Below, piece after piece: positions 1 through 64,000 of a stretch of DNA of 64,000 bases. The position numbers were made by a program, and so were the translations under genes. How positions within the stretch are numbered: the stretch's first letter is position 1; each line of letters begins with the position of its first letter. The notes under the pieces are model-generated. The model was given only the letters and a program-made list of their open reading frames with translations. It had not been told where the DNA came from and did no database searches. Origin of the DNA: Chiloscyllium plagiosum (lineage: Eukaryota); contig NC_057718.1 of assembly GCF_004010195.1 (NCBI RefSeq), positions 6,653,068 through 6,717,067 of the forward strand. The letters run 5' to 3'.

Positions 1-221
1 CATCTCTGCTAAAGTATTACACCATTGAACTTTGGCCAGCTCCTCCCTCATAGCTCCATGGTTCCCCTTATTCAACAGAAATATTGTCACTTCCGATTGT
101 ACCCTCTCCCTCTCAAATTGCAGATTGAAGCTTATTGTATTATGGTCACTATTTCCCAATGGCTCTTTCATTTCGAGGTTCCTGACCAAATCTGGTTTGT
201 TACACAATACCAGATCCAGAA
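1..221 (-). mobile_element. CR1-clade LINE fragment, C-terminal part of the APE endonuclease
   Basis: Minus strand translates LDLVLCNKPDLVRNLEMKEPLGNSDHNTISFNLQF; LDLVL...LGxSDH are conserved APE endonuclease motifs. Runs off the window edge. Confidence 0.85.
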
Positions 222-998
222 GGGATGCAGAGGAGATTTACCATGATGCTACCTGGACTAGAAGGCATGCCTTTTGACATAAGGTTGAGGGAGCGAGGAC
301 TTTTTTTCATTGGAGCGAAGAAGGATGAGAGGTGACTTGATAGAGATGTACAAGATGGTGAGAGGCATAGATAGTTTGGATAGCCAAAGACTCGTTCCCA
401 GGGAGCAAATGGTTATCATGAGGGGGCACAATTTTAAGGTGATTGGAGGAAGGTTTAGGGGAGATGTCAGAGGTCGGGTTCTATACACAGAGAGTGGTGG
501 GTGCTTGGAATGCACTGCCAGCAGTGGTAGTAAATTCAGACACATTAGGGACATTTAAGCGACTCTTGGATAGGCACATAGAAGATAGTAAAATGGAGGG
601 TATGTAGTTTCATCTGATCTTAAAATAGGAAAAAGGATCAGCACAAGATCAAGGGCTGAAGGGCCCATACTGTGCTGTAGATTAGATTACTTACAGTGTG
701 GAAACAGGCCCTTCGGCCCAACAAGTCCACACTGAAGCGTAACCCACCCATACCCCTACACCTAACACTACAGGCAATTTAGCATGGCCAATTCACCTGA
801 CGTGCACATCTTTGGACTGTGGGAGGAAACCGGAGCACCCGGAGGAAACCCACGCAGACACGGGGAGAACGTGCAAACTCCACACAGTCAGTCGCCTGAG
901 TCGGGAATTGAACCCCGGTCTCTGGCGCTGTGAGGCAGCAGTGCTAACCACTGTGCCACTGTGCCGCTGTACTGTTCTATGCTTTATGTTCTACGTTT
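222..998 (+). mobile_element. CR1-clade LINE 3' end, split by a SINE at 680-967
   Basis: ORF2 C-terminus SLERRRMRGDLIEMYKMVRG, then 3' UTR gggctgaagggcccatactgtgctgta. The tail resumes at 968 (tgtactgttctatg...). Confidence 0.9.
680..967 (-). mobile_element. HE1-type tRNA-derived SINE
   Basis: Reverse complement starts gcggcacagtggcacagtggttagcactgctgcctcacagcgcc (A box) with B box ggttcaattcc, central tgtgtggagtttgcacgttctccccgtgtctgcgtgggtttcctcc and a CR1-like tail. Confidence 0.9.
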
Positions 999-1109
999 TA
1001 TGCGTCATTAACCCTTAAATGGGATCAAGGTAATTAAAGATGGGCAGTTATGAGTATGTTTTTCAAAGTCACCCATTGAACGAAGTAAAATGATTAGCTT
1101 TCTCCATTA

Positions 1110-1390
1110 TGAAGATTTTTTAATTTCTTTGATGGCTCTAACAATCTCATGACATCCTAAAGTATCCAAATGTATTTTTGGAAGTGTAGACATTGCTGTA
1201 ATGGTATGCAATGTAATAGTTAATACGCAGCAAGCTGTCACAAAGAGAAAGGTTGTAGCCAAATGATCTGTTTTAGATTTTGAGTAAGAGGCTAAACATT
1301 CGTCACAAAAGGTTGACTTCCTGTGATTCTTTCTGTCAGATATTGTCCAAAGTGTGGGGGAGAGGTGGATTGCCTTATTCAACTTTAGAC
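1110..1390 (-). mobile_element. Highly degenerate DeuSINE/SacSINE1-like relic
   Basis: Weak resemblance to the better copies at 38545 and 41315 (gaagtgtagacattgctgtaatg, cagcaagctgtcacaaa). Confidence 0.35.
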
Positions 1391-1805
1391 TCTTGAATTT
1401 CTCAGCATATGGATTAATAATTGATCCAATTTGGAGAACTGCAATTTAACTGATTCAAAAAGGGATCAAAAAGGGTTCATGTCCAGAAATTCCTTTTGAA
1501 GAGAGTGTCCCAAATATTCTTAGTCTGAGTTGGGCCTGTTTGTCATTGGCTGGAAATCAGAGGTGACGACAGCAGCTGCCAATTGCTAAGGTGAGCTTAT
1601 TAACTAAAGGCCTGTTGCAATTCTGTTTTTCCCCCAGTGGTTTTGTTACATATTAGACCACTTACTCCTCACCACCATCTGCATGCTCCCCATGCCAACT
1701 CATTCTCCCTGCCCACTGACATGGACCCTTATAGCATCAGTGCCACTAACAGTCTGCCATATAGCAGTAACCCTTTCGATGGCAACCCATCTAGTGTGGT
1801 TTCTG

Positions 1806-1900
1806 GGATGAAGGGCTATGCCCGAAATGTCGACTCTCTCATCCTCAGATGCTGCCTGACCTGCTGTGCCTTTTCCAGCACCATGCTTTATCAACTCTGG
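1806..1900 (+). mobile_element. PLE family A terminal repeat fragment with degenerate hammerhead
   Basis: gatgaagggctatgcccgaaatgtcgac...gatgctgcctgacctgctgtgccttttccagcac matches the 3' end of the PLE at 41996-43290. Confidence 0.8.
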
Positions 1901-3047
1901 TCCATGAGTAGACTTCAGGAAAAATGTTGTAATAAGTGAAACTAAATTTCTTAAGCTTCCATTCATTAAGCCCTAAAAAATGTTTACCAGCCTCAAGTAC
2001 ATAATCCCTGTGAAGACATATTAGTTTTTATTTACAACCCCATGTCAAAGACAGCAGATCCTTTTATAATCGTTCTGAGCTGTCAATCAAACTGTGAACC
2101 TTCACCTCCCTGAGACAATTGTAGATTATAAAAAACAGCTAACCATGAACAATGATATGATGACACCTCTTTGCTGTAATGTCAACAAATAGTTACTGGA
2201 ATAGCTAAAACAGAGTTTATTCTGCATTTTGTTTTTCAAATATTTAAAAGGTTGGGGATTTAATTAAATGAATTGAAATTACTCCATAGCTTGAGGACTT
2301 TTCTTCAACTCTCACTGATACTGGTAGTTTGTGCTTTTTAATTTTTAAATGATTGTGAATTTACACAATTTGGCCCCTTGACAGTATTGCCTTCCAACAG
2401 TATTCTCAGTCGATAAATTAATAACACCCACACTGTGTAATAAAGGCATTACAATAGCAGAAATGGAGTGTATATGAACTCAGCACTGAGTTCATATGGA
2501 CCTGGTGTGTCTAGGTCCCCTCTTCCTTTCCCAATCTGGGATAAACAAAATCTGTTAGAAATGAGGGCACGCTTTCCTGATCCAGGCCCCCTGTGTTAGT
2601 TTCTGCAAAAACTCCAGCCCACAGACCTTTCAAACAATTCACAAGGAAGTCCCAACAAGGAAATGCAACAAATAAAAATGCAGGTGTAATCCAAAGGGCT
2701 TGAAAAGAAGCTCAATGAAGCCATGAGGGGAATGGGAATAGAAGGACTACATGTTGAGGAATGGGAGGGCGCTCATGTGGAGTTGTGTTGAAAGGCTCTA
2801 TTTTTTCTGCTGTCAATTCTGCAGAAAGTAGAGATCTGTTTTTCTGATTTACAATGGTAGACTGAAGCCAGTGCAGCAATCAGGTGGTTTTAAAACATCA
2901 AAAGTATGTTTATTTTTATTGGTGATATTTGGAAAGGAGAGAAATGTTGAAAGGAATTAGTCAAACTCCAGTGAAATAATATCACCAATGTTTAGGAAAG
3001 CCAAGTGTTTGAGGGGTCTGCAGGAAACATCTAAAAGACGTACAGAT

Positions 3048-6000
3048 CAACTCGCTTATCCTCCATAAACTATAACTCGCTTATCCTCCATAAACTAAAA
3101 CTCCATTATCCTCCATAAACTACAACTCGCTTATCCTCCATAAACTGCACCTCCCTTTTCCTCCATAAACTATAACTCGATAATCCTCCATAATCTACAA
3201 CTCGCTTATCCTCCATAAACTACAACCTCCTTAAACATCAAAAACTACAACTCGCTTTTCCTCCATAAACTCCAACTCACTTATCTTCCATAAACTACAA
3301 CTCCCTTATGCTCCATAAACTACAACTCCGTTATCCTCCATAAACTACAACCTCCTTAAACATCCAAAACTACAACTTGCTGATCCTCCATATACTAAAA
3401 CTCCCTTATTCTCCATAAACTACAACTCGCTTATCCTCCATAAACTACAACCTCCTTAAACATCAAAAAATACAACTCGCTTCTCCTCCATAAACTACAA
3501 CTCGCTTTTCCTCCATAAACTCCAACTCGCTTATCTTCCATAAACTACAACTCCCTTAACCTACATAAGCTACAACTCGCTTATCCACCATAAACTACAA
3601 TTCGCTTATCTCCATAAACTACAACTCACTAATCTCCATAAACTGCAACTCGCTTTTCCTCCATGAACTACAATTCGCTTATCTTCCATAAACTACAACT
3701 CCCTTATCTTCCATAAACTACAACTCCCTTATTCTCCATAAACTACAACTTGCTTCTCCTCCATAAACTCCAACTCGCTTTTCCTCCATAAACTCCAACT
3801 CGCTTATCTTCCATAAACTACAACTCCCTTATCCTCCATAAACTACAACTGCCTTAACCTACATAAGCTACAACTCACTTATCCACCATAAACTACAACT
3901 CGCTAATCTCCATAAACTACAACTCGCTTTTCCTCCATAAACTGCAACTCGCTTATCTTCCATAAGCTACAACTCGCTTATCCACCATAAACTACAACTC
4001 GCTTACCTCCAAAAACTACAACTCCCTCATCCTCCATAAACTGCAACTCGCTTTTCCTCCATAAACTACAACTTGCTTGTCCTCCATAAACTACAACTCG
4101 CTTATCTTCCATAAACTACAATTCGCTCATTCTCCATAAACTACAACTCCCTTATCCTTCATAAACTAAAACTCCCCTATCCTCTATAAACTACAACACC
4201 CTTATCCTCCATAAACTGCAACTCCCTGACTGTCCAAAAACTACAACTGACTTATCCTCCATAAACTGAAACTCGCTTATACTCCATAAACTACAACTCG
4301 CGGACACTCGATCAACTGCAACTCCCTTATCCTCCATAAACTACAAGTCTCTAATGTCCATAAACTACAACTCGCTTATCCTCCATAAACTACAACTCCG
4401 TTATCCTCCATAAACTACAACTCTCCACCTGCATAAACTACAACACCCTTATCCTCCATAAACTGCAACTCCCTTATCATCCATAAACTACAACTCCCTT
4501 TTCCTCCATAAACTATAACTCGATAATCCTCCATAATCTACAACTCGCTTATCCTCCATAAACTACAACCTCTTTAAACATCATAAACTACAACTCCCTT
4601 ATCCTCCATATGCTAAAACTCCCTTATTCTCCATAAAATACAACTCGCTTCTCCTCCATAAACTACAACTTGCTTTCCTGCATAAACTACAACTCGCTTA
4701 TCCTCCATTAACTTCAACTCGCTTATCCCCCATAAACTGCAACTCAATTATCCTCCAAAAACTACATCTCTCATCCTCCATAAACTACAACTCCCTTATC
4801 GTAGATAAACCACAACTCTCTTATCCTCAATAAACTGCAACTCGCTTTTCCACCATAAACTACAACTCGCATACCCTCCATAAACTACAACTCGTTTATC
4901 CTCCATAAACTACAACTCACTTCTCCTCCATAAACTACAACTCGCTTATCCTCCATAAACAACAACTCGCTTATCCTCCATAAACTGCAACTCGCTTTTC
5001 CCCCGTAAACTGCAACTCGTTTATCTTCCATAATCTACACCTCTATTATCCTCCATAAACTACAACTCGCTTATCCTCCATAAACTTCAACTCGCTTTTC
5101 CCCCGTAAACTGCAAGTTGTTTATCCTCCATAAACTGCAACTCGCTTACCCTCCATTAACTATAACTCGCATATCCCGCATAAACTGCAACTCCCTTATC
5201 CGCCATAAACTACAAAGCGCTTATCCTCCATACACTGCAATTTGGTTTTCCCAAATAAACCAATTCTCCCTATCCTCCATAAACTACAACTCCCTAATCC
5301 TCCATAAACAACAATTCACTTACCCTCCAGAAACTACAACTTGCTTCTCAACCATAAACTGCAACTTCCTTATCCTCGATAACCTACAACTCTCTAATCT
5401 TCCATAAACTGCAACTCACTTTTCCACCATAAACTACAACTCCGTTATCCTTCGTAAACTACAACTCCCTTATCTTCCATAAACTGCACCTCGCTTCTCT
5501 GCCATAAACTACAACTTACTTATCCCCCATAAACTGCAAGCCCGTCTCCTCCAAAAACTATAACACTCCACCTCCATAAACTACAACTCCCTTAACCTCC
5601 ATAAACTGCACCTCGCTTTTCCTCAATAAACTAAAACTCGCATTCCCTCCAAAAACTACAAATCCCTTATCCTCCATAAACTGCAACTCGCTTTTCCACT
5701 ATAACCTACAACTCCGTTATCTTTCGTAAACTACAACCCGCTTTATCCTCCATAAACTGCAAATCACTTCTCCGCCATAAACTACAACTCGCTTATCCCC
5801 CATAAACTGCAACCCCGTCTCCTCCAAAAACTGCAATTCTCCACCTCCATAAACTACAACTCGATAATCCTCCATAATCTACAACTCGCTTATCCTCCAT
5901 AAACTACAACCTCCTGAAACATCATAAACTACAACTCGCTTATCCTCCAGATACTAAAATTCCCTTATTCTCTACAAACTACAACCTCCTTATCCCCCAT

Positions 6001-9000
6001 ATGCTAAAACTCTCTTATCCTCCATAAACTACAACTCGCTTATCCACCATAAACTACAACTCACTTCTCCTCCATAAGCTACAACTCCCTTACCCTCCAT
6101 AAACAACAACTCGCTTATCCTCCATAAACTGCAACTCACTTTTCCCCCGTAAACTGCAACTCATTTATCCTCCATCATCTACACCTCTATTATCCTCCAT
6201 AAACTACAACTCGCTTATCCTCCATAAACTTCAACTCGCTTATCCTCCATAAGCTGCAACTCGCTTATCCTCCATAAATTGCAACTTGTTTATCCTCCAT
6301 AAACTGCAACTTGCTTATCCTCCATAAACTGCAACTCGCTTACCCTCCATTAACTATAACTCGCATATCCCGCATAAACTGCAACTCGCTTATCCTCCAT
6401 AAACTGCAACTCGCTTTTCCTCAATTAATTACAACTCGCTTATCCTGCATAAACTGCAACTCCCTTATTCTCCATAAACTACAAAGCGCTTATCCTCCAT
6501 AAACTGCAACTTGGTTTTCCTAAATAATCATATTCTCCCTATCCTCCATAAACTACCACTCCCTTATCCTCCATAAACTACAACTCGCTTCTCCTCCATA
6601 AACAACAACTCGCTTACCCTCCAGAAACTACAACTTGCTTGTCCACCATAAACTGCAACTGAATTATCCTCCTAAAACTTCAACTCTCATCCTCCATAAA
6701 CTGCAACTCCCTTATCCTCAATAAACTACAAATCTCTAATCCTCCATAAACTGCAAATCGCTTTTCCACCATAAACTACAACTTGCATACCCTCCATAAA
6801 CTACAACTTGCTTCTCCTGCACAAAATACAACTCGCTTATTCCCCATAAACTGCAACTCCCTTATCCTCCAAAAACTACAACTCACTTATCCTTCATAAA
6901 CTACAACTCGCTTATCCTCCATAAACAACAACTCGCTTATCCTCCATAAACAACAACTCGCTTACCTTCCAGAAACTACAACTCGCTTATCCTCCACAAA
7001 TACAACTCAATTATCCTCCAAAAACTACAACTCACATCCTCCATAAACTACAACTCGCTTATCGTCCCATAAAAAACAACTCGCTTACCCTCCAGAAACT
7101 ACAACTCAATTATCCTCCAAAAACTACAACTCACATCCTCCATAAACTACAACTCCATTATCCTCGATAACCTACAACGCTCCTATTGTCCATAAACTAC
7201 AACTCCCTTATCCTCCATAAACTACAACTCGCTTATCCTCCATAAACTGTAACTCCCTGATCCTCCATAAACTACAACTCGCTTTTCCTCCATACACTAC
7301 AACTCACTTATCCACCACAAACTGCAATTCCCTATTCTCCAAAAACTACATCTCCCTTATCCTTCATAAACTACAACTCCCTTATCCTCCATAAACTACA
7401 ACTCGCTTATCCTCCATAAACTGCAATTCCCTTATTCTCCAAAAACTACATCTCCCTTATCCTGCATAAACTACAACTCCCTTATCCTCCATAAACTACA
7501 ACGCGCTTATCCTCCAAAATCTGCAACTCGTTTATCCTCCATAAACTGCAACTCCCTTCTCCTCCAAAAACTGCAACTCGCTTTTCCTCCATAAACTACA
7601 ACTCGCATACCCACCATAAACTACAACTCGCTTATCCACCATAAATTGCAACTCACTTATCCTCCAAAAACAACAACTCGCTTATCGTGCATAAACTACA
7701 ACTCATTTATCCCCCATAAACTGCAACTCTCTTCTCCTCCAAAAACTACAACTCGCTCGTCCTCCATAAACTACAAATCGCTAATCCTCCATAAACTGCA
7801 ACTCACATATTCTCCGTAAAATATAACTCGCTTATCCTCCATAAACTGCAACTCCCTTATGCTCCAGAAACTACAACTCGCTTTTCGTCCATAAACTACA
7901 ACTCCCTTATCGTCCATGAACTGCAACTCACTTTTCCCCCATAGACAGCAACTCGTTTATCCTCCATAAACTACAACTCGCTTATCGTCAATAAACTGCA
8001 ACTCCATTAACCTCCGAAAACTACAACTCACTTTTCCTCCAAAAACTACAACTCGCTTATCGTCCAAAAACTACAACTCGCTTATCCTCCATAAACAACA
8101 ACTCAATTAACCTCCAAAAACTACAACACTATTATCCTCCAAAAATTACACCTCCCTTATCCTCCATAAACTAAAACTCCCTTATCCTCCAAAAACTACA
8201 ACTCGCTTATCCTCCATAAACAACAACTCAATTAACCTCCAAAAACTACAACACTTTTATCCTCCAAAAATTACACCTCCCTTATCCTCCATAAACTAAA
8301 ACTCCCTTATCCTCCAACAACTACAACTCGCTTATTCTCCATAAACTGCAACTCGCTTTTCCCCCATAATCTGCAACTCGTTAATCCTCCATAAACTACA
8401 ACTCGCTTATCCTCCATGACCTACAACTCCCTTATCCTCCGTAAACTACAACTCGCTTATCCTCCATAATCTGCAACTCCCTTATCCTCCGTAAACTACA
8501 ACTCCCTTATCCTTCATAATCTGCAACTCCCTCATCCTCCAAAAACTTCAACTCGCTTATCGTCCAAAAACTACAACTCGCTTATCCTCCATAAACAACA
8601 ACTCAATTATCCTCCAAAAACTACAACCCTTTTATCCTCCAAAAATTACATCTCCCTGATCCTCCATAAACTACNNNNNNNNNNNNNNNNNNNNNNNNNN
8701 NNNNNNNNNNNNNNNNNNNNNNNNNNNNNNNNNNNNNNNNNNNNNNNNNNNNNNNNNNNNNNNNNNNNNNNNNNNNNNNNNNNNNNNNNNNNNNNNNNNN
8801 NNNNNNNNNNNNNNNNNNNNNNNNNNNNNNNNNNNNNNNNNNNNNNNNNNNNNNNNNNNNNNNNNNNNNNNNNNNNNNNNNNNNNNNNNNNNNNNNNNNN
8901 NNNNNNNNNNNNNNNNNNNNNNNNNNNNNNNNNNNNNNNNNNNNNNNNNNNNNNNNNNNNNNNNNNNNNNNNNNNNNNNNNNNNNNNNNNNNNNNNNNNN

Positions 9001-10998
9001 NNNNNNNNNNNNNNNNNNNNNNNNNNNNNNNNNNNNNNNNNNNNNNNNNNNNNNNNNNNNNNNNNNNNNNNNNNNNNNNNNNNNNNNNNNNNNNNNNNNN
9101 NNNNNNNNNNNNNNNNNNNNNNNNNNNNNNNNNNNNNNNNNNNNNNNNNNNNNNNNNNNNNNNNNNNNNNNNNNGCTACAACTCTCATCCTCCATAAACT
9201 ACAACTCGCTTATCCCCCAGAAACTGCAATTCCCTTCTCCTCCGAAAGCTACAACTCTCATCCTCCATAAACTACAACTCGCTTATCCTCCATAAACTAC
9301 CGCTCCCTTATCCTCCATAAACTACAACTCGCTTATCCTCCATAAACTCCAACTCTCTTATTCTCCATAAACTGAAATTCGCTTTTTCCCCATAAACTGC
9401 AACTCGTTTATCCTCCATAATCTACAACTCACTTATGCTCCATAAACTACAACTCGCTTATCCTCCATAAACTACCACTCCCTTATCCTCCATAAACTAC
9501 AACTCGCTTATCCTCCATAAACTACAACTCGCTTATCCTCCATAAACTCCAACTCCCTTATTCTCCATAAACTGCAATTCGCTTTTTCCCCATAAACTGC
9601 AACTCGTTTATCCTCCATAATCTACAACTCACTTATGCTCCATAAACTACAACTCCCTCATCCTCCATAAGCTGCAACTCGCTTTTCCCCCATAATCTGC
9701 AACTCGTTTATCCTCCGTAAACTAAAGCTCCCTTTTCCTCCATAAACTGCAACTCCCTTATCCTCCATAAACTACAACTCGCGTATCCTCCATAAACTAC
9801 AACTCGCTTTTCCTAAATAAACTACATCTCCCTGTCCTCCATAAACTACAACAGCCTTATCCTCCATAAACTGCAACTCGATTTTCCCCCATAATCTGCA
9901 ACTCGTTTATCCTCCGTAAACTAAAGCTCCCTTTTCCTCCATAAACTGCAACTAGCTTTTCCTCAATAAATTACAACTCGCTTATCCTCCATAAACTGCA
10001 ACTCGCTTTTTCCCCATAATCTGCAACTCGTTTATCCTCCATAAACTACAACTCTCTTATCCACCATAAACTACAACTGCCTTATCCACCAAAAACTGCA
10101 ACTCGCTTTTCCTCAATAAACTACAACTCGTTTATCCTGCATAAACTACAACTCCCTTATCCTCCATAAACTACAACTCGCTTATCCTCCATAAACTACA
10201 ACTCGCTTTTCCTAAATAAACTACATCTCCCTATACTCCATAAACTATAACTCGCTTATCCTCCAGCAACTACAACTCGCTTATACTCCATAAACTACAA
10301 CTCCCTTATCCTACATAAACTGCAACTCCCTTATCCTCCATAAACTACAAATCGCTTATTCTCCATAAACTGCAACTCCCTTAACCTCCATAAAATACAA
10401 ATCGCTTATTCTCCATAAACTGCAACTCGCTTATCCCCCATAAACTGCAACTCAATTGTCCTCCAAAAACTACAACTCTCATCCTCCATAAACTACAACT
10501 CCCTTATCCTCGATAACCTACAACTCTCTTATCCTCCATAAACTGCAACTCCCTTTTCCACCATAAACTACAACTCGCATACCCTACATAAACTACAACT
10601 CACTTATTCCCCGTAAACTGCAACTCCCTTATTCTCCAAAAACTACAACTCTCTTCTCCTCCATAAACTACAACTCCCTTATCCTCCAAAAACTACATCT
10701 CTCTTCTCCTCCATAAACTACAACTCCCTTATCCTCCTTAAACTACAACTCGCATATCCTCCATAAACTACAACTCCCTTATCCTCCATAAACTACAACT
10801 CGCCTATCCCCCAGAAACTGCAACTGCCTTCTCCTCCAAAAGCTACAACTCTCATCCTCCATCACCTACAACTCCCTATTCCTCTATAAACTACAACTCC
10901 CTTCTCCTCCATAAACTGCAACTTGCTTTTCCTCCATAAACTGCAACTCCCTTATCCTCCATAAACTACAACTTGCTTCTCCTCCATAAACTGCAACT
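3048..10998. repeat. 25-bp tandem satellite, consensus AACTCGCTTATCCTCCATAAACTAC
   Basis: Uninterrupted head-to-tail monomers with point variants on both sides of a 500-N gap; the plus strand is very G-poor. Confidence 0.98.
8675..9174. other. Assembly gap (500 N)
   Basis: Run of N inside the satellite, so the true array length is unknown. Confidence 1.
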
Positions 10999-11084
10999 AT
11001 CCCCAACCACCATTCCAACTTTCCTTGTTTGTTTGCATCCAATTTCCTTTCTCAAAGATCATACTAGTCCTTGCACCAACTTGT

Positions 11085-11420
11085 GTCATGATATTATCAC
11101 CAGAGTTTTAATCCAGGTACCCAGGTAATATTCTAGGGTCTGACGTTTGAACTCTGCCATGGCGGATGATGGGATTTGAATTCAATAAAAGCCTAGAATT
11201 AAAGATCTAATGACAACCACAAAACCATTGATGATTGCTGTGAAAAAGCCATCAGTTTCACTCATTTTGGGAATGTAACTGCTTTCCTTACCTGACCTGG
11301 CCAAAAATAACTCCAGACCGATTACAATATGATGAACTTTAAACTTCTTCTTTGGCAATGAGGGATGGACAACAATGTTGACTGGAATGGCGACATCCAC
11401 ATCGTATGAATGAATAAAAA
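11085..11420 (+). mobile_element. tRNA-derived SINE (window family S2)
   Basis: Shares gatttgaattcaataaaa...ctaatgacaaccac...cttacctgacctggcc and the tail atgaatgaataaaaa with copies at 29700, 30635 and 56960. Confidence 0.7.
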
Positions 11421-11802
11421 TTATCAACAAGATGCCTCAGGTGGGACCTGGTAGAAATGGTGTAGATCGAGAGGGTTTTGATTGGATAGATGTAGAGATG
11501 CTGCAGGGTGTGAGCAGAACCAGAGGCCATAGCTATAAGGAGGTCACTAATAAAACTGACAAGGAATTCAGGAGGAACCTCTTTTCTTAGAGAGTGAGTG
11601 AATGCAGAAATTTGTGCTGCCACAATCCAAGAATTGAAGTGAACAGCACAGGTTCACTAAACAGAAGTTAGATACACAACTGGTAGTGGTGGGGGGGGGG
11701 CGGAACATGGAAGAATAGAAGTATGTGTCATTAATGTTAAGATGAGAATGTGATTGCACTGGGGTTGCAAGAGTTGAGGGGTTGGGGAGGAGCAGAGATC
11801 TC

Positions 11803-12270
11803 ACCAGGATGTTATCTAGCTTGAAATCATTTAGTCATGAAGAGACGCTGAATGAATTCAGGTTGTTTTCTTTAGAGTAGAGAAGGTTGAGGGGGCCATG
11901 TTAGAGGTATTTCAGATGATGAGGGGTATGGACAGGGTGGGTAGGAAGCAGTTGTTCCCCCTTAGTAGAAGGGTCAATAACAGGGGAGCACAATTGTAAA
12001 ATGAAAGACAGGCGGTTTAGAGAGGATTTGAAGAAATAAACTTTCGCCCAGAGGGTGGTGGGGATCTGAAATGTCCTGCCTGGTAGGGTAGTTGAGGTGG
12101 GAAACCTCGCAACCTTCAAAACGTCCTTGGATGAACACTGGAAATGTCAATACATTCAAGCTTATGGGCCAAGTACTGAAAAGTGTGCTGAGTGAAGATT
12201 GGCGATGGTCTTTTTTGTCAGTGTAGACTTGATGGGCCGAAGGTCCTCTTCGGTATTGTATGAATTTATG
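11803..12270 (+). mobile_element. CR1-clade LINE 3' fragment
   Basis: caccaggatg...ttagagtagagaaggttgagggg...cccagagggtggtggggatctgaaa...gggccgaaggtcctcttc tail. Confidence 0.85.
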
Positions 12271-12314
12271 ACCCAGCTGAGGTAAGGTGAGAGGAGACTA
12301 ATGTGAAGTCTGAA

Positions 12315-12705
12315 CATGCTGTTTTCCCTGGAGCATCGGAGGCTGAAGGGTGACTTTATAAAGGTTTGTAAACTCATGAGGTGCATGGGCAGGGTAAAGA
12401 GACAAGGTTTTTTATCCCTAGGGTGGGAGTGTTCAGAACCATAGGTTTCGGCTGAGAGAGGAAAGATATAAAATAGACCTAAGGGGCAACCTTTTCACAC
12501 AGAGGGTTGGAATAAACTGCCAGGGAAGTACTGCAGGCTGGTACAATTGCAATATTTAAAAGGATGGGTATATGAACAGGAAGGATTTGGAGGGATATGG
12601 GCCAGGTGCTGTCAATTGGGACTAGATTGGGTTGGGATATCTGGTCAGCATGGACGGGTTGGACCGAAGGGTCTGTTTCTATGCTGTACATCTCTATGAC
12701 TCTAT
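12315..12705 (+). mobile_element. CR1-clade LINE 3' fragment
   Basis: ttttccctggagcatcggaggctgaagggtgac...ggaccgaagggtctgtttctatgctgtacatctctatgactcta tail. Confidence 0.88.
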
Positions 12706-14429
12706 ATGCACATTGGATAGAATGACTACACTTTTATGTTGCACTTAACCACACTTGAATTCTTACAATTGTCCTTTACCTAGCTCCCTACCTGTATCCC
12801 ATTGTCCTGCAGTTGTAGTTCACTGTAAACTAGTGCCTGGCATTAAATTATTTTAATCTGTGACCTCAGGGGGCTCTCATTTAACTATCGTCAAATGCCC
12901 ACAAGTCCTAAACTCCTGGTGCATTTATAAACTGTGCCTTTTAAAAGTTTTGGCCAGCGCACTCTCCTCAAAACATTAGACAGAGAGTCATAGAGATGTA
13001 CAGCACAGAAACAGACCCTTCGGTCCAATTGAAGAGTTTTGTCCGACTGAAAATAGGGTCCTCCCAGCTGTGAGAGGCCATGAAGAAAATAAAGGCGTAA
13101 AAAAGAACACACTCTACAGAGGGAGCCTTTCTCTGATTCAATCACTTAGTCCCACGTGGGCAAGATTCCGTGAGTGGGGAAGAAAGTGAACATAACTCGT
13201 GCTGAAAGGATTCGGGCACTAGTACAAGCTATTTTCCTCCTGAGCAAGCTATTTTTTGAAGTAGCTCAGAGGAGGTAAAAAAGCCTTCAGTACCCTTCAC
13301 GAGACAGTTTGACGATGAAACAGTCGGGAGAGGGGAAGATTTAATTCGGGCAAAAAAACTAAAATGGCACACATCATCTGTGTTGAGTTGGTGAAACAGC
13401 TTCCACTGGGAATGTGGCTCTGGGAACAATCAACAAACAATATGCTTAAGGAAAACACTGAGCTCATAAATTATTTCCCAGATTTTTTTGAAAGGGAGAG
13501 TTACATGACGCAGTTAGCATCTGCTGAAAGGTTCTGCGTTTTGGAATTACAATTTATCGTCACGAGAGTAGAGTACAGTGAAGAGTACACAATGTCACCA
13601 GTCCCGATGCCATCTTAGATGTAAAGGTACAAACTCTTAGGTACAAAATAGAAAATTAAAGAAATAAACAGTTCAACGGTCTTTCTAAAATGTTTAGCCA
13701 TGCTTGGCTCCCTCCGAGGACTCTATCTCCTACACTTTAACCTACTCTCTGGAAGACTGCAGGCTGCCTGTTCTCATCACCACCACAGATGCTATGGATC
13801 TCCCTCACCACCACATTGGGCTCCAACTGACAAAGTCCCTGCTTCAGGCCCCCAGCCACTGCCATGCTCTGGACCCAACAAAACCATGATCTCATCACTA
13901 CCACTGCCTCCATGACCAAGCTTTCTCCCGAAGGTCAGTAGAAACACAAACTAAAAAAAAACCCACCTTAATTTGCCGAACGTTTCTTGCATTATTCACC
14001 TTTCAATTCATCTGAACCTTTCAATTTGATTCCAGTCTGTGACTCTCTCTGAGGTATCTAGTGTCTGTATCTAAACACTCGACATTCTCAGTTAGATAGT
14101 AGTTTCTAACCCACTCACAGCTTTCCATTATTTCAGAAAGAAATTATCCAAACCCTTTGATTTGACTCCACCCCGTCACTGCAGATATTTGTTATTTTCT
14201 GTATCGCAGTACTTCCTATTAAATTAGTATTCCTTCAGTGACCAGAAAAGTCTCAGCTACAAAGGATAAATTGGATTTAGTTAATGATCAGAACATTGAC
14301 CATTAGTGACAGTCAAGAATTCTACTCCTGATTATTGACTCGTGCCTCTGAGCATTGACTTTGTTGTTTTATAACTCAGACGTTACATCTCCAAAACAGT
14401 TGGATGATATCACAACATGTGGCAGTCAA

Positions 14430-14580
14430 GTTTATTTTACACCCTGCTGGTCACTCGTTAACTGGACATTTTCTAATCTACCTGTTCAGAGATGTTATTA
14501 TCATACACCACTGGACTAGGCAGGACTTGCAACTCGGTCTATTGGCTCAGAGGTAGGGATACTACCACTGCACCAAAAGT
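14430..14580 (-). mobile_element. Short tRNA-like SINE (window family S4)
   Basis: Reverse complement ggtgcagtggtagtatccctacctctgagcc...gagttgcaagtcc has A/B-box-like motifs; a plus-strand relative lies at 33390-33500. Confidence 0.55.
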
Positions 14581-14770
14581 CATCAGAAGTGTGTCAATAA
14601 CCTATTAAACCACCAAGCTGATTCACAGCAAAGATAATTTGCATCAGCCTTCATCATTAACAACAAATAATGGTTTACTTCAGCAAACGCATTCTTTAAT
14701 AAATTAAAAATATAAAGAAGATTACTTAACAATATTACACAATTTAAGCTGTAACCCTTTAAAATACCAT

Positions 14771-15185
14771 GCATGCATGCACACACACACACACGCACGC
14801 ATATATACGCGACCACATTTGCACAGGGAGAAAGTGAGGACTGCAGATGCTGGAGACCAGAGTTGAAAAATGTGGTGCTGGAAAAACACAGCAGGCCAAG
14901 CAGCATCCGAGGAGCAGGAAAATCGATGCTTCGGGCCCTTCCTGAAGAAGGGCTTATGCCCAAAACGTCAATTCTCCTGCTCTTCGGATGCTGTCTGGCC
15001 TGCTGTGTTTTTTCCAGCACCACATTTTTCAACACATATGCACACACATGTATGCACACATATGCACACACACACATATATAAACACACACACATATAAA
15101 CACACACGTGCACACACCACGTATGCACACACACACATATACACACCATACATGCACACATATACACACATACATACACACACAT
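14771..15185. repeat. Degenerate (CA)n/(TA)n microsatellite interrupted by a fold-back element
   Basis: CA-rich tracts at 14771-14825 and 15033-15185. Confidence 0.9.
14826..15033 (-). mobile_element. PLE family A fold-back mini-element
   Basis: Tail gggagaaagtgaggactgcagatgctggag on the left, then inverted arms (ttgaaaaatgtggtgctgg... / ...ccagcaccacatttttcaa). Confidence 0.85.
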
Positions 15186-15429
15186 TGATTCATGAATAAG
15201 ACTGTCAAATGCAGATGGTTCAGCACTAATTTTATGGATGGAAAAATATAGAGGTGGAGAATTAATAAGCCATTCATCAAGAGTCCAGACTTCAAAGGTA
15301 CAATGAGCTGTTCCTCACAGTAAATTTGATTAGTCTTTTCCTGTTGGTGACACAATGTTCTCTGCAGAGTAATAGTTGATCTTTGCTTCATAACTGATCA
15401 GTTGGATCCAGGTCTTTTCTTGTATTATT

Positions 15430-15830
15430 ATCTTTCCTTTCGACCCTGCACAGTCAATGTGTAATTGAGTTCAGGGTTAATCCAGCCGTTCCCATGAGCG
15501 AGGGGAGCTGCTGCTGGTGATTTATGTCCTTGTTGACACTCTGGGCACTGCCCCACCAACGTGGCTATGTCTCCATCCAAACCTGACCACCAGATGTAAC
15601 ATCTCACTAACATCTTCACTTTGGAAACCCCTGGATAGCCTCCCCCCACCCCCCGAAAAGCTTTCAATCCTGGTTGTGTCGGCCTTTTGGTTTCCCCATC
15701 ACCACCAGCTGTTTCAGTTTTGCCAGGACCAGAACTTTCTGTTTCCAAAGTCTGATATTGTCAACTATGACTGGAAGTGTGTCCAGAAAATTTAATACCA
15801 TCATGGACTCTTCCAGGGTGTGCACCCTCC
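15430..15830 (-). mobile_element. Gypsy/Ty3 pol fragment (integrase zinc-binding region), degenerate
   Basis: YPGVSKVKMLVRCYIWWSGLDGDIATLVGQCPECQ followed by ...QLHIDCAG, matching the HPG..MK...R.YVWWP.LD...V..C..CQ / LHID.AGP motifs. Confidence 0.85.
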
Positions 15831-16029
15831 TGAATACTGGTCTATGATTTCTTTTACTCAGGTTAGCTCTAGTGGGACTCTTTTGCTGTCTCACGACCAC
15901 ACACCAGCAGCAACTACAATGACTTGCCGGCCCAGATCCTGAAGAAAATGTTAACCATTTGGTCAAGGCTTGGTTTTGTTTTGGGGTTTTGGTGTGGGCT
16001 GACCTTGAGTCCCTCTGTTCAGGATATGA

Positions 16030-16549
16030 GTTTAGATCAGAGTGGTGCTGGAAAAGCACAGCCAGTAAGGCAGCATCCGAGGAGCAGGAAAATCGACATT
16101 TCGAGCAAAAGCCCTTCATCAGGCTTAGAGGCAGGGAGCCTCCGGGGTGGAGAGATAAATGGTGGGGTGGGGATGGGGGTGGTAGGTCAGAGAGGAGGGT
16201 GGAGCAGATAGGTGGAAAGGGAGATTGGCAGGTAGGACAGGTCATGGGGACAGTGCTGAGCTGGAAGGTTGGAGCTGGGGTAAGGTGGGGGATGGGGAAA
16301 TGACTCCCTGGGGTTGAAGTGTTCCGAGGTGGAAGATGAGGTGTTCTTCCTCCAGGTGTCTGGTGGTGAGGGTGCGGCAGAGTGGGAGGGGGAGTTGTAA
16401 TGTTGGGCCACGGGGTGGTGGGGTTGATTGGTGCGGGTGTCCCGGAGATGTTCCCTAAACCTCACTGCAAGGAAGCGTCCAGTCTCCCCAATGTAGAGGA
16501 GACCACATTGGGAGCAACGGATACAATAAATGACATTGGTTCCCTGAGA
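16030..16549 (-). mobile_element. PLE family A 3' part (GIY-YIG endonuclease and terminal repeat)
   Basis: NVIYCIRCSQCGLLYIGETGRFLAVRFREHL; minus-strand ctgatgaagggcttttgctcgaaatgtc near 16095-16122; possible TSD tgttc(a/cc)ggatatga at ~16016 and ~16550. Confidence 0.9.
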
Positions 16550-16564
16550 TGTTCCCGGATATGA

Positions 16565-16860
16565 CCTGAGTGAGGCTACACAATTGCCTTCACTCAAGTG
16601 ATGTTCCCCAAGCTCAGTCAGACTAGCAAGGGATGTCCGTTTCTATCAGAATATCCTGCGACTCATATGCTCCATTTGCTGGATTTTCCAATGACAAAGC
16701 CAGTTGTAGTGCCTGTTGGAAGTCCACGTGGGTTTCAGCCAGTAGGCACTTTTGTGAGGTTACATCATTAACCCCACATACCAACAGCCTCTCAGCATCT
16801 TATTAAGGATTAAACCAAAGTCACATTCCTCTGCCAGTTGCATTAACCTTGTCGGGGATT
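16565..16860 (-). mobile_element. Gypsy gag fragment (middle)
   Basis: RLMQLAEECDFGLILNKMLR / LVCGVNDVTSQKCLLAETHVDFQQALQLA resembles the gag motif LA..C.FG..L..MLRD.LV.G. Confidence 0.75.
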
Positions 16861-16954
16861 TGGATAAGAATTCCCCTGATTCTCAAATCGCTGAGTAAAA
16901 ATGATAGCGATTCAGAATTAGGGAAACCTTAGGGTCATAATATTCCTTAACTAA

Positions 16955-17866
16955 ATCTGTCAGCTTTGTTTACAGATGATACAAATATTGGTGGAGTTGC
17001 GGATAATGAGGAGGATTGTCAAAGGATACAGCAGGATGTAGATCCATGGGCAAAAAAATGGCTGATGGAGTTTAATCTGGACAAATGTGAGGTAAGGCAT
17101 TTTGAATGTCCAAGTGCAGGTGGAAATTATACAGTGAATGGCAGAACCCTTCGGAGTATTGATGCAGAGGGATCTGGGTGTGCAGGTCTACAGATCACTG
17201 AAGATGGCAGAGCAGGTAAATAAGGTGGTAAAAAAGGCTTATGGTATGTTTGCCTTCATTGGAAGGGGCATTGAGCATAAGGATAGACAAGATATGCTGC
17301 AGCTTTATAGAACTTTAGTTAGGCCTCTCTTGGAATATTGCGCACAGTTCTGGTAACCTCATTACCAGAAGTATGTGGATCCTCTGGAGAGAATACAGAA
17401 AAGGTTTACCAGGATGCTGCCTGGTCTGGGGAGTTTAGCTATGAAGAAAGGTTAGATAGACTGGGTTTACTTTCACTGGAACACAGGAAGTTGAGGGGTG
17501 ACCTGATAGAAATTCATAAGATTGTGAATGACATGGATAGAGTGGAAAGAAAGAGGCTTTTTCCCAGAGTGGAGGGGACACAGGTTCAAGGAGGGGGAAT
17601 GGGGAAGAAATTTAAAAGACATGTGTGAGGAAGGTTTTTCACACAAGGGTTAGTGAGTGCCTGGAATGCATTGCCAGAGGAGGTGGAGGAAGCAGGCACA
17701 ATACCAACATCCCCCACCAGGACAAATGCATGAATAGGAAGAGAATAAAGGGATACAGATCCTGCAAGTGAAGACAGTTTTAATATGAAGGGCAAGATAT
17801 GTGGGTGCAGACTAGGAGGGCCAAAGGGCCTGTTCCTGTGTTATATTGTTTTTTGTTCTTTGTTTT
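16955..17866 (+). mobile_element. CR1-clade LINE 3' ~0.9 kb, inserted in Gypsy gag
   Basis: FTDDTNIGG (FADD catalytic motif variant), WLMEFNLDKCEV, LYRTLVRPLLEYCAQFW, LEHRKLRGDLIE and tail (ttgttct)n. Confidence 0.93.
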
Positions 17867-17869
17867 AAC

Positions 17870-18151
17870 TCTAGATTTCTGGTGCCAGAGGGAAAGATAG
17901 GCTTCTAATAACCAAAAATGTTGCGGGTCCACAAGCTGTCAGGGGAATTACCCTTTGCTTTTCATCTGCTCCAATGTCATTTGCCAGGAAAAAGTACCAC
18001 ATTCCTTCCACATACTGTACCCAGTCTTCAACATCAGAATTAAATGGGTTAAGTTTCCCAAGTAACGATGATGCCAGAAATGCTTACCCGAACGCAAAGA
18101 CAACTGTTGCGAGCAAATTTCATCAGAAGCTTGGTTTGCTCTCGTTGCCAC
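17870..18151 (-). mobile_element. Gypsy leader, primer-binding site and gag N-terminus
   Basis: PBS-like TGGCAACGAG at 18150-18141, one base after the LTR; LGKLNPFNSDVEDWVQYVEGMWYFFLANDIGADEKQRVIPLTACGPATF. Confidence 0.8.
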
Positions 18152-18386
18152 TGAAATACCTCCACAGAGGTCAGTATCCCATCACTAAGTCACCTTTTAT
18201 TTACACATGGAAAGTCCTTGACATTGATAAAGCTCCCTCAGAGCCAGCTCCTGGAGTGTTAGGAGGTCTGACTCTCCTGTTTCTATTTGTCAGCCAAGGC
18301 TCCCTAATTGGACCCGATTAACAGCTCCAATCAGGGAACTCATATTCTATGAGGTCCACCTGGCTGACCTTGTTACAATCACTACA
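18152..18386 (-). mobile_element. Gypsy 5' LTR (~235 bp)
   Basis: Minus strand begins TGTAGTG and ends TTTCA, contains AATAAA (18201-18196) and abuts the PBS and gag. Confidence 0.75.
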
Positions 18387-19269
18387 GAATCTACTAACCC
18401 AGAGTCTAGTGGACATTAAGTAAATTTTAATAACGTGTTGAAAGGTTATGGAGAGCGTGCAGGAAAGTGGAATTGAGGCAAGATGAGATTAGCCATGATG
18501 GTATTAAACATTAGAGTAGTGTCAAGGGGCTGAATGGACTGCTTTGACTCCATATTCTCAGAATAGGTTCAGGCACACCAAATACAACATGGAACCGGAA
18601 CACAGTGCGAAATGGAGGAAGGAGAGGATTGATACGGATCAGAACAGTAGAAACAAAAGCTTACAAGTGATGTTGGCACCCACCTCACCCCATCAGGAGC
18701 TCCTTGATCAATTGAGCAACAGTTATCATCAGGGACCTACTGCCAGCTGGAAATTAAAACAAGCGCTGACTCCCAGTAACTAACACTGGAGAATTGTAAG
18801 CACATAGCTGTACTCATAAGGGCAGCGAGTCAAGTTGGCTGTTCGATCTGTCAATGAGGATATAATTAATAGCAAGCAATAGAGTTGAATCAGCAACTGT
18901 GCACACAAATCCACTTCCCCCGGAGGCATGATACCTCGGTTACACTGGGATGTGAATTAACCAGAAAAGTACAATTCAGTTGCACTCGTTCAGAATCTCT
19001 GCTTTGTCACTTTTGGCCAGATGTGTGTGTTTTGTTTCATTCTGCTTTCTGAAACACCAGTTTATAGTCATCGTTTCACTTAACACACATCCCTGACACA
19101 TTCTCCTTGATGCACGCCCCTGACACGTTCACCTTACAGCTTTTGAGCGTTTTTAATGAGCTGGTCAATGTTGCGGGGCAGACACGTGAAAGTTCATGAC
19201 ACACTTGGGTAGAAGATTCGGAACTCTCTGCCTCAAGAACTTTTCCCACATCTCTATCCCGAATAGAAC

Positions 19270-19702
19270 GAAGAGAGCACAAAAGAGAAGTACAGCACAG
19301 GAACAGGCCCTTCATCCCTCCAAGCCTGTGCCGATCATCATGCCCTAAAAAAACTAAAAAACAAACTTTCTGCCCTTATTCGGTCCATCTCCCCCATTCC
19401 CTTCCTATTCACAGAACCATCCAGATGCCTCTTGAATGTTACCAAAGTGCCTGCCTCTACCACCTCTTCTGGCAGTATGTTCCAGGCCCCTATTACTTCC
19501 TGCGTGAAAAGCGTCCCTCGCACATCTCCCTTAAACTTTCCCCCACTCACCTTGAATCTGTGCCCCCTTGTAATTGAAACTTCAAACCTCTGTCAACCAA
19601 TCCTATCTATGCCTGTCCTAACTGCGTAGATCTCTATCAGGTCTCCTCTCAGCCGCCATCTTTCCAGTGAAAACAATCCTGGTCTATTTAACCTTTCCCC
19701 AT
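19270..19702 (-). mobile_element. CR1-clade LINE 3' fragment
   Basis: GGKFKGDVRGTLFTQEVIGAWNILPEEVVEAGTLVTFKRHLD plus the gggcctgttcctgtgctgta tail. Confidence 0.88.
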
Positions 19703-20269
19703 TGCAAATGCCCTTAATCCTCTATCCTGAGGCTGTGTACCTGTGTCCAGATCCACAGTTTGCTTCAATGAGTTTGCACCTCCCATTCTTCCAAACCCCA
19801 TCTTACCTCACTCAGGTTTCAGTTGAAGGACACACTATCATCCTGGTAGCCAATCCAGTGAGCGGTCACTGTAATGGCGACAAGGCAAACAAAAATCCTT
19901 CCCTAGGTTATGGAAGCTAAGATGACTCAGTATTATGTTTCCCACAAGCATGGAATAATTGAAAATTTTATAACTGCAGGAAAAAGTGAACACGGATGTT
20001 GTACAAGTTGTCGTGGCTTAATGCTTGACTTTGGCATTTGACTACAGATAGTAGAGTTTACAGCCAATACCAGCCTAAATAGGGAGTTGAGTGAAAGAAT
20101 GTCACAGCCCAAACATCCCACAACACAACAAAGAACTGCAGATGTTGGAAATCTGAAACAAAGACAGAAATTGTTCGAGAAACTCAATGGGCCTGGCGGC
20201 ATATGTGTTTCCATTCAGTTCCACAGCCCCATCTCATTCCTCAGTGACTGCCCCTGGCTCACACACACA

Positions 20270-21230
20270 CACCCCACATGGTTTCAAATTCAAGTTTCAT
20301 CCCTCGTGTTTTGAATCCACCCAGGATCCATCCAGGATCCCAGGCATCTCTGTGATGAACAATGTTCCTCACCACATCCTGGGATCCACACTCAGTGCCA
20401 TGCATCACCACGTGCACACTCTCGAGCTCGCTCTCCATCCGCAGCGCCTCACACTGGCTCAGGGCTGTTCCACTTCACCCTCCAGCTCATTCAACATTCT
20501 AACAAGAAACCTTTTCTCTTCCTGTCAGCCCGTTAAGGAACACAAGATGTAACAACTCAGAGATACCCAGGGTCTACTTGAACCTCCCTCCCCTCCCCTT
20601 CTCTCTGATTCCAGCCCCTCTCCTCCCCCCACCTCCTTCCCTGTATTCACTCTTCCTACTGACCTTCTGATGCAGAAGGTTCTGTATTCAGCAAAAGGTC
20701 TCAGTTTAATCCCGCTGTGTCCCACCTTAAGGAATTTCGGACACATCGTGGCGTTGAACTCTTCTTCCATTATCTTCGCCTCCGTGCTCATTACTTTTGA
20801 CAGGCATCCTCTCCCTGAATCCACTGGCGCTTTCCCCAAGCTCCAACACTCACCCTCCACCAGGACCCCTCCCTCTTGCCTTTTACCCACAAGTGGACTG
20901 TTCATCGAGAACTGTCGCCATGACATTGCTCTGCCTACCTCCTCCACCATACAAATCTATCTCCCTCTGAACTGACTGCAGTCCGTGCTCTCCGAGCTAA
21001 CCCTGCCTTTGTAATGAAGCCTGCTGACAAGGGTGGTGCTGTTGCCGTCTGATAGACTGACCTCCACATTGTAGAGGCTGAATACCAGCTCTCAGATATC
21101 TCCTCCTATCTCCACCTGCACCAGGACCATCGAGCATCAGGCTATGAGGTCCACTAAGGTCACTAATATCATCTCATCTGGGATCTCCCTCGCACAGCCT
21201 TATAGTCCCCCAACCCCACTTCTACCTATA
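20270..21230 (+). mobile_element. Degenerate PLE ORF, N-terminal region
   Basis: Homologous to 34680-35356; encodes VMKPADKGGAVAV (PLE RT N-terminal motif) at ~21010. Confidence 0.8.
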
Positions 21231-21579
21231 AAATCCCAAAGGGACTAAACAGGTTCGATCCAGGAAGACTGTGTGGAAGTCCCAAACCAGGGACCATACT
21301 TTAAGGACAAGGGGTAAACCTTTTAGGACTGAGATGGGGAGAAATGTCTTCACTCAGAGAGCTTCATTTAATTAAGGCCGTACAGCTGGTGCAAAAATAC
21401 ATTACTAGGCCACTCAGCATAAAGGTATCACTCTGGGGTCTGGAGGCTAGGAGAGTCACACCAGCTCCTGACCAACTCTCACCATGGGGCTGATGCAATT
21501 ACTGTACAGTGACCCAATCTGACGTTTGGAAGAAGCAGGTGTGTGGTGGGGGCAGGTTGGGTTGTGGATGGGGAATGCA

Positions 21580-21890
21580 ATGACCAAGGAGTCCGGAAGC
21601 CAGGGTCACAGTCTAAGGGTACAAGGAAGGTCATTTAGGAATGAGATAACAAGAAATGTCTTCACCCAGAGAGTGATGAGCTGAGGAATTCATTACCACA
21701 GAAAGCAATTGAAGCCAAAACATTAAATGTTTTCAAGTAGGCATTAGATACAGTTCTTAGGGCTAAAGGGATTGAAGGGTATGGAGAGAAACAGGACCAA
21801 GGGACTGAGTTGGAATAGTTGTATTGAATGTTGGAGCAGGATCGAAGGGCTGAATGGCCTACTCCTGCTCCTATGTTCTGTGTTTCTATA
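21580..21890 (+). mobile_element. CR1-clade LINE 3' fragment
   Basis: cagggtcacagtctaagg...ttcacccagagagtg...gaagggctgaatggcctactcctgctcctatgttct. Confidence 0.85.
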
Positions 21891-21929
21891 TGAACCAGGG
21901 CTGCTTTTATTGTATGAGACGATAAACCA

Positions 21930-22078
21930 TCGGGAGAGAAATAGACCATTCAGCCCATCAAGTCTACTCTGCCATTCAATGAGTTCATGGCTGACCTGAT
22001 TATATTCAACTCCACTTTCCTGCTTTTTCGTGAAAATCCGTGATTCCCTTCCTGATTAAAGACCTGCCTGTCTGAGCA
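21930..22078 (-). mobile_element. CR1-clade LINE 3' UTR fragment
   Basis: ccattcagcccatcaagtctactctgccattcaat...catggctga...tcaactccactttcctgc is the reverse of the CR1 tail. Confidence 0.7.
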
Positions 22079-22230
22079 CAGGTTGGAGGAGCAGAAATGG
22101 GTTGCTCAGTCCTATCCTTTGATGAACTTTGAACATTTGTGTCTTTCTGACCAAATCCCGGGCAGGGATCTAAACGAGACAAACTGCAGCCACAACTTGG
22201 CAGTGATCCATTGGTTAGCGAGCAGTACTG

Positions 22231-22302
22231 GAGTCCCGCACAGTGCCTGAGGTGAGTCCCGCACAGTGCCTGAGGTGAGTCCCGCACAGTGCCTGAGGTG
22301 AG
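22231..22302. repeat. Perfect 23-bp tandem triplication (GAGTCCCGCACAGTGCCTGAGGT)
   Basis: Three identical units at 22231, 22254 and 22277. Confidence 0.97.
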
Positions 22303-22637
22303 AGCTCGTGCCAGTTTGAAGGTCAGGCTTCCTGTGCTGAAGGATCGTACCAGCAGGAGAAGGAGGGATCCACCTGTGAGTGAGCGACCTGGAGTTTGGA
22401 ACATGCTCCCCAGTTGATTCTTATGGAGGATGTTGTGGTAATTCTCGCCTCTCCCACATCCTCTGAGGGTGAGCTGGATCCATCATGAGGAGTGGCCGAC
22501 AGAACCACCTCCTTGGCAGGTCTTCACACAATCGACCTGCTCAACATGAGGCATAGGGATAGCTCCTCACAACTGAACCAGCCAGACCAGCATCAGACCT
22601 CACCACCCCGCACACTCCGAGTGAAGGGGAGCTCATA

Positions 22638-22856
22638 CTGTCACTTCCGATATAACCCGATAGTCCTGTTATTGTGTGATCTCACGTTGTAAGAAAATTG
22701 CGCAATATCTGCTCCATTTAAACCAATGGGTCTGAAATGATGTTATAGCCAACACAGGGAAGGAAAGTTTGGGCTCTACAAATAACGGTCTAGATTCTAT
22801 GATCGCGTTAAAGCCGATTTGCACTGAAGAAAGACGAGTTATAGCAGAACCGACTG
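22638..22856. mobile_element. Tc1/mariner (Tigger-like) MITE
   Basis: Imperfect TIRs ctgtcacttccgatataac / gttatagcagaaccgactg (14 of 19 match), flanked by TA on both sides. Confidence 0.7.
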
Positions 22857-23094
22857 TACTCTGATTGGACACTCTATGGTGGCACGCAGAAGTCAGATCA
22901 CACAGCAAACTGCGTTCAGAAGCTAGAATGCACGCATTACCTGGAATAAACATTCCCAATCCACCCTGTTAAATGTGTTCTCCAGATCAAAGCATGAGAA
23001 GACAGACTGCTCCTCCTGGAATGACCTGTCTGGCCCCACATTAGATGGACATTATTGTGTGTTGCCCAGTCTTGGGACCATATAGGTGTGCGAT

Positions 23095-23255
23095 GAGAAA
23101 GTGAGGACTGCAGATGCTGGAGATCAGAGCTGAAAACGTGTTGCTGGAAAAGCGCAGCGTGTCAGGCAGCATCCAAGGAGCAGAAGAATCAACGTTTCGG
23201 GCATGAGCCTGCTGCTGCCTGACCTGCTGCGCTTTTCCAGCAACACATTTTCAGC
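23095..23255 (-). mobile_element. PLE family A fold-back mini-element, centre deleted
   Basis: Tail on the left (gagaaagtgaggactgcagatgctggagatcaga), arm gctgaaaacgtgttgctgg..., short right arm ending caacacattttcagc. Confidence 0.85.
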
Positions 23256-24504
23256 AATTAACAAATGCTGACTTTCAGGAATAAAGAAAGACAGGAATGT
23301 TAGAATAAAAGCGCAGGGAGGTAACAATAAACATGGATGAACCCCTCAGGAGGAACAGCACATCAACCTTGAGCTAAATCTGAAACAAAGTTTGTTAAAG
23401 GATAGAAGAGAAGCAGAAAGCTAAATGGCTTCCCCTGCCGATATTGGAGAAAAAGTCCTGTCAGATGTTGCATCCAAACCATCTGCTTTGTGAATAGAGT
23501 CTGCGCTCCAAATGTAGAATAATCCACAAGCTCCTGGTTTTTTTTGCCATGTTTATACAATGATGAATGAAGATGCTGGGAAGGAGCAGGGTATATTCAT
23601 CTGTTGCATTCTGGCGAAGTCAGAAAGACTTCAAGGGGACAATGTCTTGGAGCTGCTGTGTGTATGTATGTGTGATTGATTGTATGCCTACAACCTCCCT
23701 TCAGCCAACCTGCTGATGTATGGTATAACACTTCTTCAGCCAATAATTCTCTCCATTACTATGACCACATCAATTGCATTCCCATAAGTTCATAAAATAT
23801 CCTGGTGTAGATTCCAAGTACTCTGTGCTTATTTAAAAATCTTTTTTTTTTATTGGGGCTTTGCTTTGAATAGTTTTTTGGAATTAACAGGAAGTTCCCT
23901 CGTCTTCTTGGAAAACAAAAATTATTGGAATAAACATCCCCTGTTTCGAAAACATCAGATGTCATAGCAGGAAGAATGAACAACCTGGTTTCCTGTTCAG
24001 ATCCAGAGTTTCTTCTAGACCAGCCAGATGTCCCCGTCTGCATCCTGACACTGAGGACCAATTCATTACCTGACTGCTCAAACCCACAACACAAGCCATT
24101 ACTGGCCAGATGGGCCAAATGGCCTTTTTTTCTGATACATTCCAATTGAAGGAATAAAGAGGTCACATAGTCCCTGGGCAAGAGACGCAAAAGTATTGAA
24201 GGTGCAGATTTGCAAAATGGTTCAAAGTGTGAACAGAACATTAAAAAGGCAAACAAGAAAAAAAAACAAACATGGTTCATTCCTCGCTGAGTACAATTGA
24301 ACAATTGACGTTGGTTAGATTGCATTTATTCAGAGAACTTGGAACAGTTCTAGCCTCCACATTAGGAAATACTGTGGGGGCACAGGCAAAGGTGAAAAGG
24401 ATCTTATCAACAGCAACATAGGCTGGATTGTCCAACCCCAGTGCCCCTGCCTCAGGCCTTGACTCAGTCCTGGGGCCGGCTTTTACTTCTGATCCTCTGG
24501 GGCC

Positions 24505-24913
24505 TCTGCAGAAGGAGGTGAACACAGCTCAGGCCATCACAGGAACCAACCTTCCATCAATGGATTCCATTTACATGACTGCGCAAAGGCTGCTAACATC
24601 ATCAAAGACCCCTCCCACCCCGGTAATGCTGTCCTACAACTTCTTCCATTAGGCAGAAGATACAGGAGCCTGAACACACGTCCAGCAGATTCAGGAACAG
24701 CTTCTTCCTGACTGTTATTAGACTGATGAATGGAGTCACTGGTAGTCTCCAGTAATGCTGATCTTGCTAATGTGATCTCTCTCGTACTTACCCTGTGCTT
24801 GCCTCTGTCGAAATCTTTTGTTCTGTATGTCCTTGCTTACAATGATCTATCTGTGCTGCTTATAAACAAAGGTTTTCCCTGTACTTCGGCACATGTGACA
24901 ATTAATCAATCAA
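24505..24913 (+). mobile_element. Rex1/Babar-type LINE 3' fragment
   Basis: LQKEVNTAQAITGTNLPSMDSIY...catcaaagacccctcccacccc; tail cacatgtgacaattaatcaatcaat; homologous to 39404-40085. Confidence 0.8.
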
Positions 24914-25228
24914 TGGGCACATGCACTGGCGATGATGTCACAGCGTACAGAATGCCTGAGCAGGCCCTGCCTTTGAACCGCCCATTGACAACCAGCTGAC
25001 ATCGCTTGCCGCATTTGCACATGCTCAATGACCCCATTTTGACATCAACGGATCTAAATGAGAACAGAAATTGCTGGAGAAACTCAGTAGGTCTGGCATT
25101 ACCTGTGAAAACAAAGTTAACATTCATGACTCATAGCAGCTGAGAAAAGCTGGTCTTTATACTGATAGTGGGGCAGGGGGAGGAGGCAAGGGGGCTGAAG
25201 AAGTGAGTGGATTGGTGGAGATGGAGCC

Positions 25229-25229
<1 letters not shown>

Positions 25230-25265
<36 letters not shown>
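25230..25265. repeat. (GA)n microsatellite
   Basis: Direct reading. Confidence 0.95.
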
Positions 25266-25269
<4 letters not shown>

Positions 25270-25359
25270 AAAAGGGTTGACTGACACAAAGAGATTACTG
25301 ATGACAAGCCAGTGAAGAAGAAAAGCAAGACAGTTGATAATTGGGACTGTTGTTTGTTG

Positions 25360-25570
25360 TCGTCATAGTCTTACCAGATCATAGGAGTTTCTGTCTTATT
25401 AGAGAGAGAGAGAAGTGACTCGTGATGGTTTAAACTGAGGGCTACTTGACCTCAGGCGAGGGAAGAAGCTGAAAAGGAGAGTCTTTCATGGTAACCTCAA
25501 ACCGGTGATGGGAATTGAACCCACATTTGAACCGGTGATGGGAATTGGCATCACACTGCTCTGTAAATGA
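25360..25570 (-). mobile_element. tRNA-derived SINE (window family S3)
   Basis: Reverse complement of the element at 37520-37735; B box seen as ggaattgaaccc. Confidence 0.65.
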
Positions 25571-25577
25571 GCAGTGG

Positions 25578-25842
25578 GAAATCATAGAATCCGTACAGAG
25601 CAGAAAGAGGTCGTTCAGCCATTGAGTCTGCTTTGGACCTCCAAAGAACATCCTAGCCAAACCCACCTCCCACTCTATCCTCATAGCCCTGTATTAGCCA
25701 TGGTTTATCCACCTAGCCTGGACACTTTGGGCAATTTCCCATGGCTAACCTACCTGACCTGCACATCTTTGGATTATGGGAGGAAACTGGAGCACCCGGA
25801 GGAAATCCACGCAGACACGGCGAGAATGTGCAAACTCTATAC
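25578..25842 (-). mobile_element. HE1-type SINE lacking its 5' head
   Basis: cctgcacatctttggattatgggaggaaactggagcacccggaggaaatccacgcagacac; cut at the PLE end at 25843. Confidence 0.88.
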
Positions 25843-25934
25843 GTGATGGGGAGGAGCCGGTGTTGGATTGGAATGGACAGAGCTAAAAATCACACAACAC
25901 CAGGTTACAATCCAACAAGTTTATTCTGAAGCAT

Positions 25935-25963
25935 TAGCTTTTGGAGCGTCGCTCCTTCATCAG
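25935..25963 (-). ncRNA. Hammerhead-like motif, family C (GAAA mutated to AAAA)
   Basis: CUGAUGA-A-GGAGC-GAC-GCUCC-AAAA-GCUA; 5-bp stem II intact. Confidence 0.6.
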
Positions 25964-26304
25964 GTGGTTGTGGAGGTTAGGATCATGCTCACAGAATTTA
26001 TAGCCAAATGTGTCCACTGTTATGGAGATGTGATACAGTAAGCAATCTTAGAGTAAAACTTTCATCTTTTATAACGGAGTACGCTGGTTTCTGTTCTTCA
26101 ACATAAATCACAGAACTTCTTTCAAGTTACATTCTCAAGGTAGGTCAGCTTTTTAAACACTAGGTGTGAAGTCTGTCTGTGTCCCAATGCTATACCAGAC
26201 TGACAAACCCTCTGGATAGTTTTACAGAGTTTCACATGGATTCATGCAGCTTTTGAGCAAAATAAATGTAAATTCTGCAAAAACAAATTCACCCCATAAG
26301 CTTA

Positions 26305-26712
26305 TATGTGTGCATATGTCGGAGCGATAGATTGAATGTGCATGTGAGTGTGTGGGTGTGAGTGCATGTGATAGGGTGTGTGCGTGTATATATGTGAGTG
26401 TGTAAGCTTGGCAATGGGGTGAATGCAATGGGGTATGTGTGAGAGTGTGTGTGTGTTGGTGTGAGCGTGGGGTGTGTGTGTGTGCATATGAGAGAGAGCT
26501 TGTGCATGAGGGAGAGTCTGCATGTTTGTGTGTGTGTGCGTGTGTTTGTGTGCCCATGTGTGTGCACATGTGTGTGTGCGTGTGTCTGTGTGCACGTGTG
26601 TGTCTGTGTGTTTGTGTGTGTGCACGTGTCTGTGTGTGTGCGTGTCTGTGTCTGTGAGCACGTGTGTGTGTGTGTGTATGTGTGCATGTGTGTGTGTGTA
26701 TGTGTGTGTGTA
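26305..26712. repeat. Degenerate (TG)n tract inside the PLE 3' UTR
   Basis: Direct reading; it generates the His/Thr and Cys/Val artefact ORFs. Confidence 0.95.
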
Positions 26713-27534
26713 GTGCAGTGGGGTCACTTGTAATGTGATATGAACCTAACGTCTTAGGTAAGGCCATTCCCATGATACCAAAGTTTGCTATCAGCTTCTG
26801 CTCGGTCACTGTGCGTTGTTGTTTGTCCCAAAGTCCGCCTTGGAGGATGGTCACCCAAAGATCTGAGTCTGAATGTCCCAGACCACTGAAGTGTTCTCCA
26901 ACTGGGAGGGAACACGCCTGCCTGGTGATTGTTGCGCGGCGTCCATTCATCTACTGTCGTAGCGTCTACCTGGTCTCATCAATGTACCATGCCTCAGGTC
27001 ATCCTTGCCTGCAGCATATGAGATAGACAATGTTGGCCAAGTCACATGAGTATCTGCCACATACATGGTGGGAGGTGTCCCCATGTGTAATGGTGTAAGC
27101 CTTTGTTGTCCAGTACTTCCTGGGAGCCGAGCGACTACACCATCCTCTTCATAGTCTGCAATACATTATCGATGCAAACACATTATCAACACTCTATCAG
27201 AGAAGGCTAAATAAGTTGAGGTCTTTAGCTAGAAAAGAGAAGAGCAAGGATAATCTACTGAAGGTATTTAATATGTTGGAGAGGATTGACAGGGGAGATA
27301 GAGTGAGAATATTTCAAATTAATGATTTTTTCACCATTTAAGATACTCCTCAGAGTTTAGGGGGACGTGAGAGCTTAGTGTTGTCCTCTCTTGACTATTG
27401 TCTAGGCAATGTTCTGGGATGCCAGGTTCAAATCCTGCCTTGGTAGATGGTGGAATTTAAATTCAATAAAGTTTAAAGATAGGTGCAAGAACAGATAGTG
27501 TTGAGGAAGAAGGGAGGCTGTAGAAGGACCTGCT

Positions 27535-27660
27535 GGAGAGTCCTGCCTGAAATATCAACTCTCCTCCTCTACCTTGGTTGCTGCCTAACCTGCTGTGCTT
27601 TTCCCAGCTCCACACTTTACTGACTGACTCTCCGGCATCTACAGTCCTCGCTATCTCCTC
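27535..27660 (+). mobile_element. PLE family A terminal repeat fragment
   Basis: gcctgaaatatcaactctcct...gctgcctaacctgctgtgcttttcccagc...ctccggcatctacagtcctcgctatctcc. Confidence 0.75.
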
Positions 27661-27767
27661 GGCTGCAGAAGAAGTTGTACAAGTTGGGAGAGTGGGCAGA
27701 AAAGTGGCAGATGGAATACAAAGTGGGAAGTGTGAGGTTATGCCCATTGGTAGGAAGAATAGAGGCA

Positions 27768-28325
27768 CAGCAGAACCTTGATTATCCGAACGAGATGGGC
27801 AGGGGGTATTTTGTTCGGATAATTGATCATTTGGATAATCAGTCTGATTGTAAACAAGTGGTAATTTGAATGCCGGTTATCGAACATACCTCAGGTATCT
27901 GGCAATGACGCCATAATGCCGTTTAAGTGATAACTGAACGTTGAGTTGCCTGATGCCATTTTTACAGGACCTTGAGAAGTTGTTCGGATAATTGATTACA
28001 ATTCCCTACAGTGCGGAAACAGGTCCTTCAGCCCAACAAGTCCACACCCACCCTCCGAAGAGAAACACACCCAGATCCATTCCCCTACATTTACCCCTGA
28101 CTAATGCACCTATCAATATGGGCAATTGAGCATGGCCAATACACCTGACCCACATATCTTTGGATTGTGGGAGGAAACCGGAGCACCCGGAGGAATCCCA
28201 CGCAGACACGGGGAGAACATGCAAATTTCACATAGACTGTCGCCCAAGCTGGAATTGAACCCGGGTCCCTGGCGCTGTGAGGCAGCAGTGCTCAAATTGA
28301 TATTCGGATAATTGAGGTTGGCCTG
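27768..28325. mobile_element. Tc1/mariner (Tigger-like) MITE containing a SINE
   Basis: TIRs cagcagaaccttgattatccgaa / ttcggataattgaggttggcctg followed by TA; internal ttcggataatt repeats; the CR1 flanks rejoin across it. Confidence 0.75.
27998..28292 (-). mobile_element. HE1-type SINE
   Basis: Near full-length match to 680-967. Confidence 0.9.
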
Positions 28326-28394
28326 TATAGACTATTTCCTAAATGTAGAAAGGCTTCAGAAATTTGAAGCACAAAGGGACTTAGGAGATTAAAT

Positions 28395-28595
28395 GATGGG
28401 CCATTGTCCGGGAAGTACTCACGATGTTCATTAATGCCCTTTCGGGAAGGAAATCTGCCCTCCTTTCTGGTCTGGCCTGCATGTGACACCAGACTCATGG
28501 CAACATGGTTGACTTTTAACTGCCCTCTGGACAATTAGGAATGGGCAATAACTATTAGCCTAGGTGGCGACACCCAGATCAAAATGAATAAAAAG
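28395..28595 (+). mobile_element. SINE family S2, 3' half
   Basis: gggaaggaaatctgccc...ggtctggcctgcatgtgac...aactgccctctgg...aatgaataaaaa. Confidence 0.7.
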
Positions 28596-29699
28596 AGAAC
28601 AAGATCTAATTGAGATATATAAGATGCTAAAGGGGATTGACAAAGTTGGTGTAGAGAATGCAACTACATGAGGTTAAGAGGTCATGGTTTTGCGATAAGG
28701 GATAACAGATTTAAGGCAGAGATAAGGAGGAATGACTTCTCCCAAAGGCTCATGAATCTGTGGAATCCACTTCACGAAAAGTGTGCGGAGACTTGGGATA
28801 AGTTTAAGGAGTTGTCAGGCAGATTTTTAAAATTCATAATGGATAAGGATGAGCGGAGTTGAGGCAGGAAAGTGGAGTTGAGGCTGAAATGAGAAAGCTG
28901 CAATCATGTTAAATGGTGGAGCAGTCTCGAGGGGCTGAATGGCCTCCTCCTGCTCCCAGTTTTTATGTAATATAGCAAAATCAAATCTACTCCACGCTCT
29001 TGTGGTCAAAATGACCAAAAATGCCAGACTGTGTGAAAAAGATCCAATATGCTGTGTATACTGAGGTATCAAATGCAACAGCAGTTTCTCCTCAAGACTG
29101 GCAGTCAATGAGTGAAATGTCACAGCCAAATGTAAGCTGTGGAAGTTAATTGTATGTGAAAGCATTACACTGAACCCATTGTCTAAAGTACCCTGCTGTG
29201 TATCAACAGCGAGCACTGAATGACTGCATCATCTGGTCGAATGTTAACCACATGTCGTGATGGCAAGCATGAAATAAATAACCCACAATTCTGTCAAATA
29301 TTTATTCATAATATATAGTGATTACCCAGAGAATCTCTGAGTCAGGACAAATTCCATTCAGCGACTAAGAGTGGATAGAAATTTCCACTAAACCTGAAAG
29401 ATATTCCAGGAAAATTAACTTAATTGCTCCTATGAGTCTCACTAAGTAATTTCCTCCTTGTTCACATAGATTCTTAAAAGGCACCAGGTGGAGGATGTGA
29501 AATGCTTGTACCACTGATGAATTCCAATCCAGATCAAATGGGCACGTGCAACCCCTCTTAGCCTGAATGTGTGCTTCACTGCTCCATTTTATATCAATGT
29601 TGGCCAACATATTTATTGTAACACGTGCCTTGATTGTTCCTTTAGTCCGTAGCTTTCTCACTTCCCTCTTCACCTTTAAGTCCCTCTTTATGAGGCAGG

Positions 29700-30035
29700 G
29701 AAGGGAAGGCCTAGTGGGATTAATGTAGGGACTCCGATAACATTCCACGGATCCAGGTTCCAATCCTCCCACGGGAGATGGTCGAATTTGAACCCAACAA
29801 AACAAAATCATGGATTTGGAGGTCTAATGATGACCATGAACCCATTGTCAATTGTTGGGGAAAACCCCATGTGGTTCACTCATGTCTTTTTGGGAAGGAA
29901 ACTGCTATCCTTACCTGGTCTGGCCTACACATAGATCCAGAGTCACAGCGATGTGGTTGACTACTAACTACCCTCTGGGCAAAAGAAATTCTGCCCCACC
30001 AGTGATGTCCACAGCCTGTGAATGAATAAAGAAAA
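29700..30035 (+). mobile_element. SINE family S2
   Basis: ggttccaatcc B box; ctaatgatgaccatgaa...ggaaactgctatccttacctggtctggcctaca...gaatgaataaa. Confidence 0.75.
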
Positions 30036-30529
30036 TAAAAGTCTCTGATCAATTTTACAGCTATCCATCAACAAGGAGAGACATTGCTGCAGATGCTGGA
30101 AGTCTGGATCAAAAACAACAAGCGCTGGAAATACTCTGGTGGTACATGTTGAGGTAGAACCAGACTTGAAGCTTCAAGTCTTTGACTTTTCACCAGACAC
30201 GGGGAGTGAGTTTGAAATATAGGTTTTGAGTGATTTGGCGGACAGGTAAGGCCAGCAGAAGGAACAAGAGGAAAGGTCTATCACAGATCACAGGCTTGCC
30301 TCAGTGTCTTCTTTGGTTCAGAACCAACTAAATCTCTGTGAAGTGCCGTGGTGATGGGTAATGATGGTGAAGAAGAGTTATGGCTCATCACAAATGAACA
30401 ATTAGAATTGGTGGGTGTACATTGGGTCAGGAATGGCCTGCCTATACTTTCAACAAAAGATGTAGGCAACCGGGGACTGAGCCAGCATTCCTAGCAGCCC
30501 TGAGTAGTTGGAGCAATCCTTGGGGTATA

Positions 30530-31030
30530 GGGACATTCCCAGTGCTGTTAGGACTCTGTGACCCTTGAGGAATAGTGATATTATTCCATGTCAGGATGGT
30601 ATGTGGCTTGGAGGGAAAATTGCAGGGGGTGGCGCAGGCAAGACTCGAGTGGTATTATCACTGGACTGCTAATCTCAAGACATAGGCAATGTTCTGGAGA
30701 CCCGGGTTCAAATCCTGGCACAGCAGATTTGGAAGTTGAATACAATAAAAATCTGGAATTAAGAGTCCAATGATGACCATGAATTGATTGTTTATTGTTG
30801 GAAAAACCCATTGATGGCCTTTCGGGAGAGAAACTGCCTAGACTGGCCTAGAAGTGACTCCAGACCCACAGCAATGTGGTTGACTCTTAACTGCCCTCTG
30901 AGCAATTAGAGGTGGACAATAAATACTGGCCTAGCCAGTGACGCCCTCTTCCTGTAAATGAGTGACAAAAACATGCCCCCATGCATCTACTGTCCTTGTC
31001 CTTCTAGGAGGTGATTGTGATTTGCAAGGT
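30530..31030 (-). mobile_element. L2/CR1-group LINE fragment split by a SINE
   Basis: 30530-30632 and 30973-31030 are collinear with the fragment at 38300-38540. Confidence 0.55.
30635..30971 (+). mobile_element. SINE family S2, near full length
   Basis: gtggtattatcactggactgctaatc...gacccgggttcaaatcc (tRNA-like head), conserved body and A-rich end. Confidence 0.8.
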
Positions 31031-31179
31031 GCTGTCGAAGCAGCCTAAATCTTTAATCTGAATTCTCTCATCTGCTGATGAGAGCTCCTCATGGTTCAGG
31101 GCAGCAAAGGGCTCTTATGGTCCAACACATTCTCTCAAATGTTGAAAATGCTCACAATTTGCCCTGTACACAGTTTCAC

Positions 31180-31890
31180 AAATGAATGGTCATTTTACAC
31201 CTTGAGTATTGCGTCCAGTTTCGATCTTCTTGCTTGAGAAGGGATGTGGTGGCACTGGAGGCAGTTCAGAGGAGGGTCACCAGGTTGTTTCCAAAGATGA
31301 AAGAGTGCTCATACAACAAGCAGTTGAATAGCTTGCGCTCATACTCCCTGGAGAATGAGGGGGGGGGGGGGGGCTTGATTGAGGGATAGAAAATCCTAAA
31401 GGGGGTTGATAAAGTGGATATTGAGCAGATGTTTCCCGTTGTGAGACAGTCTCGAACAAGAGGGAGAGGAGGTAGATTGAAAGCTGTGGTGAGGAGAAAC
31501 TGAATCGGTGGAGTTTACTGCCACAGAGTGCAGTAGAGGCAGCATCAATCAACAGATTCAAGACCTTTATTTCTTTTCCATTTAATTTTATTTTTCTGCC
31601 TTCACATTCTATGTTTTGGTTCATCTGTCTGTGTTCATAGATTGGCAGCACAATACAATACTTTTCACTGTATTTTGTAACAAAATGGCACATGATAATC
31701 AATCAATAAATAGATAAATCAAATAAATTAAAAATTTGATATGTTTCCAATGAAATGTGAGATACAGGGCTCCATGGAGGAGGCAGGAAAATGGAGTCGA
31801 GACCAGGATAAGATCATCCGTGATTGTGTTAAATGGAGGAGTGGGCTCGAAGGCTGTGTTGCATATTACTGCTCCGAATCATTATGTTCT
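31180..31890 (+). mobile_element. Degenerate CR1 3' region with an unrelated insert at ~31570-31735
   Basis: HLEYCVQFRSSCLRRDVVALEAVQRRVTRL; tail at 31760-31890. Confidence 0.75.
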
Positions 31891-32004
31891 TGTGTGGTTT
31901 TCAACATTATACCGCTCTGATATGTTTATCCTTCAATTTTATCTGTTAGCAAGATGCTTCCCAGTATCTCGTTGAATCACAACACTGTCTGCCCCCAATG
32001 TCTT

Positions 32005-32102
32005 ATGATGTGGAGGTGCCGGTGTTGGACAAAGTTAAAAATCACACAACAGCAGCGCTCCAAAAGCTTCTACTATCAAATAAACCTGTTGGACTATAAT
32101 CT
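32005..32102. mobile_element. PLE family C fold-back remnant
   Basis: Left part matches 25843-25900 (ggtgttgga...aaaaatcacacaac); right part gctccaaaagct...aataaacctgttggactataa is the reverse complement of 25905-25947. Confidence 0.7.
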
Positions 32103-32374
32103 CTTATCTTAGGTAGCCAAACAAGAAACTGGAAGAACACAGACTAGCCTTCAGTTTGTCTATTTCAGTTTCCAGCATCTGCAGTTTTTTTGTCTCACTC
32201 CTATTATCTTCCCATGTATTCTACACCTAAAATTATTGAATCACTTGGCACAAATATAATCCATTCAACTCAAAGTGTTTAAATACCAGTAAGGTCTCCT
32301 CCCATTCTAGCTACCTCATTTCAGTCTTTCAATATCTCTTTTACACGTGTACTCATTTACTTTGTTCGGGAGAG

Positions 32375-32675
32375 AATCCCTACTTTGTGGAAACAGGCCC
32401 TTAGGCCCAATCAACCCTCTAAAGAGTATCCCACCCAGACCCATTCCTCTGTTACTCCACATTTCCCCTGACTAATGCATGTAGTCTACACATCAGAAAA
32501 ACACTATGTGAAATTTCGCTTGGCCAATTCACATCTTTGGTCTGTGGGAGGAAGTCCATGCAGACATGAGGAGAACGTGCAAACTCCACACAGACAGTCA
32601 TCCGAGGCTGGAATCGAACCCAGCTCCCTGGCGCTGTGAGGCAACAGTGCCAACCACTGAGTCACTATGCCACTA
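32375..32675 (-). mobile_element. HE1-type SINE
   Basis: gtggaaacaggcccttaggccc...caaactccacacagacagtca...ggcgctgtgaggcaacagtg. Confidence 0.88.
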
Positions 32676-33036
32676 TGACTTTGTCTCTAGAATTTCCTAT
32701 GATAGTGGATATTACATTCCAACCAACAAGTATGAAATTTCTCCCAATTTCCTGATTGGATTATTGGGAACTCACTTGTCTTTATGGATCCTGACTCTGG
32801 ATTTTTCCGTAGTGGAAACATTCTCTCTGCATCTAACGTGCTCAGCCCTTCTGTAGTTGGAAATCAAATCACTTTCCATTTCTGAAGGAAAATGTCACAA
32901 CCAGGCCAATCTATTCCAATAGGCAGTAAGCTTTTGGTTTGTTTTGTGTGGAATGTGATAGCATCTATCACATTGCGATAGCATGGAATTTATAAATAGA
33001 CCACGACGCAGAGAGTGTGGCACAACATACTAACAG

Positions 33037-33236
33037 GAAGAAAACCAGAAATCGCTGGAGGAACTCAGCAGGTCTGGCAGCATCTGTGGACAGAAAGCAG
33101 AGTGTGCATTTTGGGTCCATTTCTGGAGAAGGATCACAGGGTCCCGAAATGTTAATTCTGCTTTGTCTTCACAGACTTGTTGGATTTCTCCAGCAATTTG
33201 TTCCAGATTTCCAGCATCCGCAATTCTTTGTTTCAT
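33037..33236 (+). mobile_element. PLE family B fold-back mini-element
   Basis: Inverted arms agaaatcgctggaggaactc...agaaagcagag / ttctgctttgtc...ttctccagcaattt with right-side tail ttccagcatccgca; degenerate ctggagaagg...cccgaaatgtta core. Confidence 0.7.
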
Positions 33237-33389
33237 CATATCAACTGAAAGAATAGCTTAGTTCACAAGAAGTGGGAGTGAGGCACAACACACTCGTAAT
33301 AATTATTGAAATGTTGCTGTATGTCAGATTTTCTCTAGATTGGACAATTTACACATATCCCGTCCATGCAGCTACAAAGGGTTTGAAAA

Positions 33390-33500
33390 GGGGAGCAGTG
33401 GTAATGTCCATTCTTGTGGGCCAGTGGACCCTGGTTCAAATCCCAGCTGCCCCAGAGCTGTGTAATAATATCTCTTGTTGGGTTGATCAGAAAATATCTT
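33390..33500 (+). mobile_element. Short tRNA-like SINE (family S4)
   Basis: gcagtggtaatgtcc...ggttcaaatccc...gtgtaataatatctct; reverse of 14430-14580. Confidence 0.55.
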
Positions 33501-34679
33501 AGAGAGCTGTCAGCTTTGTGCATTAGTTTCATACAAGGCAGTCACTGGAGGAACAGCCTTTTACAATCCCAGAGCAACAGCTCCATATAAATTCAAGCAG
33601 ACCATTGCCTTTATTACAAACTACGGGACATTTGTAGAATATTAAACTCATAATTACAACTTCATGAGAATATTATGCTTGACACGGAGCACGAATGAAC
33701 AAAGGGATGTGGAATATTTGGCCTCCCTTTCATAGACAGCAAGCCTTACATAACACTCAATATTTATTTTATAAAATTGGATTGTATCCCTTATTTATCT
33801 GTGGCTTTGGCATTATCTCGGGTGTGTGTGGGTTTAATTTATCCATCCCATAAAGTCTGTGCACCAACAAATGATGCTAACATTTAGTTGCCAATGCGGG
33901 GACCGGAGAGAGAAAACTAAAAGAAAGATTGACCTATCTCATTCTCTCTGCCCTTCACCCAAGTACCCAATCTGGGCCAATCTATTCCCTCCTTCGATGC
34001 TCTTTCTTCCACACGGGCACACATGTTGCCTGAGCACTCCCTCTGCATGTGTGAACATAAGGATGCATCATGTTCTTCTAAAATGGCGGTGGCAGAGTAA
34101 GCATCATCCAGGCTCCTGTGCCCAAGGCCTGTCCAATCTGTCTGTTTTACTTTTTCTTTCTCTTATTTTCTTTTTACATTTACTTTTCTTTTATCTTTTT
34201 TGTGGAGGAAGGCGATAGGAAGGTGGTCCTTCAGCGTCCGGAGGGTGGTGGCAATGGCTGGAGGGCCTGAGGCAGGACTCTGGAAGCAGCGTTGAGTTGA
34301 TGGAGGAGCAGGCACAGGGACCGGTATTGGTTGCCACATTGGCAGAAGCTTCAGGCAATGAGGTGGTTTCATCCTGGCATCTGGTGGCCTGATGTGGTTC
34401 CTTTGGGTGGCTTTCATGACATCTTCCTCCCTGGCATTGGGGAACGGGATTGGTCCCTGGGCAGTTTCTACAGGATATTGTGGTGCAGTATTCCAATGGC
34501 CTGGCAGTCTGACAATGCTGTTGTCTTTTCCCGAATCCAGGAGCCTTGGTTTGAACTAAGATGGTCTTTGTCTTAATTTGTTTTTCTATGTTTTCTGTCA
34601 TTAATATAGGTCCCGCGTTATGGTGACCTAAACACCTTTTATTGTTCTTTGTTTGTAAAAAAATACAAGTGAAATAAAT

Positions 34680-35937
34680 GACTACTCCCAGCTCCACACC
34701 CACACCAGATCCCAGCTCCCAGCCCTGCTGAGTTTTCACTATCTCTCCAGACCTTCCCCTCACTGAGGACGAACGATCAGTCCTCAGCAAAGGACTCACC
34801 TTCATCCCCCTCCGTCCACGCATCAATGAATATAATACATGCCGTGACATCGAACACTTCTTCCGCTGCCTCCGCCTCCGAGCTTACTTTCACAATCAGG
34901 ACTCCCGCCCACCTTCCGAGGACTCCTTCGCCCACCTCCAACACACTACATCCACCTGGACACCCCGCGCTGGCCTATTACCTGCCCTCGACCTCTTCAT
35001 TTCCAACTGCCGCCGGGACATTAACCGCCTCAACCTGTCGACCCCCCTCCCCCACTCCAACCTCTCACCCTCACAACGCGCAGCCCTCCAATCCCTCTGC
35101 TCCAATCCTGACCTCACCATCAAGCCAGCGGACAAAGGGGGCGCAGTGGTAGTCTGGCGCACTGACCCCTACATCGCTGAAGCCAAACGCCAACTCGAGG
35201 ACACATCTTCCTACCGCCCCCTTGACCATGACCCCACCCCCAACACCAAACCATTATCTCCCAGACCATACAGAACCTCATCACCTCAGGAGATCTCCCA
35301 CCCACAGCTTCCAACCTCATAGTCCGGGAACCCCGCACTGCCCGGTTCTACCCCCTNNNNNNNNNNNNNNNNNNNNNNNNNNNNNNNNNNNNNNNNNNNN
35401 NNNNNNNNNNNNNNNNNNNNNNNNNNNNNNNNNNNNNNNNNNNNNNNNNNNNNNNNNNNNNNNNNNNNNNNNNNNNNNNNNNNNNNNNNNNNNNNNNNNN
35501 NNNNNNNNNNNNNNNNNNNNNNNNNNNNNNNNNNNNNNNNNNNNNNNNNNNNNNNNNNNNNNNNNNNNNNNNNNNNNNNNNNNNNNNNNNNNNNNNNNNN
35601 NNNNNNNNNNNNNNNNNNNNNNNNNNNNNNNNNNNNNNNNNNNNNNNNNNNNNNNNNNNNNNNNNNNNNNNNNNNNNNNNNNNNNNNNNNNNNNNNAGCA
35701 ATTCATCAACTTCACCCACACATTCCACCGTGACCTTAAATTTACCTGGACCATCTCTGACACCTCCCTCCCCTTCCTGGACCTCTCCATCTCCATTAAT
35801 GACGACCGGCTTGACACTGACATTTTTTACAAACCCACCGACTCCCACAGCTACCTGGATTACACCTCTTCCCACCCTACCTCTTGCAAAAATGCCATCC
35901 CGTATTCCCAATTCCTCCGCCTCCGCCATATCTGCAT
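34680..35937 (+). mobile_element. Penelope-like element RT region (family A type), spans a gap
   Basis: VFTISPDLPLTEDERSVLSKGLTFIP...IKPADKGGAVVVWRTD before the gap; QFINFTHTFHRDLKFTWTISDTSLPFLDLSISI...FYKPTDSHSYLDYTSSHP...IPYSQFLRLRHIC after it. Confidence 0.93.
35357..35696. other. Assembly gap (340 N)
   Basis: Run of N inside the PLE RT. Confidence 1.
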
Positions 35938-36754
35938 CACTTGACCCAGTAACTCTTTATGGGATCCAAGCTGTGTTCGACTGAACTCATATGAGCTGTT
36001 TTATTATGTTCAGGGTGCTATATAAATGCGGGCTGTCACCTGTTGTTGGTACAAGCTGAGGGAAGAATGCAAGCCAAGTCAGGAGAAAAATCGCTGCCTT
36101 GTTGAATCTTGCCACAGTAGGAAAATGTTCATTCTTCAATTAACCAAACAGCATCTCTTAGTCCATCAGCACTGCACCGAACGATTAATCTTTATTTATA
36201 AATGATTATGGAAATGATACTCAGTTTTTGGATTTTCCCTCAGTTAGACAACTTACACATATCTCAACCATGATTCCACGGAGGTTTTGAAATGTGATAA
36301 TACGCCTACTTGTACATTGCACCACAGTGAATGGGATGATTAATTGAATGTACGTTGAACGGTTAATCTCCATTCCTTAATGAACAATTGAACAACCTTC
36401 AGGCTCAGAGGTAAGGATACAGCCATTTGAATCAGGGAAACGAAACAGAGGTCAGTTTTGGCCTGTCCCACTAGTGCCATGAAAGAAAACCACCACATCA
36501 GCACCAATTCCTCTATGATTCCATAAGGTAATCATGCATGCTCCAAAAGATGGCAAAGGAATGCATTTTCACTGCATATTTCAGTCATTTATTCCAGGGA
36601 GTGGTGACAGTGGAGCCAAATGGATTCTAATGCCATTAGCCAATCATACAGTGGGTGCTTGTAAGCTATTCAGCAATGGGAAAGTTTACAATGTAAATCC
36701 ATCCCCCAACAGTACAGTTCAGATTGTGGTGTTAAACCTGGTGGAATGTCTCAA

Positions 36755-36980
36755 CGCACGGTGGCTCAGTCGTTAGCACTGAGTTCGATTCCAGCCTCAG
36801 GTGACTGTCTGTGTTGTGTTTGCACAATCTCCCCGTGTCTGCTTGGGTTTCCTCCAGGTGCTCCAGTTCCCTCCCAGTGTCCAAAACTGTGTGGTCATGG
36901 GAAATGCAGGGATGGCATGACCCTAGGTGTGGATTTTGTGGGCCGAATGGCCTGCTTCCACAATATAGGGATTCTACGAT
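36755..36980 (+). mobile_element. HE1-type SINE with internal deletions
   Basis: gcacggtggctcagtcgttagcact...gttcgattcc...gggccgaatggcctgcttcca. Confidence 0.85.
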
Positions 36981-37519
36981 TCACTTCAGAAGATGATGTA
37001 ACCTCAGAGTGAGGTGGATGCTGGGACACAGAGTAAAGTTTAGGAGGAGATAGATAGATTTTTAATTCATAATGGGGTTGAAGCGTTATGAAGGGCAGGA
37101 AAGTGGGTTTGAGATTGAGCTGAAGTCAGCCATGATCATATTGAATCATGGAGCAGGCTGGAAGGGCTGAGTGGCCAACTCCTGTTCCTAGTTCTTGGGT
37201 TCTCATAAGGAGATATTAGGGAAAGCAAGCAAAATCTCATTCAATGAGAGACTTCACTGATAGGATGAGAGGGAGAGGGGGAAAGCATGAAGGAGAGAAT
37301 TGCAGGGTCAGGTCTCATCCTCCAGTGTGAGGTCATCCAATGACTTGTCTAAAATCTTGGAGTCAGAAAGAGAAGCAGTCTGAAGTTGGATTCAGTCTGC
37401 ATGCTTCCAACTGTCATGAACCCCATGATGTTACCTTGACATTCCTGAGTTAAACAAAACGATCTCCATGTTGGACTCAATGTCAAAATGTCATTGTGGT
37501 GTATACCACCAGATATAGT

Positions 37520-37735
37520 TGCTGGTTAGCACAGTTGGTTTAATGGTTTATTTGCAATGCATTGTGGTGCCAAGTGACATGTGTTCAGTTCCTGCAGTTG
37601 CTGAGGTTACCATGAAGGACTGTCCTTCACAATCTCTTCCCTCACCTGAGGCATGGTGACCCTCAGGTCAAACCACTACCAAGCATCGCTCTCTAATGAG
37701 AGAGTAGCCTACGATCTGGGAGGACTATGAGCACT
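37520..37735 (+). mobile_element. tRNA-derived SINE (family S3)
   Basis: ggttagcacagttgg A box and gttcagttcc B box; body ctgaggttaccatgaagg...tctctaatgagagag...ggactatg. Partial minus-strand copies at ~40520, ~53265 and ~60930. Confidence 0.7.
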
Positions 37736-38167
37736 TGATAAAGGGTATATTAATATACATGCACAATGTGCTCAGGTCTAAAGAAACCAGGGCCATATTG
37801 TGGCTGTTGAGGTGAGGCAGATCATGGGAGTAGTTAGAGGGAGCAACGCTCTGCATTGGAAAGTTATTATTGGACCAACTTCCATCACCAGCTCATGCAA
37901 GTGCATTCCAAGTCGCTCTCTGGTGCTTCAGAACAAAATCTCCTGAAGGTTCCTCCAACAAGCTTTTTGCTAACTCTCCCCCCCACCTCCCCAGGGGTTT
38001 CCTAATCAGCCTTCTCAGTCTGTTCAGACTCACAGCCAGAGGCCTCATTCTGCAGTTATCTGCTGTGAGGTGAGAAAGGCCTTGTGTCCTCCTGCCTTCC
38101 GCAGGCCCTGATTAAGTCATACAAGACTCACTCTGCAAGTACAAATGCTAATTGGTGGTGAATGAGC

Positions 38168-38299
38168 ATTCCTGATGAAGGGCTTTTGCCTGAAACGTCG
38201 ATCTTCCTGCTCCTCAGAAGCTGTCTGACCTACTGTGCATTTCCAGCCCCACTTTAATCTCCAGCAAATGCAGTCCTCATTTTCACCTTCATCAGGAAT
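38168..38299 (+). mobile_element. PLE family A terminal repeat bounded by a 14-bp inverted repeat
   Basis: attcctgatgaagg at 38168-38181 and ccttcatcaggaat at 38286-38299. Confidence 0.8.
38172..38199 (+). ncRNA. Minimal hammerhead ribozyme motif (family A)
   Basis: CUGAUGA-A-GGGC-UUUU-GCCU-GAAA-CGUC; all core positions present. Confidence 0.75.
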
Positions 38300-38540
38300 A
38301 CCTTTTTGAACCGTTGCAGTCCATGTGCTGTAGCTAGACCCATAATGCCCTTTGGGAGGGAATTCCAGGATTTTGACCCAGCATCTCTGAAGGAACGGTG
38401 ATATATTTCCAAGTTAGGATGATGAGATGCTTGGAGAGGAACTTGCAAGGGGTTGTGTTCCCATGTATCTGCTGTCTTCACCCTTCTAGATAGAAGTTCT
38501 TGCTAGTTTGGAAGGACCTGCCTAAGGAGGCTTGGTGAGT
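38300..38540 (-). mobile_element. L2/CR1-group LINE 3' fragment
   Basis: Minus strand RSFRDAGSKSWNSLPKGIMGLATAHGLQRFKK (WNSLP motif). Confidence 0.7.
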
Positions 38541-38544
38541 GATA

Positions 38545-38745
38545 ACGAATTTGTACACAGCAAGCTCCCACACGCGCAGCAATAAGACATTCACTTTAGT
38601 GATGCTGGGTGACTGGAGTATCAGGAAAAACTCTCCTGCCATTCTTCAAATGTGCTTTCAGATTTTTTATATCCACCTGAGAGGACAGGCACTACTTTGG
38701 TATAATGAATCATCCAAAAGGCGGGACGTCTGACTGTGTAGAGCT
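38545..38745 (-). mobile_element. DeuSINE/SacSINE1-like relic
   Basis: cacagcaagctcccac...actctcctgccattcttcaaat...atccacctgagagg...catccaaaag matches the recalled Deu domain in reverse. Confidence 0.6.
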
Positions 38746-38910
38746 CCAAGTCAATCCAGGTTATGTACTTGTAAAAGAAAGATGTATAAAAACATACATT
38801 AGCAGGACAAATATCTTACAGAAAGGGCTCAATAGACCAAATGACATGGTTGAGAATGTGTTGCTGGAAAAGCGCAGCAGGTCAGGCAGCATCCAAGGAA
38901 CAGGAGAATC

Positions 38911-38938
38911 GACGTTTCGGGCATAAGCCCTTCTTCAG
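38911..38938 (-). ncRNA. Minimal hammerhead ribozyme motif (left arm)
   Basis: CUGAAGA-A-GGGC-UUAU-GCCC-GAAA-CGUC, perfect stem II. Confidence 0.78.
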
Positions 38939-38946
38939 GAATCTTC

Positions 38947-38974
38947 CTGAAGAAGGGCTTATGTCCGAAACGTC
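38947..38974 (+). ncRNA. Minimal hammerhead ribozyme motif (right arm)
   Basis: CUGAAGA-A-GGGC-UUAU-GUCC-GAAA-CGUC, one G.U pair in stem II. Confidence 0.75.
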
Positions 38975-39403
38975 GATTCTCCTGTTCCTTGGATGCTGCC
39001 TGACCTGCTGCACTTCTCCAGCAACACATTCTCAGCTCTGATCTCCAGCATCTGCAATCCTCACTTTCTCCTCAAATGACATTGTTCCCCATGTTATAAT
39101 ATGGCTTGGCTTAGAACTTGTGACAACAATTGTTATAGAGATTGTGACTTTGGACACTATCTAAGGCCTGACTAATTTTCAGCACATAGACACAGTGTTA
39201 AGGAGACAAAGGTTTCCAACTGTATTTGACTCATTCTCCATTATACTTGAGTCTGCTGTTAATTGATGCAATGGGAGAAAATTATTGTTGAAACTCTTTA
39301 AGTGGGAATTTGTCACAGTCAGGTTCCTTGGGATTGCTTTTTATAATTGCACTTTGTGAGGAGTGCATTTACACAATGGCAAGTGTCTTTATTTCTCTTG
39401 CAA

Positions 39404-40085
39404 ATGAATTGAATTGAATTTATTGTCACGTGTACCGAGGCGCAGTGAAAAGCTTTGTCTTGCGAGCAATACAGGCAGATCACAGAGTTAAATAGCGTAG
39501 ATTAGTAAATAATAGGTAAACAGCAGCAAAAACAAAAACACAGGTACAGGCGAATGTTAAGAGTTTATGAGTCCATTCAGTATTCTAACAACAGTAGGGT
39601 AGAAACTATTGTGAAACCGGCTGGTGCGTGTGTTCAGGCTTCTGTACCTTCTCCCCGATGGTAGAGGTTGTAGATAAACATTGCCAGGGTGGGATGGATC
39701 TTTGAGAATGCTGGCGGCCTTTCCTTGACAGTGGGCCTGGTAGATGGATTCTATAGATGGGAGGTTGGTCTTTGTGATTTTCCAGGCCGGGTTCACCACT
39801 CTCTGGGACCATCTCTGATCTTGAATGGTACAGTTGCCATACCAGGTAGTGACACATCCAAGCAGAATGCTCTTGATGGCGCACCTATAAAAGTTGGCAA
39901 GGGTATTCGCCGTCATGCCAAATTTCCTCAGCTGCCTGAGGAAGAGGAGATGTTGTTGGGTCTTTGGAACCAGTGCATCCACATGAACAGTCCAAGAAAG
40001 CTTGTTGTGGATGACCACTCCCAGGAGCTTGACACTCTCCACTTGTTCCACCTCTGTGCTGTTAATGTGTAGGGGGGCATGAGTT
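39404..40085 (-). mobile_element. Rex1/Babar-type LINE 3' end
   Basis: 164-aa open frame VESVKLLGVVIHNKLSW...QQHLLFLRQLRKFG...NFYRCAIKSILLGCVTTWYGNC...LPSGRRYRS; tail cacgtgacaataaa(ttcaa)n. Confidence 0.88.
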
Positions 40086-40397
40086 CATTGGTTTTATCAA
40101 AGTTAATATATCAGTCCTGGAGCTGCCAACTCTTTCCATTGAAGTTAAAAGGTGGGGCGGCTGGGGTGAGGTTGTGAAAGGTACAGAAGGACCAACTAGT
40201 TGGGTGAGGTGAAGTTAAAGTGGCAGGCAGCTCATGAGGAAGATAAGGACTTGGATCGAGTAGATGGGTTGTTGGACCATAGAAAGCATACAATGAAATA
40301 GGAAACTATTCGGTTCATAGGCTACAAGCACTGTGTGAGTTAAGGTAACCATAGTGTGAGAGGAGTTAAAAAGATGACAAGTAGTGGGTTTATACTG

Positions 40398-40522
40398 ATG
40401 AGAATGTGAGGACTGCCAATGCTAGAGATCATAGTCAAAACGTGTGGCGCTGGAAAAGCACAGCAGATCAGACAGCATCCAAGGAGTCGGAGAGTCGACA
40501 TTTTGGGCATGAACTCTTCACC
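40398..40522 (-). mobile_element. PLE family A terminal repeat fragment
   Basis: gagaatgtgaggactgc...gctggaaaagcacagcagatcagacagcatcc...gtcgacattttgggcat. Confidence 0.78.
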
Positions 40523-40804
40523 ATATCTCAGGTAAGGGGCAAGATTGAGAAGGCATGGTGACCTCAGCCAGTGTGGGAACTGAGCTCATGCTGTTGGCAT
40601 CACTGCATTACAACCCAGCTGTCCAGGATAACCCAGCCTAGAAGCATTGTACAATTCTATGCACATCCTTTGCTTTCTCGTGTTGGTTCTGATATCAAAA
40701 TGCTTGCTTCTCCCTTAGTTTTGCTGTGGACAGAGTTCCTGTCTCAGAAACAATCCAGCAGCTGGTGTGAAGCTGAGCGATGCTGTGAGTGGCAACATTG
40801 TCAG

Positions 40805-41232
40805 TACATGGGGCCGGAGGGCTTGAGCTATAGGGAGAGGCCGAATATGTCGGGGTGGTTTTCCCTGGAGTGTCAGAAGCTGAGGGCCGACCTTATAATG
40901 GTTTATAAAATCAGGAGAGGCAGGGTTAAGGTGAATAGGTCTTTTTCTGAGGGTAGGGGGAGTCCAGAACTAGACAGCATGGGTTTAAGGTTTGAGGGGA
41001 GAGATTTAAAAGGGACCTAAGGGGCAATTATTTCATGCAGAGGGTGGTGCGTGTTTGTGATGAGCTCCCAGAAGAAGTAGTGGAGGCTGGTACAGTTACA
41101 GTTACACCATTTAAAAGGCATCAGGATGGGTATATGAACTGGAAGGTTTAGAAGGATATAGACCAAATGCTGGCAAATGGGACTAGATTAATTCAGGAGA
41201 TCTGGTCAGCGTAGATGGGTTGGACTAAAGGG
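40805..41232 (+). mobile_element. CR1-clade LINE 3' fragment
   Basis: EGLSYRER...FSLECQKLRADLIMVYKI; typical UTR. Confidence 0.87.
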
Positions 41233-41314
41233 ATGAGTACTACCCACATCGGAAATTCTGTGCTCAGATACCTCTCTGGAAATCTTGTAGCCCTATTCTA
41301 CCTGAACACTGGTG

Positions 41315-41510
41315 TGTGGGTGCTGCACTGTCAGACGTGCAATCTCATTGTGATATTAAATCGATTCCCTGTCTGCTTTGTTTAATGATCCTTCGCTGCC
41401 GTTTTCAAGAACAGCAGGAGAGATCCCTGACCAATATTTATCCCTCCGGCCAAATCACAAAGTCGGATTATCTGATCATCAGCTGTTTGTTGCTCCCAGG
41501 AGTTTGATAC
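41315..41510 (+). mobile_element. DeuSINE/SacSINE1-like relic, 5' part (probable tail at 43385-43478)
   Basis: gtgctgcactgtcaga...aagaacagcaggagag...cctgaccaatatttatccctc...gattatctgatcat; tail cacacttccaaag...cgtgaagggcgc...aatgcaag. Confidence 0.65.
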
Positions 41511-41582
41511 AGCGTATGTACAGCCAGGGGATCACACAGAAACCGAGGAAATTCCAACAGGACTAGAGAATCTAAATGTAGG

Positions 41583-41793
41583 AAGAAAACAAAACCAACA
41601 GATGCTGGAAATCAGAAACTGCTGGAGAAACTCTGCAGATCTGGCAGCATCTGTGGAGAGGAAGCAGCGTTAACGTTTTGGGTTCTTCAAAATCCCTGAA
41701 GAAGGATGACCAGGCTGGAATTGTTAATTCTGCTTTCTCTCTCCACAGTTGCTGCCAGTCCTGAGGAGTTTCTCCAACAAATTCTGATTTTTG
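41583..41793 (-). mobile_element. PLE family B fold-back mini-element
   Basis: Left tail cagatgctggaaatc; arms gctggagaaactc...ctggcagcatctgtggagag / ctctccacagttgctgccag...gagtttctccaac; ctgaaga core at 41696. Confidence 0.72.
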
Positions 41794-41995
41794 TAAACGC
41801 AGGATGGATGACCAAGGTCACAGTCTCAGGATAGGGGTAGATCATTTAGGACCGAGATGAGGAGAAATGCCTTCACCCAGAGAGTGGGGAGCCTCTGGAA
41901 TTCATTACCACAGAAAATGTTTGGGGCCAAAACATTGAATGCTTTCAAGAAGGAGATAGATTTAGTTCTTCAGGCTAAAGGGATTGAAGGGAATC

Positions 41996-43290
41996 CGCAG
42001 TTACACCACTCCCCACCTCTTCCTCCACTACATTGATGACTGCATCAGCACTACCTCATGCTCCCAGGAGGAGGTTGAGCAGTTCATCAACTTCACCAAC
42101 ACATTCCACCCTGACCTAAAATTTACCTGGACTATCTGACACCTCCTTCCCCTTGCTGGACCTCTCCATCTCCATCAACGGTGACCGATTCAACGCTGAC
42201 ATCTTCCACAAACCCACTGACTCCCAGAGCTACCTGGATTACACCTCCTCCCATCTTTCCTCCTACAAAAATGCTATCCCTTATTCCCAATTCCTCCTCC
42301 TCCACCGCATCTGCTCCCAGGAGGAACAGTTCCACCACAGAACACACCAGGTGGCCTCCTTCTTTAAAGACTGCAATTTCCCCTCCCATGTGATTGAAGA
42401 TGCCCTTCAGTGCATCTCATCCATGTCCCGCACCTCTGCCCTCAAACCCCACTCCTCCAGCCACAACAAGGACAGAACACCCACTGTGACTACCTGTTTA
42501 GTTCCCCGCCCCCCTACCAAATCATCCTCCCCTCATGGCACCCTCCCCTGCCACCGCAGGAATTGCAAAACCTGCACCCACACCTCCTCCCTGACCTCCA
42601 TCCAAGGCCCCAAGGGAGCCTTCCACATCCATCAAAGTTTCACCTGCATTTCCATACGTCATTTACATTATCTGTTGCTCCAGATGCGGCCTCATCTACA
42701 TTAGGGAGACAGGATGCCACTTTCAGAGCGTTTTAGGGAACATCTCTGGAACACCCGCAACAATCAACCCCACCGCTCTGTGGCCAAAACACTTCAACTC
42801 CCCCTCCCACTCTGCCGAGGACTTGCAGGTCCTGGGCCTCCTCCACCACCGCTCCCTCACTACCCGACACCTAGAGGAAGAACGCCTCATCTTCTGCCTC
42901 TGGACTCTCCAACCACGTGGCATCAATGTGGATTTCCCTAGTTTCCTCATTTCCTGTTCCCCCACCTTACCCCAATTTTAACCTTCCAACTCAGCACCAT
43001 CCTCATGACCTGTCCCACCTGCCCATCTCCCTTCCCACCTGTCCGCTCCACCCTCCTCTCTGACCTATCACCTTTACTCCCACCTCCATCCACCTATTGC
43101 GCTCTCAGCTACCTTCCCCTGAGCCCCACCCCCTCCCATTTACCTCTCCACCCCCAAGGTTCCCAGCCTTATTCCTGATGAAGGACTTTTGCCTGAAACG
43201 TCGATTTTCCTGCTCCTCGGACGCTGCCTGGCCTGCTGTGCTTTTCCAGCACCCGACTCCTGACTCTAATCTCCAGCATCTGCAGTCCTA
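41996..43290 (+). mobile_element. 5'-truncated Penelope-like element, family A (Neptune-like)
   Basis: HLFLHYIDDC (RT catalytic motif), thumb KPTDSQSYLDYTSSH...IPYSQF, Cys linker PCHRRNCKTC, degenerate GIY-YIG (LIYIRET...RFREHL), terminal repeat with hammerhead and tail. Confidence 0.93.
43175..43202 (+). ncRNA. Hammerhead motif at the 3' end of the PLE
   Basis: CUGAUGA-A-GGAC-UUUU-GCCU-GAAA-CGUC; core intact, stem II weakened. Confidence 0.65.
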
Positions 43291-43978
43291 CTGAATTAGA
43301 TGATCAACCATGATCATATTGAATGGCAGAGCAGGCTCGAAGGGCCGAATGACCTACTCCTGCTGCTATTTTCTATGTTTCTATGACCACACTTCCAAAG
43401 TGAACCATCTGCTCTGAAGTGCTTTAGAGAAATCCAGTAATCGTGAAGGGCGCCGCGTGAATGCAAGATTTTCTTTATGTTGACAGGCAGAAGTGGACCA
43501 AATGCGATCCTTGCTTCTATGTTCCTCGGAGAGTTTCCAGTCAGAAAGCTCCCTTTCCCACGGTCCAGCTGTTGCACAATGGAAATGCAAACACAGCACA
43601 CAGACAGCTGAAACTTTGAGTGTATTTATTAACTGTACATTAGAACAGGAGAAATCCAATGTGGTTGCCTGAAATGCAACTTCAAATCCATTCACTATTT
43701 CCAAACAAACCCATTAAGAAAATTGCTGCTTCTTATTTATACCCAGTAAACCAGCATTCCAAGTGACCTCAGGTTGCTGGGTTACTAAGCCAATTGAACA
43801 GTTTATATTCATAACTGGTATAAGTCAGCATGGTGAGAGCTGGCATTTCCAAAACTCCTGCTGTCCAATTTCCTCTCAGATCTGCCAGAGAGTGACATGC
43901 ACTGGATTTGGAGGTTTGGCGGTGGGGCGGGGTCTTCAGGTTTACATTTTCGAAGGGAACAGGGCAGAGTCTCAGTGG

Positions 43979-44108
43979 AGGCGAAAGTGAGGATGGCAGA
44001 TGCTGGAGGTTGGAGTCGAGAGTGTGGTGCTGGAAAAGCACAGCAGGTCAGGCAGCATCCGAGGAGCAGGAGAGTTGACGTTTCAGGCATAAGCCCTTCA
44101 TCAGGAAT
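43979..44108 (-). mobile_element. PLE family A solo terminal repeat with tail
   Basis: gaaagtgaggatggcagatgctggag...gacgtttcaggcataagcccttcatcaggaat. Confidence 0.85.
44077..44104 (-). ncRNA. Minimal hammerhead ribozyme motif (family A)
   Basis: CUGAUGA-A-GGGC-UUAU-GCCU-GAAA-CGUC. Confidence 0.75.
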
Positions 44109-44179
44109 TTGTGCAATGTGGTCGAGGGAGAGATTTGGGACAAACACAGGATAAGACATTCAGGAGGCTTATCTCATAC

Positions 44180-44478
44180 ACAGTTTAAAAATACAGGGTA
44201 GGCCATTTAGAACAGAGCTGAGGAGAAACTTCTTCACCCAGAGAGTGGTGGGTGTGTGGAATGCTCTGCCCCAGAGGGCTGCGGAGGCCCAGTCTCTGGA
44301 TACTTTCAAGAAAGAGTTGGATAGAGCTCTTAAGGATAGTGGAATTGACGGTTATGGGGATAAGGCAGGAACAGGATGCTGATTGTGGATGATCAGCCAT
44401 GATCATATTGAATGGTAGTGCTGGCTCGAAGGGCCAAATGGCCTACTCCTGCATTTATTGTCTATTGTCTATTGTCAT
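44180..44478 (+). mobile_element. CR1-clade LINE 3' end
   Basis: aggagaaacttcttcacccagagagtggtg...ggaatgctctgcccc...gaagggccaaatggcctactcctgc and (tctattg)n tail. Confidence 0.9.
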
Positions 44479-44613
44479 AGCACTTAGAACAATACAGAGT
44501 AGGAAGAGGCCCTTCGACCCTCCATGTCTGTGCTGACCATGATGCCATTCTAAACTACTCCCATCTGCCTGCACATTGTCTGAATCGCTCTATCCCTTGC
44601 CTGTCCACGTGTC

Positions 44614-44840
44614 TGAAAAATGTGTTGCTAGAAAAGCGCAGCAGGTCAGGCAGCATCAAAGGAGCAGGAGAATCGATGTTTTGGGCGTAAGCCCTTCTTC
44701 AGGAATGAGCCCTCCTGAAGAAGGGCTTATGCCCGAAACGTCGATTCTTCTGCTCTTTTGATGCTGCCTGACCTGCTGCGCTTTTCCAGCAACACATTTT
44801 TCAGCTCTGATCTCCAGCATCTGCAGTCCTCACTTTCTCC
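44614..44840 (+). mobile_element. PLE family A fold-back mini-element with TSD
   Basis: 91-nt arms 44614-44704 and 44713-44803, 8-nt spacer, 37-nt tail, TSD ctgtccac(g/a)tgtct at 44601-44614 and 44841-44854. Confidence 0.92.
44715..44742 (+). ncRNA. Minimal hammerhead ribozyme motif (right arm)
   Basis: CUGAAGA-A-GGGC-UUAU-GCCC-GAAA-CGUC, perfect. Confidence 0.78.
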
Positions 44841-45864
44841 CTGTCCACATGTCTGTCTAAATGCCTTTTAATCATTGCTATTGTGTCTGCTTCTACCACC
44901 CCCTCTGGCAGCTCATTCCAGGCACCTACCACCTTCTATGTAAAAACACTTGGTCAAGTATCTCCTTTCGACTTTCCCCCTCTCACCTTAAACCTAAGCC
45001 CTCTCATTTACCATTTCTAACCTGGGGAAAAGACTCCGAGTTACTCCAAGCAAAGCCTAGCTAATGTTTTGAACAGCTGCAACAAAATGTTTATACTCAA
45101 TGCCCTGAGCGATGAAAGCAAGCATGCCATATGCCTTCAATACCATCTTGACCACTTGTGTTGCCATTTTCAAGGATGATAGACTTGTACCCCTCTGGAT
45201 AACAATGTGTCTAAGGGTCCTGCCATTTACAGTATACTTTCCCCTTACATTTGACCTTCCAAAATGCATCACCTCTTCTCCTTGGGAGCACCTTGCTACA
45301 TCCTTTACACATTTGTCAAGTAATGAGGTTAGTGTCACACAAGTTGGTGGTGTATTGCCAATTAACAGGAACTACAGCTTGTTAAACCCCTCACTGACAC
45401 TGTAGCTCTCCTCATTAATATACAGCTTCCAATCTTAAACACACTGAATAACATCGACATGGAGACTCCTTGACTTGGCAGTCAGAGCAGCTCACCACTG
45501 GCTATGAGGAATCTCCATGTTCCTCACCACACAACTGCAACTCAAAGTATCATCATTGGGCATTGGCCACACTTAACCCTTATTATGGGAATTGACATCC
45601 CATAATCACCATCTCCTCATGGACATCATGACAGCTCTCCAATCCACAGAGTGCTTAGGAAGTGTACCATACAAGCGCTGCATTGTATGGTACACCAGCA
45701 TCTCCCAGTGAAAGACAGCTGAAAGGGCACCGTGGGCACAGGGTTAGGGACTAGCTCACAGACTGGGTCAGGCTGTATCTCGGGGTTGCTCACTTACTCT
45801 CCTAATGCTCACTTACTTAGCACCTATCCACTTACTCACAATATCCCTGCCTCTGTAGGGAGGG

Positions 45865-46078
45865 CCAGTGTAAAGGCAGCTTTACTCTGTATCTAACCCC
45901 GTGATGTTGTTGTCCTGGAGTGTTTGATGGGGACAGTGTAGAGGGACCTTTACTCTGTATCGAACCCTGTGCTGTCCCTGTCCTGGGAGTGTTTGATGGG
46001 GGCAGTGTCAAGGAAGCTTTACTCGTTTCTAACCCCATGCTGTCCCTGTCCTGAGAGTGCTTGATGGGGGACAGAGTA
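45865..46078. repeat. ~69-bp minisatellite, about 3 copies
   Basis: tttactctgtatctaaccc...gtcctgggagtgtttgatggggacagtgt recurs at 45881, 45949 and 46018. Confidence 0.9.
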
Positions 46079-46439
46079 ACAGACACTTGGGGTATTTGGC
46101 TTGGTGCTGTGATCTATATTTCCCACATTGCCATAGAGATTACACATCATCGCCTTTGGGTATATTGGACGCTGGTAGAGTGTACATATGTAAATGTGTT
46201 CTTTGTCACATCCATTCTCCTTTCAAAAGCACATCTTGTACCCATTTGCTTCAATGGTCTTTTCTGGGAATTTATTCCAGACGTCTGATTCCCTTTATGT
46301 GGAAAAGTTGATTCCTATTTTTACTTTTAATATTCTATTTTTAACTCATCTCTCTTGGTGCCTTTTTCATAGTGAACAATTTGTCTGGGCATCACCATTA
46401 CAATTGTTCCTAATTTAAATTGCTCCACACTATTAGGCT

Positions 46440-46758
46440 GGTACAGTGGTACAGTGGCTCAGTGGTTAGCACTGCTGCCTCATAGTGCCAGGGACCTGGG
46501 TTCAATTCCAGCCTTAGGGGACTGGCTGTGTAAAGTTTGCACATTTTCTTCATGCCTGCTCTGGTTTCTTCCCACAATCCAAAGATGTGCAGGTTAGGTG
46601 CATTGGTCGTGCTAAATTGCCCCATAGTGTCCAGGGGTGTGCAGGCTAGGGCGATTAACAATGGAGAAATAAAGGATTACAGAGTTTGAGTGGAATGAAT
46701 TTTGGTGGGTCAGTGTGGGCCGAATGGCCTGCTTCCACATTGTAGGGATTCAATGATT
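46440..46758 (+). mobile_element. HE1-type SINE
   Basis: gtggctcagtggttagcactgctgcctca...gggttcaattcc...tccaaagatgtgcaggttagg. Confidence 0.9.
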
Positions 46759-47119
46759 TTAATTTCAGAATAACCACCTACCATATAAAAGTCCTGTCCT
46801 TTCTTAATCTGCCATACCCAACTCGCTCAAGTGCTCTGTACAGCATCAATACCAGATGCCTACAGTTGGAGTTACTGACCATTGTGTTTGCAAAAGCATT
46901 TTAAAGAGATTAACAGCCTTTTTACAATGAAGTGCTGTAACCGAATCAGGTGTACCAGATGGAGTCTGATTAAAACTTAACAAAAGAACGAAATCTCATT
47001 TTGACTTGTACTCTATTCACCAACAGTTGCTTTTAATTCATGCTGCTTGTTATGGAGGGGGTTGGTTAACATGGACCACTGGTCTGCAACACTGGCACCA
47101 TCTCCCAGCTTTTCCTCCG

Positions 47120-47363
47120 TTACTTTTTCACACAGAGGGTGGTGCGTGTGTGGAATGAGCTGCCAGAGGATGTGGTGGAGGCTGGTACAATTGCAACATT
47201 TAAGAGGCATTTGGATAGGTATATGAATAGGAAGGATTTGGAGGGATATGGGCCGGGTGCTGGCAGGTGGGACTAGATTGGGTTGGGATATCTGATCAGC
47301 ATGGACGGGTTGGAACCGAAGAGTCTGTTTCCATGTACATCTCTATGACTCTATGACTCTATG
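47120..47363 (+). mobile_element. CR1-clade LINE 3' end
   Basis: cacagagggtggtgcgtgtgtggaatgagctgccagagg...(ctatgact)n tail. Confidence 0.9.
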
Positions 47364-48690
47364 ACATCGATGACTATATCAGCACCACCTCATGCTCCCA
47401 TGAGAAGGTTGAACAGTTCATCAACTTCACCAACACCTTCTACCCTGACCTCAAATTCACCTGGACCATCTCGGACACCTCCCTCCCCTTCCTAGACCTC
47501 TCCGTCGCTGGCGATCGACTCAACACGGACATCTACTTCAAACCTACCGACTTCCACAGCTACCTGGACTACACATCCTCCCACCCCTCCACCTGTAAAA
47601 ATGCTATCCCTTACTCCCATTTCCTCCACCTCCGCCGTATCTGCTCCCAGGCGGAGCAATTTCACACCAGACTATCCCGGATGGTCTCCTATTTCAAGGA
47701 CCTCAATTTCCTCTTCTACATGGTCCATAATGCCCTCCAGCACATTTCCTCCATTTCTTGAACCTCTGCCCTTGAACCCCACACCTCCAACTGCAACACG
47801 GATAGAACCCCCAGTCCTCACCTTCCACCCCACCAATCTCCGGATACAATGTATTATCCTCCGCCATTTCCACCACCTACAGTCAGACTCCACCAGCAGA
47901 GATATATTTCCCTCCCCACCCCATTACCACCTTGCCACCGCAAAAGGTGTAAAACCTGCACCCACACCTCCCCCCTCACCTCTATCCAAGGCCCCATCGG
48001 ATCCTTCCACATCCAGCAGAGATTTTCCTGAAAATCCAAACACCTCATCGACTGTTCATTGCTTTCGATGTAGTCTGACTTACACTGGGGAGACAGGACG
48101 CCAATTTGCGAAACATTTCAGGGAACATCTCTGGGACACACGCACCAAATAACCTTACCGCACTGTGGCCAACCACTTCAACTCCCCCTTCCATTCCACT
48201 AAGGACATGCAAGTCCTCGACCTCTTCCACCACCAAATCCAAGCCACCTGACACTGGGAAGAAGAACGCCTCATCTTCCGCATTGGGACCTTCCAACTAC
48301 ACAGCATCAGTTTCACCAGTTTTCTCATCTCCCATTCCCCCTACCTCCATCCCAGTTCCAACCCTCCAACTTGGCACCGCCCTCTTGATCAGACTTACCT
48401 ATCCATCTTCCTTCCCACCTATCCACTCCACCTTCTACTCTGACCTATCATCATCACTCCCCACCTACGTCTATCTATCGCCTTCCCCGCTACCTTACCT
48501 CCAGCCCCATCCCAGCCTCCTATTTATCTCCCAGCCCTCTTTCCCCCCAGCCCCCACATTCTCGATGAAGTGCATATGCCCAAAACATTGACTCTCCTGC
48601 TCCTCCGATGTTGCCTGACCTGCTGTGTTTTTCCAGCACCATACTTTTTGACTCTGACTCTCCAGCATCTACAGTCCTCACTTTCTCCTA
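47364..48690 (+). mobile_element. 5'-truncated Penelope-like element, family A-related
   Basis: Starts at atcgatgac (IDD), includes thumb motifs, PCHRKRCKTC, FRCSLTYTGETGRQFAKHFREHL and a terminal repeat with tail ctccagcatctacagtcctcactttctcc. Confidence 0.92.
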
Positions 48691-48789
48691 ATAATAAATC
48701 AAGCCAAATTAAATTAAATTTGAATTCAAGTTTCAACTCTTCCACCTCAGATCATACATAACATGTGTAATAAATCACTTGGAACGAAA

Positions 48790-50010
48790 AGGTAGGTGAT
48801 CTGATTAGTAAATTTGCAGACAACACAGAAATTGTCAGAGTTGTGGATAGTGAGGTGGGTTGTCAAAGGATACAGCAGGATGTAGATCAGCTGGGAAGTT
48901 GGGCAGAGAAACGGCAGATGGAATTTGATGCGAGCAAGTATGAAGTGATGCATTTTGGGAGGTCAAATGCACGATGAACATATACTGTAAACAACCCTTA
49001 AGAACATCGATCTCTCAAGTGATCTTTGGATAAAGTTCATAGCTCCCTGAAAGTGACAACACAAGTGGGTAAGGTGGTAATGAAGGCATCCAGCATCCTT
49101 ACAGTCATCGGTCAGGATGTTGAGTCTCAAAGTTGGCCAGTCATGTTGCAGCAGAATAAAACTTTAGCTGAGCCACATTTGGAGTGTTGCATGCAGTTTT
49201 GATTACCACATTATAGGAAGAATGTGGAGGTTTTAGACAGGGTGAGAAAGAGGTTTACCAGGCTGCTGCCTGGATTGGATGAGCTATTAGGAGAGAGCAG
49301 ACAAACTTGGATTGTTTTTGCTACTGCGTTAGAGAATCATAGAATCCCGAATGTGCAGAAAGAGGCCATTCGGCCCGTTGAGTATGCAATGACACTCCAA
49401 CGAGCTTCCCACCCCGACCCAAACCCCTCCGTTTACCCTTGCTTTTACACCTAGCCGATATTTCTGGATACTGTCGGACAATTTGGCATGGCCAATTCAC
49501 CTAATCTGCACAGCTTTGCACTGCGGGAGGAAACCTGGAGGAAACCCACTCAGACACAGGGTAAATGTGCAAATTCCATACAGTCACCCAAGGCTGCAAA
49601 TAACTCCGGGCCCGTGGCACAATATTAGTAAACACTGAGCCACCGTGCCACCCAAAGGCTGAGGGGTGGCCTGATGGAAGTCTATAAAATTATGAGAGGC
49701 ACGAATAGGCTCGTTAGTCGGAGTCTGTGGAATTTTCAAACACTATGGGGCATAGGTTTAAGATGAGGGGGGAAAGTTTGAAGGAGATGTGCGAGGCAAA
49801 TTTTTTACACAGAGGTGCCTGGAATGCGCTGACAGAGGAAGTGGTAAGTGCAGAGACAATAGCAATGTTTAAGAGGCTTTTAGACAGATATGCACACGCG
49901 GGGAAGGGAAGGATTCACTCCATGTGAAGGTAGGTGGTATTAGTTTTGAATGGTATCATGGTCAGCACAGACAAGGGGGGTCGAAGGCCTTTTCCTGTGC
50001 TGTACTGTAC
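48790..50010 (+). mobile_element. Degenerate CR1-clade LINE 3' portion, split by a SINE
   Basis: agtaaatttgcagacaacac (SKFAD), gcagatggaattt, tgaggggtggcctgatggaagtc and 3' UTR. Confidence 0.87.
49330..49653 (-). mobile_element. HE1-type SINE
   Basis: catagaatcc...ggccattcggccc...gcatggccaattcacctaatctgcaca...cactgagccaccgtgccaccc. Confidence 0.85.
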
Positions 50011-50769
50011 TGAAGAGAAATCATTAAGTAAGCTAAGCCTGAAATGATAACAGACTGATCTTTACAAGTACCTTTTATCTGTACCTCATTTAGTCTTTGT
50101 GTTTATTTTTGGCTGAACATTTTCTCATTCCTATCTGAATAAATAGTAGCTGCAGTTTTGCTACATGCTAACTTTCATTTTGTTTAAGAATAAAACTTTG
50201 ACATTTCATTCAATTTACGACATTTGTAAAACATGCCTGCTGTGGTCAAGATACTGTTCAGATGTCATCCCTTCTGTTAAATCTTTTAAAATATCACAAT
50301 AATGATGCCATTTAACCAATTTTATCTCATCCATTCAGAACTTTCCCATCAAACAATCCAACTGTTCCTTAAATAATGCCAATATTTTACTATTTTTTTG
50401 TGGCTGATCTGGTTGTAATCTCAGTTATATTTACTTGTGTGTCCTTTATAACTCTCAAGCCATTTGTCTATGAACAATCTGTCCAACTCAGCTTTGGATA
50501 TTTTTGATATACAGTCTCCACTGGCATCTGGGAGAGAGAATCCAACAATTTAGTGACCCTCCCTGTCCCATTTGAAGAGTTAAATCTTAAACTACATTTT
50601 CACCACATTCAGTGGATATCCAGTTCCCTCACGTTTGAGCAATTTTACCACAGCATGTTTCCCTAAACAGCAAGGGGAAAATGATCAAAACTTGTTTGTA
50701 GTAATTTGGATCAAAGGATAGATATCATTATTTTAATTGATTCATGGGATTTGATAATGACTGGCATGA

Positions 50770-52182
50770 AGCTGAGGTGGAGATGATCAATAGCATTAAG
50801 TTCCTGGGAGTGATGATTATCAATAATCTGTCCTGGTCTAGAGGGACCAGCATTAAACCCAAAGGGTTTCAAGAGATATGGGCCAAGTGCTGGCAAATGG
50901 GACTCAAATAATTTCGGTATCTAGTCAGCATGGATGAGTTGGACTGAAGGGTCTGTTTCTGTGCTGTATGACTTGATGACTCTTTGATGGCACAGTGGTC
51001 AAGAAAGCATAACAACATCTGTTTCTTCAGGAGTCGAAGGAAATTCAGCATGCCCACAAGGACTTGTACCAATTCTTATGGATAGAAAACAATCTATTTG
51101 GATGAAGCTGCTCTTCCTGAAACTACAGAGAGTCATGAACAGAGCCCAGTCCATCATGCAAACCAGCCTTCCATCCATTGACTCCATCTGTATTTCTCAC
51201 TGCCTCGGGAAGGCAGCCAACATCATCAAAGACCCCTCCCACCCCGGTTATACTCTCTTCCATTGGGCAGAAGATACAAAAGTTTGAAAACATGTACAAT
51301 TAGTAAGTAACTGGCCTTCACCAGTCAGGGCATTGAGTATAGAAGTTGGAAAGTTATGTTGCAGTTGTACAGGACGTTGGTGAGGCTGCACTTGGAGGAT
51401 TGTGTTCAGTTTTGGTCACCTTGCTACAGGAAGGATGTTATCAAACAGGAAAGAGTGCAGAATAAATTTACAAGGGTGTTGCCAGGACTCAAGCTAATGA
51501 GTTATAGGGAAAGGTTGGACAAGTTAGGATTTTCTTTTCTTTAGAATGTAGGTAACTGAGGGGGGGACCTTATAGAAGTGCATAAGATCTTGAGAGGCAT
51601 GGATAGGGTGAATGCACTCAGTCTTTTTCCCAGTGATAGGGAATTGAGGACTAGAGGGCATCAGTTTAAGGTTAGAGGGGAAAGAATAAAAGGGAACCTG
51701 AGAGGCAACTTTTTTACATAGAGGGTGGTACGCATGTAGAATGAGCTGCCAGCAGAAGTGGTTGGGGTGAGTATTTTAACGACATTGAAAAGACATTTGG
51801 ACAAATACATGAATAGAAAAGGATTAGAAGGATATGGGGCAAAGTGCGCGGAAGTGAGATTAACGTGAATGGACATTTTGGTCAGCATGGACTGATTTGG
51901 GTCGAAGGGCCTGCCTCCGTGCTGTAGGCCTCTCTGACTCTCTATGAAATAGGCCTCTATGAACAGCTTCTTCCCTGTAGTTATTAGACTTCTGAATGGA
52001 TCTCTCAAATTTTAAATTGAATGTTGATCTCACTCTCTGTGCATCTTCTCTACAGCCACAATATTGTATTCCTTACTCTGTTCTATTGCACTTTGCGTGG
52101 TATGATCTGCCTGTACTGCACACAAAACAAAACTTTTCACTGTCCCTAAGTACATGTGACAACAATAAATCAAATCAAATTA
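50770..52182 (+). mobile_element. Rex1/Babar-type LINE 3' portion interrupted by two CR1 pieces
   Basis: aagttcctgggagtgatgat...; KLQRVMNRAQSIMQTSLPSIDSI...IIKDPSHPG; tail catgtgacaacaataaa(tcaaa)n. CR1 inserts at ~50860-50982 and 51310-51945. Confidence 0.8.
51310..51945 (+). mobile_element. CR1-clade LINE 3' end
   Basis: MLQLYRTLVRLHLEDCVQFWSPCYRKDVIKQERVQNKFTRVLPGL. Confidence 0.92.
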
Positions 52183-52214
52183 AGTTAAGGGTAAAGTTTA
52201 TTGTCCATCCCTCA

Positions 52215-52520
52215 ACTCGTCCTTTGTGAGTGGTGTAGTCTCAGTTTTTCACACATGAATGACTTGCTCATTTATTTCAGAAGGCAGTTAAGAGGAAAAT
52301 CACATAATTGTTCAGGCCAGATTGGGAAGGATGGCAAGGTACCTCCCATGAATGGCTTTAGTGAACCAGATAGGTTTTTACAGCAATCTGGTGTTTTCGT
52401 TATTGTGACAAGTGCTTTATTACAGAATTATTAGTTGAAGTCATATTTCCCTTGTTGTGAATATGGGATTTGAACTGATTTCTTCAGGACATTCACCTAG
52501 GCTCCAGTGAAATTACCTTA
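52215..52520 (-). mobile_element. SINE family S2, degenerate
   Basis: ggcagttaagag...caggccag...tagtgaaccagat...gggatttgaac is the reverse of the S2 body. Confidence 0.55.
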
Positions 52521-52898
52521 CTGCTACTGCCTCCTGTTGGTCAAACCACTGGACAAACTTGAATCAAGGTAATCTGAACGTAGAGAGAGCTGGAGAAAGT
52601 CGATAGGTCTGGCAGCATCTGTGAAGAGGGAAACCAAAGAAACATCTTGAATTTGGTATGACACTTCTTCAGAACTAGAAGGTGTGTGTGCACAGGACAG
52701 AGTCACTGGCTCTTTTTCAAACCACACACATGACATCTTTGACATCTAACAGAGAAGGGAAAGCATCCAAAGGCTGGAGGGGGAAACACTGAACTCCCCC
52801 AGTATTGCAATGTGCAGTCGAGGGATTTTGTGCTTAAAACTCCAGGGTGAGACATAAACCAGGATCCTTCTGAGGCAAGGGTATTGGGGTGACCATTG

Positions 52899-52927
52899 AC
52901 ACACACACACACACACACACACACACC
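52899..52927. repeat. (CA)n microsatellite
   Basis: Direct reading. Confidence 0.95.
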
Positions 52928-53341
52928 AACAACAACAAATGGTATTGTTACTGCACAGCAACAAAAGAAATGAGCCAAGAACAACCACTAAAAGTCAAAG
53001 AACAGGCCCTTAGTGCCTGGAAACAATTTGATGATACTGCAATGGAAAGGGCTGGCATCTGTTTAAGTGTTTGCTTTGTTTATTTAGCTTTTCTCTTTGG
53101 TATACAAACTCCACGTCATGGTGCATCTCAGAAGCTCACAGTGACAAGCCAGAAACTCTATTTTGTCGAGATAACAGCGAGATAATAGTTCTTTAGACTA
53201 ATGTTGTCTATTGGGAATGGTGGCTATATTTGCTCCTGAACAACATTGGACGCTAAATGTAGTAAAGGTACCATAGTCCTAGCAGACCATAGAGGTGCTC
53301 TGTAATTAGAGAAAAGTGGCTCTTGGTGGTTTAACCTAATG

Positions 53342-54662
53342 TGTGGCTAATGTGGTGCCATTATTTAAGCAAAATGGCAAAGAAAAGGCAGGGAACTATA
53401 AACTGGTGAGCCTGACATCGCTGGTGGGTAGGCTGTTTGAGGGGATTCTGAAGGACAGGATTTACATAAATTTGGAAAGGCAAGGACTGACTAAGGATAG
53501 TCAAGATGGCTTTGTGCGTGGGAAACCCCGTGTCTCACTAACTTGATTGAGTTTTTTGAAGAAATGACAATGAGGACTGATGAAGGCAGAATGGGTGGAT
53601 GTTGTCTGCATGGACTTCATCAAAGCATTCGACAAGCTTCTACATGGTAGACCAGTTAAATCACATGGGTTCCAAGGGAGCGAGCCAACTGGATATAAAA
53701 TTGGTCTGAAGGTAAGGGACAGAGGAGAGTTGTTTTTCAACTGGAGACCTGTGACCAGTTGTGCCACAAGGATTGGTACTGGGCCCTCTGCTTTTCATCA
53801 TTTATGTAAATGATTTGGATATGAATATAGAAGACACAGTTAGTAAGGTTGTCAGGTGAGTCAATGGGTCAAGAAATGGCAGATAGTTTAATTTAGATAA
53901 ATGTGAGGTGTGGATTTTGGTAATTCTAATCAGAGCAAGACTTGTATAGTTAATGGGGAGTTTTGCCAAAGCAGTGGATAGTTCCTTGAAAGCAGAGTCA
54001 CAGTAGACAGGCTGGTGAGAAAAGTCTTTCATACGCTTGCCTTCATTGGTCAGTGCATGAGTATAGGAGTTGGGAGGTCCTGTTGCAGCTGAACAGGAAA
54101 TTGGTGAGGCCATTTTTGGAATACTGTGTCAAGTCTGGTCTCCTTGCTACAGGAAGGATGTTGTTAAACTTGAAAGGGTTCAGAAAAGATTTATAAGGAT
54201 GTTGCCAGGGTTGGAGGATTTGAGCTATAGGGACAGGCTGAACAGGCTGGGGCATTTTTCCCTGGAGCGTCGGAGGCTGAGGGGCGATCTTATAGAGGTT
54301 TAAAAAATCATATGGGGCATGGATAGGATAAATAGACAAGGTCTTTTCCCTGAGGTGGGAGAGTCCAGAACTAGAGAGCATAGGTTTAGGGTGAGGGGAA
54401 AAGATTTAAAAGGGATGTAAGGGGCAGCATTTTAATGCAGGGGGTGGTGTGTGTATGGAATGAGCTGCTAGAGGAAGTGATGGAGGCTGGGACAGTAACA
54501 ACATTTAAAAGACGTCTGGATGTGCATATGAATAGGAAACGTTTAGAAGGATATAGGAAAAATGCTGGTGAATGGGACTAGATTAATTTCGGATATCTGG
54601 TCGGTATGAACGAATCAGACCCAAGGGTCTGTTTCCGTGCTGCATGACTCTATGACTCTATA
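53342..54662 (+). mobile_element. CR1-clade LINE, RT to 3' end, degenerate
   Basis: VANVVPLFKQNGKEKAGNYKLVSLTSLVGRLFEGIL, VDVVCMDFIKAFDK, FSLERRRLRGDLIEV and tail atgactctatgactcta. Confidence 0.93.
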
Positions 54663-56448
54663 ACTGAAGCAGCAGTACACAAAGATCTTCGTTATTATTG
54701 AACATCCAGTCACAATATGAGTCCTTTGGATGACATTGACCCACTGTTTAAAAATAAAGAGAATTCTTCGTCTTCAAGCAATATTTCAGCCAAGCCACTT
54801 CAAATAGTGCAATTACAATTCACAAACCACACATTATTCAAAGACCAAATTAACAGTTTCTGGTTTCTTTCACATGCAAGGTACCAGCAGGCGTGTTATT
54901 TAGCTGTCTTGTCAGGAATTAAAGTGACACGGGACCTACTTGCTGGGAATCCATCTGCAGCAAGGACTTTGCAGGCTTTCATGTCTTTTTAATATTATTT
55001 TCCCTCACAGCATGTAATCAGGCCTTTATCACTTCTCAGAATTATACCAGGTTTCTCGTCTTAGCAATCTGCTGGTCTGTGCCAGTGATTGTAGTGCAAA
55101 ACAACTTGTTCAGTCATTTCAAGAAGTAAAATTATTGGTTTTCTCCAGCCCTCATGTTAAAAAGAATAATGGATAAGGCAAGCGAGCATTGACTCAGCTC
55201 AATGCCCTTGAATAAATCCTGTAAGCATTCTCTCTGATCGCACTCAGCACTATCTATTGCTGGGTTCTATTTTGCATCGGAACCCAGTTATCGCAAATCA
55301 CCTGCTCCAATTATCAGTTACAAAAATTTCAAAGAGTGTAGACTCTCTAAATTCCCATGCTTTATTGTTGTTGGTCTTTAAGTTCAGTGGGAGCAACACT
55401 GACTCTGAATCACAAGGAGTAGCACTCCAAACAATGGAGACCTGGAGTTACCTCTGGCATTTCTAGACTGACATCAAGTGGGAAACTCACATCAGGAAAA
55501 TGAAAGTCTCAACTCCTCTTGCTAAGTGAATACTACATCACGCACGCACACCAAACCAACACTCCTTGCATGCACACGCATACACCACCACCAGCCCCTC
55601 CCCTCTGCTATGTGGGCCAAACTACATTCACGGATTTCTGTCGAGCTTGCTATGTTGTGGAAGATGAATGGTGTAGTTGGGTGTATCCATGTCCTGAGCC
55701 TGGGGCCCATGCCAGATCCAGGAGAGTTTGTGATTCATATTAGAGTCAAATAGGTTGAGTATCATGTCAAAACATGTCAACGACAAGGGAGTCAGAGTTA
55801 GAGAGGTCCGTGGTAGTTATCGATGGAAGGAAGGTTGAAGCCTCTACTGTCACTATCCATTGCTGTAAACTGTACTATGAATGTTACCATAGCAACCCAG
55901 ACCTCCTGACTCCTTGCGACACAATGAGTTGAAATGTTGACTCCTGGTTTCCGAAGCCAATGCCGTGCCGAGTTCCACGCAGAAAGTAATAAAATTGGAT
56001 GGAATGTTGTTCATAGCCAGCTTCAAATCTGAGCTTTCCTGGGAATCAGATGCACCTTATATTCAACAGGCTTGCACACAAACCCCTGGGTGATGCACTC
56101 TGCTGCAACATTGAGGCAGTGAAATATGCCACCTCCCAGGTGAGACACTGAAACAAGGTCTACTTTCCTCATTCGGTGATATTTCAGTGTTACATCTTTA
56201 ACAGGAGGAGTGTGTTCCTTACCAGCCCCCATTCCTACATGAATCATACCCAACAGAGAAATGCCTTGCTTAATCAATGAAATGGTCATTATTTTGCTCT
56301 TAATTACTATTAACTGGAACTAAAGCGGGTTTCTGAACAAACTCAAAAATACCTTGTTAGAAACAGACTTATGTTTTAAAGACATGGTCAAACTGGGTAC
56401 CAACTGAGACATTGTGCAACGGGTAAAAAGTTTCATACAAGGAGTCAC

Positions 56449-56720
56449 CTAGAAGCATGGTGTTCCAACCGGAACTCTACCAACAAACACATTGACGTGG
56501 ATCCCATTTACCACCCCCCCTGAGAAAAAGAATAGGAAATTACATCACCATAGGAAAAGATGGTACCAGAGGAAATGACATCACCAACCCGAGGAAACTC
56601 AAACATATAAATAGAAAGCAGGCTATACCACCAGTGCTTCATTCAGAGGCTCACTGAAGATGTTACCTCGTATGGTGATGAAAACGAACCTTCCAGCTCA
56701 GCGAGCAAACCTACTTCCAG
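56449..56720 (+). mobile_element. PLE family D 3' end (Poseidon-like, tentative)
   Basis: LEAWCSNRNSTNKHIDVDPIYHP resembles a GIY-YIG C-terminus; followed by CTGAAGA-tgttacc-tcgtat-ggtgat-GAAA at 56654-56683. Confidence 0.6.
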
Positions 56721-56859
56721 AAGGAGTCACGCTTTGTGACCTAGGGTTTGACCAAATCTTCTGTTCCCCAGTTCTCATAATACATAAAGTTATATGCCAT
56801 TGGAACATCAGATTCCTACGGTGCCATTTAATACCCAGGGCGAATGTTCTGGGGAATCA

Positions 56860-56954
56860 CAACCAGAAATTGCTGGTAAAACTCATCATGTCTGGCAGCA
56901 TCTGTAGAGAGAAAGCGAAGTGAATATTTTGAGTCCAGTGACCCTTCTTCAGAA
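56860..56954 (-). mobile_element. PLE family B terminal repeat arm
   Basis: Minus strand ctgaagaagggtcactggactcaaaat; related arms at ~20125, ~25060, ~30085, ~52585 and ~62890. Confidence 0.7.
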
Positions 56955-56959
56955 GTAAT

Positions 56960-57262
56960 GATCGAGGGACCTGGGTTCGAATTCTACCATGACAGATGGT
57001 GGAATTTGAATTCAATAAAACTCTGGAAATAGAAACTCAATGATGACCATGAAACCATTGTTAGGAAAAAAAAAATCCTATTTGGCTCATTGACATCTGT
57101 TAGGGATCAAAACCGCTGTCCTTACCTGGTCTGGGCCTACATGTGACTTCAGAGCCTCAGTAAGGGTGGATAACACTTAGCTATCTTCTGGGCCTTTCGG
57201 AATGGGTAGTAAATGCTGGTCTGGTGAGCAATGCCCACATCCTGTAAATGAATAAAAACAAA
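56960..57262 (+). mobile_element. SINE family S2
   Basis: gggttcgaattc B box, gatggtggaatttgaattcaataaaa, cttacctggtctgg and tail aatgaataaaaa. Confidence 0.78.
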
Positions 57263-58011
57263 ATCAGAAAATGATTGCCAATGTTTACCCCTAGATTGTG
57301 ACTGAACAAAAGATTATCTGGTCAATCTCATACTGTGGGCACTGAAACGTCAGACATTGAATGTTCTTCATTGGCTGGAACTCATTCTGGATGGTGTTTG
57401 AGGTGTTACAAACATTTTCACATTGTCTTTCTTTCTTTTAGTCAGCCTGCTCTTCTCCAAAGGATGATACAACAACAGCAACATCTGGGTCAGAGCAAGT
57501 CATCACATAATTGGACCAGATGCACCTTCTGATGTTTGGCTGCAGTCACTGCTCTCTACATGTGTCCCACTTCCTTGCCTGAAGCTACTGCTGTGTTCCC
57601 AGGGCCACACACGGTAAGTTGTCATTCTCCCACAGCTGCTGGATAATGGATGGAAACTGAGTGGTTACCAGAAACCCATCCTTGGGACATCTGGATGTTT
57701 GCTGCATGTGACACATAACATTCTTTGAATGGTAACTCACCCATGCCTCGTTCCGTGAAGGATGCAATGGAAAATGTCCTTTAATGTTTATTATTCCCTT
57801 TGGAATATTAGACGATGATGTTGGCAGCAGACTGCAGCTCCCGTAACACCACGCAGAGGTTTGGAAATATACAAAATGATGTGCAGTCCACTCCTTGCAA
57901 CTATTTTTATCAGTCCAAATGATGTGAGAGTTGATGGCATTTGTTAATTCCTCTTGGTGGTGGATAGTCTGCATCTTGAACTGCTGTAATCCATCTGGTA
58001 TCAGGAGTAAT

Positions 58012-58230
58012 TAAAACAGAAGAAACTCTCAGCAGGATCTGTCAATATCTCTAGAGAGAGAAACAGAGTTAACATCACAAATCTGAAATGAATCTTCAGG
58101 AGTCTCTTCAAGAATCATATCGGACTTGAAACATTATTCTGTTTCCTTCTGCTGCCCGACCTGCTGAGTTTCTCCAGCAATTTCTGCATTGATTTCTGAT
58201 TTCCAATATCCACAGTATTTTGCTTTTATT
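58012..58230 (+). mobile_element. PLE family B fold-back mini-element, degenerate
   Basis: agaaactctcagcagg...gaaacagag / ttctgtttc...cctgctgagtttctccagcaatttct, then a right-side tail. Confidence 0.62.
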
Positions 58231-58587
58231 TGAGTGGTATTGTTGCAATTTAGTATAATTCAGTGGGGTCACATGCAGAATTCCTTCACAAAATGTTTTT
58301 TTTTTAATCAATTGACAATGATTATCAATCTCGAATGTAAAAAAAAACATCTGAGTCACGAATGCCATTTCAGGAAGGAAATCTACTGTTCTTATCTGGT
58401 CTGGCCTACATGTGACTCCAGACCCCCAGCAGTGCTGGTGCCTCTTAATGCCCTCTGAAATGACGGGAAGTCAATCAGTGCACAATGGGATGGGGGAGGA
58501 AGGAGGATGTGGAATTAGAAGTGATCAATAAATGCCGTTCCTGCCTGAAACAGTGATAGTGGAATCATTGATTAATTTCTATCAATT

Positions 58588-58862
58588 GAGATTAGATTAG
58601 ATTCTCTACAGTGTGGAAACAAGCCATTCGGCCCACCAAGTCCACACCGACCCTCCGAAGAAGAAACCACCCAGACCCATTCCCCTACACCTAACCTGCA
58701 CATCTTTGGACTGTGGGAGGAAACCGGAGCACCCGGAGGAAACCCGCACTGACACGGGGAGAACGTGCAAACTCCACACAGACAGTTGCCCAAGGCGGGA
58801 ATTGAACCCGGGTCCCTGGTGCTGTGAGGCAGCAGTGCTAACTACTGAGCCACTGTGCCACC
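58588..58862 (-). mobile_element. HE1-type SINE
   Basis: Full-length match to 680-967 with (gatta)n tail. Confidence 0.92.
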
Positions 58863-58921
58863 CCACTGAGTCAAACAGAGCAGGAGGATAACACCCAGTG
58901 GGGGACAGTTTTGGGAATACG

Positions 58922-58954
<33 letters not shown>

Positions 58955-58955
<1 letters not shown>

Positions 58956-59249
58956 ATGACAATAACTGGCAACTTATCCTGGACCTCCCACATAGATGCG
59001 TTGGTCAACAAGGCACAACAACGCCTCTTCTTCTTCATGAGGCTCAGGTAATTTGGCACATCCATAAGGACCCTCACTGACTTCTACAGATGTACCATTG
59101 AAAGCATACTGTCTGGGTGCATAATGGCCTGGTATGGCAACTGCTCTGCCCAGGACCGTAAGGAACTAAAGAAGGTGATGTGCACAGCCCAGACCATCAT
59201 AGACTCCATTTACACGGCTCACTGCCACAGAAAGACTGCCAACATCATC
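58955..59249 (+). mobile_element. Rex1/Babar-type LINE fragment
   Basis: KAQQRLFF...DFYRCTIESILSGCIMAWYGNCSAQDRKELKKV. Confidence 0.87.
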
Positions 59250-59250
59250 T

Positions 59251-59472
59251 TGGGGCAGCACGGTGGCTCAGTGGTTAGCACTGTTGTCTCACAGCGCCAG
59301 GGACACGGGTTCAATTCCAGCCTTCTCCCCGTGTCTGCGTGGGTTTCCTCCGGGTGCTCCAGTTTCCTCCCACAGTCCAAAGATGTGCAGGTTAGGAGAA
59401 TTGGTCATGCGAAATTGCCCATAGAGTTAGGTGCATTAGTCAGAGGAAATGGGTCTGGGTGGGTTACTCTTC
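59251..59472 (+). mobile_element. HE1-type SINE, partial
   Basis: ggggcagcacggtggctcagtggttagcact...gggttcaattcc. Confidence 0.9.
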
Positions 59473-59695
59473 AACATTTTTCAACATGAGAATAAAGTAG
59501 TCAATCAATCAGATCACTTACTCCCATGATGTGAGTTGAAGGATAAAGTTTAGCAAGGAGAGCTTCCCTTCCCTTCTTCGATAAAAATGGCGTAGGATGT
59601 TTTACATCTCTCTGGGAGGACAGGCACGAGCTCAGTTAAAAACCTAACCCAGAAGATGGAAAAAAACAGCAATTCACCCCCTTCTCACAATAGTT

Positions 59696-60047
59696 TGGGG
59701 TGGCACAGTGGCTCAGTGGTTAGCACTGCTGCCTCACAGCGCCAGGGACCTGGGTTCAATTCCAGCCTTGGGTGACTGTCTGTGTGGAGTTTGTACATTC
59801 TCTCTCTGTCTGCGTGGGTTTCCTCCGGGTGCTCCAGTTTCCTCTCACAATCCAAAGATGTGCAGGACAGGTGAACTGGCCAGTGTAAATTGCCCATGGT
59901 GTTCAGGAATGTGTAGGTGAGGTGTGTTCACCACGGTAAATGTAGGGTTACAGGGAGAGGGTAGGGGCCTGGTCTGATGCTCTTCAAAGGATCTGTGTGG
60001 ACTTGTTGGGCTGAATGGCCTGCGTCCACACTGTAGGGATTCTATGA
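59696..60047 (+). mobile_element. HE1-type SINE, full length
   Basis: Head, central domain and tail gggctgaatggcctgcgtccacactgtagggattctatg. Confidence 0.92.
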
Positions 60048-60072
60048 ACATTTGGTCAGTTAAGGTTGGGGT

Positions 60073-60868
60073 CAAGATTAGAGTGGTGCTGGAAAAATGC
60101 AGCAGATCAGGCAGCATCCGAGGAGCAGGAAAACCAAAGTTTCGGGCAAAAGTCCTTCATCAGGACTGAAGGCAGGGAGCCTTCAGGGTGGAGAGATAAA
60201 TGGGAGGGGTGGGTGGGGGTGGGATAGAGGGTAGCAAAGAGTACAATAGGTGGATGGAGGTGGGGCTGAAGGTGATAAGTCAGAGGAGGGTGGAGCGGAT
60301 AGTGGGAAGGAGGATTGCCAGGTGGGGCAGGTCATGAGGGTGGTGCTGAGCGAGGAGATTNNNNNNNNNNNNNNNNNNNNNNNNNNNNNNNNNNNNNNNN
60401 NNNNNNNNNNNNNNNNNNNNNNNNNNNNNNNNNNNNNNNNNNNNNNNNNNNNNNNNNNNNNNNNNNNNNNNNNNNNNNNNNNNNNNNNNNNNNNNNNNNN
60501 NNNNNNNNNNNNNNNNNNNNNNNNNNNNNNNNNNNNNNNNNNNNNNNNNNNNNNNNNNNNNTCGTTCGGGGGGGGTGCGTGGACCTGACCAGGTAGTCAC
60601 GAAGGGAACGGTCTTTGCGGAAAGTGGAAATGGGTGGGGAGGGAAATATATTCCTGGTGGTGGGGTCCGTTTGGAGGTGGCGGAAATGTCAGCTGATGCT
60701 GCGTTTAATGCAAAGGTTGGTAGGGTGGAAAGTGAGGACTGGGAGGGGTTCTGTCCTTGTTACAGTTGGAGGAGTGAGATTTGAGGGCAAAGATGTGGGA
60801 CATGGATGAGATGCGTTGGAGGGCATCTTCAACCATGTGGGAAGGGAAATTGCGGTCTTTAAAGGAGG
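60073..60868 (-). mobile_element. PLE family A 3' part spanning a gap
   Basis: Terminal repeat with minus-strand ctgatgaaggacttttgcccgaaac (~60139-60163); 60562-60868 is reverse-homologous to 47690-47920. Confidence 0.88.
60361..60561. other. Assembly gap (201 N)
   Basis: Run of N. Confidence 1.
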
Positions 60869-61049
60869 GTTAGGGTCAACCCATGTTCAGACAGAATCTG
60901 GCCATTACAGTTGTGACACGAAAAACAGGTAAAATTACCATAGTCTTAGAGGATCATCGGACTGCTTTTACATTAGAAACAGAGGCGGCAGGTGATGGTT
61001 TAACCTGAGGGACACCAAGCCTCAGGTGAGGGGAGAGGTAGAGTCGAGT

Positions 61050-61335
61050 AATTTTTATTTATCATTTCTCCCATATACAACTGATTCAGTAAAAACGGGA
61101 CAGTGTTCCTCCAGGATTGAGGGTGCTACGTGGACAGCGCAAACTGCACAATCGAACACGGCACAAAGTGCAGAAATGCAAAACCCGCAAGTTACAGTGT
61201 AATGGAAGAATGATAAATAATAGACATTTTCCTAGCAGTAATTCAAAGTCGTGCAAATAATTTCAGATGGGAAAGAGTCCAATCATACTGTGTTAAGGAG
61301 CCTGATGGCTTGGGGGAAGGAACTGTTGCACAGTA
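61050..61335 (-). mobile_element. Probable Rex1/Babar-type LINE 3' UTR
   Basis: agtccaatc...gttaaggagcctgatggcttgggggaaggaactgtt parallels the ORF end at 39570-39610. Confidence 0.5.
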
Positions 61336-61718
61336 GGAAAGTCGATGCAGGAATTAAACTGATGCTTTTAAGACCATATGACCATTTGGCCCCTCAGACT
61401 TGCTCCGCCGTTCAATATCATATGGTTGATCCGATAATCCTAAGGTCCTGCATTTTCCGTGCAACTCTTGATTTCTCGACTGATGTAGAGTCAATCATGG
61501 TCATCAACATACACCCGGGTTCTGCCCCCACAGCTCTCGCTGTGGCAATGAGTTCCAAAGACTCACAACCCTCTGAGAGAAGAAATTCCTCCTCATCTCA
61601 GTCTAAAAAGGTGAGTGGAGGGTTGGGCCCTTTATTTTGAGACCATGCCCTCTGGTCCTAGACTCTCCCATGAGGGGAAACATCCTCTCAGCATTTACCC
61701 TGTCAAATCCCTTAAGTA

Positions 61719-61795
61719 GTTGAAAAATGTGGTGTTGGAAAAACACAGCAGGCCAGGCAGCATCCAAGGAGCAGGAGAATCGACGTTTCGGGCCC
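61719..61795 (-). mobile_element. PLE family A tail-less arm
   Basis: gttgaaaaatgtggtgttggaaaaacacagcaggcc...aatcgacgtttcgggccc. Confidence 0.85.
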
Positions 61796-62001
61796 TAACA
61801 CTACAGGCAATTTAGCATGGCCAATTCACCCGGTCTGCACATTTTTGGATTGTGGGAGGAAACCAGAGCACCCAGAGGAAACACTGCAGACACTGGGAGA
61901 ATGTGCAAACTCCACACAGACAGTTGCCTGAGGCAGGAATTGAACCCAGGTCTCTGGCGCTGTAAGGCAGCAGTGCTAACCACTGTGCCACCGTGCCGCC
62001 C
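61796..62001 (-). mobile_element. HE1-type SINE lacking its 3' tail
   Basis: taacactacaggcaatttagcatggcc...cactgtgccaccgtgccgccc. Confidence 0.9.
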
Positions 62002-63284
62002 ACAAATGTGTTTCAATGAGATCACCTTTCATTCTTAGCTACTCTATGCTGGCATCCCTTTGCATCACAAGCCAGCTGTCCATCCAACAGAGCTAACCAG
62101 CATCCAATCACTGGCAAGACTTTGCAGTGTAAGGCTATTTTTAAAAAAAATAAGGCTAAATCTTTTATTAAGAGGCTGTGCAAAACACAGCAATCAAGTC
62201 CTCATCAGAATCTGCACGGAACAAATTCTAGACAAATTCTAGAGGAAGTGTTCAAGCCTTGTTGTTAGAGCTGGATGAAGGACAGTTGTCACCAGCCAAA
62301 GTTTCAAGAGAAGAATTCTGTTTTGTGGTGGAGGTGTCTGGAACTTTTTGAATATAAAGCAGAACCCAATGGCCATTTCCCTTTCCACCTTATCCCGATG
62401 ACTCATGATGAAGTGACAGCATTACCAGTGTTAATTCGATAGGTATTCAATTCCCTCTTATTGTCAGTTGGCAAGACCGCATGACTTTAGACTCCACAGA
62501 GTCCCTGAAGTCTTGTTGACTCTGGGCAACCAGCTGGGTTTCATAGACCAGAGCACATGACTGGTCCAGCCTGACTTTGGCACTGCATTGACAGTGTGAC
62601 TCATCGCAGTTTCAACAGTACTGTTTGTAGAATATGCCAACATTTTCAAACCCAGATGGAACATGAACAGGGAAGCTTGGGATTGATCGGACTGGTCATT
62701 CTGGACCTCCAATTTGAAGCATGCAAAATGAGTTGGATCAATACGTCTCATTCCCCAGTTTTACTGTTCCATTCTTCTGGGAACAAGGTGGGTGGGTGGA
62801 TGGGGGAGTTAAAGGATCGGAAAGCTTTCAAACAGCATGTCTCATCCTTTGGAATTGTCCTGAGAGTCCATCTAGTGTCTTCCCTGAAACAAAGCAGAGA
62901 TTGCTGGAGAAACTTGGCAGCATCTGTGGGAAGACAGTGGAGTTAACGTTTCAAGTCCAGTGACCCTCTGCCAGAGCAGAACTTTTTTACATTCAGGATC
63001 CTGTTGTAAAACGAGGAAAGTTGCTCATGTGGGGTAGAGTGAGATTCAGATGGAGGAATCTTAACCAGCTTCAAATTATTTTCTGCTGTTGGGATATAAT
63101 GTGTGTGATGACCTAACCCGCATGGATGGGTTGTGCAGTGTCACAAACTTCTGCAAGGTGGCCCTTTTGATTTCCATGTTCCATGCTAAGGGACGGTATC
63201 CAAGCTAGCAGTCCCAAACCGAGAACTGAAGTCTGGGGATGACTGTCAGTTTTAATGGGAAGATTAAGATTTACATGAGCCAGA

Positions 63285-64000
63285 TAGGGTACGCAGTGGA
63301 TCAACCCTAATCTTAAACCTAACCCTAACCTTACCTCTAACCCTAGACATAAACCTATAATAGGTAGGAGACTCAGTGGGTCAACCATAACGCTAATTCT
63401 AACTCTAACCTTAACTCTAACCCTAACCCTAACCCTATCACATGTACAGGACTCAGTAGGTCAACCCTAACACTAAACCTAACCCTATCTCTAACTCTAG
63501 AACTAACACTATCGTAGGTAGGAGACTAACCTAACCTTAACTCTAACCCTAACTCTAACCCTAGACCCTAACCCTAGTACCCTGTCAGAGGTACTGGACC
63601 CATGTGGGACAGCCCTAATCCTAAACCTAACACCATCATAAGTAGGAGACCCAATGGGCCATCCCTATGCCTAATCCTCACCCAAGCCTAGCCCTAACCA
63701 TAACACAGCCCTAATCCTAATCCTAACCATAACCCTAAACCTCGTCTTAACCCCAATTCTAACCTGAGCCCTAACCCTAATCCGTACCCGGACTCTACAC
63801 CTAATCCTAACCTTAAACCAAACTTTAATCCTAACTCTATAATTAGCCCTACCCTTAACTCTAACCCTAACCCAAACCTTAATCCTAACATTAACTTTAA
63901 CTCTAGCTGTAACACTAGCTGTAATCTGAACCCTAAAAGTAACACTAACCCTAACACTAACCTGAACTCTAAGCCAACCCTAACTCTAACTTTAAACCTA
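63285..64000. repeat. Degenerate telomere-like (CCCTAA)n tract with interspersed spacer
   Basis: ccctaa/ctctaa/ccttaa/tcctaa hexamers; spacer taggtaggagactcagtgggtcaa and variants; runs off the window edge. Confidence 0.9.

Follow-up and report, generated by a model that had tools for sequence, protein, structure and literature searches.

The window analysed here is a stretch of 64,000 nucleotides from Chiloscyllium plagiosum (contig NC_057718.1). At 38838-39086 it contains a short fold-back unit with a hammerhead core on each arm. The locus raises the question of whether such a unit is a mini-element that copies itself as a fold-back, or a by-product that is made afresh whenever a Penelope-like element (PLE) inserts. 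The first-pass annotation proposed a self-amplifying, MITE-like retro-family of stereotyped units, and named repeated extreme 5' truncations as the alternative.

Structure of the unit

The unit is a direct copy of the last 129 nt of an element plus a head-to-head inverted copy of the first 91 of these, within a duplicated target; the direct copy holds a minimal hammerhead followed by the region up to the reverse-transcription start. Its parts are as follows:

38838-38851 (no strand): left TSD, CAAATGACATGGTT; direct repeat of 14 nt, 93% identical to the right copy
38851-38941, minus strand: inverted tail-less arm, element positions 1-91; 96.7% identity to the right arm
38942-38943 (no strand): head-to-head junction spacer, 2 nt, TC
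38944-39034, plus strand: direct arm, element positions 1-91
39035-39072, plus strand: tail, 38 nt, positions 92-129; reaches the distal 3' end of the element
39073-39086 (no strand): right TSD, CAAATGACATTGTT

The inverted arms (38851-38941 and 38944-39034) are 91 nt each and complementary at 88 of 91 positions (97%); arms and 2-nt spacer are as first described. So is the 38-nt tail at 39035-39072, which is carried by the right arm only. The outer end of the inverted arm (38851-38941) is an internal, tail-less end point of the element. The TSD, CAAATGACAT[G/T]GTT, is found at 38838-38851 and 39073-39086. A duplication with one mismatch had been recognised at the outset; its length is 14 nt and not 13 as then given.

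Contigs from three other organisms contain the repeat, and their likeness to the unit ends at 39072/39073. They span the repeat only (38848-39089), the flanks lying outside their coverage. A-to-G differences in these contigs were considered as traces of editing and rejected: they sit on positions 42 and 46, which are polymorphic in the family. They are therefore subfamily variants and give no evidence of editing.

Other copies and coding elements in the window

The window holds further insertions of the same kind, and two coding PLE 3' parts:

44616-44839, plus strand: second fold-back of this family; its centre differs (8-nt spacer), and its TSD is 16 nt long (44600-44615 / 44840-44855)
14827-15033, minus strand: third fold-back, with its junction inside the hammerhead region of one arm; within a CA-rich microsatellite
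23092-23255, minus strand: fourth insertion of fold-back type; junction asymmetric (direct positions 13-127, inverted 51-93)
42595-43289, plus strand: coding PLE 3' part of a related subfamily; GIY-YIG-like ORF (42595-42978), ~190 nt, then hammerhead arm and partial tail (43172-43289)
16042-16642, minus strand: another coding PLE 3' part; GIY-YIG ORF (16190-16642), then tail-less arm (16123-16042)

There are also solo copies which start at position 1 (38169-38288 and 43979-44107). The tail-less breakpoint recurs as had been claimed; an end near arm position 87-93 is found again at ~44619, 15026, 23255 and 61726.

Derivation from a PLE, as originally proposed, holds: in longer copies the arm continues into a GIY-YIG-coding body, so that a GIY-YIG-type ORF precedes the same repeat. 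ORF 16190-16642 (minus strand) matches PF01541 with an E-value of 2.2e-4 and 21.9 bits, slightly under the cut-off of 22.6. ORF 42595-42978 is homologous to it (BLASTP 2e-10), and among its best Atlas clusters is one with GIY-YIG in 51% of members (a lead only). Pfam gives no match for the ORFs of 42120-42981, even at E<=10. At another locus (L062), endonuclease-coding sequence is followed by an arm which is 92.6% identical to that of the 38838-39086 unit. The first-pass annotation equated the arm and tail of this unit with the 3' end of the coding PLE in the window. The two are related, but identity to 43172-43289 is only 80.5% over 118 nt; this is a related subfamily with a different sequence.

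No reverse-transcriptase (RT) domain is matched by Pfam among 51 ORFs of the window, and the copies seen are all 5'-truncated. PLE identity therefore rests on the endonuclease, the hammerhead and the architecture. Three 'long' copies (L061-L063, taken as 8 kb each) have in common only ~250-330 nt, upstream sequence included, and so these too are 5'-truncated.

Hammerhead cores and RNA folding

Each arm contains a minimal hammerhead core:

38911-38938, minus strand: core of the inverted arm; CUGAAGA, bulged A, 4-bp helix II (GGGC/GCCC), GAAA, palindromic ACGU, GUC site
38947-38974, plus strand: core of the direct arm, a pattern match; helix II with one G-U pair (GGGC/GUCC)

The pattern CTGANGANGG-N(6-14)-CCGAAACGTC has one match per arm and one in the second fold-back (44715-44742). 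These three matches compare with none in 100 shuffles, which bears out the complete core first reported on each strand. The core, read as CUGAAGA-A-GGGC..G(C/U)CC-GAAA-CG-UC, agrees with the published minimal PLE hammerhead core (CUGANGA ... GAAA ... UH). Helix I, paired by hand, has two contiguous pairs plus one, in the body context and in the fold-back context alike. Minimal PLE hammerheads are given a helix I of ~4-5 bp, with 2 bp for D. virilis (Cervera & de la Pena 2014, PMC4209133). Such published hammerheads cleave poorly or need protein (PMC4209133; PMC11167929).

Rfam hammerhead families do not match, either in the whole window at gathering score or in 38800-39120 at E<=10. These are minimal motifs which lack helix III, so the miss is not counted against the motif. 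In 38800-39120, Rfam gives only miRNA-precursor models, with scores far under their cut-offs; these arise because the unit forms a hairpin. A long RNA hairpin had been predicted and is thermodynamically sound: 38851-39072 folds at -180.3 kcal/mol (z -23), compared with -21 kcal/mol (z +1.2) for a single arm. By this folding model, both hammerhead cores of a fold-back transcript would be tied up in the 91-bp stem. Hammerheads and hairpin are probably passengers of the insertion process, and cleavage is putative.

Junctions and ends of sampled insertions

Copies were sampled at 20-30 loci each from the start of one contig. The tail-anchored sample comprises 30 loci, 27 of them usable (one is N-masked, and two are both ends of one complex locus). 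In 16 of the 27 an inverted 5' segment abuts the direct copy; six are solo or 5'-truncated copies, and five run into the element body. Each of the 16 fold-backs has its own junction. The inner end of the direct arm spans about -1 to 89, and that of the inverted arm lies at 1-10 in 14 copies, at 27 in one and at about -124, in the body, in one. In two copies the inverted arm has sequence which is missing from the direct arm: L053 (inverted 5-94, direct 42-129) and L055 (inverted 4-87, direct 89-129).

In the centre-anchored sample, made up of 20 stretches (401 nt each), 18 combine a tailed with a tail-less arm; two have two tails and none is without a tail. The outer end of the tail-less arm in the 18 copies is at 81-101 (median 94). 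The two-tailed fold-backs were rejected as ordinary insertions: the flanks of L013 are palindromic, and L077 and L082 lack a TSD. They may be inverted duplications or two separate events. TSDs are found in 52 of 60 fold-backs, and frequently the last few bases of the TSD are also the outermost bases of the tail-less arm.

In nine of the 27 sampled insertions, among them solo copies with TSDs (e.g. L036), the 5' end falls in a pile-up at about -5 to +2. Two candidate causes were discarded. Solo copies that start at position 1 have no upstream sequence in common, which does not fit a splice acceptor there like that of D. virilis. Hammerhead cleavage does not fit either; the GUC site is at 31/32, where 5' ends do not pile up.

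Abundance and centres in the genome

Pattern searches across the genome find 49,529 exact sites for a 25-mer of the tail, 42,539 for arm positions 1-21, and 18,777 for the body-to-arm junction; reversed-pattern controls gave no match in any genome-wide search. Exact head-to-head centres with both arms reaching position 3 or less number 5,811. By the genome counts, roughly four in ten arms that reach position 1 appear to run into the body, compared with only 5/27 in the sample.

Of the 50 centres at the head of the listing, one-base centres (GGAATCC or GGATTCC) account for 12, GGAATGATTCC or its complement for seven, and GGAATTCC for four. The remaining 27 are all different by reading, and many contain snippets of nearby arm sequence. 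The simple TC centre of the 38838-39086 copy occurs in none of these 50. The 29 best genome matches to this copy all have both arms and the tail, and 17 have the same TC centre; they are uniform because this copy served as the query. In unbiased samples spacers and arm lengths vary among copies, and the term 'stereotyped' does not describe them.

Identity of the two arms

Alleles were compared between the arms of 60 fold-backs. The minor allele at position 46 is present in both arms of 19 copies and in a single arm of four; at position 17 the figures are 11 and three. Position 42, which looks diagnostic, has both arms in only eight copies against ten with one arm, and so counts against the best explanation given below. 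Allele frequencies are equal in the two arm classes, and no arm-specific allele was found among the 60 fold-backs. Changes at CpG sites are nearly all confined to one arm (none or one 'both' per site). By these counts the arms are born identical, with CpG decay then affecting single arms.

A spacer and arm length peculiar to each copy, with its two arms closest to one another, had been named beforehand as what would speak against a propagating family, and the data bear this out. Centres and both inner and outer ends vary, and inherited substitutions specific to one arm are absent from the 60 fold-backs; the self-amplifying family proposed at first is not upheld. The data favour its alternative, repeated extreme 5' truncations.

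Origin of the fold-backs

The 38838-39086 unit is most probably one insertion of an abundant endonuclease-bearing (EN+) PLE, its fold-back having been remade at integration, as at every other, from a single-arm template. The fold-back itself is then not the copied unit; it is a by-product rather than a new self-copying mini-element. The following steps are proposed. A PLE ribonucleoprotein would cut both target strands, about 13-16 bp apart. One strand would prime cDNA at the distal RT start, giving the tailed arm; the other would prime at an internal start ~35 nt upstream, giving the tail-less arm, and both primings would probably use the same RNA. The two cDNAs would head to the 5' side, often halting near element position 1, and their 3' ends would be joined head-to-head via microhomology or a few filler nucleotides.

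A transcription start near position 1, where TCATTCC may be an Inr-like motif, might explain the cluster of stops there, although this is conjecture.

As studied in vitro, the Anolis PLE protein cuts both strands and extends them (Frangieh et al. 2024, PMC11167929). It starts reverse transcription at two adjacent internal sites, the interval between them being the tail, and it requires RNA 3' of the start site; its choice of start site is the same on both strands (PMC11167929). Since there is no strand difference in vitro, the 18/20 pairing calls for an added assumption, such as one RNA for both primers. The pairing fits dual-strand priming at two adjacent starts without proving it. By analogy with the Anolis protein, which needs RNA 3' of the RT start (PMC11167929), inserted copies would probably be dead on arrival. 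It may be, and this is put forward tentatively, that the thousands of minimal fold-backs are a record of coupled double-strand TPRT, in which one RNA is copied twice from mutually exclusive RT starts. Such coupling would explain together the tailed/tail-less pairing, the identical arms and the head-to-head joining near the RNA 5' end at position 1.

Three other explanations bear on the same data. In self-priming (snap-back), fold-backs are also made anew at each insertion: the template or cDNA end near position 1 folds back and copies itself, which we consider unlikely, and the element endonuclease resolves the intermediate asymmetrically to leave a tail on one side, which is equally doubtful. 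Palindromes at head-to-head junctions have led to self-priming being inferred (Arkhipova et al. 2013, PMC3846280), and the tail has been ascribed to endonuclease-mediated resolution (Craig et al. 2021, PMC8557442). Spacers often include short inverted pieces of the adjoining arm, solo copy L036 opens with 5 nt complementary to arm positions 12-16, and arms born identical fit as well. The inverted arm reaches 1-10 in 14/16 copies while the direct start varies, as self-priming on an antisense template predicts; most junctions (inverted arm to 1-10, direct arm starting there or later) fit this too. However, L034, L035 and L057 are examples of copies with a direct arm that reaches further 5' than the inverted one; copying of the inverted strand alone cannot account for them, nor for the classical full-length element and the inverted pLTR next to it (PMC3846280). 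Snap-back of a sense-templated cDNA cannot yield L053 or L055, and both target strands are extended in vitro (PMC11167929).

The ~130-nt module of hammerhead and RT-start region could instead be a separately transcribed, trans-mobilised short retroelement with an RNA that begins at ~position 1; this is improbable, as is its corollary that fold-backs are the yield of this short RNA when both target strands are primed. The 5'-end pile-up (about -5 to +2 in 9/27, solo copies with TSDs included) and the two solo copies of the window which start at position 1 (38169-38288, 43979-44107) are in keeping with it, but a pile-up could also come from RT initiation at the ORF-proximal start region of full-length mRNAs, or from a strong RT stop. 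Arms are far more numerous than coding parts and 5,811 fold-backs have both arms to position 3 or less, yet 18,777 arms run on into the body. A pLTR promoter has been proposed for PLEs (PMC11167929; PMC3846280). By analogy with the Anolis enzyme, a template would need sequence 3' of the RT start, and inserted copies have none. One raw RNA run with the same species label (8.3 million reads) placed no reads and has no value as a test.

Least credible, and very improbable, is a self-propagating fold-back family, in which the transcript of a master, a complete hairpin RNA, would be reverse transcribed and inserted as a ~220-bp MITE-like non-autonomous retroelement. The 29 best matches, complete in arms and tail and with the TC centre in 17, recall such a family; their uniformity is query bias, and in unbiased samples junctions and arm lengths form a continuum. 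Certain centre classes are frequent and some variants recur (e.g. an 8-nt spacer common to L023 and window copy B), but within the one-base centre class position 1 is on the tailed arm in three cases and on the tail-less arm in four. Tail-less ends cluster at ~90-99, as from a fixed RNA 5' end. Both arm classes carry the diagnostic alleles symmetrically and none is arm-specific, unlike the outcome of end-to-end copying of a hairpin master; and inserted copies, ending at the RT start, would by the Anolis analogy lack the downstream RNA for template recognition. This explanation is already largely refuted.

Implications

For annotation, hairpins of this type should be masked as truncated Penelope-like insertions. 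They should not be given the name of a new MITE or SINE family, nor be mistaken for miRNA precursors, although the weak Rfam matches look so. For mechanism, the junction statistics are in vivo data on PLE integration, which has so far been studied mainly in vitro with a lizard element; they include the 18/20 tailed/tail-less pairs, the symmetric diagnostic alleles and the stop hot spot near position 1. With near-perfect hairpins of ~90 bp that number at least 5,811, the genome is rich in potential sources of dsRNA and palindrome instability. If coupled TPRT is true, genomic junction statistics could settle how the PLE tail and inverted pLTRs originate, and the ~130-nt module would be the minimal unit handled by the enzyme.

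Comparison with known systems

Published PLE hallmarks already include head-to-head inverted terminal repeats, a tail on one side and repeats that bear hammerheads, and the background quoted in the first-pass annotation (inverted 5' repeat, short tail, hammerheads) matches this literature. The tail is described as 30-40 bp, often at one end only (Craig et al. 2021, PMC8557442). A typical Penelope insert has two direct pLTRs and an adjacent inverted pLTR, with a 31-bp tail on one inverted pLTR (PMC3846280). For the architecture, these papers cite Evgen'ev & Arkhipova 2005 and Arkhipova 2006 (via PMC3846280, PMC8557442). Like EN+ PLE insertions, the present copies have head-to-head inverted terminal copies, a one-sided tail (38 nt here), a short TSD, microhomology at the 5' junction, a hammerhead in the repeat, and a GIY-YIG ORF upstream in longer copies. 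Unlike the canonical form, there is no ORF and no direct pLTR pair between the inverted copies; this is a minimal, extremely truncated form, and with 5,811 exact centres it is very numerous in this genome. PMC3846280 and PMC8557442 give the architecture without the pairing statistics measured here.

The cores resemble minimal dimeric PLE hammerheads in the boxes CUGANGA, GAAA and UH, in the G10.1-C11.1 pair, and in the palindromic ACGU which replaces helix III (PMC4209133). They differ in a helix I of ~2 contiguous pairs by hand pairing, and their activity is putative. Dual hammerhead motifs on opposite strands, separated by 100-700 bp, are noted for Schistosoma (Cervera & de la Pena 2014, PMC4209133).

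Metazoan non-LTR retrozymes represent non-autonomous PLE derivatives (Cervera & de la Pena 2020, PMC7229834; Li et al. 2026, 10.64898/2026.07.22.740005). The present copies are likewise short, hammerhead-bearing, PLE-related and non-coding. However, retrozymes are head-to-tail tandems thought to have a circular-RNA stage, whereas the unit at this locus is head-to-head with a TSD. Nothing suggests that the 38838-39086 unit is itself a template in the manner of a retrozyme.

Ostertag and Kazazian are said to have described, in 2001, twin priming (5' inversion) in L1, where the second target strand reportedly primes internally on the RNA and the two cDNAs are joined via microhomology. Copy L055 (inverted 4-87, direct 89-129) has exactly this topology. 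L1 twin priming inverts an upstream part without duplicating it, whereas in most copies here the same 90 nt occur twice, once per orientation.

An experimental parallel is the Anolis Poseidon PLE (PMC11167929). Both systems have two alternative 3' end points ~35 nt apart (~94 and 129 here), and in both the internal end point adjoins an AC-rich stretch. Extension of both strands, as described for Poseidon (PMC11167929), would be a direct route to head-to-head copies. Poseidon, a lizard element studied in vitro, shows no difference between the strands in the choice of start site, whereas in this genome one tailed and one tail-less arm are paired in 18/20 fold-backs.

Structure of the fold-back

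The fold-back at 38838-39086 is a real feature; it is an ordinary by-product of Penelope-like element (PLE) integration and represents no new kind of element. A repeat search bore out the coordinates and numbers that the first-pass annotation gave for its inverted arms, TSD and one-sided tail.

Components of the fold-back
38838-38851 and 39073-39086: TSD, 14-nt direct repeat with one mismatch (repeat search)
38851-38941 and 38944-39034: inverted arms, 91 nt, 97% complementary, separated by 2 nt (repeat search)
39035-39072: one-sided tail, 38 nt, continues the right arm, absent from the left arm

The element is numbered from the arm's first base (position 1; TTCCTGAAG...) to the tail end (position 129). 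The tailed copy is called the direct arm, and its usually tail-less, head-to-head partner the inverted arm. In RNA folding predictions, the whole fold-back gives a single stem of 91 bp (-180.3 kcal/mol, z -23), in line with the ~90-bp hairpin proposed earlier; a single arm with its tail has no notable predicted structure (-21 kcal/mol, z +1.2). The window contains 1,041 N, and N runs lie directly beside fold-backs in four loci fetched from the rest of the genome (L021, L031, L047, L058); these runs may be assembly gaps.

Parent element

About 20 copies or fragments of the arm-tail module are present in the window (72-100% identity). Four copies (16123, 43172, 48564, 60165) come after a C-rich segment, which is itself preceded in two of the four by an ORF with a GIY-YIG signature.

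Endonuclease-like ORFs
16190-16642 (-): GIY-YIG ORF; PF01541, E 2.2e-4, bit score 21.9 (cut-off 22.6)
42595-42978: second GIY-YIG-like ORF, homologous to the 16190-16642 ORF

The nearest Atlas neighbours of the second ORF include GIY-YIG-bearing clusters, which is a lead only. At locus L062, the arm lying ~185 nt downstream of endonuclease-coding sequence is 92.6% identical to the studied arm. Since arms stand behind such sequences both in the window and in L062, we conclude that the module is the 3' end of an endonuclease-bearing PLE, and the Penelope derivation suggested by the first-pass annotation is upheld. No reverse transcriptase domain was found in the window, and no full-length PLE copy among the loci retrieved.

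Distant relatives of the module at 33054-33084, 41599-41651 and 58133-58180 share just the ...GATGCTGCC(A/T)GACCTGCTG... block. Across subfamilies, no other portion of the 3' module is so well conserved; the block may be a protein-binding or RT-start determinant. An integrase zinc-binding ORF at 15431-15760(-) (PF17921, E 4.8e-8) marks an LTR-type retroelement fragment adjoining the PLE at 16042-16642. The ORF at 39560-40084(-), ~500 nt downstream of the studied fold-back, matches PF09004 (ALKBH8_N; E 1.3e-8), a family that often responds to the C-terminal portion of LINE-type reverse transcriptases.

Hammerhead motif

A hammerhead-core pattern (CUGANGA, short helix II, CCGAAACGUC) has one match per arm and another in a second fold-back (44715-44742), with no match in 100 shuffles; the core reported earlier on each arm therefore stands. 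No Rfam hammerhead model matched, either at the gathering score or at E<=10, where miRNA-precursor models alone respond, weakly, to the hairpin. The shark arm shares with the minimal PLE hammerhead of Cervera & de la Pena 2014 (PMC4209133) the unpaired base between positions 9 and 10.1, the G10.1-C11.1 pair, and the palindromic ACGU in the place of helix III. Helix I is weak (~2 contiguous pairs by hand pairing). On these sequence features, the motif would be a typical minimal PLE hammerhead. Hammerhead motifs paired across opposite strands at distances of 100-700 bp were already noted in Schistosoma (Cervera & de la Pena 2014, PMC4209133).

A short frame, MPETS..LL.GCC.TCCAFPA..., begins with an ATG in hammerhead loop II (window 38961-39041, arm positions 18-98; same part in other copies) and ends at a TGA near position 96 in young copies whose sequence was read. 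The peptide is kept between diverged subfamilies (translations of 43809-44159(-) and 40340-40585(-)). The frame recalls the Anolis PLE, in which the ORF begins at stem II.

Abundance and diversity of centres

Exact pattern counts across the genome gave 49,529 sites for the tail 25-mer, 42,539 for arm positions 1-21, 18,777 for the 21-mer joining the arm to the element body (the PLE sequence upstream, at negative positions), and 5,811 head-to-head centres with both arms reaching position <=3 and a spacer of <=16 nt. Reversed-pattern controls gave 0 for every pattern. Contigs from three other organisms contain thousands of arm matches, and none to the flanks of the studied fold-back; given the arm matches, the family is not confined to the C. 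plagiosum genome.

The first-pass annotation described the unit as stereotyped, a description that the centres do not bear out. Among the first 50 listed in contig order, 12 have a single central base, seven have GGAATGATTCC or its complement, and four a perfect GGAATTCC; the other 27 all differ by eye, many with snippets of the adjacent arm. None has the simple TC centre of the studied copy. With the 248-nt unit as query, a search of the genome (2,194 first-look candidates, 40 scored) returned ~40 places, nearly all with both arms and tail at 91-96% identity, and the TC centre recurred in 17 of 29 aligned matches; this apparent stereotypy arises because the query copy selects look-alikes.

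Junctions and arms

A tail-anchored sample of 30 loci, one of them N-masked and two being the ends of one complex locus, left 27 usable insertions. An inverted 5' segment is present in 16, six are solo or 5'-truncated, and five run on into the body. Each of the 16 fold-backs has a junction of its own. The direct arm starts anywhere between ~-1 and 89. On the inverted arm, the inner end, at the centre, lies at 1-10 in 14 copies, at 27 in one and at ~-124, in the body, in one. The outer end of the inverted arm, at the flank, falls at 87-98 in 11 of 15 readable copies, the rest being at 39, 44, 56 and 125. Body-to-arm 21-mers also lie head-to-head at spacings of 48-150 nt (for example on contig G000:C1, 2142990/2143142, 2433902/2434038, 12171430/12171478), so fold-backs turning inside the body exist too; the junction continuum reaches upstream of position 1.

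A tailed arm is paired with a tail-less one, ending at 81-101 (median 94), in 18 of 20 centre-anchored copies. In the other two, both arms are tailed and no TSD could be detected; in no copy are both arms tail-less. At least 18 mixed pairs in 20 would have P ~2 in 10,000 (own arithmetic) under independent choice with a mixed-pair chance of at most one in two. Locus L013 (contig G000:C5), in which both arms are tailed and the flanking DNA forms a palindrome over at least 40 nt either side, is either an inverted duplication of insertion and flank or an assembly artefact.

Arms were compared in 60 fold-backs (28 from a biased set, 14 tail-anchored, 16 centre-anchored, two from the window), after dropping rows with <88% identity or a gap >45 nt. 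Subfamily-defining non-CpG polymorphisms are present in both arms of a copy (19 'both arms' against 4 'one arm' at position 46, 11 against 3 at position 17; position 42 is less clear, 8 against 10), and allele frequencies do not differ between arms with and without a tail. At CpG sites, changes affect a single arm, with 0 or 1 'both' per site. Together these patterns indicate that the arms were identical when each copy arose. This left-versus-right comparison had been proposed as a check on a self-amplifying, MITE-like family; it speaks against one, as subfamily alleles are symmetric, one-arm mutations are not passed on, and no arm-specific state is inherited between copies. The fold-backs are independent integration products, not members of a self-copying family.

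A TSD was detected in 52 of the 60 copies, with reported lengths of 12-20 nt that are slightly overstated, since the finder tolerates one mismatch. Its end often overlaps the tail-less arm's outer end by a few bases. The fold-back at 14827-15033 sits within a CA/CACG-rich microsatellite (14740-15120); excerpts of Craig et al. 2021 (PMC8557442) report microsatellite insertion bias for N-terminal-endonuclease PLEs, a different group.

Formation of fold-backs

Dual-strand priming with head-to-head joining is the most likely route. Both target strands would prime cDNA synthesis, one strand using the distal start and its partner the internal one, and the two cDNAs would be joined head-to-head. Near-obligate tailed/tail-less pairing and identical arms suggest that both were copied from the same RNA molecule. 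A transcript start near position 1 would explain the stop hot spot there. Self-priming, proposed for Penelope in excerpts of Arkhipova et al. 2013 (PMC3846280), is a viable alternative for some of the copies, but the inverted arms of two loci, L053 and L055, contain 37 and 85 nt absent from the direct arm; these junctions therefore did not come from a strand copying itself. L055 shows the classical topology of twin priming. A hairpin master copied end-to-end was also considered and rejected: it would transmit one-arm mutations, and none such was seen in the 60 fold-backs.

Comparison with known PLEs

In its architecture, the studied fold-back corresponds to the published hallmark of PLEs, here truncated to the extreme. 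According to excerpts of Arkhipova et al. 2013 (PMC3846280), a typical Penelope insert has two direct terminal repeats (pLTRs) and an adjacent inverted pLTR. One of the inverted pLTRs carries a 31-bp tail, and palindromes occur where copies meet head-to-head. Excerpts of Craig et al. 2021 (PMC8557442) describe a tail of 30-40 bp, often at one PLE end only. A literature search of narrow reach found no publication on the shark PLE family or on tailed/tail-less pairing statistics. The junction statistics have modest added value as data on how PLEs integrate.

A further comparison is with the Anolis PLE, as described in excerpts of Frangieh et al. 2024 (PMC11167929). Its protein cuts both strands of the target in vitro and extends them; reverse transcription begins at two adjacent internal sites beside an AC-rich stem-loop, and the tail is the interval between them. 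Hammerhead cleavage is dispensable, and the reaction requires RNA lying 3' of the start site. Inserted copies end at the RT start and should be without this downstream RNA, so by analogy they are probably dead on arrival. The shark fold-backs likewise show two alternative outer ends ~35 nt apart (~94 and ~129), and the internal one comes just after ...CAACACA..., recalling the AC-rich stem-loop at the Anolis start sites.
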